A DNA stretch of 64,000 bases from an uncultured Phycisphaerales bacterium (GTDB lineage: Bacteria > Planctomycetota > Phycisphaerae > Sedimentisphaerales > Anaerobacaceae), in contig OY970359.1 of NCBI GenBank assembly GCA_963718665.1, forward strand, positions 1,504,001 through 1,568,000, read 5' to 3'. A program made the position numbers and the translations under genes. The notes below the pieces were generated by a model. It saw nothing but the letters and a program-made list of their open reading frames with translations, searched no databases and was not told where the DNA came from. This document shows positions 1-64,000 of this stretch, piece by piece. Every line of letters begins with the position of its first letter. Position 1 is the first letter of the stretch.

Positions 1-935
1 CGGAAGCTCGGCAAAAGGTTCTTCACCGCATCTGTTACCGCCACCGTATTTGTCCCGGGCTGTCTCAGTATCGCCAGAATAATACCTCGCCTCGCCCCGT
101 TTGAAGTGACGTACCATGCGGCGGTCTTGTTGTTTTCGACACTGTCCACTACCTTACCGAGGTCTCCGAGCCGGACCGGCGAACCATTGCGATACGCTAC
201 AATCAGCGGTTTGTATGCAGCAGCGTCGTATAACTGTCCGCTTGCCTCCACCGTTACGGCTTTATCCGGCCCGTAAAGTACCCCCGTGGGCAGATTCACG
301 TTGCCGTTTGCGATGGCGTTGGCAACTTCGTCGATACCAAGACCTCTGCTGGCCAGCTCCGTCGGACTGGGCCATATACGGACGGCGTATTTTTGCGCTC
401 CATATACCACCACCTGTGCCACGCCGCTGACCATCGAAATTCGCTGCGCCATAAGGGTCTCACCATATTCATCCAGCGAGTACATAGGCATCGTCGGCCC
501 GGTCAAAGCAATATATAGAATCGGCTGGTCCGCCGGATTGACCTTCTGATAGGTAGGGGGGTATGGCAGGTTCTGAGGCAGTTGTTTTTGTGCCTGTGTG
601 ATTGCCGCCTGGATATCCTGCGCCGCTCCGTCGATATTGCGGCCGAGGCTGAACTGGAGAGTTATTTGTGTGTTTCCAAGCACGCTCGTTGATGTCATCT
701 GGTCAATACCGGCAATCGTAGAGAATTGTTTTTCAAGAGGCGTCGCCACCGACGAGGCCATTGTCTCCGGGCTTGCTCCCGGAAAGTTGACAGAAACCTG
801 TATCGTTGGGAAATCCACGTTCGGCAAATCGCTGACGGGAAGCTGCATAAAAGCCGCGATGCCGAAGATTAATATCCCCGACATCACGAGGGTTGTCATT
901 ACGGGTCGGTTTATAAACAAAGCTGTGAAATTCAT
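1..935 (-). CDS. RND efflux transporter permease (AcrB/MdtB-like), 5' part; runs off the left edge
   Basis: Manual translation from ATG at 935: MNFTALFINRPVMTTLVMSGILIFGIAAFMQLPVSDLPNVDFPTIQVSVNFPGASPETMASSVATPLEKQFSTIAG..., the classic AcrB-family N-terminus; open to position 1. Confidence 0.95.
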   Translation of the reverse strand, partial: MNFTALFINRPVMTTLVMSGILIFGIAAFMQLPVSDLPNVDFPTIQVSVNFPGASPETMASSVATPLEKQFSTIAGIDQMTSTSVLGNTQITLQFSLGRNIDGAAQDIQAAITQAQKQLPQNLPYPPTYQKVNPADQPILYIALTGPTMPMYSLDEYGETLMAQRISMVSGVAQVVVYGAQKYAVRIWPSPTELASRGLGIDEVANAIANGNVNLPTGVLYGPDKAVTVEASGQLYDAAAYKPLIVAYRNGSPVRLGDLGKVVDSVENNKTAAWYVTSNGARRGIILAILRQPGTNTVAVTDAVKNLLPSF

Positions 936-946
936 TTTTGATCCGT

Positions 947-2064
947 TCAGTGTTTGGTATTTATTTCTTCCTTTATCTGGACCTTTGCGCCGGGCACCAG
1001 TCGAAGTTGTCCGTCCGTTACTACTGTTTCGCCCGGCTCGACTCCTTCGACAACGGAACTGTTATTTGCTGTTCGCTGCACGGTAACGGTCCGGACTTCA
1101 ACTGTGTTGTCCGCCTTTACCACGTAAACATACTGACCCTGCTGCCCGTTTTGGACTGCCGAGGAGGGAACAACTATGACATTGGGTTCCTGCACAAGAT
1201 TAAGAGCGACAGTTACAAACTGCCCGGGCCATAGCAAGCGTTTTTCGTTTTGAAATATGCTCCACAGCCGAATCGTTCCCGTGGTGGTATCTACCGAATT
1301 ATCGATAAAAAGCAAATTTCCCCGCACCGGTTCCTGCCCCTCTGCGCGGGAATTTTCGCGATTACCTCAAGTGTGTTGCCGGCCATATACTTGCGTATCA
1401 GGGGCAGATATTGCTGCGGCAGTGTGAAACTTATCTTAATGGGGCTTATCTGGTTGATGCTCGCGATGGGGATGTCTTTTTCCTTAATCAAATTGCCCTG
1501 GTCAATGGAAATCGCCCCGATGACGCCGTCGATGGGCGAGCGGATTGAACAATAATCAACCTGTATCGCCGCGTCCTCCGCTGCCGCTTTATCGGAAGCC
1601 ACGGCGGCCTTAAGCACATCCACCGCCGTTACGCTGTTGTCATAATCGGTCTGCGACGCATAGCCCTTCTTCAGTAAATCCGTCTGCCTGGACGCCTCTT
1701 TTTCGGCGTTCTTCAATTGCGCCTCGTCTTTTTCGAGAGTTCCCTGTGCCGCTTTGAGCTCCGCCTCGAAAGACCGCGAGTCAATTGAAACCAGCAAATC
1801 GCCCTTGTTGACCTCCTGCCCTTCTTTGAAATGGACTATCGTTAGAACGCCAGCCACCTGCGATTTTATCGTAACGCTCTTATTTGCCTCGACCGTCCCG
1901 AAGCTGCTCAGTTCGAGAGGCAGGGTTTGTTGTGTTACCTGCGCCACCGATACCGGCACGACCTGCGAGACGGGGGGCGTTTTTCGCGAACAACCGGTAA
2001 GCAGGGCTGCAACCGCCAGCACTGCTGCCGACCAGATTTTTATTTTACAGTTATTATTATTCAT
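947..2064 (-). pseudogene. RND membrane-fusion (periplasmic adaptor) lipoprotein, frameshifted near 1345 (may be a sequencing error)
   Basis: ORF 1291..2064 has a lipobox (LLTGC) and biotinyl-like hybrid motifs; ORF 947..1327 continues it (RGNLLFIDNSVDTTTGTI...LWPGQFV...VVTDGQLRLVPG). Confidence 0.88.
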
Positions 2065-2084
2065 AAATAATTTACCAACCCAAA

Positions 2085-3743
2085 TTAACCCGACGTAATT
2101 TTCGATGTTTTTACCGGTTCGCTGCCCGGACTGGCGATTCCGCTTCGCATCAAGAGCGTTCCCTCAAGCCGATGAAGCTCCACTATCGCTATCTGATAAT
2201 TTATTACGGCCGTAAGCTCGGTTATCTGGCTCTGCAGAAAATCTCTTTGTGCCTGCGCGACAAGAATCGACGTTGATTTGCCGACTTCAAATTTGCCGGT
2301 TTCGACCTTGAGTTTTTCCTCCATCAGCTCTCTGCTCGCTTTTGCCGCGACAACCTGCTGCTGAACGCTTGTAATCTGCAAATAAGCGCCTCTTATATCA
2401 ACCTCGACTAATTGTTCGAGATTGCCGAGCGCCTCCTGTGCCTGTTGGCGTGACAGTATGGCCTGCTGGTTTGTCGCCTGCGCCGAGCGGTTCATCGGCG
2501 GATACTCGAAAGTTATGCCGGCCGTGACATCGTAATCATTTTTCTTAAAAATGTTCCGGGCCGAATCGTCGAATGAGTCGGCGTATCCCGTTCTGCCGAG
2601 AGTAATGAAAAAATCGAGCTGCGGCAGCAGGCCGTTGCGAGTCCTTACAAGTTCAAGTTCATCGCGGTCGAGCTGGAGGCGCGCCTGGTTCAGCTCCGGC
2701 CTCATCTGCTGACCGCGCAGGACGTACGTCTCCACGGGGCTAAGCTCGATTGCCGGTGTCGTCGGCTCGCTTTTGAGAATGATTTTTCTGTCCCAGGTTT
2801 CGTTGCCGCTGGGGTTCAGCAGCCGCAAAAGATTGAGCCGGTTTTGGTCAAATGCGTTTTTTGCAACGATGAGGTCCTGTTGCCTGAGCGCTGTTTCTGC
2901 CTTGGCCGCGGCGAGCTCACTCCGTGCCAGCGAGCCTATGCTAATTCGCTCCTCGGTTTCCTGCTGCTGTTTTTCCGCCACTTGCAACGATTGTTCGTAT
3001 ATCTCTATGCTCTTTTCCGCCAGCGAACAATTCCAGTATGCTTCCTCAATCTGCGCCACCAGCGACTCAACGAATCCGCGAAGTTCATATTGCGATATTT
3101 TCGTATCTATCCTGGCCTGGTTTACCGAGACAAGATTTACCGTGGTGCCAAAACCCCTCAAGAGCGATTGCGTTACGCTTCCACCCAGCCGCGTTGATAC
3201 GAACGGCTCGGCGGCAAACGAATCATCGAGCCGGTTTGTGCTGCCGTCAAGCGACAAGGTTGTGCCTGTAGGCAAAAACTCGCTTAACGAAGCGTCTGCG
3301 CCGAATGCCTTTTCGGTCTCTTTAACAGGTCCCGAGCCGGGCGCCGGAGGCGACACTAACCTCGTTTGGCCTTGCGACACCGTTCCTTTTAAATCCGGGT
3401 CGAATACGGCTAACGCCTGCTCCTCGAAGGTTCTTTTTATCTGCGGGTTTAGTTTTTCAACTGCCAGCGATTTGTTTTTCTGCAGAGATATCAGAACCGC
3501 ATCATTTAACGTTATATTAATAGGTCCATTTGGTTCTATTTTCACTATCGGCGAAGAATTGGGTTCCTGCGTTTTTTCATTTTCCAGAGGCGGCTGAATA
3601 GCTGGTTGCGAATCGGAAGGTCCTATATAATCCTGCTTATCAGTTGCCTCCGGCTCGGCGCACGAACTGAGCAGACACATCGCCACAAGTAAACCGAGTG
3701 TTATCGTGGTTTTATATAATATTGAAAATTTTTTCGCTAACAT
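2085..3743 (-). CDS. TolC-family outer membrane efflux lipoprotein
   Basis: Lipobox LLSSC, two OEP-type repeats, RPEL and LLPQLD motifs; upstream of MFP and RND genes. Confidence 0.9.
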   Translation of the reverse strand: MLAKKFSILYKTTITLGLLVAMCLLSSCAEPEATDKQDYIGPSDSQPAIQPPLENEKTQEPNSSPIVKIEPNGPINITLNDAVLISLQKNKSLAVEKLNPQIKRTFEEQALAVFDPDLKGTVSQGQTRLVSPPAPGSGPVKETEKAFGADASLSEFLPTGTTLSLDGSTNRLDDSFAAEPFVSTRLGGSVTQSLLRGFGTTVNLVSVNQARIDTKISQYELRGFVESLVAQIEEAYWNCSLAEKSIEIYEQSLQVAEKQQQETEERISIGSLARSELAAAKAETALRQQDLIVAKNAFDQNRLNLLRLLNPSGNETWDRKIILKSEPTTPAIELSPVETYVLRGQQMRPELNQARLQLDRDELELVRTRNGLLPQLDFFITLGRTGYADSFDDSARNIFKKNDYDVTAGITFEYPPMNRSAQATNQQAILSRQQAQEALGNLEQLVEVDIRGAYLQITSVQQQVVAAKASRELMEEKLKVETGKFEVGKSTSILVAQAQRDFLQSQITELTAVINYQIAIVELHRLEGTLLMRSGIASPGSEPVKTSKITSG

Positions 3744-3904
3744 CTTTAATAATACGGTAATCGTCCAATATTAGGGGTGAATTTCTAATAATCTTTCCCA
3801 TTTTAACATTTTTTGCGGCATTTTCCACAAGTTTAATCGGTCGATGTGAAAAAACTCTCGAAATTGAACCCTCTACAACACATAACTCTATGTGGTAGAG
3901 TATG

Positions 3905-5521
3905 TTACGACTGTGGCTGGTCTTTAATGAGGGATGGCGGTATATCGAGCCAAAAAGTCGAACCTTTGTCGAACTGGCTTTCAAAGCCGACCTGCCCAGC
4001 GAGCATATCAGCAAGCTCTTTGCTGATTGCAAGCCCTAATCCTGTGCCGCCCGATTCTCGCGTAAGAGGATTACCAAGCTGGCCGAATTTCTGGAACAGT
4101 TTTTCCTTGTCGGCCTCGGCTATTCCGCAGCCGGTATCGGTTACGGAAAACCTGATTGTTTTGTCGTCGAGTATCACGACACTTAATGTTATTTTGCCCT
4201 GCGGGGGTGTGAACTTTACCGCGTTGCTCATATAATTTTCGAGAATCTGCTGGATTTTTCCCGCGTCGGTCACAAGGGTTGGTATGTCCCGCTGCACTTC
4301 AAGCTCGACCTTGATGTTCTTTTCCCGTGTCATTTCAGAAAACGAAGACACAACGGCGTCGCAGATTTCATCGACTTTTATCTGCTCGATATGTAATTGA
4401 ATCTTATTGGCCTCGGCTTTGGCTAAGTAAAGCAGGTCGTTAATCATATTTAACAGCCGCTGACCTCCGACAATGATGTTTTCGGCATAGCGTTTTCCCT
4501 TGTCTTCCCTGAGCAGCTCCGGCTTGTCGCGCAGCACCTGGGCAAAACCCATAATGGAATTAAGCGGCGTTCTGAATTCGTGCGAGATATTTGCCAGGAA
4601 TTCGCCCTTGATTTTGTTTGCCTTGAAAAGCTCGATGTTGCGTTCCGAAAGCTCGATGATTTTGTCGTCGAGCTGCCTGTTTGCCTGGCGAAGCTTTTCC
4701 TGGGCGGCCTGCAGACCGTCGAGCATGTGATTGAATGCCTCGGCAAGCTTCTCGTATTCGTCGCGGGTATTTATCGAGCTTCTGATGTCGAGGTTGCCTT
4801 CGGCGACGTTGTTGGCAAGCGTGCGCAGTTGGCGAATAGGACTCAGAATGACCCGTTGCGTTATGATGTAAAATGCCACGATTGCGCCCGTGCCGCTGAT
4901 TAAGCCGGCGACGATAATCCAGACGCGGTTTAAGAGAACCGCCCTGCGTATTTCGGCGGCCGGTCTTTCGACTATCACTGCGCCTATTGCTTCGTTGCGA
5001 TTAAATGCCCCCGCCGAACCCTGTGGGTTGTGGCAGGTTATACAGCCCTCGGTTGCGCGAAAGACGCGCACATAGCTGGAATAAAGCGTATTTTTCCTGG
5101 TCTCAAAGCGTATCTGGTCGGAGGAATCCTCGTTGTCGCGCAGGTCCTCAACCATAAGTCGTTGCTGGACAGACAATCCTTCTATTTTTTTGTCGTCTTT
5201 TTTGAAGCGTACCCAGCGAATGTCGGTTTTGTTCGGGTCCATCACGTTGCCCCGGTCATCGAGCATCGCCAGTTTGGTGTCGGCCGGGGGATGTGTCTGA
5301 AAATGATTCCGGACCAGCGTTTCCGCCCAGGCCCTGCTGGCGTCAAGCCGATTCTGCCGGGTGAGCTGGCGCATCCAGCCATAAGGAATGAGCAGCGCCA
5401 AAGCCAGTATCAGCACCACCGCCGTGCCGAAGGCAATCCTGCACTTTTCCGCCAGCGACAAAGGCGATAAGTGCAGGAAAACCAGAATCCTGTGATAAAT
5501 TTTGCCTATTCTTTTCAGCAT
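3905..5521 (-). CDS. Membrane sensor histidine kinase (periplasmic CxxCH domain, HAMP, HisKA, HATPase)
   Basis: Two TM segments, CITCH, H-box ISHEFRTPLN, N-box NAVKFT, G-boxes DTGCGI and GGTGLGL. Confidence 0.93.
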   Translation of the reverse strand: MLKRIGKIYHRILVFLHLSPLSLAEKCRIAFGTAVVLILALALLIPYGWMRQLTRQNRLDASRAWAETLVRNHFQTHPPADTKLAMLDDRGNVMDPNKTDIRWVRFKKDDKKIEGLSVQQRLMVEDLRDNEDSSDQIRFETRKNTLYSSYVRVFRATEGCITCHNPQGSAGAFNRNEAIGAVIVERPAAEIRRAVLLNRVWIIVAGLISGTGAIVAFYIITQRVILSPIRQLRTLANNVAEGNLDIRSSINTRDEYEKLAEAFNHMLDGLQAAQEKLRQANRQLDDKIIELSERNIELFKANKIKGEFLANISHEFRTPLNSIMGFAQVLRDKPELLREDKGKRYAENIIVGGQRLLNMINDLLYLAKAEANKIQLHIEQIKVDEICDAVVSSFSEMTREKNIKVELEVQRDIPTLVTDAGKIQQILENYMSNAVKFTPPQGKITLSVVILDDKTIRFSVTDTGCGIAEADKEKLFQKFGQLGNPLTRESGGTGLGLAISKELADMLAGQVGFESQFDKGSTFWLDIPPSLIKDQPQS

Positions 5522-5558
5522 AAAGTTGTGGCTGTTATGGCTTACTCATTTTGATAAG

Positions 5559-6230
5559 TCAGCGGCCGGCACGCAACATATAATAATATAAATCCAGAAT
5601 TAAGTAGTAAAAAACCGGAGGCACAAGGCAGAGCAGCCACAGCATCGTCTTTCGTTTGACATTTGTGAGAAACAGCCAGACAAATAAAATAATCCACACA
5701 GCCGGCAAAATGCTGTTTAATCCAATTGCGGTTTGCTTGGTATTGCCGCCGATGAACCTCAGCAGTTGTAACCAGTGTGATGGAATGGGAATAATCATCA
5801 TTGTTGCAGCAGCCCAGGCCCCTGTCGCTGTGGCTGTGATTTTTTTAGAGGCCTTGTGAACGAGAACGGGCAGGGCGAAATACCATGCCGAACCGACAAG
5901 TATATGGAAAAGCGAAAAGATTAAGAAAAGCTGCAAGCTGTAGGCGGAGGCAAGATACGGGTCGCCGGGCGCAAAAAAGTGCGAGAAAGCAGGCAGTATG
6001 ACCTTTGGCAGCAACAGGGACACGGGGTAGTCGATGTAGCCGCATACAATCCAGAACATGTGCCATTGCCCCTCATGATGACTAATAATATAGATGATGT
6101 TCATGAGCATAAAGAGCATGTGCACGATGCCGATAAGCAGCCCGGCCTGAAACGCCCATGGCTGTCTTTCCAGCCAGCCGCGGGGCACAACCATTGGCAT
6201 ATCGTTGCATTCACTGTGCCGATTAAACAC
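5559..6230 (-). CDS. Hypothetical multi-pass membrane protein (start uncertain: GTG 6230 or ATG 6200)
   Basis: Hydrophobic ORF co-oriented between aspS and the kinase. Confidence 0.65.
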   Translation of the reverse strand: MFNRHSECNDMPMVVPRGWLERQPWAFQAGLLIGIVHMLFMLMNIIYIISHHEGQWHMFWIVCGYIDYPVSLLLPKVILPAFSHFFAPGDPYLASAYSLQLFLIFSLFHILVGSAWYFALPVLVHKASKKITATATGAWAAATMMIIPIPSHWLQLLRFIGGNTKQTAIGLNSILPAVWIILFVWLFLTNVKRKTMLWLLCLVPPVFYYLILDLYYYMLRAGR

Positions 6231-6243
6231 TACCGCCTCGTTA

Positions 6244-8073
6244 TTATGAATGCTTTGGTTTCTGCTCTTCTGCCTTGTCTGCAAGCTCGTGCGAATGTTT
6301 CTGTGTTCGCAGGTTCAGTTCGTCAAGCTGTTTTTGCTCGACCTCGCTCGGCGCGTCGGTGAGCAGGCACTGGCCCCGCTGCGTCTTCGGGAAGGCGATG
6401 ACGTCGCGGATATTGTCTGTGCCCGTCAGCAGCATAATCATCCGGTCCAGCCCCAGTGCGATTCCGCCGTGGGGCGGGGCCCCGTGCTCCAGCGCACGCA
6501 GGAAGAAACCGAATCGTAACTGCGCCTGTTCTCTTGTAATATTCAGCAGGTCGAATACCTTCGCCTGCATTTCGGGTCTGTGGATACGGACGCTGCCCCC
6601 GCCTATTTCCGAGCCGTTGACGACTATATCGTATGCCTGGGCGATAATATGCCCCGGGTCGGTTTCCAGTTTTGGGATGTCCGCCGGAATCGGCGCGGTA
6701 AACGGGTGATGCATCGAGTCGTATCGTTTTTCGTCGGCGTTCCATTCGAACAGCGGGAAATCCACAATCCACACGAATTCAAATTTGCCTTCGTCGTAGA
6801 GTTTGAGTTCCTTCGCGATTTTACATCTAAGCGGCGCAAGGGCCTTATTTACTCCTTTTTCGTCGGCTGCCACCAGCAGGACCAGGTCGCCGTCCTTTGC
6901 GCCGAAGCGGTTTGCCATTTCTTCGAGCTGGTCGGGGCTGAAAAATTTTGACAGGTTGCTGACAAGGGTCATTTTGCCGTTCTCGTTTTTGGCCTTGAAC
7001 CATGCAAGTCCTTTTGTCCCGTAATCGGCCGCGAAACCGGTCAGTGTTTTTTCGATGTCGTTGCGTGAGTATTTGTTGCCGCCGTCAGGAGCGCAAAGCC
7101 CCTTGACGATGCCGCCTGATTGTGTGGCCGAGGTGAAGACCTTGAACGTGCTTTTGGCGGCGATGTCCGATACGTTTTTAAGCTTCATATCAAAGCGAAG
7201 GTCGGGCCTGTCGATGCCGTAATCATCCAGTGCTTCTTTATAAGTCATTCGTCGAATCGGCGTTTTGATATTGAGGCCGAGCACTTCGTTGAAGATTTTG
7301 GCGACCAGCACTTCGTGAACTTTTATGACGTCGTCCGCTTCGACGAAACTCATCTCCACATCGATTTGCGTGAATTCCGCCTGCCTGTCGGCTCGCGGGT
7401 CCTCGTCGCGGAAACAGCGGACAATCTGGAAATACTTGTCTGTGCCGCTGACCATAAGTATCTGTTTGAATAACTGGGGCGACTGGGGCAATGCGTAAAA
7501 CGTTCCCGGCACCAATCGGCTGGGGACAAGGAAGTCGCGTGCCCCTTCCGGGGTGCTTTTGCCCAGCATAGGCGTCTCGATTTCCCAGAAGCCCAGCGAA
7601 TCGAGATAATCGCGTGCGATTTTTGTAACGCGATGACGAACCTTGAGCTTTTCCTGCATTGCCGGCCTGCGCAGGTCGATATATCGATATTGCAGCCGGA
7701 TCTCTTCGCCTGTCTTTTCGGCGGTGTCAATCTCAAAAGGCGGCGTCTTTGCGGTATTGAGAATTTCGAGCTTCTCGACTGCCACTTCGATTTGTCCGGT
7801 GGCGAGTTTGGGGTTTTCCAGTCCTTCGCCCCTCGGCTCTACGACGCCTTCTACCGCCACAACCCATTCGCTGCGGACCGTCTGTGCGAGTTTGTGGGCA
7901 TCGGGGAATTTTTCGGGATTGAAGACCAGTTGTGTAATGCCTTCCCTGTCGCGCAGGTCAAAGAATATAAGTCCGCCGTGGTCGCGGGACGACTTTACCC
8001 AGCCGGCCAGAATGACCCTTTTATCTTTATCCGCCAGACGAAGCTGGCCGCAATTGACTGTCCTTTTGAGCAT
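6244..8073 (-). CDS. aspS: Aspartate--tRNA ligase
   Basis: [61 protein letters not shown]. Confidence 0.98.
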
Positions 8074-8129
8074 TGAAAATCCGCCTAAAAGCTGTTGAAT
8101 ATTGCAAAACCTGTATTTACAGATAGTCG

Positions 8130-8158
8130 AGGATACCCTGTTGCCATTAAATAGTCAA
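8130..8158 (-). promoter_or_regulatory. Sigma70-like promoter of aspS
   Basis: TTGACT-N17-TATCCT on the minus strand. Confidence 0.55.
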
Positions 8159-9029
8159 TAACCGGCTTTGCACGCGATTCACCTGGTTCGGAAGGGGCCG
8201 CGTTATAAGTTAGAGGGCACGTAAGTACGGTTTAAAAAATCGAAGGGGCAGGAAGCTGCAGAAATTTCAGCCCTTTTTCACTTAGATCTCACCTTACGAA
8301 GCAGCCATTGCATAATTGCTTGTGTCTGGTTTTTCCATATTATAGTTGTTATTTATGTCCTGGACTAATCTGCCGAGAGACAGGCAATGGCCGGTTTTTT
8401 GGGATACAGGCATAGCATTTATTATAAACAGACCTGCCAGAGTGTGCTTTAAAGAATCGTTGACGTCAGGCAGAGCGCATCTTCCTATGTCATAAGCAAA
8501 TTTTAGAATCGGCTCACCTTTGTGCGATTGCCGAGCCAGGGCATAAGCCAAATCAAATTTGCTTTTTAAAATACATCTTAAGAACAACTTGGATATGCCG
8601 TTTTTACCTGGAATGATTTCATCGCGGTAAACCTGTGCGTAAAACTTTAATATATGACTTAGGGGAACCATGTTCCGGGCTCGTTCAGACCAGGGCATGA
8701 ATGACACGGACGCAAAATGAATCCAGAAGGCCTCTTCTTTTGTGTAGCCATAACTCATTAGCCGATTCGTTTGATTGCTATAGGTGTCGTATAAGCAATC
8801 TACCGCATCTGACAGATAACTTATCATATTATATATTCCTTATTCGCGTATTTCTTTACGTTTAGCGAAAACATCTGTTTATATAACCAGTCATTGTTCA
8901 AGTGATATTAGTATGCCGTTATTTTTTGTATATTTAAAGGCAGCCCTTTGACCATCCCCCCGAAAACTGTGCCAGTTGTAATTAGAAAGCCGGCGTGATA
9001 GACCGCGGAATAGTCAATAACCGGCTTTG
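8150..9029. repeat. 21-bp direct repeat AATAGTCAATAACCGGCTTTG at 8150-8170 and 9009-9029
   Basis: Identical copies read directly. Confidence 0.9.
8294..8827 (-). CDS. Hypothetical protein, AT-rich
   Basis: 177-aa ORF with AGGA upstream and a hairpin downstream; no recognisable motif. Confidence 0.6.
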   Translation of the reverse strand: MISYLSDAVDCLYDTYSNQTNRLMSYGYTKEEAFWIHFASVSFMPWSERARNMVPLSHILKFYAQVYRDEIIPGKNGISKLFLRCILKSKFDLAYALARQSHKGEPILKFAYDIGRCALPDVNDSLKHTLAGLFIINAMPVSQKTGHCLSLGRLVQDINNNYNMEKPDTSNYAMAAS

Positions 9030-9258
9030 ACCAGGCCAAATGATATGGCGGACTCACAAAAGCCCTCTTTCGTTGGCAAAAAGCATAATTAGAGAACAAA
9101 CAAGTGGTTTGGCGTGTCGGAGGCAGGGGCCGATATGATATTAAAGAAGTTATTAAATATTGACGATAAAGCAGATAACACAGCGCGATGATATGGAAGA
9201 GGGCGCAAAAAAACATCATTGTCGCAGAGTCGTTTTGCGTTTGGGAAAGGATATTAAA

Positions 9259-10098
9259 ATGAAAAGTGCAACGACAAAAGTCGTGGCGATTATATGTATA
9301 TTGAGCTTGGCTATAATCAGCTGCTGGTTTCTGTTGAAAAATAGAAACGGCTTTGTGCCTGTGGTTATTTGTATGTTGGGTTTGGCTTTAATTGACGGAT
9401 GGTTAATGGCAAAAGAGCTGGTTGGCTGCATCCTTTGGATTACATTTTTAGTCACTATGATAGCGATAAGCTGCTGGTTTTTAATAGCAGACAGAACAAA
9501 CTGTGTGCCTGTGATTATATGCATATTGGGTTTGGCTGTAGTCGGCGGCGGGTTTGTAGTGGAAGACAAACTGCAATATTTGCTTGTGCTGACGTGTATT
9601 TTGAGCACCGCCATAATCGGGTGCGGGTCTTTTATGGACAAACTGACTCCTGCCGATATACCTAAGCCGGCTTTGGATTATCTTGGAAAGGAACCTAACG
9701 CCGTTGGAATTCATTCGTTATACACTGCCCGACAGATAAAAAACGACGTTATTGTCAAACATCAGAATGTCCAGTCCGACCTTTTGCACCTTGCGGAAAA
9801 AGACAAATTTGACTACCTGAATGCTTTCGAGATGATTGACGCGTCTATTAAAGAGGGCGAGAATTTTCAAGATATGGTTGTAGGCAGCGAAAAGCAGCCG
9901 TTTAGCTTATTGGGTCTCCTGGCCGGGGCTACCGGCGGCGGATTTATAGGTTACAGGATAAAACGTAAAGAGGACAAAAATCCCGATGAGGTTAAGGCGT
10001 TAATTGCAGATGCCAGAGACATAGGTTGGGATGAGTGCGAAGCCCGGGTAACCAATGATGAACTTCATCCTAAAACAACCAGCCACGTTAAATCATAA
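9259..10098 (+). CDS. Hypothetical membrane protein with an internal ~50-aa duplication
   Basis: ATG 9259 after AAGGA; repeated ISCWFL...VPV(V/I)IC(M/I)LGLA segments. Confidence 0.7.
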   Translation: MKSATTKVVAIICILSLAIISCWFLLKNRNGFVPVVICMLGLALIDGWLMAKELVGCILWITFLVTMIAISCWFLIADRTNCVPVIICILGLAVVGGGFVVEDKLQYLLVLTCILSTAIIGCGSFMDKLTPADIPKPALDYLGKEPNAVGIHSLYTARQIKNDVIVKHQNVQSDLLHLAEKDKFDYLNAFEMIDASIKEGENFQDMVVGSEKQPFSLLGLLAGATGGGFIGYRIKRKEDKNPDEVKALIADARDIGWDECEARVTNDELHPKTTSHVKS

Positions 10099-10129
10099 GT
10101 CAATATCGCCGGCTTAGGTGAAACAGGCG

Positions 10130-12676
10130 TTATTTTGCGACGACGCCTTTTATGCCGCCGGAAACCAGGGCGGCGACGTTGGCCAGAATTCTGGGCAGCA
10201 TAAGCCCGCGGGGACAGGCAATATATTTCGGCTGCCAGACGGGAGCGAATTTGTCCTTGTATTCGTGCAGACCCTGGAAGTTATAGAAGTGTTCGCCGTG
10301 ACGGAATAAAAACGCCCCCGCCTGAGACCATAACGGAGCAAGCTGCCTGTCTTCAAGTCCTGAAAACGGCGCCATTCCGAAATTAAACCACTTATAGCCC
10401 TGCGATTTACCCCACAGCAGAAGTTCGGTAAACATATAATCCATAATTCCCTCCGGGCTGTCCGGCGAATATCGCATAAGGTCTATCGACAGTTCTTCTT
10501 TGTTTGCTCCCTGCCAGATATTGGCGAAGGCGAGGATTTTATTCTGCTGAGTAATTAATGCGGCAGGCATTTTCCTGATGTATCCCGGCTCAAACGAGCC
10601 GAGCGAAAATTTCTTTTCCCTTGTGTTTTTGCTTTCAAGCCAGGCGTCGGAAACACGTTTCATCTCGACGAGGACCGTCTCGACCTGTGCCGGCTCGATG
10701 ACAGAGAAAGTTAATCCGAGTTTTGTCATTTTGTTATACGCGTAGCGAAGGTCTCTGCGTTCGTGGCCTTCGAGCGAAAAATTGGGCAGCTCGACTCTGG
10801 CTTCCTCGCCGAATTTGAGGAACGTCAGACCCAGGTCGAGGTAAATATCGAGATGCTCGGTATCGACCTGGTAGAAGACGGGCCAGGCGTCATATTCGTC
10901 GCAGAGTTCGCGGAATTCCCAGGCAAGCTCTCTTGCATCGTCTTCCGGGCCTATAGGGTCGCCCATACATATCCAGCTTCTGCCCTGGACGCCGAACATC
11001 AAAAACGCGTCTTTGTTATCGTCCAGAAGAAATCTTTTGTCGCCGAGAAGCGCAAGCCACGCGTAAGTCCGCGGACTGTTCCGGACAATATTTTCAACGA
11101 TTTTAATTTCGGTATCGGGAGGCGGCAAAAAGACAGGTTTCGCTGGCACAAGCAGCCGGGCAAGACCAAACAGCAGAATAACAACAACGACGCCTGTGCT
11201 TGCCCGCAGGAATCGAGGGGCGTTGGCGTTGAACGCAAACTTCCACCATAGCTGGTCTGCATGCCCGAGATGCCTGTATGTGAAAAACCCGAGCCAGATG
11301 GAGCTTGCTGCTACGGCTACTACTAAAACCGCCCAGGGAAATGAAAATCTGTCCCGAAGCAGCGGTGTCTTGCGATAAAACCGGCTCTTACAGGGAATAA
11401 GAGCGGCGAGCATAACTGACAGGATTATCGCCTCTTCGTAATCAAACCCCTTTACCAGCGAGAATACGATACCCGCGGCGAACAGTATTACTGTAAGGTG
11501 ATACGCGGCATCCAGCCGGCGCTGCAGACCTCGTGCGAGTATAATCAGTCCCGCGCCGACGATGCTGCCGAGGAAATGCGACAATTCCACCGCCGACAGC
11601 GGCAGGATGTCTCGTATTATTTCCATACGACTGTTTTCTGCCGGCAGAGCGCCTGATACGAGCAGGATTGTGCCCGCGGCCATACTGCCGACGGCGAACA
11701 CCTGCGGTATGAGCATAGCGGCCCACTTGCCGATTGACTCCCCGAATCGTTTTAGCGTTTCTTTGCGCGCGGACATTTCTTCGAGGCCGAGAATAATTGA
11801 GGCAAGACCGAGCGGCAGGAGATAATAAATCACCCGGTACAAAAGCAGCGAACCGATTAAGGATGAAGCCGGCGCCACCTCGGAAAGCAACAGCAGCATT
11901 ACTCCTTCAAATACCCCTAAGCCGCCGGGAACCGAGCTGACAAGACCCGTAATCTGCGCCAGCAGGAAAATCTCGATAAATTCCGGGTAGTCCATCTGTA
12001 TGGTATTTGCCAGCAGAACATACAGGACGCTTCCGGCAACCGCCCAGTCGATTGAGGCCAGCGCAATCTGGCAAAGCGACAGGCCCGGTGACGGTATAGC
12101 CAGGTCCCAGTCGCGAATTATAACGGGCTTTTTTCGCAACACTGTTACAATGAGGTATGTCGCGAGCAGGATAAGAAATATGACGCCTATGGGCCAGGTT
12201 GTTTTAAATGGCAGGTGAGTGCCGTGTTCGATTGCCTGCGGGTGAAGCACGAAAGTAAACCCGCCCAGCGAGAAAAAGCCCAGCCAAAAGGTGATTGAGC
12301 AGAACAAAATCAGTCGTGCGACCTGGCCCGCCGAAAGACCCAGCCCTGAGTATATCCGGTAGCGGGCCGCGCTGCCGCCCAGTATTGTCGCGTTGTGGCT
12401 GAACACGTATCCGACGAATGACGCAACCGCTATTTTGCGGTAAGGCAGTCGATGCCCGATGTAGAAAAGCGCAAGAGTGTCGTAGCCGGTCAGAATAAAA
12501 TAGTCGAGGAACGTTAACGCGATTGCCGCGAGCACGTATCGTGCCGGCATATTCCTAAGCTCCGCCGCGATGTCGTGATAATGATACAGCCTGAGCTTGT
12601 GATGGATTATAACCGCCGCTATCCCGAACAGGATAACGCTCAACCACGGAGTTATATTGTGAAGGATTTTTCTCAT
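10130..12676 (-). CDS. mprF: Bifunctional aminoacyl-phosphatidylglycerol flippase/synthetase
   Basis: N-terminal multi-TM domain (VPGGLGVFE); C-terminal DUF2156 (GDPIG, SIDLMR, FNFGMAP, FYNFQGL..YKDKF.P.W). Confidence 0.95.
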   Translation of the reverse strand: MRKILHNITPWLSVILFGIAAVIIHHKLRLYHYHDIAAELRNMPARYVLAAIALTFLDYFILTGYDTLALFYIGHRLPYRKIAVASFVGYVFSHNATILGGSAARYRIYSGLGLSAGQVARLILFCSITFWLGFFSLGGFTFVLHPQAIEHGTHLPFKTTWPIGVIFLILLATYLIVTVLRKKPVIIRDWDLAIPSPGLSLCQIALASIDWAVAGSVLYVLLANTIQMDYPEFIEIFLLAQITGLVSSVPGGLGVFEGVMLLLLSEVAPASSLIGSLLLYRVIYYLLPLGLASIILGLEEMSARKETLKRFGESIGKWAAMLIPQVFAVGSMAAGTILLVSGALPAENSRMEIIRDILPLSAVELSHFLGSIVGAGLIILARGLQRRLDAAYHLTVILFAAGIVFSLVKGFDYEEAIILSVMLAALIPCKSRFYRKTPLLRDRFSFPWAVLVVAVAASSIWLGFFTYRHLGHADQLWWKFAFNANAPRFLRASTGVVVVILLFGLARLLVPAKPVFLPPPDTEIKIVENIVRNSPRTYAWLALLGDKRFLLDDNKDAFLMFGVQGRSWICMGDPIGPEDDARELAWEFRELCDEYDAWPVFYQVDTEHLDIYLDLGLTFLKFGEEARVELPNFSLEGHERRDLRYAYNKMTKLGLTFSVIEPAQVETVLVEMKRVSDAWLESKNTREKKFSLGSFEPGYIRKMPAALITQQNKILAFANIWQGANKEELSIDLMRYSPDSPEGIMDYMFTELLLWGKSQGYKWFNFGMAPFSGLEDRQLAPLWSQAGAFLFRHGEHFYNFQGLHEYKDKFAPVWQPKYIACPRGLMLPRILANVAALVSGGIKGVVAK

Positions 12677-12865
12677 AGCCGATTTGTTTTCATAGTATGG
12701 CCAATGCCGGGCAGTTTGTCAAAGTGTTTTGACGCCGGTTATCGCCGTTTTTATCCTGTCGCGATTCACCGTAAGGGTTTGCCTTAGCCGATTATAAGGG
12801 AATCCCTGATAAGTTTTTCAGGGCATTATGGCGATAAAAATTTTCATCAGGCAGACATTTTTTTG

Positions 12866-13059
12866 TTGCAATTGTTCTACGAACTGTTATATTAGAACAC
12901 ATCAGGGGTAACTTGACCTCAGGTAGTGGGGGGGTCAAGATTGTAGTATGAGTGAGATAGAACTCTGAAAAGATTATCCGCTGTATGCGGGTTTATACGA
13001 ACCACGGGCTGAGGTTAAATCCTCCTCTTCCTCCCTCCTGGCCTCAGCCCAGCTTTTTT
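12866..13059 (+). ncRNA. Candidate small RNA with its own promoter and intrinsic terminator
   Basis: TTGCAA-N16-TATATT, hairpins at 12912-12939 and 12976-12992, terminator stem 13006-13050 plus T6; no ORF. Confidence 0.5.
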
Positions 13060-13303
13060 CTCCAGGCCATCGGCTCAAATATCCTTTATATGCCATAAGT
13101 GTAGAGCTTGAAATTATATGCCGTTTTAGGATTTACATTTGTAAAGCATAATCGTAAGATATCTTCGCGCCCAAAGATGTGCAAAAATCTCTTGAAGCGG
13201 GGCGGTAATTATGATAAAATAGGTAATCGGCTCCCCCTGTGAGGCCGATAATATAGTGTTGGTTTGAAATGATTTATCGTTTTTGTTTTTGGGGTGTTAT
13301 TTT

Positions 13304-14368
13304 ATGAATAAGCAAAAGGGACACATTCTCCGTAGCTTGCCTGTCCTCCATAGCAGTAGCGACCTGTCCTCCGAAGCCCTTCAGGGGCGAAGGATGGAAG
13401 GAAGACCTGCCCATCGTAGCGTAAGCGAAGATGGGTTTACGTTGGTTGAGCTGCTGGTTGTAATATCAATTATCGCTTTGTTGATGGCGATATTGCTGCC
13501 GGCCCTGGCCCGCGCAAGGGAATTGGGTAAACGCGCCGTCTGTATGGACAATCTTAAACAATTGCAAATCGCCTGGTCTATGTATTGCGATAACAATAAT
13601 GAAAAGATTCCTGTCGGCGATGTATATTACTCCTGGACATTTCCTCCTGCAGGTAGTTATCCAAGTAACGAAGTTTCTCCCGTTCCTGCAGGGCCTCAAC
13701 TGGCTTGGACTGAGTATCCCCATCAGTATCCTCATACTATGCCGCCATCCTATGCCACTAATTATACTAACGCATTCGCAACTGCCGCTAATCCTGCTAC
13801 GAGCCAGCCGGTGGAGGTATGGCAGCACGCTATCGCTGAGGGAACGATGTGGAGATATGTAAATGACTATAAGGTCTATAAGTGTCCCGTCGGCGAAAAA
13901 GGCAATTATGTAACATACTATATGGCTCATAGATTGGCTACTTATCCTAACTCAGGCGGTACGACCGCTGTTGTAGAGCCGCAAGTCATACTTAGAAACC
14001 AGATTACGAGGACCGCCGAACAATTTATCTTTTTAGACGTTGGGAGTATGAAGGGCGGCGCATTTTTTATCCCTTACAGCTCTGGCGTAACTACTCCCGG
14101 CTTAATCTGGGGCGACCAGCCGCCCACCAGGCATGGTTTTGGAACGACCTTTATTTTTGCCGATGCACATGTTGAGTACCGTAAATGGACTGACCCGCAC
14201 ACTATTGAGGCCACAAAACACGGCTGGGGCGGGGAAACCCCCGCGAATTGGCCGGCAGGGATGGCTGCCGTTGATAACTCTGATTGCGATTTACGCTGGA
14301 TTTGCCATGCTACCTGGGGCAGCGTTTATTTTCCTAACCCAACTCCTACCAAGAAGTGCGAATATTGA
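13304..14368 (+). CDS. Prepilin-type N-terminal cleavage/methylation protein (planctomycete DUF1559-like)
   Basis: [30 protein letters not shown]...C..NLKQ; C-terminal RH...F.DAHV. Confidence 0.93.
13322..13435 (+). repeat. Nested CCTG-led REP-like palindromes inserted in frame in the prepilin leader
   Basis: CCTG(T/C)CC units at 13340, 13363 and 13406; related free-standing unit near 18737. Confidence 0.75.
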
Positions 14369-14420
14369 GGTTGCCACAAAGCTACTAAAACACGAAGAAA
14401 TTTAAATATAGTAATTTGAA

Positions 14421-14457
14421 TAAAACCCCGATTGTTACGTCGGGGTTTTCTTTTTTC
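14421..14457 (+). terminator. Intrinsic terminator
   Basis: AAAACCCCGA-loop-TCGGGGTTTT followed by a T-run. Confidence 0.75.
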
Positions 14458-14539
14458 TACGGCAAACATATTTTTGTCCGCTTCGACAAAGGCGGGTGCA
14501 ATCAGCGGCAAAAACCGGCGGCGATGGGGACATTTAAAA

Positions 14540-14920
14540 GCGTCATAACCGCATTATTATTAAGTAGTTATCAATAAATGTCCTTTATTTATTAAGCCCT
14601 TTTTTGTGCTTTTTTTGTGCCTTTTCGTGGCCTTTTTTGACGTGTTTTTTCAGTCACGATTTTTATCGTAACCCCTTCAAATACAACAACTTAAATTCTG
14701 GATACAAACAGTCCTATAAAACAACTGTATCAAACAGTTGTATGATACAACTGTTCACCATTTTCGCGCAGGTCGAAAACCCTTAGATGTGAAAATTCTA
14801 AAATTTTTTTACTCCTTGCCCTATAAGGACTTATCGTTTTTAGGCATATCAGGAAATTCCTCGTTTTCGTCAAAACCGCGCAGTTTGCGCCATAGGGTAG
14901 AGGCATCTTGTGATGCTTCT
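14540..14920 (+). repeat. Conserved non-coding leader of HNH-AP2 element, copy 1
   Basis: Homologous to the reverse complement of 59886-60180; 14758-14788 is identical to 60029-60059. Confidence 0.9.
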
Positions 14921-15002
14921 TGAGGCATGTTTAGCCCTCGGATTTATCCGGGGGTCATAAATAACAACGAACCATGAACATTGAACGAAGGAGGATGAGA
15001 AA

Positions 15003-15617
15003 ATGGCAACGATTAACGTAACGATACCGAATTGGCTTGACCGTCTTTGCGTTTGGCCCGTGATGCTTTACCGCAAATACAAGTTTGGCTATTCCTATCG
15101 CAGGATTTACCTAAGCGAGGGCCTTTGGACTATTCTCGACCAGCAGGATTACTACTGCTTTGGCAGATTCAAATGGGAAATCAATGGCAACGATAATAAA
15201 TTCTATGCCGTTCGCAACGTAATGGCCGATTCTTCTCGAACCACTACTGTCCGGTTGCACAGGTTAATTATGAATGCCCCTAAGGGCTTTGTGGTTGACC
15301 ATATAAACGGCGATTCACTCGATAATCGAAGGGCCAATCTCCGCCTCGCTACACAGGCCCAGAATTTATATAACAGGAAGAAGAAAAAAAATACCTCCTC
15401 ACAGTTTATCGGCGTCTCTTTTAATAAATCGCATCGATATTGGGGGGCACAAATCAAAGTTAACGGCAAAGCCATCTGGCTTGGACGCTTCGACTCCGAA
15501 ATCGACGCCGCCAGTGCTTACGATGTCGCCGCCATTAAATACCGTGGAGAATTCGCACGACTCAATTTCCCAGGGGAAAAGTACATTAACGAAACTTGTC
15601 CGGCGAATGCCAAATAA
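15003..15617 (+). CDS. HNH endonuclease with C-terminal AP2 DNA-binding domain
   Basis: LHRLIM...[18 protein letters not shown] (HNH_3); SSQFIGVS...W.AQI...[17 protein letters not shown]...GEFARLNF (AP2); RBS GGAGG. Confidence 0.93.
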
Positions 15618-15678
15618 TAATTAAATTTAGCCCCCCGCCTCGCGCGGTGGGGGTTTGTTATGTAATCTTCCTTATTCG

Positions 15679-15762
15679 CCTGCTCGCCTTGCCTGTCCCG
15701 AGCGTACCTGCGGTGAGTGCAGCCGAACCAGTCGAGGGGTAGCGTAATCGAAGAAACGAGCC
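15679..15762 (+). repeat. Triple-nested CCTG-led REP-like palindromes
   Basis: CCTG at 15679, 15692 and 15707, each unit interrupting the previous one. Confidence 0.65.
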
Positions 15763-15911
15763 GTTTATCGGCTTTATTAACGAGTATTTCATTTTAAAAT
15801 CATTTTTTTAAATATTGGCCGTCAACATTCGATGTTCGACAGACGCCTCATTTACGTCTTTGTGTGTATGGCGGACAGAGGGATTTGTTAAGCCATGGAG
15901 AGGAAAGCAAT

Positions 15912-16464
15912 TAAAAAAGCCGTTAAACCACGAAGGAAAAATAATAAAATAGTGTTTTTGTATTAACTTCGTGCCCCTTCGCGCTCTTCGTGGTGAAAAG
16001 GAATTTTATGGAATTTGACGAATTATCAGGCAAAGTCATCGGCTGCGCGATTGAGGTTCATAAGAACCTGGGGCCCGGCTTGCTGGAATCTGCCTATGAA
16101 CGCTGCCTGTCATACGAATTGACCGCCGCAGGCCTGAGACATGAAGCACAAAAGGAACTGCCCATAGATTACAAAGGCCTCAAGCTTGATACTGGATACC
16201 GGATTGACCTGATTATTGAAAACGGCGTTATCGTCGAACTGAAGAGCATTGAAAAGGTGCTGCCTATTCACGAGGCACAGATTCTTACGTATATGAAGCT
16301 GGCCGGATTAAGCGTTGGTTTACTTATCAATTTCAATGTTATAAAACTCAAAGACGGAATTAAAAGATTTGTTTTGTAAAAGCATTAAACCACGAAGGAC
16401 ACAGAGAACCACGAAGATAAATTTCAAAAAACTTCGTGCCCCTTCGCGCTCTTCGTGGTGAAAA
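15912..16464 (+). repeat. Hairpin-forming direct repeats flanking the GxxExxY gene
   Basis: 35-bp identity 15965-15999 = 16430-16464; TTAAACCACGAAGGA precedes both. Confidence 0.92.
16008..16379 (+). CDS. GxxExxY protein (PD-(D/E)xK nuclease-like)
   Basis: LGPGLLESAYE, YRIDLII...IVELKS, HEAQILTY, GLLINF. Confidence 0.95.
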   Translation: MEFDELSGKVIGCAIEVHKNLGPGLLESAYERCLSYELTAAGLRHEAQKELPIDYKGLKLDTGYRIDLIIENGVIVELKSIEKVLPIHEAQILTYMKLAGLSVGLLINFNVIKLKDGIKRFVL

Positions 16465-16534
16465 TGAATTATTAAGCTTTTTGTGCTTTTTTGTGGCAAT
16501 AAACTTTATACACTCTTATCTTAAGGAGACGAAA

Positions 16535-18097
16535 ATGTTCACCGCACCTAAACCCACGCCAGCGCTCTGTCTGCAACAAACCATTATTCTTTCCATATTT
16601 TTACTTGTGGCGAACTTCGCTTCCGCCTACTCCGGCGGCGACGGCTCACCAAATAACCCTTACCAAATCGCCGATGTTAACGACCTACTCTATCTCGGCT
16701 CTGATGAACCCAACTACGATAAATTCTTCATCCTCACAGCAGATATCAACCTCGCCCCAAACCTGCCCGGCAGGCAGATTTTCAACAACGCCGTCATCGC
16801 ACCCGGTGATTATCCTTCCGGTTTTACTGGTTCTTTCGATGGCGCTTGCCATAAAATCAGCAACCTGACTATAAATGCTGATCCAAATATATATGGTTGT
16901 TTGGGCCTGTTTGGTGTTGTTGGTGGTAAGATAAATAACCTTGGCTTAGAAGATGTCAACATCATAGGGGGGAATGATTTGGGTAATGTCGGCGGATTGG
17001 TTGGAGGTAATGATAATGGAACCATTAGCAATTGCTATTCAAAGGGCAATATCTACGTCGGGATTACTGCACACAATGTCGGTGGATTGGTGGGGTCGAA
17101 TGGAGGTGACATCAACAATTGCTATTCAAAAGGGATTATTGCTGTTGCCGGTACCGAAAGCTATATATACCCCGGTGCGAGCAATTTCGGCGGGCTTGTG
17201 GGGGAAAATGTGAGCGAATATTTCATCACCGGTGCTATCAGTAATTCTTATTCATCCTGCGACGTCATTTGCGGGAAGAACGTGGGGAATATAGGCGGGT
17301 TGGTGGGGCTTAACGGCACCACATTCCCATTTTGCCAAGTCACTAACTGTTATTCAGCAGGAACTGTAAGCGTTGAAAATGGTAGTTCTATTGGTGGCTT
17401 GGTGGGGAGTAACTGGGCGGGCATAAATAGTTGCTTCTCGACAAGTAGCGTTATTGTTTTGGGGAGTTCGAGTTCTATAGGCGGATTGGTGGGAGATAGT
17501 AGTTGGGGTGATATCAATAACTGCTATTCGACAGGTGATGTCAATGGCGGGGATTATTCGTCTAAAATTGGCGGACTGGTGGGACTGGTTGGGATTAATT
17601 ACGGTAGCGTTATCACCAACTGCTACTCTACTGGCAATGTCAGTGGTGGGATTAATGACATCGGCGGATTGATAGGGGCAATCTATTTAGGCACAGTAAC
17701 TGCTTCTTTCTGGGATGTGAATACCAGCGGGTTGACATTTAGCGCTGGCGGAACAGGCAAAACAACAGCGGAAATGAAAACAGAAAGCACGTTTACCAAT
17801 GCCAGCTGGGATTTTGTCAATGAAACGGTCAACGGGACGGACGATATCTGGTCGATTAAAGAGGATGTCAATTATCCTGTGCTTGTTTGGCCGCTGGTTA
17901 ATCTTGTTATACCTTCCCAGTTTGGCTGGTATAAGGTGAACTTCATAGATTTTGCGGCTATGGCCAACTGGTGGAAACATAGGGATTGTGCGGTTAACAA
18001 TGACTGCGGCGGTGCGGACTTTGATTTTTCTGGAACAATTGACATGGCGGATTTGGAAATATTCTGCCGATATTGGCTTGCCGGAACAACCGATTAA
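16535..18097 (+). CDS. Secreted GLUG-repeat protein with dockerin-like C-terminus
   Basis: Signal peptide, YSGGDGS..NPYQI, repeated GGLVG.N...I.NCYS.G, DFDFSGTIDMADL...YWL; RBS AAGGAG. Confidence 0.9.
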   Translation: MFTAPKPTPALCLQQTIILSIFLLVANFASAYSGGDGSPNNPYQIADVNDLLYLGSDEPNYDKFFILTADINLAPNLPGRQIFNNAVIAPGDYPSGFTGSFDGACHKISNLTINADPNIYGCLGLFGVVGGKINNLGLEDVNIIGGNDLGNVGGLVGGNDNGTISNCYSKGNIYVGITAHNVGGLVGSNGGDINNCYSKGIIAVAGTESYIYPGASNFGGLVGENVSEYFITGAISNSYSSCDVICGKNVGNIGGLVGLNGTTFPFCQVTNCYSAGTVSVENGSSIGGLVGSNWAGINSCFSTSSVIVLGSSSSIGGLVGDSSWGDINNCYSTGDVNGGDYSSKIGGLVGLVGINYGSVITNCYSTGNVSGGINDIGGLIGAIYLGTVTASFWDVNTSGLTFSAGGTGKTTAEMKTESTFTNASWDFVNETVNGTDDIWSIKEDVNYPVLVWPLVNLVIPSQFGWYKVNFIDFAAMANWWKHRDCAVNNDCGGADFDFSGTIDMADLEIFCRYWLAGTTD

Positions 18098-18129
18098 ATG
18101 CCTGAAAAGAAAAGGCTCCGCGAAACTTT

Positions 18130-18176
18130 GCGTTAACCCTGTTAGATGGTGGCTTCGCCTATCTCATGGGGTTAAT
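18130..18176. repeat. REP-like hairpin; second copy at 59016-59063
   Basis: ACCC(T/C)GTTAGATGGTGGCTTC(G/A)CCTATCTCA(T/C)GGGG in both places. Confidence 0.88.
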
Positions 18177-18355
18177 CTGCGTCTAAAAAAATGAATTCTC
18201 TGTACTCTCTGTGGCTAATAAAAAAGGCAGAAACCGCACATAATGACCAGAAAAGAGTTGCGGTCTTATGTCGGCTTTGAGACAATATCAACTGGCATCA
18301 TGTCTTTAATACAGGCGTTCGAAACTAATCCTCGTTTAGGTTAAGGAGTAGAACA

Positions 18356-18499
18356 ATGGTCGAGCATACGAATCTGCTGTTAGTGGTTGTGCCCGAGTCC
18401 CTCCAGTTTCTTCACGGCGGATGGCTTATCGTTCATATTATTGGCATAGCTGTGGTCGGCTATTTGGGTTATAAACTTGGCCGAATGAAAGAAAGTTAA
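18356..18499 (+). CDS. Small 47-aa membrane protein (below the ORF-track cutoff)
   Basis: RBS TAAGGAG; MVEHTNLLLVVVPESLQFLHGGWLIVHIIGIAVVGYLGYKLGRMKES; hairpins follow. Confidence 0.6.
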   Translation: MVEHTNLLLVVVPESLQFLHGGWLIVHIIGIAVVGYLGYKLGRMKES

Positions 18500-18788
18500 T
18501 GCCAAATAAGACACCCCGAAGTAGGCCCGCCTACGGCGAGGTAAACTTCGGGGCTAACCAAGGGCAAAAAAATTGGCCGGCGACCCTCAAATCATCGCCG
18601 GCCAATAGCTTTTCCCCGAACCGGTGTGCTGTCAGAAAATGCCGCTCGGCACTTCTTATTTCGAATAAATTGTTCAGCCACAAAAATGCTCAAAAAGAAC
18701 AAAAGCTTTTAAAAACGAAACTCAATTAACCTTTTGCCTGCCCTGCGTAGCTTTAGCGAAGAAGGGCGTCTTTTCGCGGCCATAAGAG

Positions 18789-19124
18789 TTACGATTCGAT
18801 ACCTTCAAAGACGATGCCGACGCCAATCGATGCGTCGTCAAGCAATTCGCCTCGTTCGATTCGCACAACTCTTCCACTCTTTATCCGGGCGAAGCTGCCC
18901 TTTCTTTTGGCAAGGGCCATTGTGCGCGGAAAATTCAATTCGACAATGTGCCCGGTCCGCAGTGGCGTAGTTGCCGGAACTCGAACCAGCACACCGCCGC
19001 TGCTTATGTTGCTGCTTCTGCCATTAAAAAAGCTGTTTGCCTCGGGCAACCAGACACTTACCGGCCAGGCAACCTGTGTTCGTGTATTTTTCCTTTGTTC
19101 AGTCGCTACTGTCGCTTCACTCAT
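18789..19124 (-). CDS. Stand-alone PilZ-domain protein
   Basis: RKNTR (RxxxR) and NISSGG (N/DxSxxG) c-di-GMP motifs. Confidence 0.85.
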   Translation of the reverse strand: MSEATVATEQRKNTRTQVAWPVSVWLPEANSFFNGRSSNISSGGVLVRVPATTPLRTGHIVELNFPRTMALAKRKGSFARIKSGRVVRIERGELLDDASIGVGIVFEGIES

Positions 19125-19350
19125 AATCTAATCTCCATATTAGAGTAATTTGACTTCGATACCTACTCTATCGGCAGTGTTAATTTGGGATGATTAGAGT
19201 ATTTGGGCAACTTGCGGGTTTTACTTAAAAAATTTTGCTTTTCCCACAAAAGGGATGTCGTAGTGGCATATTATGGGACCGTTGATGTTAAATTAGGCAA
19301 TATTCTTTGAAGAAAATTAAAAAATCGCCCGGAATTTGGGGTTATAACGG

Positions 19351-20046
19351 CTATTCCTTTGAGTCCTTGCCGGACCGTAATTGAATAAGTATGCCTAAAA
19401 GGGTTCCTCCGGTGAGCAGCAGGGGCAGGAACCATGGATTGCTGTAATAAAGCTGGTTGAGGTGTGCTGTTGTCGGCTCGTTTGCAAAGTTTTCATAGCG
19501 GTAAATAAGGGCGAACGCGCCGATGACGATAAGCGATGTCCCGCCTAAGCTTGTGAATAGCATAACGGAGAGTTTGAAGACAACGAAGGATATCATCCCG
19601 CCTGCGACGATGCCGGTTAGTGCGCCCGCCCAGACAAATTCCTGCGGAAGGTTACAGGAATGCCATATTCCCGCGGCAAGTATCCCGCCGGCCACGGCAG
19701 CAAGAATAGCCACCGCCCACCGCATTAAGGGAATAGCGAGGATGACAAGAAGGGCGCAGCCGACGACTGCACCGGGGATGGGTTTTTGGAACAGAGTGCC
19801 GACCCACAGGCCGAGAAAGAGGCCGAGGAGGCCGAAGCCGATGACGGTGAGCGTCTTATAGATTTTCCAGCCATACATCAGGATGATGACGCCGAATGAA
19901 ATACCAATGACTGCCTGAAGCCAGGTGAGAAGGGTTGTCTGCTGCCAGACGAAATCGAGGGCACGCAGGACGTATTTAGTGCCGTACTCAGCATTGATAT
20001 TGTCAAAATGTTGCGCTGTTCGCGCCAAAAGCAGCGAAAAACTCAT
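19351..20046 (-). CDS. Multi-pass membrane protein (DUF4203-like)
   Basis: Gly-rich TM helices, YGWKIYK, FTSLGGT. Confidence 0.7.
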   Translation of the reverse strand: MSFSLLLARTAQHFDNINAEYGTKYVLRALDFVWQQTTLLTWLQAVIGISFGVIILMYGWKIYKTLTVIGFGLLGLFLGLWVGTLFQKPIPGAVVGCALLVILAIPLMRWAVAILAAVAGGILAAGIWHSCNLPQEFVWAGALTGIVAGGMISFVVFKLSVMLFTSLGGTSLIVIGAFALIYRYENFANEPTTAHLNQLYYSNPWFLPLLLTGGTLLGILIQLRSGKDSKE

Positions 20047-20091
20047 TTACTCTTCTCCTTTTTCAAAATTTAAGCCCTATAAGCCGGGTGG

Positions 20092-20838
20092 TTAAGCCGT
20101 GCGCCAAGTTGCGATTTTTGGTTTTTCTGCGGCATCGCCTTTACCGGTTTTGACTTTTTCAACTTTGGTTTTGGTGGCCTTCCTTGCAGCGGCAAATCGC
20201 ACATTAATTTCAGGCAGGAGCCACAACTGGATGATAGTGCCCGCTATTGTTGCCAGGGCGAGTACCGCGACGCAAATATCCTGTTTTTTGGTGATATAGC
20301 CGACGGCGGGATAGCCGAAATTCAGCAAAGCCATAACCGTTCCCGCCAGGATAAGTATTGTTCCTGCGGCCGAGGTGAAGATCGCTGAGGCGCCCCGCAA
20401 GGATATAACCGCGAATGGCAAGGCAGTTACCGCCACCAGCAGGGGCCAGTTGTAGTAGGGGACGCTTATGGTAAACTGCCTGATTACCGCCAGGATGTTG
20501 CTTGACGGGAGGAAGTAAGGCCTAATCAGGACTAAATAACCGATAACGGCGGTTGCGGCCGAGGCAATCAGCACAAGAAACGTATCCTGCAATTTAAGCG
20601 CAGTCAGGGCAAAGATGCCTATTACGGAGGCAGCAAGAAACAGATTTGTGCCGGAAGAAAATAACGTGCAGAATGCGCCGAAAAAGAGGCCTGTTGCGAC
20701 AAACACAACTTTTTTGAAGCCGAATCCGCCGAGCAATACAAACAGTCCGGCGGCAATAGTAACGGCCGCGAGCGTCAAAAGCAGCGATGGCTGCAAATAC
20801 GTTACGCGATTTTGAAATGTCGATAATAAGTTCATCAT
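20092..20838 (-). CDS. Multi-pass membrane protein, probably paralogous to its neighbour
   Basis: LGGFGFKK and FTSAAGT in a similar TM layout. Confidence 0.65.
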   Translation of the reverse strand: MMNLLSTFQNRVTYLQPSLLLTLAAVTIAAGLFVLLGGFGFKKVVFVATGLFFGAFCTLFSSGTNLFLAASVIGIFALTALKLQDTFLVLIASAATAVIGYLVLIRPYFLPSSNILAVIRQFTISVPYYNWPLLVAVTALPFAVISLRGASAIFTSAAGTILILAGTVMALLNFGYPAVGYITKKQDICVAVLALATIAGTIIQLWLLPEINVRFAAARKATKTKVEKVKTGKGDAAEKPKIATWRTA

Positions 20839-20967
20839 AAGTTTTTAGTGTCTCGAAAAAAACGTCCTGAGAATGCGGTTTTAGCCCAAGTATTTATCGG
20901 CCTGATGAGGCCCTTTCGTTAAGTCCTGAGTTGATTGTGGAAGCCCGCGGGGCAGCGGGTGAGGTAA

Positions 20968-21051
20968 TGCGGATGAGAGGAGTCGAACCTCCAAGAGCCT
21001 AAGCCCACAGGCACCTGAAGCCTGCGCGTCTGCCAGTTCCGCCACATCCGC
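20968..21051 (-). tRNA. tRNA-Leu(CAG)
   Basis: GCGGATGTGGCGGAACTGGCAGACGCGCAGGCTTCAGGTGCCTGT...GGTTCGACTCCTCTCATCCGCA; anticodon CAG, long variable arm, CCA not encoded. Confidence 0.96.
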
Positions 21052-21560
21052 TTGATAAGCCGATAATAACGGTTTTTGGTCGGCTCGTCAATAACGAAGG
21101 CGGAATCGGGCGTGGATAATAAACGGGCGATGCGGCGGGTTTCGCTGATTTTGAGAATTTCAATATTTATACGACCGCAACGAGCGGTCGGCGAGTTTGT
21201 AATGTTATCGGTCCTTGTAAGGCCTTTATTTGTAAGGCGGGGCACGCCCGCCAAACAACACGGCGGGTAAACTGCGAGGGAAATTAGAGAGTAGAACCCA
21301 TCTTCGCTTTTAGCTCCGCCGAGGCAAGCAATTGAACAGTGTTTTTCCTATTTGTGCTTTACTCGCGGGGAGAGGGACGGGAAAATATAAGAGATTGCCG
21401 AATGTCGGTTGCCGATTTAGGATGCGGAAGACAGCAAGGCGTGAGTAATTCGGCGGGCTGGCGCGAATTTGACGGTAACGCTGGAATACACAGTTGTCTG
21501 GTCAACATGGAAATGGTAGTCCGAAAACGGATATCGGCTGTTAAAATTCCGGACTTGGCG

Positions 21561-21597
21561 CAAAAAAAAGCGGCCTTATATGAGATAAGGCCGCTTG
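21561..21597 (-). terminator. Intrinsic terminator of the second prepilin-type gene
   Basis: AAGCGGCCTTAT-loop-ATAAGGCCGCTT with an A-run on the plus strand. Confidence 0.8.
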
Positions 21598-21649
21598 CTA
21601 AACAACGATGCTTTAAGCTGTTAGCTTTTTGCTGCCGTCAAGGATGTCA

Positions 21650-22717
21650 TCAACCATTTTTGCCGCCGCCAAGAATGTCATTAATCAAAAGCGCATCCGT
21701 TACATCCCCCGGTACGATATCATTGTAAGCGCTTGGCGTTACAGGGTTGCTGCCAGTCATGCCCGGGAGGCGTCCGCATGCTTCGAAGTCAGACTTATAA
21801 AGCGGTGTTGTTGACGTGGTGCTATTTGACCAGTAAGTACTTCCCCATCTTTGATAAATGTTGTCGTTATTTATGCCCACGTTGGCTTGTGACTCAAATT
21901 TCACGTGGCCGTCATTGTACAGGACGTTTTGGCCTTCGCGCTGATGGGCATAGGCGTTAAACACGAAATCTTTGTCCGTGTACTGGTTGTTGTTAATGCT
22001 CCAGTTTGTACAAGGCGATGTGGCTGGTGGGCTAACTATTGCCAGTGTCCCGCCGTTATCTGCGGGGCCCGTTATATAAACAGAGGCGTTTTTATCCAGG
22101 CCCGGGTTTCTATCCGCCGCGAGGGGGCTGCTTGGCGAACTGCTAACTGAAATCGGGAACCCTGCTAACGGATTGGCGGTAGAGGTTCTGGCAAAGGGGA
22201 AATGGTAAGCGTAGCTGACGTGTAAGCCCGGGTGGGTGCCAAAATCGTAAACCTTGGTCAGGTCTGTTACTGTTGTCGAGGTATAACTTGTGAGCTTGAA
22301 AATTTGTGAGCCGGAGTCGCCCTTGCAGATAAACTGTTTTGGTGAAACATCCTGGTATTTTACGAGCATATAGAACAAGGAGCCCATAGTTGCCATGCCA
22401 CCACAACCGGTCTGTTGTGTACTAAAGAAGACGAATTGAGTGGACAACGTACCGCCCTGGGCGTCGAAAGAGCCAATCGCGCCATTAGTGGCGTAAATTA
22501 CCGGCAGTGGTTGCCAGCCAGGCATTGGATATGCATCCTGTGAATCACCGGCGTACAGTAACAATGCTTTGCCTATGCCTGACAGGTTTGACCCGCAGAC
22601 CATACGGTAGGCAATCATCCTGACTCTGGCCAGGGCCGGCATCAGGATACCCATCAGCAGAGCGATGATCGCGATAACGACCAGCAGCTCAACCAACGTA
22701 AAACCTTTCTTTTTCAT
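21650..22717 (-). CDS. Prepilin-type N-terminal cleavage/methylation protein with H-X9-DG-type C-terminal motif
   Basis: [52 protein letters not shown]. Confidence 0.93.
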   Translation of the reverse strand: MKKKGFTLVELLVVIAIIALLMGILMPALARVRMIAYRMVCGSNLSGIGKALLLYAGDSQDAYPMPGWQPLPVIYATNGAIGSFDAQGGTLSTQFVFFSTQQTGCGGMATMGSLFYMLVKYQDVSPKQFICKGDSGSQIFKLTSYTSTTVTDLTKVYDFGTHPGLHVSYAYHFPFARTSTANPLAGFPISVSSSPSSPLAADRNPGLDKNASVYITGPADNGGTLAIVSPPATSPCTNWSINNNQYTDKDFVFNAYAHQREGQNVLYNDGHVKFESQANVGINNDNIYQRWGSTYWSNSTTSTTPLYKSDFEACGRLPGMTGSNPVTPSAYNDIVPGDVTDALLINDILGGGKNG

Positions 22718-23066
22718 TTGTTTTCTCCTATACATTTTTTGAGATTCGCTATCCGGCCGCCCTAAGCACAATCGGGCATGGTAAAAGACGGATTATTACA
22801 ATCTGTTCTTGACCACACGTTATCGCCCGAATTCTCCGCGAATCTCTGTTAAACTTTTTCGCTCGGAACCGGCCGGCAAAAAACACATTCAGACCAGATT
22901 TTATGGGACTTGTTGGCTGGCTTTCCTGACTCAAAAACGCCGCCGGATTCGAGTCAAGTAACACCGAGCCACTTCTAACAGGCAGGTTATGATTAAGAGG
23001 GGTACTTTATAATTACGGCTACCATTATATAATTTGTTAATTTGTTACCTGCCTATTACACTCTTC

Positions 23067-23095
23067 AGTATAGTGCCGCCTCATATTGTTGTCAA
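23067..23095 (-). promoter_or_regulatory. Near-consensus sigma70 promoter ahead of a ~340-nt structured leader
   Basis: TTGACA-N17-TATACT. Confidence 0.7.
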
Positions 23096-23181
23096 GAAGG
23101 TTTTCGGCAAAAAACGCGATAATTCTTGAAAATTCCGCGTCGATACCTTATAAATGCCGTTTTTGGCGTGGGGAAAGGCCT

Positions 23182-24609
23182 ATGATAGACCAAAATAAGC
23201 TTCAAAAGCTGAAAACCGTCCTAAAAAATTATGGTCAAAGCCACATTTTGACCTTCTGGGACCGGCTTGACCCGGCCAGACAGGACCGGTTTTTTGCCCA
23301 GATTAACCAACTAGATTTTGCCCAGTTAGACCGCTGGCGGGAAGAGTTTGTCCTGAATGCCTCGCCTTTTAAGCTGCTTGGCAAGCTCGTGCCCGCCCCG
23401 TTTTATGCTCATCAGCCGAGCGATGCCGGGCAGCGAGGAAAATACGACCAGGCGCGTCAACTGGGTGACAAGCTGATTTCTCAGGGGAAGGTCGCGGCGT
23501 TTGTTGTTGCTGGCGGACAGGGAACCCGGCTGGGTTTCGATGGGCCGAAAGGGAATTTCCCCATAAGCCCGGTTAAGAATAAGACACTTTTCCAGATTTT
23601 TGCGGAGGGCATTTCGGCGGCCTGTAAAAAATACCATACCAGTTGTCCCTGGTATATTATGACCAGTCCCCTCAATCATCAGCAAACACTGGATATTTTT
23701 TCCGCCAACAATTACTACGGCCTGAACAAAAACGACATATTTATATTTCAGCAGGGGACTCTGCCTAACTTTTCGCTGGACGGCAAAATCCTTCTGTCTG
23801 ATATTGACACAATCGCCACTTCGCCCGACGGCCACGGCGGCAGTTTGCGCACGATTTACAACTCGGGCGCGATGGCTGATATGCAAAAACGCGACATCGA
23901 GTTCGTCAGCTACTACCAGGTTGATAATCCCCTCATAAATATTTTTGACCCGCTGTTCATAGGGCTGCACGCACTTGACGGGGCGGAGATGTCGTCGAAG
24001 GGGTTGAGTAAAACAGGACCGTTTGAGAAACTCGGCAACTTCTGTTTGGCTGACGGCAAAGTAACTGTTATCGAATACAGCGACCTGCCGAATGAGCTTG
24101 CGGAAAAGAGAAATCCCAACGGCTCGCTTGCCTTTGAACTTGGCAGTATCGCCATTCATATTATCAGCGTCAATTTTATTGAGCGGCTCAATAAGCACGG
24201 TTTCGTATTGTCTTTGCACAGGGCGGCAAAGAAAATCCCGTATGTTGACGAGGAGGGGCGGCGAATCGAGCCAAAAGAGCCGAATGGCGTTAAGCTGGAG
24301 AGTTTTGTTTTTGACGCACTGCCTCTCGCCGGGAAATCGATTATCCTTCAAACCGTCCGCAACGGAGAATTTGCGCCAGCGAAAAACGCGACAGGTGTTG
24401 ACAGCGCCCAGACAGCCAGGCAAATGATGGTTGACCGTGCGGCTGCCTGGCTTGAATCGGCGGGCGTGAAGGTCCCGCGAAAAACTGACGGTTTGCCTGA
24501 CTGTGTTATCGAGATTTCGCCGAGTTTCGCACTAACAAGGGAAGACGTTGCTAAAAAGCGCGATAAGATACCCACCATCAAACCCGGCGATAAAATATAT
24601 CTTGGGTGA
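23182..24609 (+). CDS. UDPGP type 1 family nucleotidyltransferase (UDP-GlcNAc/UDP-Glc pyrophosphorylase)
   Basis: AGGQGTRLGFDGPKG, PWYIMTS, SPDGHGG, QVDNPL, IEYSDL, KLESFVFDAL. Confidence 0.92.
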   Translation: MIDQNKLQKLKTVLKNYGQSHILTFWDRLDPARQDRFFAQINQLDFAQLDRWREEFVLNASPFKLLGKLVPAPFYAHQPSDAGQRGKYDQARQLGDKLISQGKVAAFVVAGGQGTRLGFDGPKGNFPISPVKNKTLFQIFAEGISAACKKYHTSCPWYIMTSPLNHQQTLDIFSANNYYGLNKNDIFIFQQGTLPNFSLDGKILLSDIDTIATSPDGHGGSLRTIYNSGAMADMQKRDIEFVSYYQVDNPLINIFDPLFIGLHALDGAEMSSKGLSKTGPFEKLGNFCLADGKVTVIEYSDLPNELAEKRNPNGSLAFELGSIAIHIISVNFIERLNKHGFVLSLHRAAKKIPYVDEEGRRIEPKEPNGVKLESFVFDALPLAGKSIILQTVRNGEFAPAKNATGVDSAQTARQMMVDRAAAWLESAGVKVPRKTDGLPDCVIEISPSFALTREDVAKKRDKIPTIKPGDKIYLG

Positions 24610-24670
24610 GATAACACCTGCCTTCGCAAAATTTTTCCGTTGTCAAAGGCAATAACAGCCGAGCGGCCGG

Positions 24671-25825
24671 CTATTTTGTCGAGAACGTATGTATCGTAAT
24701 CGTCTCGTATTTTTCGCCCGGCCGCAATACGGTCGATGGGAAAGTCGGCTTGTTGGGCGAATCGGGATAATGCTGCGTTTCCAGGCATAACGCGCCGAAT
24801 TTGTTATAGGTTTTGCCATCTTTGCCCTTAAGCGAACCATCAAGCCCGATGCTGCTGTAGAACTGCACTCCCGGCTCGGTTGTTTGTATCTCCATTACGC
24901 GCCCACTCGTCGGCTCATAAACTTTTGCGGCGAGCTTCATTTTTCCCGCCTTGCCGTTGAGCGCAAAGTTATGGTCATAGCCGCCGATATCAATTTGTTT
25001 TATTCGTGAGCCAATCGTCATCGGTTTTGTGAAATCCAACGGCGTATCCTTAACAGCTTTAAGCTCTCCCGTTGGTATAAGGCCTTTATCAACCGGGGTG
25101 TATTTGTCCGCGTTTATCATCAGCTCGTGACCAAGGACGCCGCCGCTGCCGGCGCCAGCGAGATTCCAATACGAATGATTCGTCAGGTTCACGACCGTGG
25201 GCTTATCCGTTGTTGCCTCATATTTCATTTCCAGCTTATTATCCGATGTAAGGGTATAAGTAACGACGCACTTGAGATTTCCGGGGAAACCTTCCTCGCC
25301 GTCTTTGCTTGTGTAGCTGAGTTTCAATTCGGCCTTGTTGCCCTTTAATTCGGCTTTTTCAATCTTCCAGACAACCTTGTCGAATCCCTTGGCACCGCCG
25401 TGCAAAATGTTCTCTCCCTCGTTTTTCGCAAGCTTATATTCCTTGCCGTCCAGCGTGAATTTTGCCCCGCCGATACGGTTTCCATACCTGCCGATTATCG
25501 CGCCGAAATACGGGCACCCTTTGAGGTATCCGTCCAGATTATCGAATCCGAGGACAATATCTCCGGTTTTTCCGTTTCTGTCGGGGGCCTCAAACGAGAC
25601 AATGATTCCGCCGTAGGTCATTATCCTGGCAGTAAGCCCTTTACCGTTCGTCAGTGTAACAATATCAATCTGCTGCCCGTCAGTGGTTTTCCCGAATGGT
25701 TCCGTTTTAACGCTCATTTTTCCCGGCTCCTTACACTTTTTAGCACAGCATTTCATTTCGCAGCAACTGCTCACATAAACCACAACTGCCATCAAAACCA
25801 CGCCAACCAGAATTCTCTTGTTCAT
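24671..25825 (-). CDS. galM: Aldose 1-epimerase (mutarotase), exported
   Basis: YFGAIIGRYGNRI, LHGG, NLTNHSYWNL, GYDHNF, CLETQHYPDSPN. Confidence 0.95.
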   Translation of the reverse strand: MNKRILVGVVLMAVVVYVSSCCEMKCCAKKCKEPGKMSVKTEPFGKTTDGQQIDIVTLTNGKGLTARIMTYGGIIVSFEAPDRNGKTGDIVLGFDNLDGYLKGCPYFGAIIGRYGNRIGGAKFTLDGKEYKLAKNEGENILHGGAKGFDKVVWKIEKAELKGNKAELKLSYTSKDGEEGFPGNLKCVVTYTLTSDNKLEMKYEATTDKPTVVNLTNHSYWNLAGAGSGGVLGHELMINADKYTPVDKGLIPTGELKAVKDTPLDFTKPMTIGSRIKQIDIGGYDHNFALNGKAGKMKLAAKVYEPTSGRVMEIQTTEPGVQFYSSIGLDGSLKGKDGKTYNKFGALCLETQHYPDSPNKPTFPSTVLRPGEKYETITIHTFSTK

Positions 25826-25904
25826 TTTTAAACTCCTGCTTATACGATAATCTATTATTCGATATTCCCTTGCCCGAAATATATAACCCCATCAGTATCG
25901 AATG

Positions 25905-26954
25905 TCAAATTATTAGCATAGCGTCGCCGTAGGAATAAAAGCGGTAGCGATTCTCGATGGCGTGCCGGTAGGCAGCCAGTATCGCATCAAGGCCCGCGAA
26001 TGCCCCGACGAGCGCAATCAGTGTGGATTGCGGGAGATGAAAATTGGTAATCATCGCATCGACAATTTTGAATTTGTAGCCCGGCCTGATAAACAGGCGG
26101 GTTGAGTCGTCAGTTGCGGATAATTGTCCGTGCGCTCCCGCGGTTTCCATGACGCGGACAGAAGTAGTCCCGACGGCAATAATTCTGCCGCCGGTTTTTT
26201 TGACGCGATTTATTATTCCTGCGTTTGTTTCGTCGATGCTGAATTGTTCTTCGTGTATTTGGTGCTCTTCGAGCGTTTCAGCGGTTACCGGCTTAAAAGT
26301 CCCTTCGCCAACGGCAAGAGTAACATAGGCGAATTCAATCCCCTTATGTTTAAGCTCCTCAATCAGCTTTTTGGTGAAATGCAGTCCAGCCGTAGGCGCT
26401 GCAACCGCGCCGGGATTACATGCGTAAACCGTCTGGTATCTTAATCTATCCTCAACGGCCTGGTCTAAATCAGTATCTCTCCTTATATAAGGCGGCAGGG
26501 GCGGAAAACCAATCTTCTCAAGAGTTTTTTGTGCCGGCTCTTCGGCTTCGATTTTCAGAAGGCACTTGCCCTCGTTTTTTTTCTCGATAAGCTCTGCGTA
26601 ACAAAATTTCTCGCCTGCGATATCCATCAACCAGATACGTTCCCCCGTTTTGATTTTGCCAAGACCTTTGAGCATTACCTCCCAGAAGGCGTTATTATGC
26701 TGATGCAGAAACAATCCTTCGAGTGTGCCGCCTGTCCGGCGTTTCGCAAAAAACTTTGCGGGCAATACTTTCGTGTCGTTGAGAACGAGGCAGTCGCCCT
26801 TGCGCAGAAATTCCCCGATTTTGTCAAAGCGGGTGTCGGTTAACAGCCCGTTTTGCCGCTCCAAAACCAGCAGTCGTGACCGGCTGCGGTTTTTCGCCGG
26901 CTGCTGTGCAACCAGTTCCGCCGGCAGGTGATAATCAAGCTCTTTTGTTTTCAT
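25905..26954 (-). CDS. queA: S-adenosylmethionine:tRNA ribosyltransferase-isomerase
   Basis: LNDTKV, PLPPYI, YQTVYA, AVAAPTAGLHF, VGTTSVR, TNFHLPQSTL, YSYGDAM. Confidence 0.97.
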   Translation of the reverse strand: MKTKELDYHLPAELVAQQPAKNRSRSRLLVLERQNGLLTDTRFDKIGEFLRKGDCLVLNDTKVLPAKFFAKRRTGGTLEGLFLHQHNNAFWEVMLKGLGKIKTGERIWLMDIAGEKFCYAELIEKKNEGKCLLKIEAEEPAQKTLEKIGFPPLPPYIRRDTDLDQAVEDRLRYQTVYACNPGAVAAPTAGLHFTKKLIEELKHKGIEFAYVTLAVGEGTFKPVTAETLEEHQIHEEQFSIDETNAGIINRVKKTGGRIIAVGTTSVRVMETAGAHGQLSATDDSTRLFIRPGYKFKIVDAMITNFHLPQSTLIALVGAFAGLDAILAAYRHAIENRYRFYSYGDAMLII

Positions 26955-27132
26955 ACAAGAAACTTATCAGACCATACGCAAATCGCATAATAATTTTTTT
27001 CGCAATCTCAGCCGGATTTTAACGCTTTCTGCGTAAAAGACCAAATAATTGCAAAAGCCGCGCAATTGCCGCGTCGATACGGAAATTGTTGGCCCGGTTT
27101 CGCAAAAGCGTCGTATATTAAGAGGTGATGCA

Positions 27133-27330
27133 ATGACGTCAAAAGAATTTTTTGAACAAACAGCGACCTCGATAGCTGCTCTGGACAGGGACGAGCTTAA
27201 AAGACGCATCAAAAACTTCCACGGACGTTTCAAACTGGATTTTACCGAGGACTATCTCAATCAGCTCAATATTGACCGGCTAAGGCACATTCTCCTGGCC
27301 GCTCACATCAGCACAAACGGCCCCTGCTAA
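27133..27330 (+). CDS. Small hypothetical protein (65 aa)
   Basis: GAGGTG RBS; ...FKLDFTEDYLNQLNIDRLRHILLAA, a helical pattern I associate with planctomycete small proteins. Confidence 0.75.
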   Translation: MTSKEFFEQTATSIAALDRDELKRRIKNFHGRFKLDFTEDYLNQLNIDRLRHILLAAHISTNGPC

Positions 27331-27562
27331 AACCTGTCAGGGTACCGGTCTGTTTTCCTGCATTTTGTCGCTCGCAACCTCTGCATTTACAGATATTTAG
27401 GCAAATCCAATCTCAAATCAAAAAAAAACGCTATTTCCTTGACAAATTCAGCCCATATCTATAAAGTATATAATGACAATTGGAGCCGGATGCGAGGGGG
27501 CATCCAGTATTGCCAACTTAGTTTTGGAGAGGTTTTATATGGAGATTTTGAGGAGGTTACCA

Positions 27563-30500
27563 ATGTCAACCACACGCCTAATTTGTTTAATCACTATTTT
27601 TGTATCCCTTCTGACAATAAGCAATTTCTCTTCTGTCTTTGCAGGTAACTGTGGCGATGGCGGTTTCGACTGGTGCGAAACAGTGGTATGGCACGACGGC
27701 GTTGACCAGAACTGGTGTGATACCGGCGGCTGGGTCCCTAATAACGGCGAACCTGGCGGAGCAATTCCGCCAGACGGCAACACACCCGTGGTTATCGAAC
27801 CGTACCCCGGCCCGATAATCAACATCGGCTGCGATGCCACCTGCTGTGCTTTGTGGGTATGCGATTGGTCATGGTCAGGCGCTCCGGACACAGCCGTTGA
27901 ACTTCGAGGGGGATCTTTGAATGCCGGAGAATATATCTGCCTCGCCAGTAACGGCACCGATTTCACATATGGTGACAGCAACTCAGTGGGCTCTGCCGGA
28001 CTGACAGTTCTTGGCGGCACGGTAACTACCCCGACTTCTGTCACGGGAAACGGTCTTTATATCGGCGGCGGCTCGACCACTTACCAACTTATGAACAAAG
28101 GTGTAGTGACGATGTATGGCGGACTCATTAGCGTCCCAAGGGTCGCTCTCTATCATGGCAATATTGCCCTGTATGGCGGAACTCTGCAGTGCATAGGAGA
28201 CAACAATTTCATTTTCTACCAGGACTATCCGGAAAATAAAATCGACATCAGCGGCGGCACACTGCAACTTCATGGCGACTATACGATTACCACTCCGAGT
28301 CTTGCCAATTTCATCGCGAACGGCTGGATTTACTCCTCACGCGGCACCATCGGAACGGCTGCATTTGACGGCACCTGGACAACATTAACAAGCAGCAACG
28401 TAAACATGCTAATTCCATGGGGACCTACGCCGGCTAACCACGCGACGAATGTTCATTACAGAGTAAACGATGTTAACGTCGGCATTACGCTCCATTGGCA
28501 CAGTGGCAGCGAACCCAACGTCATAAACCATGACGTGTATTTCGGGACATCCACCGCGGACGTCAATATCGCAACCCCAGCATCAGCGCAATTCGTGGGA
28601 GAAACAAATGAAGCCAATGCCGCTGATACGAATACAAATGGAGACTCGAACAACCTCACTGTAAGCAATTACAACTTCAAAATTGCTACCATCTACTATT
28701 GGCGAGTTGATGATAATGCAATCACATCAAACATATATGACGGAAGCGGCAATGTTATCGGTTATAACACCACGCTTACTAAAGGCCCGATCTGGCACTT
28801 CACGACTCATGACGGCAAGGCATATAATCCAAACCCGTATAACGGACGGGTTGGCTTAACCGAGCCGTTACAGTTAAGCTGGACGCCAGGCGACTTTGCA
28901 GCCAGCCACCTGGTATTTGTTGGCACGGACAGCGCGACGGTCTACAGTGCCAGTAGCACCACTGCTAAAGTTTACAGAAGCACACAGACCGGCACCTCAT
29001 ATTCACTTACGGGCTTAGCGACTAACTGGTACGGACCTTTAGTGCCGGGCACAACCTACTGGTGGAAGGTAACGGAAGTTAACGGCACAACGCAATGGGG
29101 TTCAACCGGCCTCAGCGGCGTCACTGCACCTGTACTTTGGACCTTTACACCTGCGGCGTATATCACCATCGATGACTTTGAAGATTACAACACCACGGCT
29201 GATGTAAACGCCAACTGGATGATGGGTTATGCCGCCACTTGCCCCGGTTCCCCCCTGATAACCCCGTCCGGGACTTTGACCTATGTGCTTGATGCCGCTG
29301 GCAAACACGGCAATTTCACCTATAGCGAAAATACAAGCACACAACAATTCTCAGAGGTAAAACGCTATTACGGCAGCAGCGGCACGGTATTCTCGGACAG
29401 CAGCATACTTTCTGAGCAGCCCACGGAATTAAGAGTAGATTATCTCGGAGCAGCGGCTAACGCGGCTGACCCGGTTTACGACGTGATGTATGTAGCTCTT
29501 GAAGATTCAGCGGGCAATATTGGTGTGTTCAATAATCCGGACACCAGTGCCTCACAGGTAACCTCCTGGACACAATGGTATATCCCTCTCAAAGACATCT
29601 ACTTGGCGAGTCAGCCAAACGCGGTGAACCTTGCAGCAGTTAGCGCTTTCTACCTCGGCTTTGGTCAGCGTTGCCTCCTGCCCGGCTCTCAGGACAGCGG
29701 CGGCGACGGCAACGTAATGTTTGACAATATACAACTACTTCGGGGATGCGATTGGCCTGGCGGCGCCTTGAGCGAGGACTTTGATGGTGATTGCTATGTT
29801 GACATCAATGATTTGAGCATCTTCGCGGAAAGTTGGTTACAGAAAGCAGAATTGCGCACCTTCACTACTATTCTGGCACCTTCGGCGCCGATACTCTGGT
29901 ACAAATTTAACGATTCCGGCGATACGACTGACGTTATTGATTACGGAACAGGCGATGCAAATAACTATGCGGGCACAGTCGCCAACTGGACTTCGCTCTG
30001 CTGGGACGCTACTGACGGCCGGGCTGGTCATCCCGGATGCTTGTACATTCCTCCAATCCCAACCACGGGTGGTGGACCTGCAAACTCTCAGAGTTACGTT
30101 AATGCACCTCCGTCGGCAATGGGCTTCCTCGGCGATGGTAACCATAGAACTAACGGTGGCGGCGTAACCGTCTCATTGTGGGAAAACGCAAGCTTGGTCG
30201 GTGACTTCCTTGTTCAATACCCTGGTATCTGGGGTGTCTGGAACACAGCCAATACCACTGAAACCGTAGAATGTCCGTGTCCGTCACAAATCACTCGGAC
30301 TTCTGCCACAGGGCAAGCCGGTTTCTATTTGCGTACTTGTTCCATAAGAAACGCATTCGTGGCCGCGAGCGTATACGAGCCAATACTTAACTTTGGCGGC
30401 CGCTGGAACAACTGGATATATGTTAAGACACCGAGCAGCATGAAGCTTTACCTCAACGGTGAAAAAGTTGCGGAAACAGACGCAAACGGGCAACCTGGTG

Positions 30501-30808
30501 ATCCGAATGCGGCTGCCGCTGGACCTTTAACTGAAGCGCCTGGCGCAATCCATATCGGCACACGCGGCACCAACTGGGCCATGTGGTCGGGTAAGCTTCA
30601 GGACTTCCAGATTTATGACTATGCCCTGTCAACTCAGGAAATAGAGTATCTTGCAACTGACGGCACCGGTCAACTATTGCTACCGATTACCACCCAAGCC
30701 AATCTCTACCTGGATGGCGGTACAGCAGGAGACGCAAATCAGATTGTCAACTTTGAAGATTTTTCTGTAATGGGAAGTCAGTGGCACCAGACACAACTGT
30801 GGCCGTAG
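27563..30808 (+). CDS. Large secreted multidomain protein (YYWRVD Ig/FN3-like repeats, CBM-like domain, LamG-like domain, dockerin-like motifs)
   Basis: GAGGAGG RBS, signal peptide, HDVYFGT/YYWRVD/GPIWHFTT repeats, KLYLNG...GKLQDFQIYDYALS. Confidence 0.85.
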   Translation: MSTTRLICLITIFVSLLTISNFSSVFAGNCGDGGFDWCETVVWHDGVDQNWCDTGGWVPNNGEPGGAIPPDGNTPVVIEPYPGPIINIGCDATCCALWVCDWSWSGAPDTAVELRGGSLNAGEYICLASNGTDFTYGDSNSVGSAGLTVLGGTVTTPTSVTGNGLYIGGGSTTYQLMNKGVVTMYGGLISVPRVALYHGNIALYGGTLQCIGDNNFIFYQDYPENKIDISGGTLQLHGDYTITTPSLANFIANGWIYSSRGTIGTAAFDGTWTTLTSSNVNMLIPWGPTPANHATNVHYRVNDVNVGITLHWHSGSEPNVINHDVYFGTSTADVNIATPASAQFVGETNEANAADTNTNGDSNNLTVSNYNFKIATIYYWRVDDNAITSNIYDGSGNVIGYNTTLTKGPIWHFTTHDGKAYNPNPYNGRVGLTEPLQLSWTPGDFAASHLVFVGTDSATVYSASSTTAKVYRSTQTGTSYSLTGLATNWYGPLVPGTTYWWKVTEVNGTTQWGSTGLSGVTAPVLWTFTPAAYITIDDFEDYNTTADVNANWMMGYAATCPGSPLITPSGTLTYVLDAAGKHGNFTYSENTSTQQFSEVKRYYGSSGTVFSDSSILSEQPTELRVDYLGAAANAADPVYDVMYVALEDSAGNIGVFNNPDTSASQVTSWTQWYIPLKDIYLASQPNAVNLAAVSAFYLGFGQRCLLPGSQDSGGDGNVMFDNIQLLRGCDWPGGALSEDFDGDCYVDINDLSIFAESWLQKAELRTFTTILAPSAPILWYKFNDSGDTTDVIDYGTGDANNYAGTVANWTSLCWDATDGRAGHPGCLYIPPIPTTGGGPANSQSYVNAPPSAMGFLGDGNHRTNGGGVTVSLWENASLVGDFLVQYPGIWGVWNTANTTETVECPCPSQITRTSATGQAGFYLRTCSIRNAFVAASVYEPILNFGGRWNNWIYVKTPSSMKLYLNGEKVAETDANGQPGDPNAAAAGPLTEAPGAIHIGTRGTNWAMWSGKLQDFQIYDYALSTQEIEYLATDGTGQLLLPITTQANLYLDGGTAGDANQIVNFEDFSVMGSQWHQTQLWP

Positions 30809-30894
30809 CAAACGCAGCTTGATAATTAGTTACAGTTTTCTTCGGGATTTGCAATGACGAGTGGGGGGGCAGCCATGCGTTTTTTTGCTCAAAT

Positions 30895-30924
30895 AAAAAA
30901 GCCGGAGTTATTCACTCCGGCTAT
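30895..30924. terminator. Terminator hairpin between convergent genes
   Basis: AAAAAAGCCGGAGT-loop-ACTCCGGCT. Confidence 0.65.
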
Positions 30925-31185
30925 TGTAAGACAGTGGTTAAAATATTACACAGTTATTTAGATTTCCGCTGCCCTACAGAAACCAAAACCTTAATTGGAA
31001 GAAAAGAACTATTAACTTTTCACTATTCATTATACACCTTTAGGCCGGTTTATTGCAATAGATTCTGGCTAATTTTGTTAAATTTTTATATACCCTAAGT
31101 GCTTGCTGGCAAGGACGTTACGGCTGTTGATTTTACGCCGCGAAAAAAATCGATTTTACCGTAGATTTGCGATTCCGGTTCCGTG

Positions 31186-34100
31186 CTATATACGAGCTTC
31201 AGCAGTTTTAGTGTAATTGCCGAAAGCCAGGTTGAAATCCACTGTTCCCCATTGCGATTCGATTTGGGTCTGCTTTATCTCAACGGTAAAAGCGCACTTC
31301 GCGAAGTCGAAATCGGCATTAATGACTGAACCGTCCGTGGCGAGGTATTTGCCTTTCCATCGGTTAGCTTTTACCTGCGTGAACCGGTTGCCCGGAATCG
31401 TGAACGTTTGTTCGCCCCAGGTTATGGTCAGGCCGGCTGTTACGGAGGAGCCGTCCGCCACGGTCAAGGCGCCTTTAACGGAAAGCTCGCTGCTGGCGGG
31501 TTTGGAGGTAATCTTGAGATGGTATTTTGCAATCGACAGTGTATTGGCGTATCCGCTTAACAGTCGGACAGGGATTTTTTGTTTGCCGTTGACAATGCTC
31601 TCGCCGGCGATACCCATGCCGGAATAAGTTCCTATGTCGATGAGGACATATAATGGGCAGGCAAGACCGGTGAGATTTACATTTGTGGCCTTGAGGTCAA
31701 ACTTGTTTTTGCCCACGTCGAATTTGAGCAGAGTTATGCCGCCCGGCCAGCCAGACGTTATCTTGTATTTGTAAGTATAAGTGTTTTTGGAATTAACGAA
31801 CAAACCCGCGCTTATGGTTTGCTCATAGACGAGATAATCATCGGCCTGGGAATATATCCGCACGGTGATATTACCGGCGGCGGCGATAATATTGGCGGCA
31901 GTGTTAAAGTCGCCGGAGCAGGATATTGAATCGAGTCCCCGAATTTTGCCTGCCTTGACGCTGCATTTTTTAATCGTAAAGTTATGGATTGTGCTGTCGG
32001 TTATGACTAATTTGCAGCTGTTAGATTTGCCGTTAAAGGTTGCTGTTACCGTGCATTGCTGGTAGTTGTTGACGTCGGCGGCGGTAATTAGTCCGTTGGC
32101 GTCTATTGTCGCGTAGTTCGAGTCCACAGTCCAGGTTGCCTGTCCTGTTGTTAAATTTTTCGTGCTGCCGTCGTCATAATGGGCGATGCAGGTGAATTGT
32201 GCGGTAGCTCCCTCCGCTAAATTATCAGGCCCGGCAACCTCGACGGATTCGACAATCAGCTCACAGGGCTTGTAATCTGAAACGTCTGACTCCAAAAAGT
32301 CGGTAGGGATTCCTGTGCCTTCAGAAATGCCGACCAAGCCTGCCTGTGAGGCGACGGACAGCCAGGACAGACGAATCCGACCATCGTAAAACATCTCGAC
32401 CTGGAAGGTATTTGAATTATTGACGTTGTATTCCGGAACACCCTGCCAGGTAACAACAGTGCGGTCGTCAAGCTCCTTGTATCGCACGAGGCCGGCGACG
32501 GAAGGGTCAAAGTCGTGGAACAGAGCCGAGATGCGTTTGGCCGCGAAGTGGTTGGATAAGCTCTCGATATAATCGGTATCGGCGGCGTCGAAGGTGATAT
32601 GGCCGTTGGCGTTCACATAAAAGGTATTGTAGCTTTCGCCGTAAATTTTAATGCTGTGACCGGTAAGTGTAACGGCCTGTGAACCATCGTCGCCCACGGT
32701 AAGATTTGTGCTGCCGGCGGGGTTAACGGGAAGTTCGGTGATTTTTTTTAAACAGGCCGAATACCGCGACGACGATTCATCCGGTGTAAGAAGCAATGAT
32801 TTGTCTGAAAGGTCGAATTTGTCTGAGGTGCTGCTGAATAATTGCGTGAAATAATCGGTCCGTGTATCGCTGATTGCGAAGTTGACATCGCTTTCGGCGG
32901 TGTTTACGCCGTCGCTAATCCATATTCTGTAATCCGAACCGACGGGTACTGTGCTTAGTATGTTCCAGGAAAATTCGCCGGTGTTGGAGACGCCGCTTGC
33001 CAATTGCAGATATTCAGCTCCTGCCTTGAGCAGATAAATGTCAACGGTATTTGAGCCGCCGATAGACATCCACGTAATGGTCCAGTCGAATCCCTGAACC
33101 AGGGTTTTGTTGGTATTGGGAGCTATTACCGTCAATGACGGCGAAGCCGTAAGAGCGTTGTAGGCGTTAAGCCGTCTTCCTGTAATTGTCTTGTCGGTCA
33201 GCGAATCAACGGGGTCGCCCGTCCAGATAAGCCGGGCCTTCAGTTCAGACAAGCTCATCGACGGGTTGTATGCCAGCAGCAATGCGGCTACTCCCGCCAC
33301 GTGCGGTGTTGCCATTGAGGTACCGCTGTAGTAAGCATACTCGTTGTTGAGAACCGTGCTGAGGATGCTGACTCCCGGTGCGCCGAGGTGGACGCTGTTC
33401 CGGCCATAATTTGAAAACCAGGCCAATTCGTCGTTGCAATCGGTTGCGGCGACCGCGATTACGTTTGAGATATCATAGCCGGATGGGTAGTGAGCAGAAG
33501 AATCGCAATCGGCGGAATCGTTGCCTGCGGCGGCGACAAAAAGCACGCCGTTATTTTTGGCGTTGGTTATCGCCACGGCAAGCGCAGCGGAGTATTCGCC
33601 TCCGCCCCAGCTATTGCTAAGGATATTTGCGCCGTTGGCGACCGCGTAATTTATGGCTTCTATGGCGTCTCCGACGCTGCCTGAGCCGTTTTCGTCGAGG
33701 AACCTGCACGCCATCAGTTTGCACCGCCAGTTGACTCCTGTTACACCGACGCCGTTATTGCCGCAACCTGCGATTGTGCCTGCGCAATGTGTTCCGTGGC
33801 CGTTTTTATCGATTACGTTGCCGTCGCCATCGACAAAATTATAGCCATGAACGTCGTCTATGTACCCGTTATGGTCATCATCACGACCGTTGCCTGCTAT
33901 TTCATCCGGGTTGGTCCATATATTCGCGGCGATGTCGGGATGCCTGTAATCGATACCCGTATCGATTACCGCTACTACGACATCGTCCGAGCCGGTGGTT
34001 ATGTCCCATGCTGAGACGGCGTCGATGTCGGCGTTTGCGATACCGCCTGTCTGGCCTGTATTTCTCATCGCCCAGAGCTGCGTAAAATACGTGTCATTGG

Positions 34101-34608
34101 GAACACCCAAAGCCCGCACCCTGTAGTTTGGTTCCACGCGGACAATACGGGGGTCTTTTTTAGTTTTTTGCTCTGCGATTGCCTGTTTGACGGATTTACC
34201 CTTGGACAGTTTTACGCGAAGCACCTGATTTTTGATTGTCTTCGACGGTCCGGTGAGGAGTTTGGTTTTTCGCGAGGGCACAAACGACATTCTCTTTTTC
34301 ACAATTCCGCCGACCATTGCGCCAACTTCTGCGTTATCTGCATTTGCATCGTTGGCCAAGATTACCAGAACTTCATCGGGGACGTATTCTTGTTTGTCGT
34401 CAGGCGTCGCAAAAGTTGCGATGTCGGCGTATTCGCCGGCATTGGCGGTTTGCAGGACCTGCCCGCCGGCAATAGCCCAAAATGCCAGCATTGCCGCAAT
34501 CAAAAATAGATGATTGGTATTGTGGGCGGGGTAAATATCTAACGATAAATTGCGTTTGCCTTTAATAAGGCATACCCATAGTGCGGGAAAACGCAAAAAA
34601 GCTGCCAT
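31186..34608 (-). CDS. Secreted S8 subtilase with C-terminal accessory domains
   Basis: Catalytic triad VAVIDTG, HGTHCAG, SGTSMATPHVAG; AAAGN. Confidence 0.93.
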   Translation of the reverse strand: MAAFLRFPALWVCLIKGKRNLSLDIYPAHNTNHLFLIAAMLAFWAIAGGQVLQTANAGEYADIATFATPDDKQEYVPDEVLVILANDANADNAEVGAMVGGIVKKRMSFVPSRKTKLLTGPSKTIKNQVLRVKLSKGKSVKQAIAEQKTKKDPRIVRVEPNYRVRALGVPNDTYFTQLWAMRNTGQTGGIANADIDAVSAWDITTGSDDVVVAVIDTGIDYRHPDIAANIWTNPDEIAGNGRDDDHNGYIDDVHGYNFVDGDGNVIDKNGHGTHCAGTIAGCGNNGVGVTGVNWRCKLMACRFLDENGSGSVGDAIEAINYAVANGANILSNSWGGGEYSAALAVAITNAKNNGVLFVAAAGNDSADCDSSAHYPSGYDISNVIAVAATDCNDELAWFSNYGRNSVHLGAPGVSILSTVLNNEYAYYSGTSMATPHVAGVAALLLAYNPSMSLSELKARLIWTGDPVDSLTDKTITGRRLNAYNALTASPSLTVIAPNTNKTLVQGFDWTITWMSIGGSNTVDIYLLKAGAEYLQLASGVSNTGEFSWNILSTVPVGSDYRIWISDGVNTAESDVNFAISDTRTDYFTQLFSSTSDKFDLSDKSLLLTPDESSSRYSACLKKITELPVNPAGSTNLTVGDDGSQAVTLTGHSIKIYGESYNTFYVNANGHITFDAADTDYIESLSNHFAAKRISALFHDFDPSVAGLVRYKELDDRTVVTWQGVPEYNVNNSNTFQVEMFYDGRIRLSWLSVASQAGLVGISEGTGIPTDFLESDVSDYKPCELIVESVEVAGPDNLAEGATAQFTCIAHYDDGSTKNLTTGQATWTVDSNYATIDANGLITAADVNNYQQCTVTATFNGKSNSCKLVITDSTIHNFTIKKCSVKAGKIRGLDSISCSGDFNTAANIIAAAGNITVRIYSQADDYLVYEQTISAGLFVNSKNTYTYKYKITSGWPGGITLLKFDVGKNKFDLKATNVNLTGLACPLYVLIDIGTYSGMGIAGESIVNGKQKIPVRLLSGYANTLSIAKYHLKITSKPASSELSVKGALTVADGSSVTAGLTITWGEQTFTIPGNRFTQVKANRWKGKYLATDGSVINADFDFAKCAFTVEIKQTQIESQWGTVDFNLAFGNYTKTAEARI

Positions 34609-34797
34609 GATAATTTCCTCCCTTGTTACAAAATGTAGGGCAGACCAACAGAAAACCCTCTCTCTGAATAAAATTATGGAAAATGGCAGACCGGAAACCA
34701 AAGGATGACTGTTAATTTAAGATGGGTTTCTCAAAAATGCAGACAGGAGGCGTTTTTTATGAGACCAGGAGAAGATATTGTGGCTTATGCTGCCGGT

Positions 34798-35943
34798 TCA
34801 GGGCAGCATTGATGCGGCGATTTGGGCGACGGCATTGCCCGCTTTTTTGGAGGTCAACGGCCCGACGAGCGCAAGCAGGTCGGAATTGGTTTGCGCCAGC
34901 CGGGTTTGGTCTTCGAGCAGGTTTCGAATTGTTTCGGTAATCGGCTCAATCGAACGGAAATAAGGCATATACTCCGGCACAAGCTCGCGGCCTGCGAGGA
35001 TATTGACCAGCGACAGGTATTTAGTGGTAACTAACCATCGGCCGACGAGATGCCACAGCATCGGGCTGGTCTGATACATAATCACCATCGGACATCCCGC
35101 GGAAGCCACCTGCAAAGTTGCGCTGCCGCTTGCGACGAGAGCGAAATCGGAATTTTTTGTCGTCTGATATACGGAGTCAATCGAGTAATCGGTTCGAAAT
35201 CCCATAAGACGGGTCGAATCCAGTGCGCCCCTGGTTGCCTCATCGACGGCCACTGTCGTAAAAGTCGCGTTGGGGTATTTTTTTCGCAGTGCAATCGCGA
35301 TTTGTTGCATCGGTCGCCAAAGTGTTCCGACTTCGGCGGTTCTTGAGCCGGGGACAATTGCTATTTTGGCGTTGGCGGGATTGAAGTTGCGGTAGTCACG
35401 CTTGGCCCTGTTCAAATCCGACTGGGTCAGCTCATCGAGCAGGGGGTTGCCGACGAATTCCGCGGGGACACCCCGAGTTGTGAACCATTCCTGCTCGAAA
35501 GGCAAAAGACAACATAGTTTGTCGCAGCATTTTCGAAGTTTGCGGATTCGCCAGGGAGCCCAGGCCCAGAGTTGCGGCGCGACGTAAAATAGCGTTTTTA
35601 TTCCTGATTTTTTGGCGGCCTTTGCGATATGAAAGTTGAAAGCGGGCGAATCACATACAATGACGAGATTCGGCCTTTTGGCTGCCAGGAAATTCGCTGT
35701 TTGTTTTATAAGCCGGTAGTAGTGAGAGACGTGCGCGAAGGCGTTGTAAGTCATCGCTGCCCGGCCGACGGTGTCTTCGATTAGTGTGCAGCCGGCCTGG
35801 GCCATTTTGGGGCCGCCTATGCCGACAAATACCAAATCCCGATTTGCCTGTCGCATAATGCGTATCAGGGCTGCGCAATGTCTGTCGGCGCTTGGTTCGG
35901 CAGCGCTGATAAAAATCGTCTGTTTGCTGTCCTGGCCGGTCAT
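34798..35943 (-). CDS. lpxB: Lipid-A-disaccharide synthase
   Basis: SAAEPSAD, GIGGPKM, DSPAFN, YVAPQLWAW, LLPFE, FVGNPL, PGSR, ASGSATL. Confidence 0.95.
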   Translation of the reverse strand: MTGQDSKQTIFISAAEPSADRHCAALIRIMRQANRDLVFVGIGGPKMAQAGCTLIEDTVGRAAMTYNAFAHVSHYYRLIKQTANFLAAKRPNLVIVCDSPAFNFHIAKAAKKSGIKTLFYVAPQLWAWAPWRIRKLRKCCDKLCCLLPFEQEWFTTRGVPAEFVGNPLLDELTQSDLNRAKRDYRNFNPANAKIAIVPGSRTAEVGTLWRPMQQIAIALRKKYPNATFTTVAVDEATRGALDSTRLMGFRTDYSIDSVYQTTKNSDFALVASGSATLQVASAGCPMVIMYQTSPMLWHLVGRWLVTTKYLSLVNILAGRELVPEYMPYFRSIEPITETIRNLLEDQTRLAQTNSDLLALVGPLTSKKAGNAVAQIAASMLP

Positions 35944-35949
35944 AACTGC

Positions 35950-36876
35950 CTATGTTGGCTGAACGCTGAAAACGTCAAATTGTGTCCCGAACTGGCGAAG
36001 GTAAAAGAGCGAATACGCCCGTTTGAAAGCGAAAAGAGGCAGCAGAATCACTGTCCCCACATACGGCAAAGCGAAAAGCACGAGAAGGCAGCAGCAACAA
36101 CAGCAGGTGACTAAGCAAATGGTCAAAGCGATAAATGCTATGGCCAAACATATCACAATCTGAAACAGGATATACAGAAGCATTTGTGCTTTGTTGCCGC
36201 TAATGAGCGCGAGACATTGTTTCCAGCCGGCGACGCAACTGTCGGTGTTCAAAAACATAATCGGCACGACGAAATCAGTGGTGAATTTGGCGATTAAGCC
36301 AAATAAAATCGCGACAACAACAGTAACAAAAATGGCTCCGGTCAAACCAATTATAGCCGCCGGATTAAAACCCGTTGCGCACATAACAAAACCGGCGAAG
36401 ACGGAGGCCGCAACCGGAATTCCTATTATCAGGAATCCAATAAACCCAAGTACGATGCGGAACAGGAATAGCGAATTGCCGTGTCGGGAGAACTTGTTCC
36501 ATGGAACGGCGGCTTCGGCTTTATTGCCCGCAACGCAGTGGACGAACATAAACTGGCCTCTGCTTCGAAGCCAGCAAAGAACCACCGCTATAATTATAAT
36601 TATCGGGACGACTATCGCGGCAACGAAAATTATAACTACCAGATGAGCGAGTATGCCGTCTTTTATTGCGTGAAAGATGGGCTCGTGACCATCCGCTCGC
36701 CATCCGTTGCCCCCGCCGCCGCCACCGCCTTGGCCGAGTTGTGCCAACCAGGCGCAAAAACCAATTGTCAGCCATTTTGACAAATCAAACGGTTTGAAAA
36801 GCATCAGCCGGACGTGCTCAATAGCCGGGCCGATGGGGTCGATTACGCTGACGCGTTGTGGATTTTCTAATCCCAT
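35950..36876 (-). CDS. Hypothetical integral membrane protein with poly-Gly and poly-Cys tracts
   Basis: Multi-TM ORF co-oriented with lpxB. Confidence 0.75.
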   Translation of the reverse strand: MGLENPQRVSVIDPIGPAIEHVRLMLFKPFDLSKWLTIGFCAWLAQLGQGGGGGGGNGWRADGHEPIFHAIKDGILAHLVVIIFVAAIVVPIIIIIAVVLCWLRSRGQFMFVHCVAGNKAEAAVPWNKFSRHGNSLFLFRIVLGFIGFLIIGIPVAASVFAGFVMCATGFNPAAIIGLTGAIFVTVVVAILFGLIAKFTTDFVVPIMFLNTDSCVAGWKQCLALISGNKAQMLLYILFQIVICLAIAFIALTICLVTCCCCCCLLVLFALPYVGTVILLPLFAFKRAYSLFYLRQFGTQFDVFSVQPT

Positions 36877-36912
36877 AGGATAACTCCTTTAACTATTTTT
36901 TAAGAGACGGAG

Positions 36913-37188
36913 TTAGGTTGCCTGTGTCTTGGCGGCATCTTTCAGCCGGCGAAGCTCTTTGCGTACGGGCCAGTCGCCCAGCGCAAGAACAAACGGCAGA
37001 ATTATGTTGGCAATCGGCACCAAGGTCAGCAATCCCCACGCCCACCCATAACCCGCCTTGTGGAAAATCATGCAGTTAATCCAGGTTTTTACCAGGAGCA
37101 CAACAAGGGAAAGAAGCAGCGCCAGTGCCACAAAGGTAATAACAAAAAAAGGCAACACATCGTTAGGGTTCATATTGGTGCAGTGCAT
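36913..37188 (-). CDS. Small membrane protein
   Basis: IFHKAGYGWAWGLLTLVPIANI...LALGDWP; RBS AAGGAG. Confidence 0.75.
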   Translation of the reverse strand: MHCTNMNPNDVLPFFVITFVALALLLSLVVLLVKTWINCMIFHKAGYGWAWGLLTLVPIANIILPFVLALGDWPVRKELRRLKDAAKTQAT

Positions 37189-37281
37189 ATCTTCTCCTTT
37201 CAATAAATTTTGATAAAGGATATACTTTCGACAATGAGTTTACCCGTTTCGTGGTTGTTTGGAAAGACCTGAGAAAATAAA

Positions 37282-37989
37282 ATGCGAGATGTAAAAACCG
37301 AGACAAAAAAGAAGTTCTCATACCGGAGGACGATGATACGCTCCTTTATCAGTATTATTGCGATGGGGGTCGCAATCTTCGCATTGGCGGGCCGGCTGGA
37401 TTACTGGCAGGGCTGGCTTTTCTTTTCGATTTTCCTGATTTTTATGATAGCAGCCAGCGTTTTTTTCGTCAAAAAACCGGACCTTATACAGGAACGCATC
37501 AGGCCCGGTCCCGGCGTCAAGTGGTGGGACAAAATCTTTTTAGCTGTTCATATTCCCTTGTATTTTTCCGTTAGTTTGCTTGCTGCCCTCGATGCGGGCC
37601 GGTTTCACTGGTCTCCCCAGTTACCCATTTTCCTGTATCCGGTGATGTTTGTTTTGATTCTGATCGGCTCTTGTATTATCTGTTGGGCGATGTGGACAAA
37701 TAACTTTTTTTCCAGCGGGGTCCGCATCCAGACCGACCGAGGCCATTATGTCGTTACCGAAGGGCCATACCGTTACGTTCGTCATCCCGGCTACGTCGGG
37801 GCAATTATTTTCACGCCTGCTTCGGCGCTGCTTCTCGGCTCAATTTATGCTCTTATTCCGGTAGCGATAGATATCTTCCTTCTTATCATTCGCACATACC
37901 TTGAAGACCTGACCCTTCAAAAAGAGCTTCCCGGCTATGCCGACTACACAAAACAAGTCCGCTTCCGCCTCATACCCTGTATCTGGTAA
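37282..37989 (+). CDS. Isoprenylcysteine carboxylmethyltransferase (PEMT/Ste14) family protein
   Basis: VVTEGPYRYVRHPGY, ED..L..ELPGY..Y...VR.RLIP. Confidence 0.9.
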   Translation: MRDVKTETKKKFSYRRTMIRSFISIIAMGVAIFALAGRLDYWQGWLFFSIFLIFMIAASVFFVKKPDLIQERIRPGPGVKWWDKIFLAVHIPLYFSVSLLAALDAGRFHWSPQLPIFLYPVMFVLILIGSCIICWAMWTNNFFSSGVRIQTDRGHYVVTEGPYRYVRHPGYVGAIIFTPASALLLGSIYALIPVAIDIFLLIIRTYLEDLTLQKELPGYADYTKQVRFRLIPCIW

Positions 37990-38163
37990 TTTCGATTTAG
38001 TGGTTACAACACCGGCTGCGCAAGAAAGGTGTTATTAGACAGTGCTTTGGTGGTTCAGTTGATAAAACAGGACATCGTTTTGTTAGTCGTAGCCCTTGCC
38101 AATGGCGTTAAAAACAGCTATCATTAGCGGATAGCATATAGGGAATAACAAGAGGTTAGCGAA

Positions 38164-38961
38164 ATGAAACCAAGACTGATAATTTGCGGCGCTGCGGGTC
38201 GAATGGGCAGACGTATTGTGGCCCTGGCGGCTGAGGAAGGCGTGTTTGAAATCGCGGGAGCGGTTGAAAAAGCGGGCCATCCCGACTTAGGCAAAGACGC
38301 GGGCGTTCTGGCGGGAATGCCGCAACTGAATGTTAAGGTGGCGGATGGTTTCCCCGCAAAGGCAAATGTTGTAATTGATTTTTCACTGCCTGAGGCGGCG
38401 GACAAGTCGATTGATTATTGTTCGGGCAATAAAACAGGTTTGGTCCTGGGCACAACGGGCCTGAGCGACAGCCAGCGAAAGAAAATTGAAATCGCGTCCT
38501 CGAAAATACCGATTGTCTGCGCAACCAATATGAGCGTGGGGATGAATACCTTGTTTGCCCTTGTCGGTAAAGTGGCGTCGATGTTAGGGCCTGACTACGA
38601 TATCGAAATTGTCGAGCAGCACCATCGTTTCAAAAAAGACGCGCCAAGCGGCTCGGCCTTGACGCTTGCGGAAAATATCGCCAAGGTAACGGGCAAAAAA
38701 TTTCCCGATTGCCTCACTCACGGCAGGAACGGCAAAGATGCTTTGCGTGATAAAGGCACAATAGGTATGCATGCCGTACGGGCAGGCGATATCGTCGGGA
38801 TTCATTCCGTGATTTTTTCGACCTTAGGCGAGACGGTAACGCTGAATCATACCGCGCACAGCAGGGATACATTTGTCCGCGGGGCGCTTTGCGCGGCGGG
38901 CTGGCTCATAAATAAAAAACCCGGCCTGTATTCAATGGCCGACGTATTAGGATTAAAATAA
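38164..38961 (+). CDS. dapB: 4-hydroxy-tetrahydrodipicolinate reductase
   Basis: GAAGRMG, VIDFS, GTTG, NMSVG, EQHHRFKKDAPSG. Confidence 0.97.
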   Translation: MKPRLIICGAAGRMGRRIVALAAEEGVFEIAGAVEKAGHPDLGKDAGVLAGMPQLNVKVADGFPAKANVVIDFSLPEAADKSIDYCSGNKTGLVLGTTGLSDSQRKKIEIASSKIPIVCATNMSVGMNTLFALVGKVASMLGPDYDIEIVEQHHRFKKDAPSGSALTLAENIAKVTGKKFPDCLTHGRNGKDALRDKGTIGMHAVRAGDIVGIHSVIFSTLGETVTLNHTAHSRDTFVRGALCAAGWLINKKPGLYSMADVLGLK

Positions 38962-39017
38962 CGAGACGGCAGGGATGCCCCGAAATTTGGTATCAAACAT
39001 AAGAAAGGAAGTGAGAT

Positions 39018-39209
39018 ATGAATATTGTATTTTCATTGATAGCAATAATTGGGGGCGGGCTGTTGTCGCTGATTGCATATAACAAGGTGCAGTTGGATAA
39101 GTTTATAAGCCCCGATGAGGCAGAGAACTGGCACAAGAAATTCGGCAAGATAGCCAAGATTTTAGGCCCTATAGTGGTTGTCATCGGGATATGGTTTCTG
39201 CTGTTTTAG
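39018..39209 (+). CDS. Small two-TM hypothetical protein
   Basis: AAGGAAG RBS, two hydrophobic helices. Confidence 0.6.
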   Translation: MNIVFSLIAIIGGGLLSLIAYNKVQLDKFISPDEAENWHKKFGKIAKILGPIVVVIGIWFLLF

Positions 39210-39303
39210 TCAACTAACTATTTACCGCTGAGACCGCGGAGAAAAACAAAATTTTCTCAGCGTTCCTTGTGTGTTCTGCCCGGGAAACAGCCACTCGACT
39301 AAT

Positions 39304-40236
39304 ATGTCCCCAGTTGCGATTACAGTCAAAAATGTAAGCAAGAGCTTCGGCAAGGTGAATGCCGTCCGCGACCTGAGTTTCGAGGTCGAGGCCGACACCT
39401 GCTATGGTTTCCTTGGCCCAAACGGCGCGGGCAAGACAACGATGATGAAGATGCTCTATGGCAAATGCACGAGGGGAAAAAACAACTATGGCTCGATAAG
39501 CGTCTTGGGCTATGACCCCGCGAGCAATGAGCTTGCAATCAAATATCTTTCAGGCGTCGTCCCACAGGAGAATAATCTCGATGAAGAGCTTGACGTAATA
39601 AGCAACCTGATGGTTTATTCGCGGTTTTACGCATTGCCGCGCAAGGCCGCCACGAGCAGGATTGATTACCTGCTTGGTTTTATGGAATTGTCGGACAAGC
39701 GAGCCGCAAGAATCAGGGAGCTTTCGGGCGGTATGCAGCGGCGATTAGTCATCGCACGCGCGCTGATGAATAATCCTAAGTTATTGATACTCGATGAGCC
39801 GACAACCGGCCTTGACCCGCAGGTGCGACACCTGATATGGGACAAGCTGCGGCAGCTCAAAAGGCACGGGACAACGATTCTTTTGACGACGCACTATATG
39901 GAAGAGGCGTTTGCGCTTTGCGATACGATTTTGATTATGGATAAAGGGGCGGGCATACTTCGCGGGTCGCCCGCTGAGCTGCTTACGCAAAATGTCGAGA
40001 AACACGTCCTTGAAATTACCGGCAGCCATTCGCTCGAAACTATCGCGGACAGCGCGATGCTGCAAAAGATTCGGATAGACCGCACGCAGGAGACAACACG
40101 GGTGTATTGCGATGACGACCAGCTTCTGCGGCAGATTGCGGGTCGGTTGCAGAACGCACATTACTTTTTGAGACAGACAAACCTCGAAGACGTATTTTTG
40201 AAAGCGACGGGCAGGGCATTGAATGAAAAGCAATAA
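39304..40236 (+). CDS. ABC transporter ATP-binding protein (NodI-like)
   Basis: GPNGAGKT, LSGGM, ILDEPTTGLDPQ, TTHYMEEA. Confidence 0.93.
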   Translation: MSPVAITVKNVSKSFGKVNAVRDLSFEVEADTCYGFLGPNGAGKTTMMKMLYGKCTRGKNNYGSISVLGYDPASNELAIKYLSGVVPQENNLDEELDVISNLMVYSRFYALPRKAATSRIDYLLGFMELSDKRAARIRELSGGMQRRLVIARALMNNPKLLILDEPTTGLDPQVRHLIWDKLRQLKRHGTTILLTTHYMEEAFALCDTILIMDKGAGILRGSPAELLTQNVEKHVLEITGSHSLETIADSAMLQKIRIDRTQETTRVYCDDDQLLRQIAGRLQNAHYFLRQTNLEDVFLKATGRALNEKQ

Positions 40237-41014
40237 GCCGTATCTCTATCCGCCGCTTGCGAGGCGTCTTTTCGGCGTGTGGTTCCGGCATGCGCGGGTT
40301 TATACCAAGAATATCTTCAGTAACGGCCTGCCTCCTTTTTTGGAACCGCTGATTTTTTTGGCGGGCGTCGGCTTAGGTCTGGGCAAATATGTAACCCAGT
40401 CGATGGAGGGACTTACCTATATCGAATTTCTGGGTACAGGGCTTCTTATGACGGCGGCGATGTTCACCGCGTCGTTCGAATGCACCTTCGGCACGTTTAT
40501 CCGGATGGAGTTCGATAAAGTTTATGACGGAATGTTGGCTGCGCCGCTGACCGCCAATAACCTGATTATCGGGGAAATTATCTGGGCGGGGACAAAGGGA
40601 TTTTTCTTCTCGTTTGCCGTACTGTGTGTGCTGACCTGTTTCGGCATCATATCTTTGCCTCGCGGTTTGCTTGCGCCGTTTATGGGGTTTTTCACGGGGC
40701 TGATGTTTTCTGTTATGGCGTTATTGGTTACGTCTTTTGTCAGGACGATTAACCATTTCAATTTTTACTTTACGGGTTTTATATCGCCGATGTTTTTCTT
40801 TTCGGGCGTGGTCTTTCCGATTTCCAACCTGCCTGCTTATATTCGTCCGTTCGCCGAGGCCATACCCCTGACGCATTCCGTCCGGCTTACACGTGCCTTA
40901 TGTGCAGGCCAATATCACTGGTATCTTCTGCTCGATATGCTTTACATAATAGTATTCATTTCTGTCGTTGGCTTTTTCGCGGTCAAACGGCTCAAAAAAC
41001 GGCTGGTATTCTAA
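40223..41014 (+). CDS. ABC-2 type permease (NodJ-like)
   Basis: Six-TM layout, FFSGVVFP, PLTHSV; overlaps the ATPase stop. Confidence 0.9.
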   Translation: MKSNKPYLYPPLARRLFGVWFRHARVYTKNIFSNGLPPFLEPLIFLAGVGLGLGKYVTQSMEGLTYIEFLGTGLLMTAAMFTASFECTFGTFIRMEFDKVYDGMLAAPLTANNLIIGEIIWAGTKGFFFSFAVLCVLTCFGIISLPRGLLAPFMGFFTGLMFSVMALLVTSFVRTINHFNFYFTGFISPMFFFSGVVFPISNLPAYIRPFAEAIPLTHSVRLTRALCAGQYHWYLLLDMLYIIVFISVVGFFAVKRLKKRLVF

Positions 41015-41018
41015 TTGC

Positions 41019-42047
41019 TTATTGAAAAAACGACTCCTGCCCCCCTTTTTTATACGCTTTGTTTAGTATAACAAAAGGCTCGATGTTCGCCCCTTCTGTA
41101 TAAAAGCAATATATCGGATAAGGTTGTCCATCAGAAAGAGTATATGGCCAGTCGTCAGGCGGAGGTGCTGGTTTGCATCCCCTCTTCCACATGGTGTGAA
41201 TGTTCTGGTATGCAACATAGCCTAGTCGAATCTCGCCCGGCGAAGCAGATGCTTGAATCTTGCATGACATGTTTAATGTTTTGCCGATCAAATCGCGTTG
41301 TTGCTTGGAAGATGAATGTCCGATAGTTAATACTACCGCAGCTCCAGATTCGATGCCGATTCGTACATCGATTGTCGGCAAACTTACCTCTTGGAGAGCG
41401 GGGTTCACAGCTTGGCGAATCAGACCCCGCATGGTCAGCGCACAGTCAATTGCGTTGTCATTGGCGGTCAGAAACGATGGGGGCGGAATATACGCCAAGA
41501 TGCCATCGCCCGTGAATTTGAGTATCTTGGCATGAAAGAATGGGGCTACCCGTGCTAATTCACTGAGAATCAAACTAATCGCTCTTGCATTAGCTTCTGG
41601 GGCAATGGAGTTTGACAACTTCGTCGAGCCAACTATGTCCAATGAAAGAATTGCAAAGCCTCGGACACCATCTGGCGAAGATTTCAGGAATTCTTCCGAG
41701 TAATCCACGGATTGGTAAGGTTGAGAATGTGTGCCTTTCAGTATCTGAGCGATTTTGGCTCGACGATCTGCAATATACTCGCGAGCATTGCCTAAATACT
41801 GACCTTTGCCTGTTGGTTGTCGGGATAGCCCCTCGGCAATCATTTTATAAACCAGTTCTACGGACATCCTCCAGTTGTCGAATTTGTCATAGAGGAATTG
41901 CTTATTCTCAGATTCTTTGATTTCATAACGAGCGGGATCGAAACGGACAAGGAGAGATTTGTGTCCTGTAACTTCATCTTTGACGATCTCCGTTTCTATG
42001 TCGAGTCGTAACCGCTTCTGATAGTCATGATTCTGTGCGTCAGACAT
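41019..42047 (-). CDS. Class III nucleotide cyclase with an unknown N-terminal domain
   Basis: LDIVGST, KFTGDG, RIGI, DLIGKTLN...KIQ. Confidence 0.88.
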   Translation of the reverse strand: MSDAQNHDYQKRLRLDIETEIVKDEVTGHKSLLVRFDPARYEIKESENKQFLYDKFDNWRMSVELVYKMIAEGLSRQPTGKGQYLGNAREYIADRRAKIAQILKGTHSQPYQSVDYSEEFLKSSPDGVRGFAILSLDIVGSTKLSNSIAPEANARAISLILSELARVAPFFHAKILKFTGDGILAYIPPPSFLTANDNAIDCALTMRGLIRQAVNPALQEVSLPTIDVRIGIESGAAVVLTIGHSSSKQQRDLIGKTLNMSCKIQASASPGEIRLGYVAYQNIHTMWKRGCKPAPPPDDWPYTLSDGQPYPIYCFYTEGANIEPFVILNKAYKKGGQESFFQ

Positions 42048-42264
42048 ATCCCAGCCCCTCCAGATTCTTTCTTGTTGCCTTATTCATCTTTGCCAATTCT
42101 ATTATTTGCAGGGCAGTATGTGTTTTTAAGTTTATATTTAGCACACATTTTTTCCCAACCGCCCTTAACTGTCAATCCCGCCTTGGGCAAGAATAGCTTT
42201 CTCGCCCTCAATTTATTCAGCAACGTAATCTCGACCTGTTCTGCCGAGACGATATCTATAAAAA

Positions 42265-42855
42265 TTATTCTCCAATCCAAAACTCATACCACTGCTTCAA
42301 TTTCTTGGTTTGAGCCATTTGCCGGATAATAGCCAAAGTAGCGAGGCAGTCGCCAATAGCGGTGTGATCTCCGCTTTCCAACTTGTGCCATCTGTAATTC
42401 CCATGATAATCATCCCACTCGCCTATGAATCGAGCATATTCGAGCATAGCACAATGCCAGTTTCCTTTAGGGGAAAATCCACCACTGACTTTATAGCTTT
42501 GTTTGTATAATCGAAGGTCAAATTCGGCGTTGTAAGCAATAATACCCTTGTGGCTGATAGTTTGCTTCAGTATGTCCTTGAGTTCCGAAAAGACAGGGCA
42601 ATTAATAAGTTCGTCCATAGTGAGCCCATGAACATTAGTCGCATCTCTCGGGATAGTTTTTCTTTTCTGAGGACGAATGTTCTGGTTTAGAAGAGTATTG
42701 CCATCAAGATCTATAATTCCTATCTGGATGATTTCATCATTTCTACCGATGCCGGTTGTTTCGGTATCTAAGATTACGAACCGTTCCTTGTTTGCAAGAA
42801 CCATCCTCGCCCAATCGATAGCCGCTCTTTGGTCTTTGTAACATGGGTGGAGCAT
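42265..42855 (-). CDS. DEDDh 3'-5' exonuclease (DnaQ-like)
   Basis: ExoI ILDTETTG, ExoII YNAEFD, ExoIII HTAIGD. Confidence 0.9.
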   Translation of the reverse strand: MLHPCYKDQRAAIDWARMVLANKERFVILDTETTGIGRNDEIIQIGIIDLDGNTLLNQNIRPQKRKTIPRDATNVHGLTMDELINCPVFSELKDILKQTISHKGIIAYNAEFDLRLYKQSYKVSGGFSPKGNWHCAMLEYARFIGEWDDYHGNYRWHKLESGDHTAIGDCLATLAIIRQMAQTKKLKQWYEFWIGE

Positions 42856-42987
42856 ATTTGTTAATGAGTCCTTTAAGATTGTGCGAATCCGATCACCCTC
42901 GGCAATTATACACCGGATGGCCCAATTATACCTTTTCTCTCCTAAAGCACAAATTTTTTGCGGCGAACAGCTCAAAAAACGGCTTGT

Positions 42988-43854
42988 TTACTGATTCAAC
43001 GCGGCGAGGACGCTCATCGCGTTGAAGAGTGCGTGGACGAAAATTGAGCGGAAAAGCGAGCCGCTTTTTTCGTAAGTATAGCCGAGGCAAAGCGACAGGG
43101 CGAATAGGGCGAGCCAGTGCTCCGGATTTGCGTGGAAAATAATGAAAACAAGCGAAGTCACAAAAATCGCGGGCCAGGGTCTGACGATATATGACCGCAG
43201 CGCAGTTTGAATCATCCCGCGGAAGATAAGCTCCTCCACAAACGGCACGACCACAATCGCGGTGAAAACAATCAGGGCACGCACCTGCCACTGGGAATAG
43301 GCGATTATCTGCTTTAATTCTTCGTGCTGCGGCATTTGAAATTTGTCGCCTAAGAGCAATTTGCCGATTATGGTCGTCAGGATAATCGCGCCGAGGACGA
43401 CCGGCATAACGGCGAGCAGATTGAGCAGAGCAGCGACAAAGTCACGTGGAATGGTTTTCGGATTAAGCCCCAGTCCTTTGAGGCCACGGGCAAAAGTGAG
43501 CCGTGCTATCATAATGCTCGTTACGATTGCGGGGATTACGCCAAGGCAAAGCGATAGGTTGTCCGCTATAGCATCCTGCCAGTCGGGCAGGCCCGCCAGT
43601 AATTTTTCCTTGATGAAATATAATACCGATACCATCCCAAACCACAGAAAAAACGGTATAAGTGCCCAAAGGGGGGGCATAATATTTTCCCGTGCCGGCG
43701 CGTTGTCGAGTGCCTTTGTGCCCAGGGATGTCCGGATTGCCCAGACCAATAGCACCAATATGCCGCCTACGCATACAACCAGGTCGGCTATGGTGGCTTG
43801 GCCGCCAAGCTCTTCGAGAATACTCGTTATCTTTGCGATATCCACAATTGCCAT
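42988..43854 (-). CDS. CPBP (Abi/CAAX) intramembrane metalloprotease
   Basis: EELIFRG, FIIFH, HALFN. Confidence 0.92.
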   Translation of the reverse strand: MAIVDIAKITSILEELGGQATIADLVVCVGGILVLLVWAIRTSLGTKALDNAPARENIMPPLWALIPFFLWFGMVSVLYFIKEKLLAGLPDWQDAIADNLSLCLGVIPAIVTSIMIARLTFARGLKGLGLNPKTIPRDFVAALLNLLAVMPVVLGAIILTTIIGKLLLGDKFQMPQHEELKQIIAYSQWQVRALIVFTAIVVVPFVEELIFRGMIQTALRSYIVRPWPAIFVTSLVFIIFHANPEHWLALFALSLCLGYTYEKSGSLFRSIFVHALFNAMSVLAALNQ

Positions 43855-43927
43855 TGCCTCACTTGATAAAAACAGTCGTTTGTATTACCATATACGAACT
43901 CGATTTAGCTTTTCAAGGAAAATAGAT

Positions 43928-45203
43928 ATGGACATATTTCGAATCGAAGGACCGGTTCGTCTTTCGGGCACGGTCTCCGTCAACGGGTCGAAGAACGCGG
44001 CGTTGCCGATTATGGCCGCGGCGATACTTGCACCGGGCAAATCAATCCTGAGAGGCGCTCCCCGGCTTTCGGATATTTCGGTCTTCGGACAGTTGCTCGT
44101 GGACATCGGCTGCAAGGTCGCGAGAGAACCCAACGGCGATATCAGCATCGACTCGACCACGATAGGTAAACCCGTGGGCGAATACGACATCGTCCGCAAG
44201 ATGCGCGGGAATCTGCATTCTCGGCCCGCTTTTGGCGAGATGCGGCAAGGCGCAGGTCTCGATGCCCGGCGGCTGCGCGATTGGTTATCGCCCGGTCGAT
44301 ATTCACATTCGTGGGCTGCGCGAGCTTGGGGTTCAGATTGACCTCGAAAACGGCTACATCGTCGCGGACGCGACCAAGGGATTACGGGGCAGGGAGATAT
44401 TCCTGGGCGGGCCTTTCGGCTCGACCGTTCTGGGTACGGCAAATGTGATGATGGCGGCGACATTGGCCAAAGGCACGACGGTAATCGAATCCGCCGCCTG
44501 TGAGCCGGAAGTTACCGACCTGGCGAACTGCCTCAATAAAATGGGCGCGAAAATAACCGGCATCGGCTCGCCTCGTCTGATAATTGAGGGAGTCAAGCAG
44601 CTTAAGCCATTCGAATACGATGTTATACCCGACCGAATTGAGGCGGGGACATTTATGGCGGCGGCAGCGATTACCAAAGGTTGTCTGCACATACAAAACT
44701 GCCGGCTCGGAGACCTGATGGCGGTTGTTGACAAGTTCCGCAATATAGGCGTTACCGTTGAGGCCGAAAATTCGGGTTGTATCGTCGCCTGCTCAGGGCA
44801 CGTCAGGCCGACAGATATTACCACCCAGCCGTATCCCGGTTTCCCCACCGACCTTCAGGCACAGTTTATGGCGTTGCTCGCGTTGGCGGAGGGAAACAGC
44901 ATCATAATAGAAAAGATTTTCCCGGACAGATTTATGCATGTCGCGGAGCTTGCTCGAATGGCAGCCGACCTGCGAAAAGAAGGCGCGGCTGTAATTGTAT
45001 CGGGGGTCAAGAAGCTTGTCGCTGCACCGGTTATGGCGTCGGACCTGCGCGCGTCGGCTGCTCTTGTCATAGCGGCGCTGGCAGCCGAGGGAACAACCAT
45101 AATCAACAGGGTTTATCATATCGACCGCGGCTACGAAAAAATCGAGGAGCGGCTCAACCCCGTCGGCGCAAAAATCACCCGCGAAGGCGACGGTTCAGTA
45201 TAG
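43928..45203 (+). CDS. murA: UDP-N-acetylglucosamine 1-carboxyvinyltransferase, apparent frameshift near 44205
   Basis: GSKNAALP...VRKMR in one frame; ICILGPLLAR...PGGCAIG.RPVD.H, DRIEAGT, YPGFPTDLQ, DLRASA, HIDRGY in the next. Confidence 0.93.
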
Positions 45204-45251
45204 CACGAAAAAGGGGTCAGGCCCCTTTTTCATCGAAATGTGGTTTTGATT

Positions 45252-45806
45252 ATGAAAAAGATATTAGCCGTAATAGGCAGTCCGCGCAAGGGCGGTAATA
45301 CTGATTTGCTCGTCCGTAAACTGGCGGAAGGGGCCGCGTCGAAAGGCGCACAGGTCGATACGATTATGCTTGCCGGCCTGAATATCCGCGAGTGCGACGG
45401 CTGTCACGTTTGCTGGAAGGGCAAACCCTGCTGCAAACGCGACGATATGCTTGGGCTGTATCAGAAAATAAGCGAAAGCGACGCGATTGTATTCGGTACG
45501 CCCGTTTACTGGTTTGGGCCGACGGCGATTATGAAGGCGTTTATCGACCGCTTTGTATATTTCAACTGCCCCGAAAACAGGGTAAAAATCAAAGGCAAAG
45601 GCGCGGCTACGATAATACCTTTCGAAGACGATACCATCGACACCGCGAGACCTCTCATCGAGCTTTTTGAAAAGTCGTTTGAATACCTCGAAATGCGATT
45701 GGTCGGCAGTATTATTGCTGGCGGGGTGGGCGAGAAGGGCGATATTCTCAAAAAGCCGGACCGGCTGAATGAAGCGTATGAGCTGGGCAAACGACTGGCG
45801 GATTAA
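45252..45806 (+). CDS. Flavodoxin family / iron-sulfur flavoprotein
   Basis: GSPRKGGNT, CDGCHVC....C, GTPVYW, KAFIDR. Confidence 0.9.
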   Translation: MKKILAVIGSPRKGGNTDLLVRKLAEGAASKGAQVDTIMLAGLNIRECDGCHVCWKGKPCCKRDDMLGLYQKISESDAIVFGTPVYWFGPTAIMKAFIDRFVYFNCPENRVKIKGKGAATIIPFEDDTIDTARPLIELFEKSFEYLEMRLVGSIIAGGVGEKGDILKKPDRLNEAYELGKRLAD

Positions 45807-45893
45807 CCGATGTGAGCCGCAAACTTTAGCACCTGTTGCGGCAATCATCCGTATAATAGATAAAAATTTTATTTCTACGGAAACCGTTGCTTT

Positions 45894-46658
45894 ATGAAAT
45901 GGTCGTTAAACGCAGGCCGGATATTCGGCATAAAACTACGTATTCACATAACTTTCTTCCTGCTTCTGCTGTTTGTGTTCTTCTCGGATATAAAGGAGGG
46001 TTTCGGGCAGGCCGGGTTATCGGTGCTGTTTGTGTGCGCGATATTCGCCTGCGTTGTCATTCACGAGCTGTCTCACAGTTTGGTCGCACGACGTTTCGGC
46101 AGGGAGCCGAAGAGCATCACTTTGCTGCCCATCGGGGGCGTAGCTGAAATCGATATGATGCCGACCAAGCCCTCGCAGGAAATAGCTATATCAATCGTCG
46201 GCCCAGCCACCAATATTGTGATAGCGATAGTACTTGCTCTGGTTGGCGGTTTTTCAATGGCTGCCGCCCTCAATAATAACTCCAACTTGAGTGCTTCCCA
46301 GTTATTCATCGCAGATCTTATAGCGGCCAACATAGTGCTGGCGGTGTTCAACCTTATTCCGGCGCTGCCTATGGACGGAGGCAGGATTTTTAGAAGCATC
46401 CTTGCGTTGAAATTTGGTTTTCTGCGAGCCACGTTGTGGGCGGCAACAATCGGCAAAGTAATAGCCCTGCTTTTTATCGTTCTCGGGTTTTTCTACAACC
46501 CGTGGCTTGCGCTGATTGGCTTCTTCATTTACGCCGGCGCAAACAGTGAAAAGCAGCAGGCAATCATACTGATGATGCTCGCTCAAAGGCCGCCCGATTT
46601 GACAATACCGCCCGAATATATTAACTTAAAAGAAGATGACCGGATTACGCGGCAGTAA
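45894..46658 (+). CDS. Site-2 protease (M50)
   Basis: HELSH, FNLIPALPMDGGR. Confidence 0.93.
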   Translation: MKWSLNAGRIFGIKLRIHITFFLLLLFVFFSDIKEGFGQAGLSVLFVCAIFACVVIHELSHSLVARRFGREPKSITLLPIGGVAEIDMMPTKPSQEIAISIVGPATNIVIAIVLALVGGFSMAAALNNNSNLSASQLFIADLIAANIVLAVFNLIPALPMDGGRIFRSILALKFGFLRATLWAATIGKVIALLFIVLGFFYNPWLALIGFFIYAGANSEKQQAIILMMLAQRPPDLTIPPEYINLKEDDRITRQ

Positions 46659-46704
46659 CCGCGAGGTCAGAATATCACCGTTATCGATTTGGAGGTATAA
46701 AGAT

Positions 46705-47955
46705 ATGTCGAGACAAGATGATAAAAGAATCAATCGCAGGAATTTTCTGAAGACAGCGGGACTGGTCGGGGTGGGTGGTGTAGTCGCGGCAGCAAAAGTC
46801 AACGCGGCTGACGCCAGCGGGCCGAATGTGCCGGCGGCGCAGCCCCCAATTCAAAAAGTGCCGAAACGAAAACTCGGCAAAACGGGAGTCGAAGTCCCGA
46901 TATTATCGCTTGGTTTCGGCAGGCCCGGCGAACAGGCGGTTTTGAGGCAGTCGCTCGACTGGGGCGTGAATCACTGGGATACGTCGCTGGCGGCGGCAAA
47001 CGGGGCGAGCGAACTAAGTATCGGCGAATTTATCGCCAAGAATCCCGAACTTAGAAAAGATATATTTCTCGTTACCAAGGAAAATAAATCGAAAACAACC
47101 GATGACCTGGAAAAATGCCTGCAAACGTCTTTAAAGCAGCTCAATACCAGTTACATAGACCTGTATTTCGGCGTGTATATGGTAAATGATATGGTCCGGC
47201 TTACTGACGACGTAAAAAAGTGGGCCGAAAACGCCAAGAAGCGAGGCGTGATAAAACACTTCGGCTTCAGTACCCACGAAAATATGGCTAAGTGCCTTTC
47301 GGCTGCGGCAAAGCTCGACTGGATTGACGCCATACAAACAAAATATGATTTCCGGCTGATGCAGGACGCCCAAATGCAGGATGCCATAGAGGCCTGCCAC
47401 AAAGCCGGTATCGGTCTTATCGCAATGAAGACGCAGAGTATGCGACAACGCAGTGCCACGGCAGATGCCAATGCTGAAGCGGAAGCCGACAAAAAAATGC
47501 TCGCCCATTTCCTCGAAAAGGGCTTCACCGAAGGACAAGCGAAAATTAAGGCGGTTATGGATGACCAGCGTTTCAGCACAGTTTGCTCGGCGATGAGCAG
47601 CACTACAATGCTGATGACCAATATTGCGGCCGCGATGGACAAGACCAAACTGACAAAGGCCGATATGGAAGTGCTCCGACAATACGCACAGGCGACTTGC
47701 AGCGGATATTGCGCGGGCTGTTCGCATATTTGCGAGCCAGTGGCCTTGGGCGTGCCGGTCAGCGACATTATGCGGGCCTTGATGTATCATGACAGCTACG
47801 GCGATATCGCCCAGGCGAAAGCAGTGTTTGCTGAGATTCCGGCTGACGTAAAACAGCGTTTGCTGAGCGTCGATTACAGCGTCGCGGAATCCCGCTGCCC
47901 GAACCGTATGCAGATAGGCAAGCTTGTAGCGGACGCGGCAGCCAAACTGGCGTAA
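46705..47955 (+). CDS. Aldo/keto reductase with Tat-like N-terminus and C-terminal Cys cluster
   Basis: NRRNFLK, PKRKLGKTG, SLKQLNTSYIDL, GFSTH, CAGCSHIC. Confidence 0.88.
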   Translation: MSRQDDKRINRRNFLKTAGLVGVGGVVAAAKVNAADASGPNVPAAQPPIQKVPKRKLGKTGVEVPILSLGFGRPGEQAVLRQSLDWGVNHWDTSLAAANGASELSIGEFIAKNPELRKDIFLVTKENKSKTTDDLEKCLQTSLKQLNTSYIDLYFGVYMVNDMVRLTDDVKKWAENAKKRGVIKHFGFSTHENMAKCLSAAAKLDWIDAIQTKYDFRLMQDAQMQDAIEACHKAGIGLIAMKTQSMRQRSATADANAEAEADKKMLAHFLEKGFTEGQAKIKAVMDDQRFSTVCSAMSSTTMLMTNIAAAMDKTKLTKADMEVLRQYAQATCSGYCAGCSHICEPVALGVPVSDIMRALMYHDSYGDIAQAKAVFAEIPADVKQRLLSVDYSVAESRCPNRMQIGKLVADAAAKLA

Positions 47956-47975
47956 ACAGTTGCGGGAAGCAAGCT

Positions 47976-48395
47976 ATGATTCGGATAATCGGCGAAACGG
48001 TCATCAGTGAGGGTGATATCGTTTATCGATTCTCCCGCAGCGCCGGGCCGGGCGGGCAGAATGTCAATAAGCTCAATACCCGCGTTACGCTTTTTTTCGA
48101 TATAAACAAAAGTCGATGCCTGACTACTGAACAAAAGCAGCTCCTGTTTGACCGGCTTTCGTCAAGGATTTCGGATGATGGCTTGCTGACAATTGTTTCG
48201 CAGAGGCACAGGACCCAAATCGCAAACCGTAAATCAGCGCAAAACCGTCTCGTTGAATTGCTAAAGTTCGCCTTGAGGGATATACCTGTAAGAAAAGAAA
48301 CCGATGTTCCGCACGCCGAAAAGCGGAAACGCCTTCGTCGCAAGCGGCACCGCAGCGAAATCAAACAGTTGAGAAAATCCGTTGCTTTCGATTGA
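47976..48395 (+). CDS. arfB: Alternative ribosome rescue peptidyl-tRNA hydrolase
   Basis: RSAGPGGQNVNK, RTQIANR, basic C-terminal tail. Confidence 0.93.
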   Translation: MIRIIGETVISEGDIVYRFSRSAGPGGQNVNKLNTRVTLFFDINKSRCLTTEQKQLLFDRLSSRISDDGLLTIVSQRHRTQIANRKSAQNRLVELLKFALRDIPVRKETDVPHAEKRKRLRRKRHRSEIKQLRKSVAFD

Positions 48396-48408
48396 TTTTG
48401 CTGGCCTG

Positions 48409-49029
48409 TTATCCTGATAGTTCAACGTCGATTGGTTTGCCCGTCGCGGGGCCTGCGGCAAGAACCAGTTTCTTTCCAAGTCGAACCGCCTCCTGCATTG
48501 CCTCGGCATTGTCGGCGATTTTGCCCGCATCGTCAGTGTTGCTGATAAACAGGTTGGCAAAATAACCCATATCAATTGCGTCCAAGTAGTATTTCATCAT
48601 CAGCCGGATGCAATCGAATGCTTTGCCTCCCTTTTTTCCTCCGACGGCAATGACCATAGCGAGCCGGCTTATCTCTCGCGGCCCAATGATGGGACGCTTA
48701 AGAATATATTTAGTTGCCCAAAGACACTGGCAGCGGTCGATGAGTATTTTCGCCTGCGAGCAGACGCTCATAAAAAATATCGGCGTCGCAAAAACTATGC
48801 GGTCCGCAGCGAGGATTTTCGCAAGTACCGCTGCGAAATCGTCCTGGAGGGGGCATTCGCCCGTCGTGTAACACGCCCCGCACGCCGAGCAGGGCGAGAT
48901 ATTGAATTTGCAAAGTCGCAGGTATTCCGCCTCGGCGCCCGCCGAGCTGACACCGGACAGCGCTTGGCGCAAAAGCATATTGCTGTTGCTGTTTTCCCGC
49001 GGGCTTGTGGATATTCCGAGCACTTTCAT
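48409..49029 (-). CDS. Flavodoxin family / iron-sulfur flavoprotein
   Basis: TSPRENSNS, CSACGAC....C, ATPIFF, KILIDR. Confidence 0.88.
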   Translation of the reverse strand: MKVLGISTSPRENSNSNMLLRQALSGVSSAGAEAEYLRLCKFNISPCSACGACYTTGECPLQDDFAAVLAKILAADRIVFATPIFFMSVCSQAKILIDRCQCLWATKYILKRPIIGPREISRLAMVIAVGGKKGGKAFDCIRLMMKYYLDAIDMGYFANLFISNTDDAGKIADNAEAMQEAVRLGKKLVLAAGPATGKPIDVELSG

Positions 49030-49050
49030 AATCGTTTGCTTAATATCAGG

Positions 49051-50310
49051 CTAATTGCGTTTCCTTGTTTCCCTTAACGCGTTTTCGTAGGCGGCGTTTA
49101 TCGAAGTCAATTCCTTCTCAACGGATTCAGTATCCAGGTGCAGGTCGGGATATTTTTTCGCAAGCGTCTTGAGGGTTTCGACGTCGGTCTTGGCCTCGCG
49201 CAGCATAGCCATAAATTTCGGCACCGGCTGCTGATATTTCGATTGTTCGACCTTAAGGTCAAAATCCCTGAGCGCTTCATCCATTTTTCGCTGTGCTATT
49301 TGCAGGTCTCTTCTGGCGAACGCTATTTTTTTGTCTATAACAACATTTGCGTCGCTGGCATTAAGCTGCTGAAGCAGTTGTTCTCGTGAGTTGACAAGCC
49401 CGTCGGCTATCGTACATTCGACGGCCTCCTTGGCGGTCAGGGTCAAAAGCGACCCCGATTTGTTCCAGGTTCGTACGACCTGCTGGCCGGGCCTTTTGTT
49501 TACGGGGTCGATGAATAATCTTTTTGCCCCCTGGTCAACCTCAACTACCTCGATACTGCTGTCAACCATCGCTCTTGCGAGCAATCCGGGGCGGTTGTTC
49601 TGTTGCGCCAGCGAGGCCAGATATGCACGCCAGGCGGAGCTCATTTTTTCGTCAATCACGTCTCCGTATTTTCTGTCTTTGAGCTGTTCTTTGTCTTTAG
49701 GCAAAGTAACCAGTGTTGCGGCGCCGATTATTGTGTCTTCCGCCATATAGATTTTGTTGCAGGATAGCGCGACCGCCGCGCCGGCGGATATTGCACCGCC
49801 GTATTTGCCGCCTTTGACAAAGGCGATTACGTTGCAGTCGGCGTTTTTTATGATGGCCGTGCACATCCGCTGGGCCAAGTCAACCCGCCCGCCGGGCGTA
49901 TCGATTTCAACAAGTATGAACAAAGGGCCTTCCTGCGAACTGTTGGCTATCGCTTTCTCAAAGGCGTCGGTTTCTATCTCATACAGTATCGCATCATCCT
50001 CCGGCACAACAATGACCTTGTTGTTCCTGCCGATATTGTCCCGTTTGATTTCCCATTCTTTGGGATTCAGCTTGAGCAGTCCTTTTTCCTGTGTAAAGAC
50101 GCTCGTCGGCCCATTTTCGGCCTCATTGGCTTTCGGAGAGCTGTCATCCTGGCGGGTGCTTTGGACGGAGCCGGGTAATCGGGATGTGATATAGCCGTGG
50201 AGCGTTTCGTTTGTCTGGCGATTGGTAAATGTGTCCGCCGGACAAACGCCGGCAGACAGTATTAGTAACGCCGATGTTAAAGCAACTACAGTTTTAAGCT
50301 TTTTCATCAT
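49051..50310 (-). CDS. Exported ClpP/crotonase-fold (NfeD N-terminal-like) protein
   Basis: Signal peptide, IDTPGG, AISAGA..AL, IGAA, LLTLTA.EA. Confidence 0.8.
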   Translation of the reverse strand: MMKKLKTVVALTSALLILSAGVCPADTFTNRQTNETLHGYITSRLPGSVQSTRQDDSSPKANEAENGPTSVFTQEKGLLKLNPKEWEIKRDNIGRNNKVIVVPEDDAILYEIETDAFEKAIANSSQEGPLFILVEIDTPGGRVDLAQRMCTAIIKNADCNVIAFVKGGKYGGAISAGAAVALSCNKIYMAEDTIIGAATLVTLPKDKEQLKDRKYGDVIDEKMSSAWRAYLASLAQQNNRPGLLARAMVDSSIEVVEVDQGAKRLFIDPVNKRPGQQVVRTWNKSGSLLTLTAKEAVECTIADGLVNSREQLLQQLNASDANVVIDKKIAFARRDLQIAQRKMDEALRDFDLKVEQSKYQQPVPKFMAMLREAKTDVETLKTLAKKYPDLHLDTESVEKELTSINAAYENALRETRKRN

Positions 50311-50461
50311 AATACCCTGCCATTTTCTTAACGCCGTTATTATATCATAAGCAATCCAAAATAAATATACGCTTCGGTGCCGCACGCAGGGGCTTGCAAA
50401 AAAACGTTACTGTGGTAAAAGATTCATTGCCTCGATTCACCTTTTTACACAGGAATCTGGT

Positions 50462-53400
50462 ATGGCGGTTAGGTTTATACTTGGCAGGAGCGGCACGGGC
50501 AAGACACACCATTGCGTAAAGGCAATAGTGGAGGCATTGTCGCAGCCCGCCCCGAGCGGGGCCGAGGGGGCAGATAATCAGCATTTAGTGCTTCTTGTTC
50601 CGGAACAGGCGACCTATCAGGCAAGCGAGGCAATCCTGAGCGACCTGCGGGTAACCGGGTATAATCGGCTGCACATCCTGTCTTTCGACCGGCTTTTTTT
50701 TCTCGTCCTCGGCAAAAATATCGCCAGGCCCGCGATTTCACGCTTAGGCAGGTCGATGGTAATCCAAAGGATACTCCGCGAATGTGCGGGCAAACTGAAC
50801 GTATTCGCCGATTCCGCAAAACTCCCCGGCCTGGGGCAGCGTTTGGCCGACACGATTAACCAGTTGCAGCAATACGCGAATACGCCTGATGATATTAAAA
50901 ATCTCGTGAGCAATCTGCGAAAACAGCAGGGCGACGCCCTGACAGCGGCAAAATTTGCCGATTTGGCAATCGTTTTCGAGGAATACCAGAAGTTTATCGA
51001 AGGTAAATTTCTTGACCCTGATATACAGTTGGCCTCGGCCTGTAAGGCCGTCGCGGGTGCGGATTTGGTGCGGGGGGCAAAGTTGTGGGTCGATGGTTTC
51101 GCGGGCTTCACCACAGCCGAGCTTGCCTTGCTTACCGAATTGCTCAAAGTAGTCGAAGATGCCCAGATTGCCCTTTGCCTCGACCCCACTACTACCGACA
51201 TAGCCAACCCGGACAAAAACAAAATCGACCCGACGGATTTATTCGGTCATACTGCCGAGACGTATGCCGAGCTTGTCGAGCGGATAAAAAAGTGCAAACT
51301 AAAACTTTCTCCGCCGTTAATTTTGAATAAGCCGATTCGCTTTTCGAATAGTCCCCCGCTTGTGCATATTGAGCAAAGTATTTTTAATCAGGATTCCGCG
51401 GCGATATCCGCTGGCGGCAAAATTCGCGTCGTATCAGCGCCAAACACCCGCGCCGAGGTGCAGTTTGTCGCCCGGCAGATAACAAACTTAGTCAGGCATG
51501 CCGGCCTCAGGTATCGCGATATTGCCGTCATTGCGTCCGACCTCGATTCTTACGAAAACTACATCAAGACCTGTTTCGAAGATTATGCCATCCCCGTCTT
51601 TATAGATAAACGAAGGCCTCTCAATCAGCATCCCGTAATAGAACTGATTTGCTCGGCGATGAACGCGGCAACAAACGATTTTCCCGCGGGCGAGATATTC
51701 GCGTATCTCAAGACCGACCTGCCTGCTGTCAAACGAGACGAAATTAACCTGCTGGAAAATTATTGTCTCGCCTTTGGCATCACGGCCAATGACTGGGAAA
51801 ATGACAAGCCCTGGCAATACGCCGCCCGGAATGCCGAACAATTCGACGAAGAGCGCGTAAACCGAGTCCGCAAAAAAGTAATTGCTCCGCTGTGTGAATT
51901 AAAAAGAAAACTTGATGACGCCGCCGGCGATAAAGTGACAATTGGGCCGGAGCAGTTCACAAAGATAATTTTCGACTTTCTTGAAGCGGTAGAAGTTCGT
52001 AAGCAGTTGTCATCCTGGGTTGAGCAGGCGATGCAGAAGGGCGACTACGCGGCCGCGGACGAGCATCGCCAGTTTTACGACCGGCTAATCGACATCTTCG
52101 ACGAAATGGTCGAGGCGTTTGAGGGCGTATCTCTTGGCTGTGAGGATTATCTTGCGATTCTTCGAAGCGCGTTTTCGCAGATAACACTGGCGTTTATTCC
52201 TCCTAATCTTGACCAGGTGCTCGTCGGCTCGATTGAGCGCAGCCGACATCCCGATTTGAAGGCGGTTTTCCTGATTGGCACAACCGAAAGGCAATTCCCA
52301 TCGCCTGTGGTCTTCGACAACATCTTAAGCGAAGAAGACCGCCTCGCCGCACAGTCCTGTGGCGTTGACCTTCCGCCGGGCGTCCGACAGGAGCTTGCCA
52401 ACAGGCCATACCTTGCTTATATCGCATTTACAAGGCCTTCGGAATTTCTCTGTGTTACTTATCCTGCTGCTGACCAGAAATCGAACGAGGTTGCCTGTTC
52501 GCCCTTTGTCGATAACCTGTGCAGGTTGTTTGACGACCTCAAAGAGGAATCGATTGAGTCCTCGCCGGTTGCCATTGAAGATGTTTGCACCACATACGAG
52601 CTTGAGGATATCCTTTGTTCTTCGCTGCAACCAAACGCGTTATTGGAGAAAATCGTCCGCGATGACCAGTTTGCGGCGATTGGTTCGAGAGCGGCCGATG
52701 CGCTCAGTTATAAAAATGAAGCGACGCTGGATAAAGCTGTTGTCGGGGAGTTTTTCGATAAGCAGTTATCCAGTTCGGCGTCTCGGCTGAGCACCTTCGC
52801 CGAATGTCCCTACAGGCATTTCTCAAGATATATTCTCGGCCTGAATAAACGCGAGGAGTTCAAACTTGAGCCGCCCGACCTTGGCGAGTTTTATCACCGC
52901 GTCCTCGACAGGTTTACCAAAAGGACTGTCGCCGACAAAATCGATTTCGAGACAATAGCCGACGATGCCCTGATTAAAATGCTCGATGATGAAACCGAGC
53001 GAATATGCAGCGAGGATTCATTTATATTGAAATTCGCCGCCCACAGCCCGCACAACGCTTTTATGATTAGCTCCGCACGGGAATATCTGCGGGATTGCGT
53101 GATAGCTGTGTCGCAGATGATTCGCGCGGGTGGTTTTCGTCCGGCGATGTCCGAGATTTCATTCGGCAAATCCAAATCCGCTGCCGTAAGGCATCCTGCG
53201 GAGGGTGATTTAATCGGTGAATTGACGTTAACGCTTCCTGATGGCAGACGACTCACCCTCAACGGTCGAATCGACCGGCTGGATATCGCGAAGATTGACG
53301 GGCGAAAAGTCGCCATTGTCTTCGATTATAAAAAACGCTCCAAAAATTCGTTTGACTGGACGGAATTTTACTACTGTCTAGATATTCAGCTCGCGGTTTA

Positions 53401-53914
53401 TATGCTCGCTGTCCGCAACGCCGGCGGGAAATTCGCGGACGATATAGCTGGCGCGTTTTATATGCCCATTGAGGTCGGCCCGGAAAATGTCGAGCTTGGC
53501 AAATCCATCGACAACACTCCCAAATTTGCCCGCAAAGCAAGAGGGATATTCAACGGCGATTACGCATCTTCACTCGACGGCGCAGCCGCAAAAGACAGCC
53601 ATTATTATAATTTCTACGTTACAAAAGAGGGCGACCCCTACGGAAAGTACAATTGGCTCGGTTCTCTTCGACCGGCGGATTTCGAGGCGTTTATGAATTT
53701 CGGCTCGCGGAAGATAACCGATATTGCCGGGCAAATCACATCGGGCAAAATCACCGCTTTGCCCTATCGCCTCGGCACAGATTCGCCCTGCAAACAATGT
53801 GAATATAAACCCGTCTGCCGATTCGACTGGCAGATAAATAATTACAACCTGCTTACCCGCGTCAATAAGGAGCAGGTCCTTGACTTGATTAAGAACGCAG
53901 ATGAGTCAAAGTAA
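50462..53914 (+). CDS. addB: ATP-dependent helicase/nuclease subunit B
   Basis: GRSGTGKT, VPEQ, VDGF, CPY.HF, GRIDRLD...FDYK, C..C.Y..VC. Confidence 0.95.
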   Translation: MAVRFILGRSGTGKTHHCVKAIVEALSQPAPSGAEGADNQHLVLLVPEQATYQASEAILSDLRVTGYNRLHILSFDRLFFLVLGKNIARPAISRLGRSMVIQRILRECAGKLNVFADSAKLPGLGQRLADTINQLQQYANTPDDIKNLVSNLRKQQGDALTAAKFADLAIVFEEYQKFIEGKFLDPDIQLASACKAVAGADLVRGAKLWVDGFAGFTTAELALLTELLKVVEDAQIALCLDPTTTDIANPDKNKIDPTDLFGHTAETYAELVERIKKCKLKLSPPLILNKPIRFSNSPPLVHIEQSIFNQDSAAISAGGKIRVVSAPNTRAEVQFVARQITNLVRHAGLRYRDIAVIASDLDSYENYIKTCFEDYAIPVFIDKRRPLNQHPVIELICSAMNAATNDFPAGEIFAYLKTDLPAVKRDEINLLENYCLAFGITANDWENDKPWQYAARNAEQFDEERVNRVRKKVIAPLCELKRKLDDAAGDKVTIGPEQFTKIIFDFLEAVEVRKQLSSWVEQAMQKGDYAAADEHRQFYDRLIDIFDEMVEAFEGVSLGCEDYLAILRSAFSQITLAFIPPNLDQVLVGSIERSRHPDLKAVFLIGTTERQFPSPVVFDNILSEEDRLAAQSCGVDLPPGVRQELANRPYLAYIAFTRPSEFLCVTYPAADQKSNEVACSPFVDNLCRLFDDLKEESIESSPVAIEDVCTTYELEDILCSSLQPNALLEKIVRDDQFAAIGSRAADALSYKNEATLDKAVVGEFFDKQLSSSASRLSTFAECPYRHFSRYILGLNKREEFKLEPPDLGEFYHRVLDRFTKRTVADKIDFETIADDALIKMLDDETERICSEDSFILKFAAHSPHNAFMISSAREYLRDCVIAVSQMIRAGGFRPAMSEISFGKSKSAAVRHPAEGDLIGELTLTLPDGRRLTLNGRIDRLDIAKIDGRKVAIVFDYKKRSKNSFDWTEFYYCLDIQLAVYMLAVRNAGGKFADDIAGAFYMPIEVGPENVELGKSIDNTPKFARKARGIFNGDYASSLDGAAAKDSHYYNFYVTKEGDPYGKYNWLGSLRPADFEAFMNFGSRKITDIAGQITSGKITALPYRLGTDSPCKQCEYKPVCRFDWQINNYNLLTRVNKEQVLDLIKNADESK

Positions 53915-56900
53915 AGTTAATCCGCCTCGGCGGATAAAATGGACGACACAGCAGAGCCGGGCAATCGAAGAGCACGGCAGAAACGTCTTTGTCTCCGCTT
54001 CAGCGGGGACAGGCAAGACCGCCGTGCTTTCGGGCAGCTGCGTAAACGTCGTAACCAACCCGTCCGCCTGCCCCGACGTCTGGAGCATTCTCGTCGTTAC
54101 TTTTACCGAAATGGCCGCCGAGGAAATGCGTTCCCGAATCGCAAAGCAGTTAAACTCCGCGATGGAAACGACCTCGGACACGGACCTTCGCAGGCATCTT
54201 CGCAGGCAGTTGATTCTGCTTGGCGCCGCGGATATAAGCACCATTCACTCATTCTGCAAACGCATTATTACCGAGCATTTTTACGAAATCGGGCTTGACC
54301 CGACCTTTGGCATAATCGACGCCGACGAGGCAAAACTGCTCAAGACCGAGATACTCGAAAAAACAATCGACTGGGCCTGGAAACAAAACAATATAGCCGA
54401 TGCGCTCAGGCAGCTTATGACTCGCCGGGATTTGCGAATGACGGAAGGTTTTCCCGCGACCGTAATCGAAATAAGCGACTTTTTAGACGGCATCGTATCA
54501 CGCGAAAACTGGCTTGAGCGGGCGAAAGTTTTAGCCGAGGCAGTTGACCCGTTCGCCACCGATATCGCCCAGGCCCAAAAGCAAATCGTAACGGATAAAC
54601 TTCAGGATGCCCTTGGCCGGCTCGAATTTGCGATGAAAGTTTATAATGACCGGAACCCGTCGGGCAAGTGGGCTGCGAAATGCAGAAACGAATATATAAA
54701 ATCTGTCCGGCAATGTATCGAGCAATTCAATGCCGGTCGGTGGGAATTTGTCAGGCCAAAAGTTTATAAACCCAACGATGTCCCGCAGGCGGACTTTATC
54801 GGCGGAATTGTCGGCGACGCGCTTGATTCCGTCAGGGAGCTTAAAAACCTCGCGATTTTAAATCCCGAATACCTTAACAAATTCGCCGGGGCAATCGGCA
54901 CACAGGCAAAAGTCCTCGTCGAATTGGTCATGCGTTTCGATGACTCGTACCGCCAGGCCAAAAAAGCAATCAATTGCCTGGATTTCGCTGACCTCGAACA
55001 TTACGCGCTGCGATTGTTGACGGCAGACAAATCCAAGCCGTCGCAAACCGCGTTGAAACTGCGTAAAAAATACAAATACGTTTTTGTTGATGAGTACCAG
55101 GATATCAACGACGTTCAGCAGGCAATTATCGATATGGTCGGTTCATTCGGCAATGTCTTCGCAGTCGGCGACCCTAAGCAAAGCATTTACCGATGGCGCG
55201 GGGCTAGGCCCGAAATATTCATCGAGCATCTTGGCCGAGCGTCGGTAAAGCCAGAATCGGGTAGCGCAGGCCTGCGGGTTGACCTCAACGTCAATTTCCG
55301 CTCCGTCAAACCAATACTTGATTTCGCCAATAAAGTATTCGGCCGGATAATGACCGCCTCGTTTGCCGGCATCGATTACGATGAGTCGGCACAACTTGAA
55401 CCCCATTCGCAGGATGCCGCCGGTGCCGAAATTTCTCCCGCGGTTGAATTGCACATACTCGACGAGGCACAGAACGATTCCGATGCGTCACCTTTCAGCG
55501 ACAGGCAATTGCAGGCGGCGATGATTGCCCGGCGAATAAAGCAGCTCGTTGGCGCCGATTCGAATGAGCAAATCATCGACAAAGAAACAAAAAAACCGCG
55601 ACCTGTCGAATACCGTGACATTGTTGTCCTGATGCGCTCGCTGGCGGGCAAAAGCGATTTTATCGAATCGCTGCGTCTCGCAGGCATTCCCGTAAGCTGC
55701 GACGCTGCCGCTGGCTATTTTGAGGCGACCGAAATCACGGATATGCTGTCCCTGCTGAAGGTTCTCGATAACCCGCGACGCGACATAGAGTTTGCCGCAA
55801 CGCTGCGTTGCCCGTTTTTCCGGTTCACCGATACGGAGCTTGCGAAGATTCGCCTGCACGGCAAAGATACTAATCGCAACCTTGGCTTTTATGATTGCGT
55901 AATATCGATTTGCGAATCAGCAGGTGAACGCGGACTTGCCGACAAACTTGCCAAATCACTCGCTACGCTCGACGAATGGCGAACTGTCGCTCATCGGGGC
56001 CGGCTCGCGGAACTGATTTGGCATATCTATCGCCGGACTGGTTATCTGTCATTCGTCTGCGCTTTGCCTGATGGCCCCGCTCGCAGGGCCAATCTGCTGA
56101 AACTTCACGACAGGGCTATCCAGTTCGAGGGGTTCGCGGGCAACTCGGGTGTCCCCTCGCTTACCCGTTTCATTGATTTTATCGAAAAGCTTATCGCCGC
56201 CGGCGAGGACTGGTCAAAGCCCCAGCCCGAAGCCGGAACAGGCAATACGGTTCGCGTTATGAGCATCCACAAAAGCAAAGGCCTCGAATTTCCCGTCGTA
56301 TTCGTCGCTGACCTCGACAGCCGGTTCAGCAAAAAGGACTTCAGCAAAGATTGCGTAACCGACGAACAATTGACCCTCGGGCTGAAAATTATCGATACCG
56401 AAAGCAACTCCCGCCTCGATTCGCTCGCCTACCAGGTAATCGAGGAGCGAAACCGCCGAAAGTCGCTGGCCGAGGAAATGCGAATCCTCTACGTCGCGAT
56501 GACAAGGGCGATGAATCGCCTCATCCTCGTCGGCTGCAAAGACCGGGATAGCAGCCAAAACATTCTTACCGCTGCCAATTCATTTGCAGGTCAATCAATC
56601 CCGTCCTGGCATCTCGAAATTTACCAAAACCACCTCGACTGGATTTTGTCATCGCTCGGCAGTGAGCCGCTCCTGCATCAGGTATTTCAAACCGAACTGC
56701 CAGCGCAAGCCACGCAGAATAATTTATTCAGCGTCCAGTTTTATGACCAGCCGGAGCTGGCGAAACTTTCCGCCATTATCCAGCCCTCAAAACATACAAC
56801 AATCGACAATCGGCAATCGGCAATCGGCAATTCGAAACCCCTTTCCCGGCTTAAAGAATTGCTTAATTGGCGATATCCATTCGGCAACGCGCCGTCGCTG

Positions 56901-57551
56901 CCCGCCAAAAGAACGGTAACGCAGTGGACACATCGCAATGATGAATTCACGAAAATTGATTATTCGCTTGCCTTCGACCGAAAACCGAAAGCTGTTTTCG
57001 CAACTAAGCAAATCGACGGCAGAGCTGTCGGGACAGCCACGCACTTGGTTATGTCAAAGCTTGATCTGACTAAATCCGTAACGACGCAGGCGGTGGTTCA
57101 ACTTATTGAAAAACTTGTAAAAGACGGCGCCATTATTCGGGAAATCGCGTCGCAAATAAATGCCGAATCGATTGCTAAATTCTTCAAAAGCAAACTCAGC
57201 CAAATAGTCCTCGATAAAAAGACTGTCGTCCGGCGTGAATGGCCCTTCACCTTTGCCGTCCCCGCTTCGCAATGGAACGAGGCGTTTCAGGAAACTCAAA
57301 ACTCAAAGCTCAAAACTCAGGACTTCATTATCGTTCAGGGCATAATCGATTTGCTTATCAAAACCCCTGAAGGACTCGTAATTATAGATTTCAAAACTGA
57401 TGATGTGTCCGCCGATGGTGCGGCAAAACGTGCCGAATTATACCGCCGACAATTAGACCTTTACGCCCAGGCCGCAAGCATAATACTTGGCCAGGAGATA
57501 AAAAGTAAATGGCTCTGTTTCCTAAGGCCCGGCTGCGAAGTCGAGGTCTGA
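53901..57551 (+). CDS. addA: ATP-dependent helicase/nuclease subunit A
   Basis: ASAGTGKT, VTFT, TIHSFC, VDEYQD, VGDPKQSIY, NFRS, SIHKSKGLEF, YVAMTRA, GIID...IDFKTD. Confidence 0.96.
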   Translation: MSQSKVNPPRRIKWTTQQSRAIEEHGRNVFVSASAGTGKTAVLSGSCVNVVTNPSACPDVWSILVVTFTEMAAEEMRSRIAKQLNSAMETTSDTDLRRHLRRQLILLGAADISTIHSFCKRIITEHFYEIGLDPTFGIIDADEAKLLKTEILEKTIDWAWKQNNIADALRQLMTRRDLRMTEGFPATVIEISDFLDGIVSRENWLERAKVLAEAVDPFATDIAQAQKQIVTDKLQDALGRLEFAMKVYNDRNPSGKWAAKCRNEYIKSVRQCIEQFNAGRWEFVRPKVYKPNDVPQADFIGGIVGDALDSVRELKNLAILNPEYLNKFAGAIGTQAKVLVELVMRFDDSYRQAKKAINCLDFADLEHYALRLLTADKSKPSQTALKLRKKYKYVFVDEYQDINDVQQAIIDMVGSFGNVFAVGDPKQSIYRWRGARPEIFIEHLGRASVKPESGSAGLRVDLNVNFRSVKPILDFANKVFGRIMTASFAGIDYDESAQLEPHSQDAAGAEISPAVELHILDEAQNDSDASPFSDRQLQAAMIARRIKQLVGADSNEQIIDKETKKPRPVEYRDIVVLMRSLAGKSDFIESLRLAGIPVSCDAAAGYFEATEITDMLSLLKVLDNPRRDIEFAATLRCPFFRFTDTELAKIRLHGKDTNRNLGFYDCVISICESAGERGLADKLAKSLATLDEWRTVAHRGRLAELIWHIYRRTGYLSFVCALPDGPARRANLLKLHDRAIQFEGFAGNSGVPSLTRFIDFIEKLIAAGEDWSKPQPEAGTGNTVRVMSIHKSKGLEFPVVFVADLDSRFSKKDFSKDCVTDEQLTLGLKIIDTESNSRLDSLAYQVIEERNRRKSLAEEMRILYVAMTRAMNRLILVGCKDRDSSQNILTAANSFAGQSIPSWHLEIYQNHLDWILSSLGSEPLLHQVFQTELPAQATQNNLFSVQFYDQPELAKLSAIIQPSKHTTIDNRQSAIGNSKPLSRLKELLNWRYPFGNAPSLPAKRTVTQWTHRNDEFTKIDYSLAFDRKPKAVFATKQIDGRAVGTATHLVMSKLDLTKSVTTQAVVQLIEKLVKDGAIIREIASQINAESIAKFFKSKLSQIVLDKKTVVRREWPFTFAVPASQWNEAFQETQNSKLKTQDFIIVQGIIDLLIKTPEGLVIIDFKTDDVSADGAAKRAELYRRQLDLYAQAASIILGQEIKSKWLCFLRPGCEVEV

Positions 57552-57587
57552 ATATGTAGAAAAATATTATTTAATAAGGAGGAAAAA

Positions 57588-58982
57588 ATGATTACCGCAC
57601 CCAAAACCAGGTATCTCATAGTGTCAGCGTTTTTATTTCAGATTGTATTTAGCTGCTCAGCTCTCGCTCATCTCGAAAAGGTCAAATTTTTCCCTTCCGA
57701 CGCCAATGCCGGCGACGGCTTTGGTGTTTCGGTTGCTATCGACGGCAATACCGCGGTGGTTGGGGCATATCAGAATGACTCCAACGGCGGCGACTGCGGC
57801 GCCGCTTATGTTTACGAATTTTCCGGCTCACAGTGGGTTCAAAAACAAAAGCTCATCCCTTCCGACGGTGCGGCCGGCGATAAATTCGGCAAGTCGGTCG
57901 CCATCCAGGATAACACTATTGTAGTGGGCAGTTATGACGACAACGAAGGTTCCGCTTATGTCTTCTCTAATTCGGGCGGTGTCTGGACTCAGCAGCAAAA
58001 AATTGTCGCGCCCGATGCCGCCACAGGCGACAAATTCGGCTGCTCCGTCGCAATCGATAATAACACCATCGTCATAGGCGCTTATGGCGACAACGGTTAT
58101 GCCGGCAGCGCCTCGGTTTTTGTCCTTGCCGGCTCAAGCTGGGTTTTCCAGCAGAAACTCACTGCTTTGAATGCCGAATCAATGGATATCTTCGGCTGTA
58201 GTGTCGCAATCGACAACAACATCATTATTATCGGTGCGCCAAATGATGACTATTCCGGTATCAGCGACGCTGGTTCCGCCTATATCTATCAGCGACAGGA
58301 CGCAACGTGGCTCGAACAAAATATTCTTCGGGCATCCGATAGCGGCCCATTTCATCACTTCGGATACTCCGTCGCCATAGACGGCAACTGGGCTGTCATC
58401 GGCGCGTATGAATGCAATATCGGGAGCATTAATACGGCAGGCGCAGCTTATGTTTTTTCCCAAACTGACGCCAACTGGGTTGAGCGTCAAAAACTGTTCG
58501 ATGCAAATGACCCCTGCAGCGGCGACGATTTTGGCTCCGCGGTCGCCATAAAAGATGACACAATACTTGTGGGCTGTCCTTATGATTTCGTTAATGGCAA
58601 TATGGCCGGTTCGGTATTCGAATTTGTCCGCACGGGCACAAACTGGGTTCAAAGTGACCGGCTCGCGGCAGGCGACGCCAATACAAACGACAGGTTCGGC
58701 TCCTCGCTCGCATTATCAGGTCGCCATACCATCATTGGTGTACCTAACAACCTCAACAATAACAAATCCACCGGCGCAGCTTATATCTTTAACGAAAACG
58801 ACGCTGTGGCCGGTGATTTCGACGGCGATTCCGATGTGGATTTCATCGACTTTACTATCCTCGCTGATGCCTGGCGGCAAAATAATCCTTTAGTGGATAT
58901 TGCTCCAACACCAGCCAGCGACGGTATCGTCGATATGAAAGATTTCGATGTCCTGTGCGATAACTGGCTTGTCGGCAAATAA
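57588..58982 (+). CDS. Secreted FG-GAP repeat beta-propeller protein with dockerin-like C-terminus
   Basis: Seven FG.SVAI repeats; GDFDGDSDVDFIDF...DGIVDMKDF...NWL. Confidence 0.92.
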   Translation: MITAPKTRYLIVSAFLFQIVFSCSALAHLEKVKFFPSDANAGDGFGVSVAIDGNTAVVGAYQNDSNGGDCGAAYVYEFSGSQWVQKQKLIPSDGAAGDKFGKSVAIQDNTIVVGSYDDNEGSAYVFSNSGGVWTQQQKIVAPDAATGDKFGCSVAIDNNTIVIGAYGDNGYAGSASVFVLAGSSWVFQQKLTALNAESMDIFGCSVAIDNNIIIIGAPNDDYSGISDAGSAYIYQRQDATWLEQNILRASDSGPFHHFGYSVAIDGNWAVIGAYECNIGSINTAGAAYVFSQTDANWVERQKLFDANDPCSGDDFGSAVAIKDDTILVGCPYDFVNGNMAGSVFEFVRTGTNWVQSDRLAAGDANTNDRFGSSLALSGRHTIIGVPNNLNNNKSTGAAYIFNENDAVAGDFDGDSDVDFIDFTILADAWRQNNPLVDIAPTPASDGIVDMKDFDVLCDNWLVGK

Positions 58983-59058
58983 CTCGCTGAGAAGTAATGG
59001 CAATATGAATTCCCTGCGTTTACCCCGTTAGATGGTGGCTTCACCTATCTCACGGGGG

Positions 59059-59650
59059 CTAATTTGGAAAGTTCAGCGTCGCGAATTCTCCGTGGTATTT
59101 TCTCGCCGCCGCGTCGTAAACTCTCGCCGCCTCGACCTCCGTCGCAAAGCACCCTAAGCTTATTCGTCGCCCTTCGGCGTTGATATAGCTGTCCCACGGC
59201 TTATATCTGCGCGAATTTTTATGAAAGCACACCCCTTTGAATCTCGACGAGCATCCTTTGCGTTTCCTGCAATTGACCGTATTTTGCCCTCTCGTCGCCG
59301 CCCTGAGATTTGTCCTTCTGTTGTCTAATCCGTTATGATTGAAATGGTCAATCAGCTTTCCCTTCGGATTTCCCATTATCGCGTTATGCATCCATACCAA
59401 TCTTTTCTTTGTCTTATCGCTCACCCGCGCATCGCACCGCGTACCACGTTCTTGAGCTGTATCTGGTGCTCCAGTGATAATTTTTCAGCCGCTCGTAATC
59501 ATCCGCGTCAACAATCGCGAACTTGTATCTCGTTAGCGGTATCAGCCGAATCTCGTGCCCGAATCGGCTGCGATAATAGACCAGATATACCGCGTGTAAT
59601 ATCCGTCCCAGCCAGTTTAATTCCTTTGCCTTGCTAATCTTTATACTCAA
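59059..59650 (-). pseudogene. HNH-AP2 endonuclease copy 2, frameshifted near 59425 (may be a sequencing error)
   Basis: 59414..59650 matches the N-terminus of copy 1; 59059..59424 carries IDHFNHNGLDNRRTNLR and the AP2 domain. Confidence 0.88.
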
Positions 59651-59829
59651 ATCTCAAATTATTATTTCCCGCCCTTGGCGTAATTTACTTCAACATTGGT
59701 TATTGGATATTCGATATTGGACATTCCTATCAGTCATCCGTCTTCTGTCTTTACTTCTCCTGCTCACCTGTTCCACTCTCTAACTTCTCGCGCAGCGGCG
59801 CAGCAGGGGACCCAGAATTAACTCAACAC

Positions 59830-59885
59830 TAACAACTATTAACTAACGACTAACGACTAACGACTAACGACTAACCACTAACGAC
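59830..59885. repeat. Heptamer tandem repeat (TAACGAC)n, 8 units including degenerate ones
   Basis: TAACAAC TATTAAC (TAACGAC)4 TAACCAC TAACGAC. Confidence 0.92.
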
Positions 59886-60180
59886 TATAGAGGAAGTCGA
59901 ACAATCGACGTCCTCTATAATATGGCGCAATCTTGCGCACTTTTGACGAAAACTAAGGGATTTCCTGATGGGGTCAAAATCGCTAACCCCTTATGCGGCA
60001 AGGAGTAAAAATTTTTTAAGATTTTTGAATCTAAGGGTTTTCGACCTGCGCGAAAATGGATAACAACTGTTTTTATCCAGAATTTAAAACCTTGGTGTAA
60101 AAAGAGTTATGGCAAAAAATAAGCGAAGTAATGTCCCCGCCATTTTTTGTAAGTGCTGACAGATAAAGATTTTAACGCTG
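59886..60180 (-). repeat. Conserved non-coding leader of HNH-AP2 element, copy 2
   Basis: Reverse complement aligns with 14540-14920. Confidence 0.9.
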
Positions 60181-60341
60181 CCTTTTCCTCATCCGTATTT
60201 AGCCCCGTCAGCATCGCCGGAGGCGTGTGACGGGGTTCCCCTCGCGAGGTTCGCTTAAAATGTTTATCCCGCCAAATCACTTGACCAAACCCGTTTTTAC
60301 CGTATTATCTATCTCGTTCTAAACATGGAGAGCTATTGACT

Positions 60342-62024
60342 ATGCCGAATGGTTACTCAGAACTGTCAAAAAATGACCTTCTGAAGGTTATACAAAAACT
60401 TGAATCCCGCAAGAAATACGGTCTTGTCTGGGATGAGGATCGAACGAAGGAGCAGTTCGAAAAAGAATCCGAAAATGCTTTGCCCGTACTGAAGGAAGTC
60501 AAAGGCAAAGAAATCATCACTGAACCGGATAAACCAATCAATATTCTTATCGAAGGTGATAACTACCATGCCCTTTCAGTGCTGAATTATACTCACCAAG
60601 GCAAGATAGATGTTATCTACATTGACCCGCCGTACAACACAGGGGCGAAGGACTGGAAATACAGTAATGATTATGTGGATATAAATGACACCTATAGACA
60701 TAGCAAATGGCTTTCTATGATGTCAAAAAGATTAAGGTTGGCAAAGAATTTGTTAAAAGATGACGGGGTATTGATTTGTGCGATAGACGAAAACGAACTC
60801 AACCGTATAGGTTTATTACTTGAGGATCTTTTCGGAAACTGTGAAATTCATTGTATTACGATAGTTCACAATCCAAGGGGTGTGCAGGGAAACAATTTTT
60901 CATACACACACGAATACGCATACTTTGTATTTCAAAAAGGATTGAAAATAGTTGGTCCAAGAAAAATCAAAGAGGACGACATCTATTGGAGTAATTTAAG
61001 AAACTGGGGTGGCGAATCTTTAAGAACCGATGCGAAAAATTGCTTTTATCCAATTATAGTTGAAAAGGACAACATTGTTGGCTTTGGTGATGTGCCCGAA
61101 GATGACTTTCATCCGGAAAAACAAACCATCGTAAAAGGAAGTAAACATTATGTTTACCCCATCGATGTAAAAGGAACTGAGCGAAAATGGAGATACGCAA
61201 GACAAAGCGTTGAAGAGGTTAAAGAGTATCTGAGGACGCAAAAAAGGAATGGTGGGTACGAAATTGAGATAGGTAAGGATTTCGGCACAGTTAAAACTGT
61301 TTGGCAAGATAGAAGGTATGATGCAAACGAGTACGGAACCAAAATCGTCCGTGCGCTTGTTCCGGAAACCGATTTCGACTTTCCTAAATCCATTTGGAAT
61401 ACGTATGATTGTATAGCTCCTATTTTATATCAAAAAAAGAATGCGACAATTCTAGATTTTTTTGCAGGTTCCGGTACGACCGCTCATGCTGTAATGATTC
61501 TTAACAAGGAAGACGGACAAGAAGGACACCGAAAATTTATCCTTTGTACGAACAACGAAAACGAGATTGCGCAAAAAGTTTGTCATCCCAGAATTAAAAA
61601 GGTTATTCAAGGGCATAAGGATTACCCTGACATTACAGGAATTAAATCTAATCTGAAATACTACAAGACTTCTTTCGTAAAGCGAACTATCAGCAAAGAT
61701 ACTTTGAAGATTCGCATTACCCATGAATGTACCGAAATGCTTTGTCTTCGCGAGGGCATCTTTGACGAAAAGAAGAAGACGGCTGACTATCGCATATTTG
61801 ACCAAAATAGCCGAATCATGGCCGTTTATTATTCGCTTCAACGCGCACAACTTAAGGTTCTCAAGAAGGACCTCGACAAAATGAAGGGTGATAAAATCCT
61901 CTACTGTTTCACCCTTGATCCGCTGGGTCTGGATAAAACCGACTTTCAGGACTGGCAGGGTGTATCTTTAGAACCCATCCCACAGAAAATACTCGATGTG
62001 TACGAGAGCATCTATGAATATTAA
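60342..62024 (+). CDS. mod: Type III restriction-modification methyltransferase
   Basis: KYGLVW, LIEGDN, IYIDPPYNTG, FPK, LDFFAGSGTT (beta-class N6/N4 MTase); visibly AT-rich. Confidence 0.92.
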   Translation: MPNGYSELSKNDLLKVIQKLESRKKYGLVWDEDRTKEQFEKESENALPVLKEVKGKEIITEPDKPINILIEGDNYHALSVLNYTHQGKIDVIYIDPPYNTGAKDWKYSNDYVDINDTYRHSKWLSMMSKRLRLAKNLLKDDGVLICAIDENELNRIGLLLEDLFGNCEIHCITIVHNPRGVQGNNFSYTHEYAYFVFQKGLKIVGPRKIKEDDIYWSNLRNWGGESLRTDAKNCFYPIIVEKDNIVGFGDVPEDDFHPEKQTIVKGSKHYVYPIDVKGTERKWRYARQSVEEVKEYLRTQKRNGGYEIEIGKDFGTVKTVWQDRRYDANEYGTKIVRALVPETDFDFPKSIWNTYDCIAPILYQKKNATILDFFAGSGTTAHAVMILNKEDGQEGHRKFILCTNNENEIAQKVCHPRIKKVIQGHKDYPDITGIKSNLKYYKTSFVKRTISKDTLKIRITHECTEMLCLREGIFDEKKKTADYRIFDQNSRIMAVYYSLQRAQLKVLKKDLDKMKGDKILYCFTLDPLGLDKTDFQDWQGVSLEPIPQKILDVYESIYEY

Positions 62025-64000
62025 CTTAAAAGATTATCAGCAAACAGCCGTTGACCAATTAGTCGATGCCGTAAAGGCGCTTTTGAGTAAGGATGGGACG
62101 CAGAAGGTGTGCGTCTTTCAGGCGCCTACGGGAAGTGGGAAAACCTTGATGACTGCGAAGTTTATCGAGGAAATCATAAAAGAATTGCCAGATGAAGACC
62201 TCTGCTTTGTTTGGGTTACTATAGGAAAAGGCAACCTGCATTTGCAAAGTAAGCACGCCCTCGAAAAAATATATACCGGTGCCCCGAGAGTATCACTGGT
62301 CGAGCAAGAATTCACAGGTGGTCGCGAGCGTATCGTCAGAAACGAAATCGTCGTTGTTAATTGGGAAAAACTGCGTACCAAAGACCGGGCATCAGGCGAT
62401 TGGAAGAATATCCTGATGAAAGATGGCGAAAAGATAAACTTCAGAGATGTTCTGACAAGAACACGTGAACAGAGAAAGGTCATTCTTATTATCGATGAAA
62501 GTCATATCGGAGCAACTGCTGAAAGGACAAATGAACTCCGAGACGAAATTGATGCCGATGTTATTTTAGAAATGAGCGCAACTCCAAAGATAGAGCCGAA
62601 CTTGATGGATTTTACAAGAGGCACGGCGAAGGGCGTTCTTGTTGAGCCAAAGGCTGTTATCGATGCTGGTATTATAAAGAAAGAACTAATCATCAATGAA
62701 AAGATTGACAAGATAGCCAAAGGTGAAAGCGATTCGCAGGAAGTTGTCTTGGAGTCGGCATACCAGAAACGCTTGGAGCTTAAGAAGCTTTTTGGAAAAC
62801 AAGTCTCAAATATCAATCCGCTTGTCCTTATTCAGATTCCCACCGCAGAAGCCGGGAAAGACAAAATTGAGGCCGTTAAGGCATTTCTGGCCCGTAAAAA
62901 CATCACCGAACAGAACAGAAAACTCGCTATTTGGCTTGCAGAACAAAAGTCAGAAACGCTCGACTGGATCGCAGAACCAGACAACGAGATTGAGTTTCTG
63001 ATTTTCAAACAGGCAATCGATACCGGCTGGGATTGTCCTCGTGCGCATATACTCGTTAAGTTCAGAGAGTCGCATAGCGAAACCTTTGAGATACAGACCG
63101 TTGGCAGAATATTGCGAATGCCGGAGTTGAAACATTATCCAGAAGAAGCATTGAATACCGGATATATCTATACAAACGTTCAAAGCATCATTGTCAAAAA
63201 AGAAGAATACAACCCGAACATAATTAAGCATCTTCGAGCTGCTCGCAAGGAATGTTATCGAGACATCAAACTGCCCTCATATTACAGGTCAAGAGTTGAT
63301 TACGGCGACATTACGTCGAGCTTCGACCCTGTCTTTGAACAAATCGCCTGCGACTACTTCGGCGTAACAAATACAGAGTTCTTTGAACAGAACAAAAAAG
63401 TAATCGAGAAAAAAGGTGTTGTTCTTGACCTTAAGAAATACCAACAGGAGATTATCCAGGATGCAAAGGTTGAAGCCGAATCTTTCGACGAATTAGAAGG
63501 CCTAATCGATTCCGAACAAAAAGCCCGCCTTACTATCGCCGGAAATGACCTCCAAGCATTGTTTGAACAAGTCATCAAAAACAATCTTGGTTCTTTCAGG
63601 AATATCAAACGGTCTGTGCCAAAGGTAAAAACTACCATTTACGTCTGGTTTCAAAAATATCTCGGCTCAAAGGACTGGCCCGAAGAAACAATGATGGTTC
63701 AAAAAATCTTCGTCCACAACGGTAATAGACCTGTCTTTGAGCGCATTTTGTCTAAAGCTATCGAGGAATATAGACCTCTCCGCGAAAAAGAAATCGAAAA
63801 GCGCAGCGAAGCGAGCGAGCAGTTCTATGATTTCGATATACCCACAGAAGCTTTCTATAATCAGCATACCGATGAATTAGTCCGGGTGAAGAAATATGTC
63901 TATGATCCTTGTTATTTAAGCATTGCCCGTACCAGTCCTGAGGTTGCTTTTGAGCAGTTTTTGGAAGACAAGACGAACAGCAAAAACATAATGTGGTGGT
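62014..64000 (+). CDS. res: Type III restriction endonuclease Res subunit (SF2 helicase), runs off the right edge
   Basis: Manual translation from ATG 62014: LKDYQ, QAPTGSGKT, IIDESH, MSATP, GWDCPRA, QTVGRILR; overlaps the mod stop. Confidence 0.92.
   Translation, partial: MNINLKDYQQTAVDQLVDAVKALLSKDGTQKVCVFQAPTGSGKTLMTAKFIEEIIKELPDEDLCFVWVTIGKGNLHLQSKHALEKIYTGAPRVSLVEQEFTGGRERIVRNEIVVVNWEKLRTKDRASGDWKNILMKDGEKINFRDVLTRTREQRKVILIIDESHIGATAERTNELRDEIDADVILEMSATPKIEPNLMDFTRGTAKGVLVEPKAVIDAGIIKKELIINEKIDKIAKGESDSQEVVLESAYQKRLELKKLFGKQVSNINPLVLIQIPTAEAGKDKIEAVKAFLARKNITEQNRKLAIWLAEQKSETLDWIAEPDNEIEFLIFKQAIDTGWDCPRAHILVKFRESHSETFEIQTVGRILRMPELKHYPEEALNTGYIYTNVQSIIVKKEEYNPNIIKHLRAARKECYRDIKLPSYYRSRVDYGDITSSFDPVFEQIACDYFGVTNTEFFEQNKKVIEKKGVVLDLKKYQQEIIQDAKVEAESFDELEGLIDSEQKARLTIAGNDLQALFEQVIKNNLGSFRNIKRSVPKVKTTIYVWFQKYLGSKDWPEETMMVQKIFVHNGNRPVFERILSKAIEEYRPLREKEIEKRSEASEQFYDFDIPTEAFYNQHTDELVRVKKYVYDPCYLSIARTSPEVAFEQFLEDKTNSKNIMWW

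Follow-up and report, generated by a model that had tools for sequence, protein, structure and literature searches.

A candidate late promoter shared by a phage-type capsid operon and dispersed HNH-AP2 nuclease genes in Sedimentisphaerales

Several described gene transfer agents (GTAs), phages and phage satellites can be compared with the system considered here. In the accessible sections of its description, the promoter of the Caulobacter crescentus GTA has a GafY element (-123 to -113), an IHF site and, between -35 and -10, a GC-rich palindrome; about 18 accessory promoters are likewise placed under GafY and IHF (PMC11150451). In the Bartonella GTA (BaGTA), as far as the available text of the preprint goes, the regulator lies at one phage-derived locus and governs a capsid operon elsewhere, and packaging is biased to chosen regions (bioRxiv 10.1101/2024.11.20.624540). 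The available parts of two further accounts describe the Ltr/RinA/ArpU proteins as small Gram-positive phage proteins which, bound to direct repeats upstream of terS, turn on morphogenesis, with LtrA partly resembling sigma-70 region 4 (PMC3753634), and RinA as a late activator of Gram-positive phages (PMC3152322). Phage satellites of the SaPI/PICI type, according to the accessible portion of PMC8987985, are small elements that exploit the particle of another element; the same source summarises the genomic profile of a GTA.

The locus compared here with these systems lies in G000, a Sedimentisphaerales genome on a single 2.61-Mb contig, and was found in the window, the whole 64-kb stretch of DNA that was analysed. 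A conserved non-coding leader precedes an HNH-AP2 nuclease gene twice in this window and recurs in the same genome before a phage-type capsid operon. Judged against the available text of PMC11150451, its layout resembles that of the Caulobacter GafY/IHF/GafZ promoter, with a putative activator element upstream, a candidate IHF site between it and the core promoter, a GC palindrome next to the -10-like element and many dispersed copies. Unlike the Caulobacter GTA as described there, it occurs in a different phylum, the dispersed promoters would drive a nuclease family and orphan terS-like genes, and the leader heads the portal gene rather than the terminase. A regulator locus apart from the capsid operon is also a feature of BaGTA; however, the bias of BaGTA is ascribed to run-off replication, nothing of that kind was found here, and a nuclease family does not figure in the available part of its description. 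Compared with Ltr/RinA/ArpU, which in the sections available serve one promoter of an intact prophage, the modules here are split by 680 kb and the repeats lie more than 110 bp apart. The parts are of known kinds, but no description was found of their combination, in which a large family of nucleases, present in three planctomycete families, bears the promoter of a domesticated capsid operon. A search of the open literature, with subscription journals mostly outside its coverage, returned no published account of a Sedimentisphaerales GTA-like system or of its nuclease cassettes.

The leader and the genes behind it

The two leaders of the window (Table 1) match each other far above chance (blastn E 1e-32). 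As a sequence-only reading of the window had reported, the 31-mer at 14758-14788 is identical to the reverse complement of 60029-60059, the conserved blocks that it listed align in the order given, and both terminal hairpins lie where it placed them. Its claim of three 25-bp dyads at matching positions holds for two of them (14669/60109 and 14809/60008), whereas the distance from the third to its downstream neighbour is 123 bp in copy 1 and 65 bp in copy 2. Nor do all dyads have the form TAA-N19-TTA, the best-conserved one beginning with TTA. The TTGT loop proposed as a shared feature of the hairpins is common but not general across leaders. The module is dispersed, with its non-coding part better conserved than its gene, as that reading had maintained; it is not limited to two copies, the genome having 11 leaders of this class and 27 nuclease genes. 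Metagenome contigs cover most of the copy-1 locus, several pieces with zero mismatches; none spans the whole locus, and the run is possibly the window's own source.

Table 1. Positions of the features of the two leader copies and their genes in the 64-kb window.
Feature	Position	Strand	Evidence or remark
3.7-kb block: leader, nuclease copy 1, GxxExxY gene, GLUG-repeat gene	14490..18200		absent at same site in G006, G007, G020
Class-A leader copy 1, candidate activator/IHF-dependent late promoter	14507..14907	+	HMM match 387 bits
Distal 25-bp TAA-N19-TTA dyad, leader copy 1	14546..14570	+	
Phased T-tracts, leader copy 1	14600..14665	+	sequence
Middle 25-bp TAA-N19-TTA dyad, leader copy 1	14669..14693	+	
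13-bp x3 repeat array, leader copy 1	14706..14755	+	
Upstream GCGCA(A/G)G box, candidate activator site, copy 1	14766..14772	+	
Core dyad CCTT-N7-AAG-N3-TTA behind A/T tract, IHF-like site, copy 1	14809..14833	+	
Proximal box inside GC-rich palindrome, copy 1	14878..14890	+	112 bp after upstream box
TAGGGT, putative -10-like hexamer, copy 1	14893..14898	+	sequence
Short sequence-variable hairpin at 3' end of leader copy 1, candidate 5' stem-loop of transcript	14899..14920	+	
Variable spacer: REP-like hairpin, heptamer repeats, RBS	14921..15002	+	
HNH_3-AP2 nuclease gene copy 1, 204 aa	15003..15617	+	
Terminator-like/REP-like hairpin 3' of nuclease gene copy 1	15632..15653	+	
HNH-AP2 gene copy 2, frameshifted	59059..59650	-	
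Hairpin ending leader copy 2	59886..59919	-	
Class-A leader copy 2	59910..60273	-	boxes 60051 and 59938; core dyad 60008-59984

The 11th leader of this class (G000 1,659,623-1,660,026), first shown by blastn, is the sole other full profile match in the genome. It precedes the portal, scaffold and SU10 major capsid genes, followed by nine more co-oriented genes (head operon, G000 1,660,149-1,669,816; L001:10150-19816). Over the core, the portal leader is identical to copy 1 at 132/152 positions and to copy 2 at 133/154, the two nuclease leaders sharing 124/152 with each other. The leader was detected in front of each of the genus's 13 portal genes, once only as its 3' part owing to an insertion. 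Outside the genus, leader HMMs matched before 4 of 15 portal genes, where loci without an HMM match were judged by eye and two (L062 and L065) were not assessed. Own-genome portal leaders were the best portal match for 6/6 nuclease leaders in G040, 7/8 in G026 and 8/9 in G000, so that the likeness to the lineage's own portal leader holds in three families. A leader tree, built without copy 1 because its second box is degenerate (copy 1 was compared pairwise instead), grouped the leaders by host lineage and, within the genus, by sub-clade, not strictly by species.

An exact scan for the 31-nt sequence over 185,579 GTDB species genomes returned 36 matches, all in planctomycete metagenome-assembled genomes (MAGs): 29 before HNH-AP2 genes, in keeping with the expectation that the leader almost always precedes such a gene, four before portal genes, two at contig ends and one elsewhere. 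A second type of cassette consists of class-A leaders followed by orphan small-terminase-like genes, six of which were found in five genomes (G013, G021, G008, G014 and G017; loci L032, L034, L146, L182, L183 and L184) with about 45% identity to the operon TerS. Some phage satellites carry their own TerS. The leader and orphan terS-like cassettes might resemble SaPI/PICI in this respect, but no integrase or replicon was seen in the cassettes inspected, and the helper would be a domesticated host system. At L033 (G011), a class-A leader without a downstream gene of its own faces phage-like genes on the opposite strand. Insertions of 0.5-2.7 kb, at least one of them transposase-like, split leaders or part them from their gene at G000 500,903-502,314 (L233), in G006 (L048 and L110) and in G007 (L019).

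The layout of the leader was compared over 54 sequences. The upstream GCGCA.G box is invariant in all 54, and in the two-box leaders the boxes are 110-115 bp apart in 43/52 and 126 bp apart in 9/52, the two spacing classes differing by about one helical turn. Between the boxes, the A/T tract and dyad fit the IHF consensus at 5-7 of 9 positions in 53/54 leaders; the only DNABII protein of the genome (G000 1,298,902) gets its best score as IHF-beta. The second box sits in a GC palindrome directly 5' of a TAGGGT/TAGGAT/TATAT element, and 52/54 leaders end in a hairpin with dG <= -5 (mean -11.2 vs -5.9 when shuffled). Phased T-tracts, kept in 9/11 class-A leaders when judged by eye, likely represent bent DNA. 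Between leader and gene, the spacer varies from 97 to 413 nt among class A and B copies. At the leader end, a sigma-70 scan was negative (3 sites found vs 2.8 expected). A sigma-54 promoter was rejected by eye against the consensus, there being no GG at -24 and no -12 GC in the G040 leaders. The 25-bp IHF-like dyad also recurs across G000 (44 strand matches vs 0-3 in shuffles), at 1,950,707 and about 20 other places; one copy adjoins a duplicated tmRNA 3' end, some 19.5 kb away from the tmRNA itself, in an att-like arrangement that is a probable island boundary.

The proposal of a structured RNA in a HEARO/IscB-like partnership with the nuclease was not borne out. RNAalifold on the 54 leaders gave a consensus fold of only four invariant pairs with a covariation term of 0, the TTTTCG/CGAAAA hairpin pairs in 65% of cells, and two-sided changes in the named hairpins were no higher than in slid controls (34 vs 20-43). 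Neither the dyad nor the GC palindrome, both conserved, shows any two-sided change, and a tRNA was the sole Rfam match in the window. Named pairs were slightly above column shuffles on two whole-structure measures (3/500 and 6/500), and the mean folding z was -1.27 over 40 of the 54 leader cores. An HNH nuclease beside conserved non-coding DNA is also what HEARO and IscB-omegaRNA present, but here there is no covarying RNA and no RuvC or IS200/605 feature, and the leader is shared with structural genes.

A split phage-derived head and terminase system

The terminase operon (G000 975,253-984,635; L075 and L232) lies 680 kb from the head operon. It encodes a regulator, an ABC ATPase, GNAT-like and ParB-like proteins, TerS and TerL behind a sigma-70-like promoter, and its gene order is kept across the families sampled. 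TerL was missed by Pfam Terminase_6N and found by PHROG 2. Both operons, at 1.66 Mb (head) and 0.98 Mb (terminase), sit among housekeeping genes, and no integrase or replication genes of their own were seen beside them when the open reading frames were read by eye. Within the head operon, seven genes, several of them conserved, have no PHROG name; as to tail and lysis functions, only weak matches to neck (5e-5) and spanin (3e-3) proteins were recognised. Among 41 genomes, portal was found in 28, capsid in 27, TerL in 40, TerS in 36 and the regulator in 34, essentially as single copies; the single-copy portal gene occurs in 15/16 genera. The dN/dS values of portal and TerL are 0.07-0.16. These split operons, known here from their genes, appear to fit the genomic profile of a GTA as summarised in the accessible portion of PMC8987985.

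The regulator (G000 984,635-984,189) has 148 aa, is all-helical with two HTH-like halves, and gave weak Sigma70_r4 and Q-antiterminator matches; a fold search yielded no match at E<=0.001. In G000, and at 8/8 distant operon loci where the ABC gene was found, the first gene of the terminase operon is a tandem-HTH gene. Some details of the operon vary. In G000, methyltransferase-like and radical-SAM/photolyase-like genes lie between GNAT and ParB (L075:15072-18672). Between ParB and TerS, G026 has a primosomal-like gene (PHROG 3992) along with an HNH-AP2 gene bearing an extra C-terminal domain (L192:5897-7476), and its congener G033 has neither at that place. The gap between TerS and TerL also differs among genomes.

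Four genomes (G002, G007, G019 and G020) have no head operon at the locus, which is bridged by a contig, and no portal or capsid match elsewhere. Three of the four keep small relics of its leader or last gene, TerL is still under purifying selection in genomes without the head operon, and nuclease matches number 28 in G002, 6 in G007, 22 in G019 and 18 in G020.

Nuclease genes and the turnover of their cassettes

The frame behind leader copy 1 encodes an HNH_3 + AP2 protein, as first read, with an intact active-site motif. Its structure model (pLDDT 90.8) matches I-HmuI in the HNH part and AP2 folds, and D99, H100, N112 and N121 are invariant in 110 nuclease sequences. The protein has an N-terminal helix at residues 10-28. 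The best 15 phage records are at most 42% identical to it, and 11 of these 15 start at residue 31-35, so that they miss this helix; relatives on viral contigs are only 28-41% identical. Domain order, active-site motif and presence or absence at intergenic sites are as in free-standing phage HNH-AP2 homing endonucleases and I-HmuI (PHROG 99; PDB 1U3E). The genes described here differ from those of phages in being chromosomal, with up to about 30 diverged copies per genome.

G000 carries 27 HNH-AP2 loci with 39-62% identity to copy 1, and the frame is intact in 25 of them. By their upstream DNA they form three classes. Class A (10 copies) has the long leader of the window copies, so the full two-box leader occurs in only 10 of 27 nuclease copies. 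Class B (10 copies) is shorter, keeping the core dyad and the TAGAGG end with at most a degenerate box, and class C (seven copies) has a similar dyad followed by a sigma-70-like TTGA-N17-TATAAT promoter. Of the genus's 24 genomes, 22 contain the family, with 2-32 matches each, and expansions also occur in G026, G033 and G040, which belong to two other families. No strand bias relative to replication was found among the G000 copies (14 vs 13). Nuclease copy number did not differ between genomes with and without a portal gene (18.8 vs 14.7, p 0.49) or with regulator presence (p 0.13), related genomes being counted as independent in both comparisons.

No two G000 paralogues are more than 68% identical and their synonymous sites are saturated, which indicates that there was no recent burst of copies; the paralogues being old, no spread to new sites was seen. 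A protein tree of the nucleases was made in a quick version. Among 36 loci fetched from G017 (16/16) and G006 (20/21), 33 on inspection share a flank with a G000 copy, one does so weakly, and two sites are empty in G000. Twelve close orthologue pairs have dN/dS of 0.05-0.31. At 17 of 29 syntenic pairs the alleles are below 80% nucleotide identity, with flanks mostly at 85-95%. Some cassettes are inverted, and the leader class may differ between genomes at one locus; certain loci combine the flank upstream of one G000 copy with the flank downstream of a different copy. The nuclease loci are old, mostly syntenic and under purifying selection, yet they are gained, lost and allele-swapped.

Empty sites in relatives, which the sequence-only reading had asked for, exist. 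The GxxExxY gene (15990-16379) and the GLUG-repeat gene (16436-18097) of the window share one presence/absence block with copy 1, and at the copy-2 site the cassette is present in G006 and G017 while the site is empty in G007. Cassette junctions fall in short genomic repeats. That reading's alternative of an att- or ori-like mobile end was not supported: no target duplication was seen at the junctions inspected, no paralogue pair exceeds the identity given above, and positions are mostly syntenic. Neither terminal repeats nor near-identical recent copies, the marks of an insertion sequence or MITE, were found, and the cassettes inspected showed no integrase, replicon or att site. Heptamer and REP-like repeats mark many such variable junctions. 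A DNA methyltransferase gene (N6/N4; window 60336-62024) lies directly upstream of leader copy 2, inside a 6-kb block absent from G007. Breakpoints of rearrangement between G000 and G017 or G006 fall at nuclease cassettes (L076, L082, L084 and L100).

What the leader and its nucleases may be

A shared GTA-type late promoter appears to account for the leader better than an RNA or a mobile end does. Of the proposals of the sequence-only reading, its conservative one, a promoter with a 5' hairpin, comes closest; the same leader also heads the domesticated capsid operon, which lies outside the window. With about even confidence, we take the leader to be a copy of the late promoter of a domesticated GTA-like head operon, and the HNH-AP2 genes to be old, locus-specific, homing-type nucleases that carry this promoter. 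Late-promoter control is typical of phage homing nucleases. Some twenty scattered nuclease genes would then probably be switched on together with the GTA-like particle, and they may use that particle to spread.

Starting from the observed sharing of the leader and the observed evolution of the cassettes, we infer from sequence how binding, transcription, cleavage and transfer would proceed. The tandem-HTH protein of the terminase operon would bind both GCGCA(A/G)G boxes, an IHF-like protein would bend the DNA between them, and transcription would start near TAGAGG. Under a late promoter the nucleases would be made only in particle-building cells, remaining silent until a cell commits to particle production; such cells would be doomed anyway. 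Each nuclease would nick or cut near its own locus and so favour the packaging and recombination of that locus, and each cassette would spread, or replace its allele, via particle-mediated transfer. Self-favouring nicking of this kind would account for selection on the active site as well as for the turnover of alleles. Several observations stand against this reading. The genomes without a head operon keep their nucleases, nuclease copy number did not differ with the portal gene, and 17/27 G000 copies have no full two-box leader. Furthermore, the regulator has weak family matches only, tail and lysis genes are represented by no more than the weak neck and spanin matches, the old paralogues show no spread to new sites, and the core terminase operon is without the leader.

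A wider form of this proposal, which we put forward tentatively and hold at less than even confidence, is that Sedimentisphaerales carry a GTA with genomic parasites of its own. Dozens of HNH-AP2 and orphan terS cassettes would copy the lineage's current capsid-operon promoter or packaging signal, fire only in particle producers, and drive their own locus into particles and recipients.

Under the same late promoter, the nucleases could instead be host-domesticated GTA accessory genes, whose many specificities fragment the producer's chromosome for packaging or help to kill the producer. The intact frames of 25/27 copies, purifying selection, long-kept synteny and the lack of near-identical paralogues agree with this, as do the accessory promoters of Caulobacter in the sections available of PMC11150451. 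However, we consider it unlikely given that no HNH-AP2 match was found in G013 or G021 and only 0-2 full or partial matches in most other families keeping portal and TerL, that allele replacement, inversion and loss are frequent, and that the G000 copies are not more evenly spaced round the chromosome than random (P 0.22).

Alternatively or in addition, the leader could be a pac- or cos-like site of packaging initiation, with TerS on the boxes around an IHF bend and TerL cutting near the terminal hairpin; cassettes of leader plus nuclease or terS gene would then be minimal particle satellites. Phased T-tracts and an IHF-like site, both present here, also occur at SPP1 pac and lambda cosB. The leader stands directly before orphan terS-like genes, the terminal hairpin takes in -10-like bases in some copies, and chromosome rearrangements break at cassettes. 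This role is rather improbable in our view, as what lies downstream of the leader is nearly always a gene with an RBS, class-C copies have a sigma-70 promoter at the same place, core terS has no leader in the operon loci examined (present at 1/30 loci, an orphan), and the 22-nt leader pattern has no exact match in viral contigs. Much of the evidence behind the late-promoter reading would also fit host-domesticated nucleases and a pac-like leader.

Host control is conceivable since the 13-bp x3 array of copy 1 also lies upstream of a TetR-family gene (G000 1,120,985-1,121,031; L234). The leader would in that case be a host-regulated promoter, for example under the TetR protein sharing its repeat array, captured by capsid genes and nucleases that persist without particles. 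The persistence of nucleases and TerL under selection in genomes without the head operon would suit such an origin, to which we give little credence: the profile search placed the full leader before no ordinary G000 host gene, at most 1/36 of the GTDB matches could be of that kind, and the array is cleanly absent (39 bp) from leader copy 2 and the copy at 29,321 as well as from the leaders of distant families. A structured non-coding RNA working with the nuclease in the manner of HEARO/OMEGA, or the end of an active transposable element, is very improbable, for the negative folding z, the slight excess of named pairs over column shuffles and the variable terminal hairpin are outweighed by the consensus fold of just four invariant, non-covarying pairs, two-sided changes within the range of slid controls, the absence of an Rfam match to the leader, its presence before portal and terS-like genes, and the lack of target duplications and recent copies.

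The late-promoter reading describes a candidate GTA in a planctomycete order together with a candidate promoter and a candidate activator. It makes testable whether selfish genes exploit a system that packages host DNA to bias their own transfer, and the system brings its own controls: each genome has about 20 natural copies of the promoter, and there are empty sites as well as lineages without the head operon. If true, it would explain why one small bacterial chromosome holds 27 phage-type nuclease genes. The wider form of the proposal, if true, would constitute homing and packaging drive in a haploid chromosome via a GTA, as well as a source of rearrangement hotspots.
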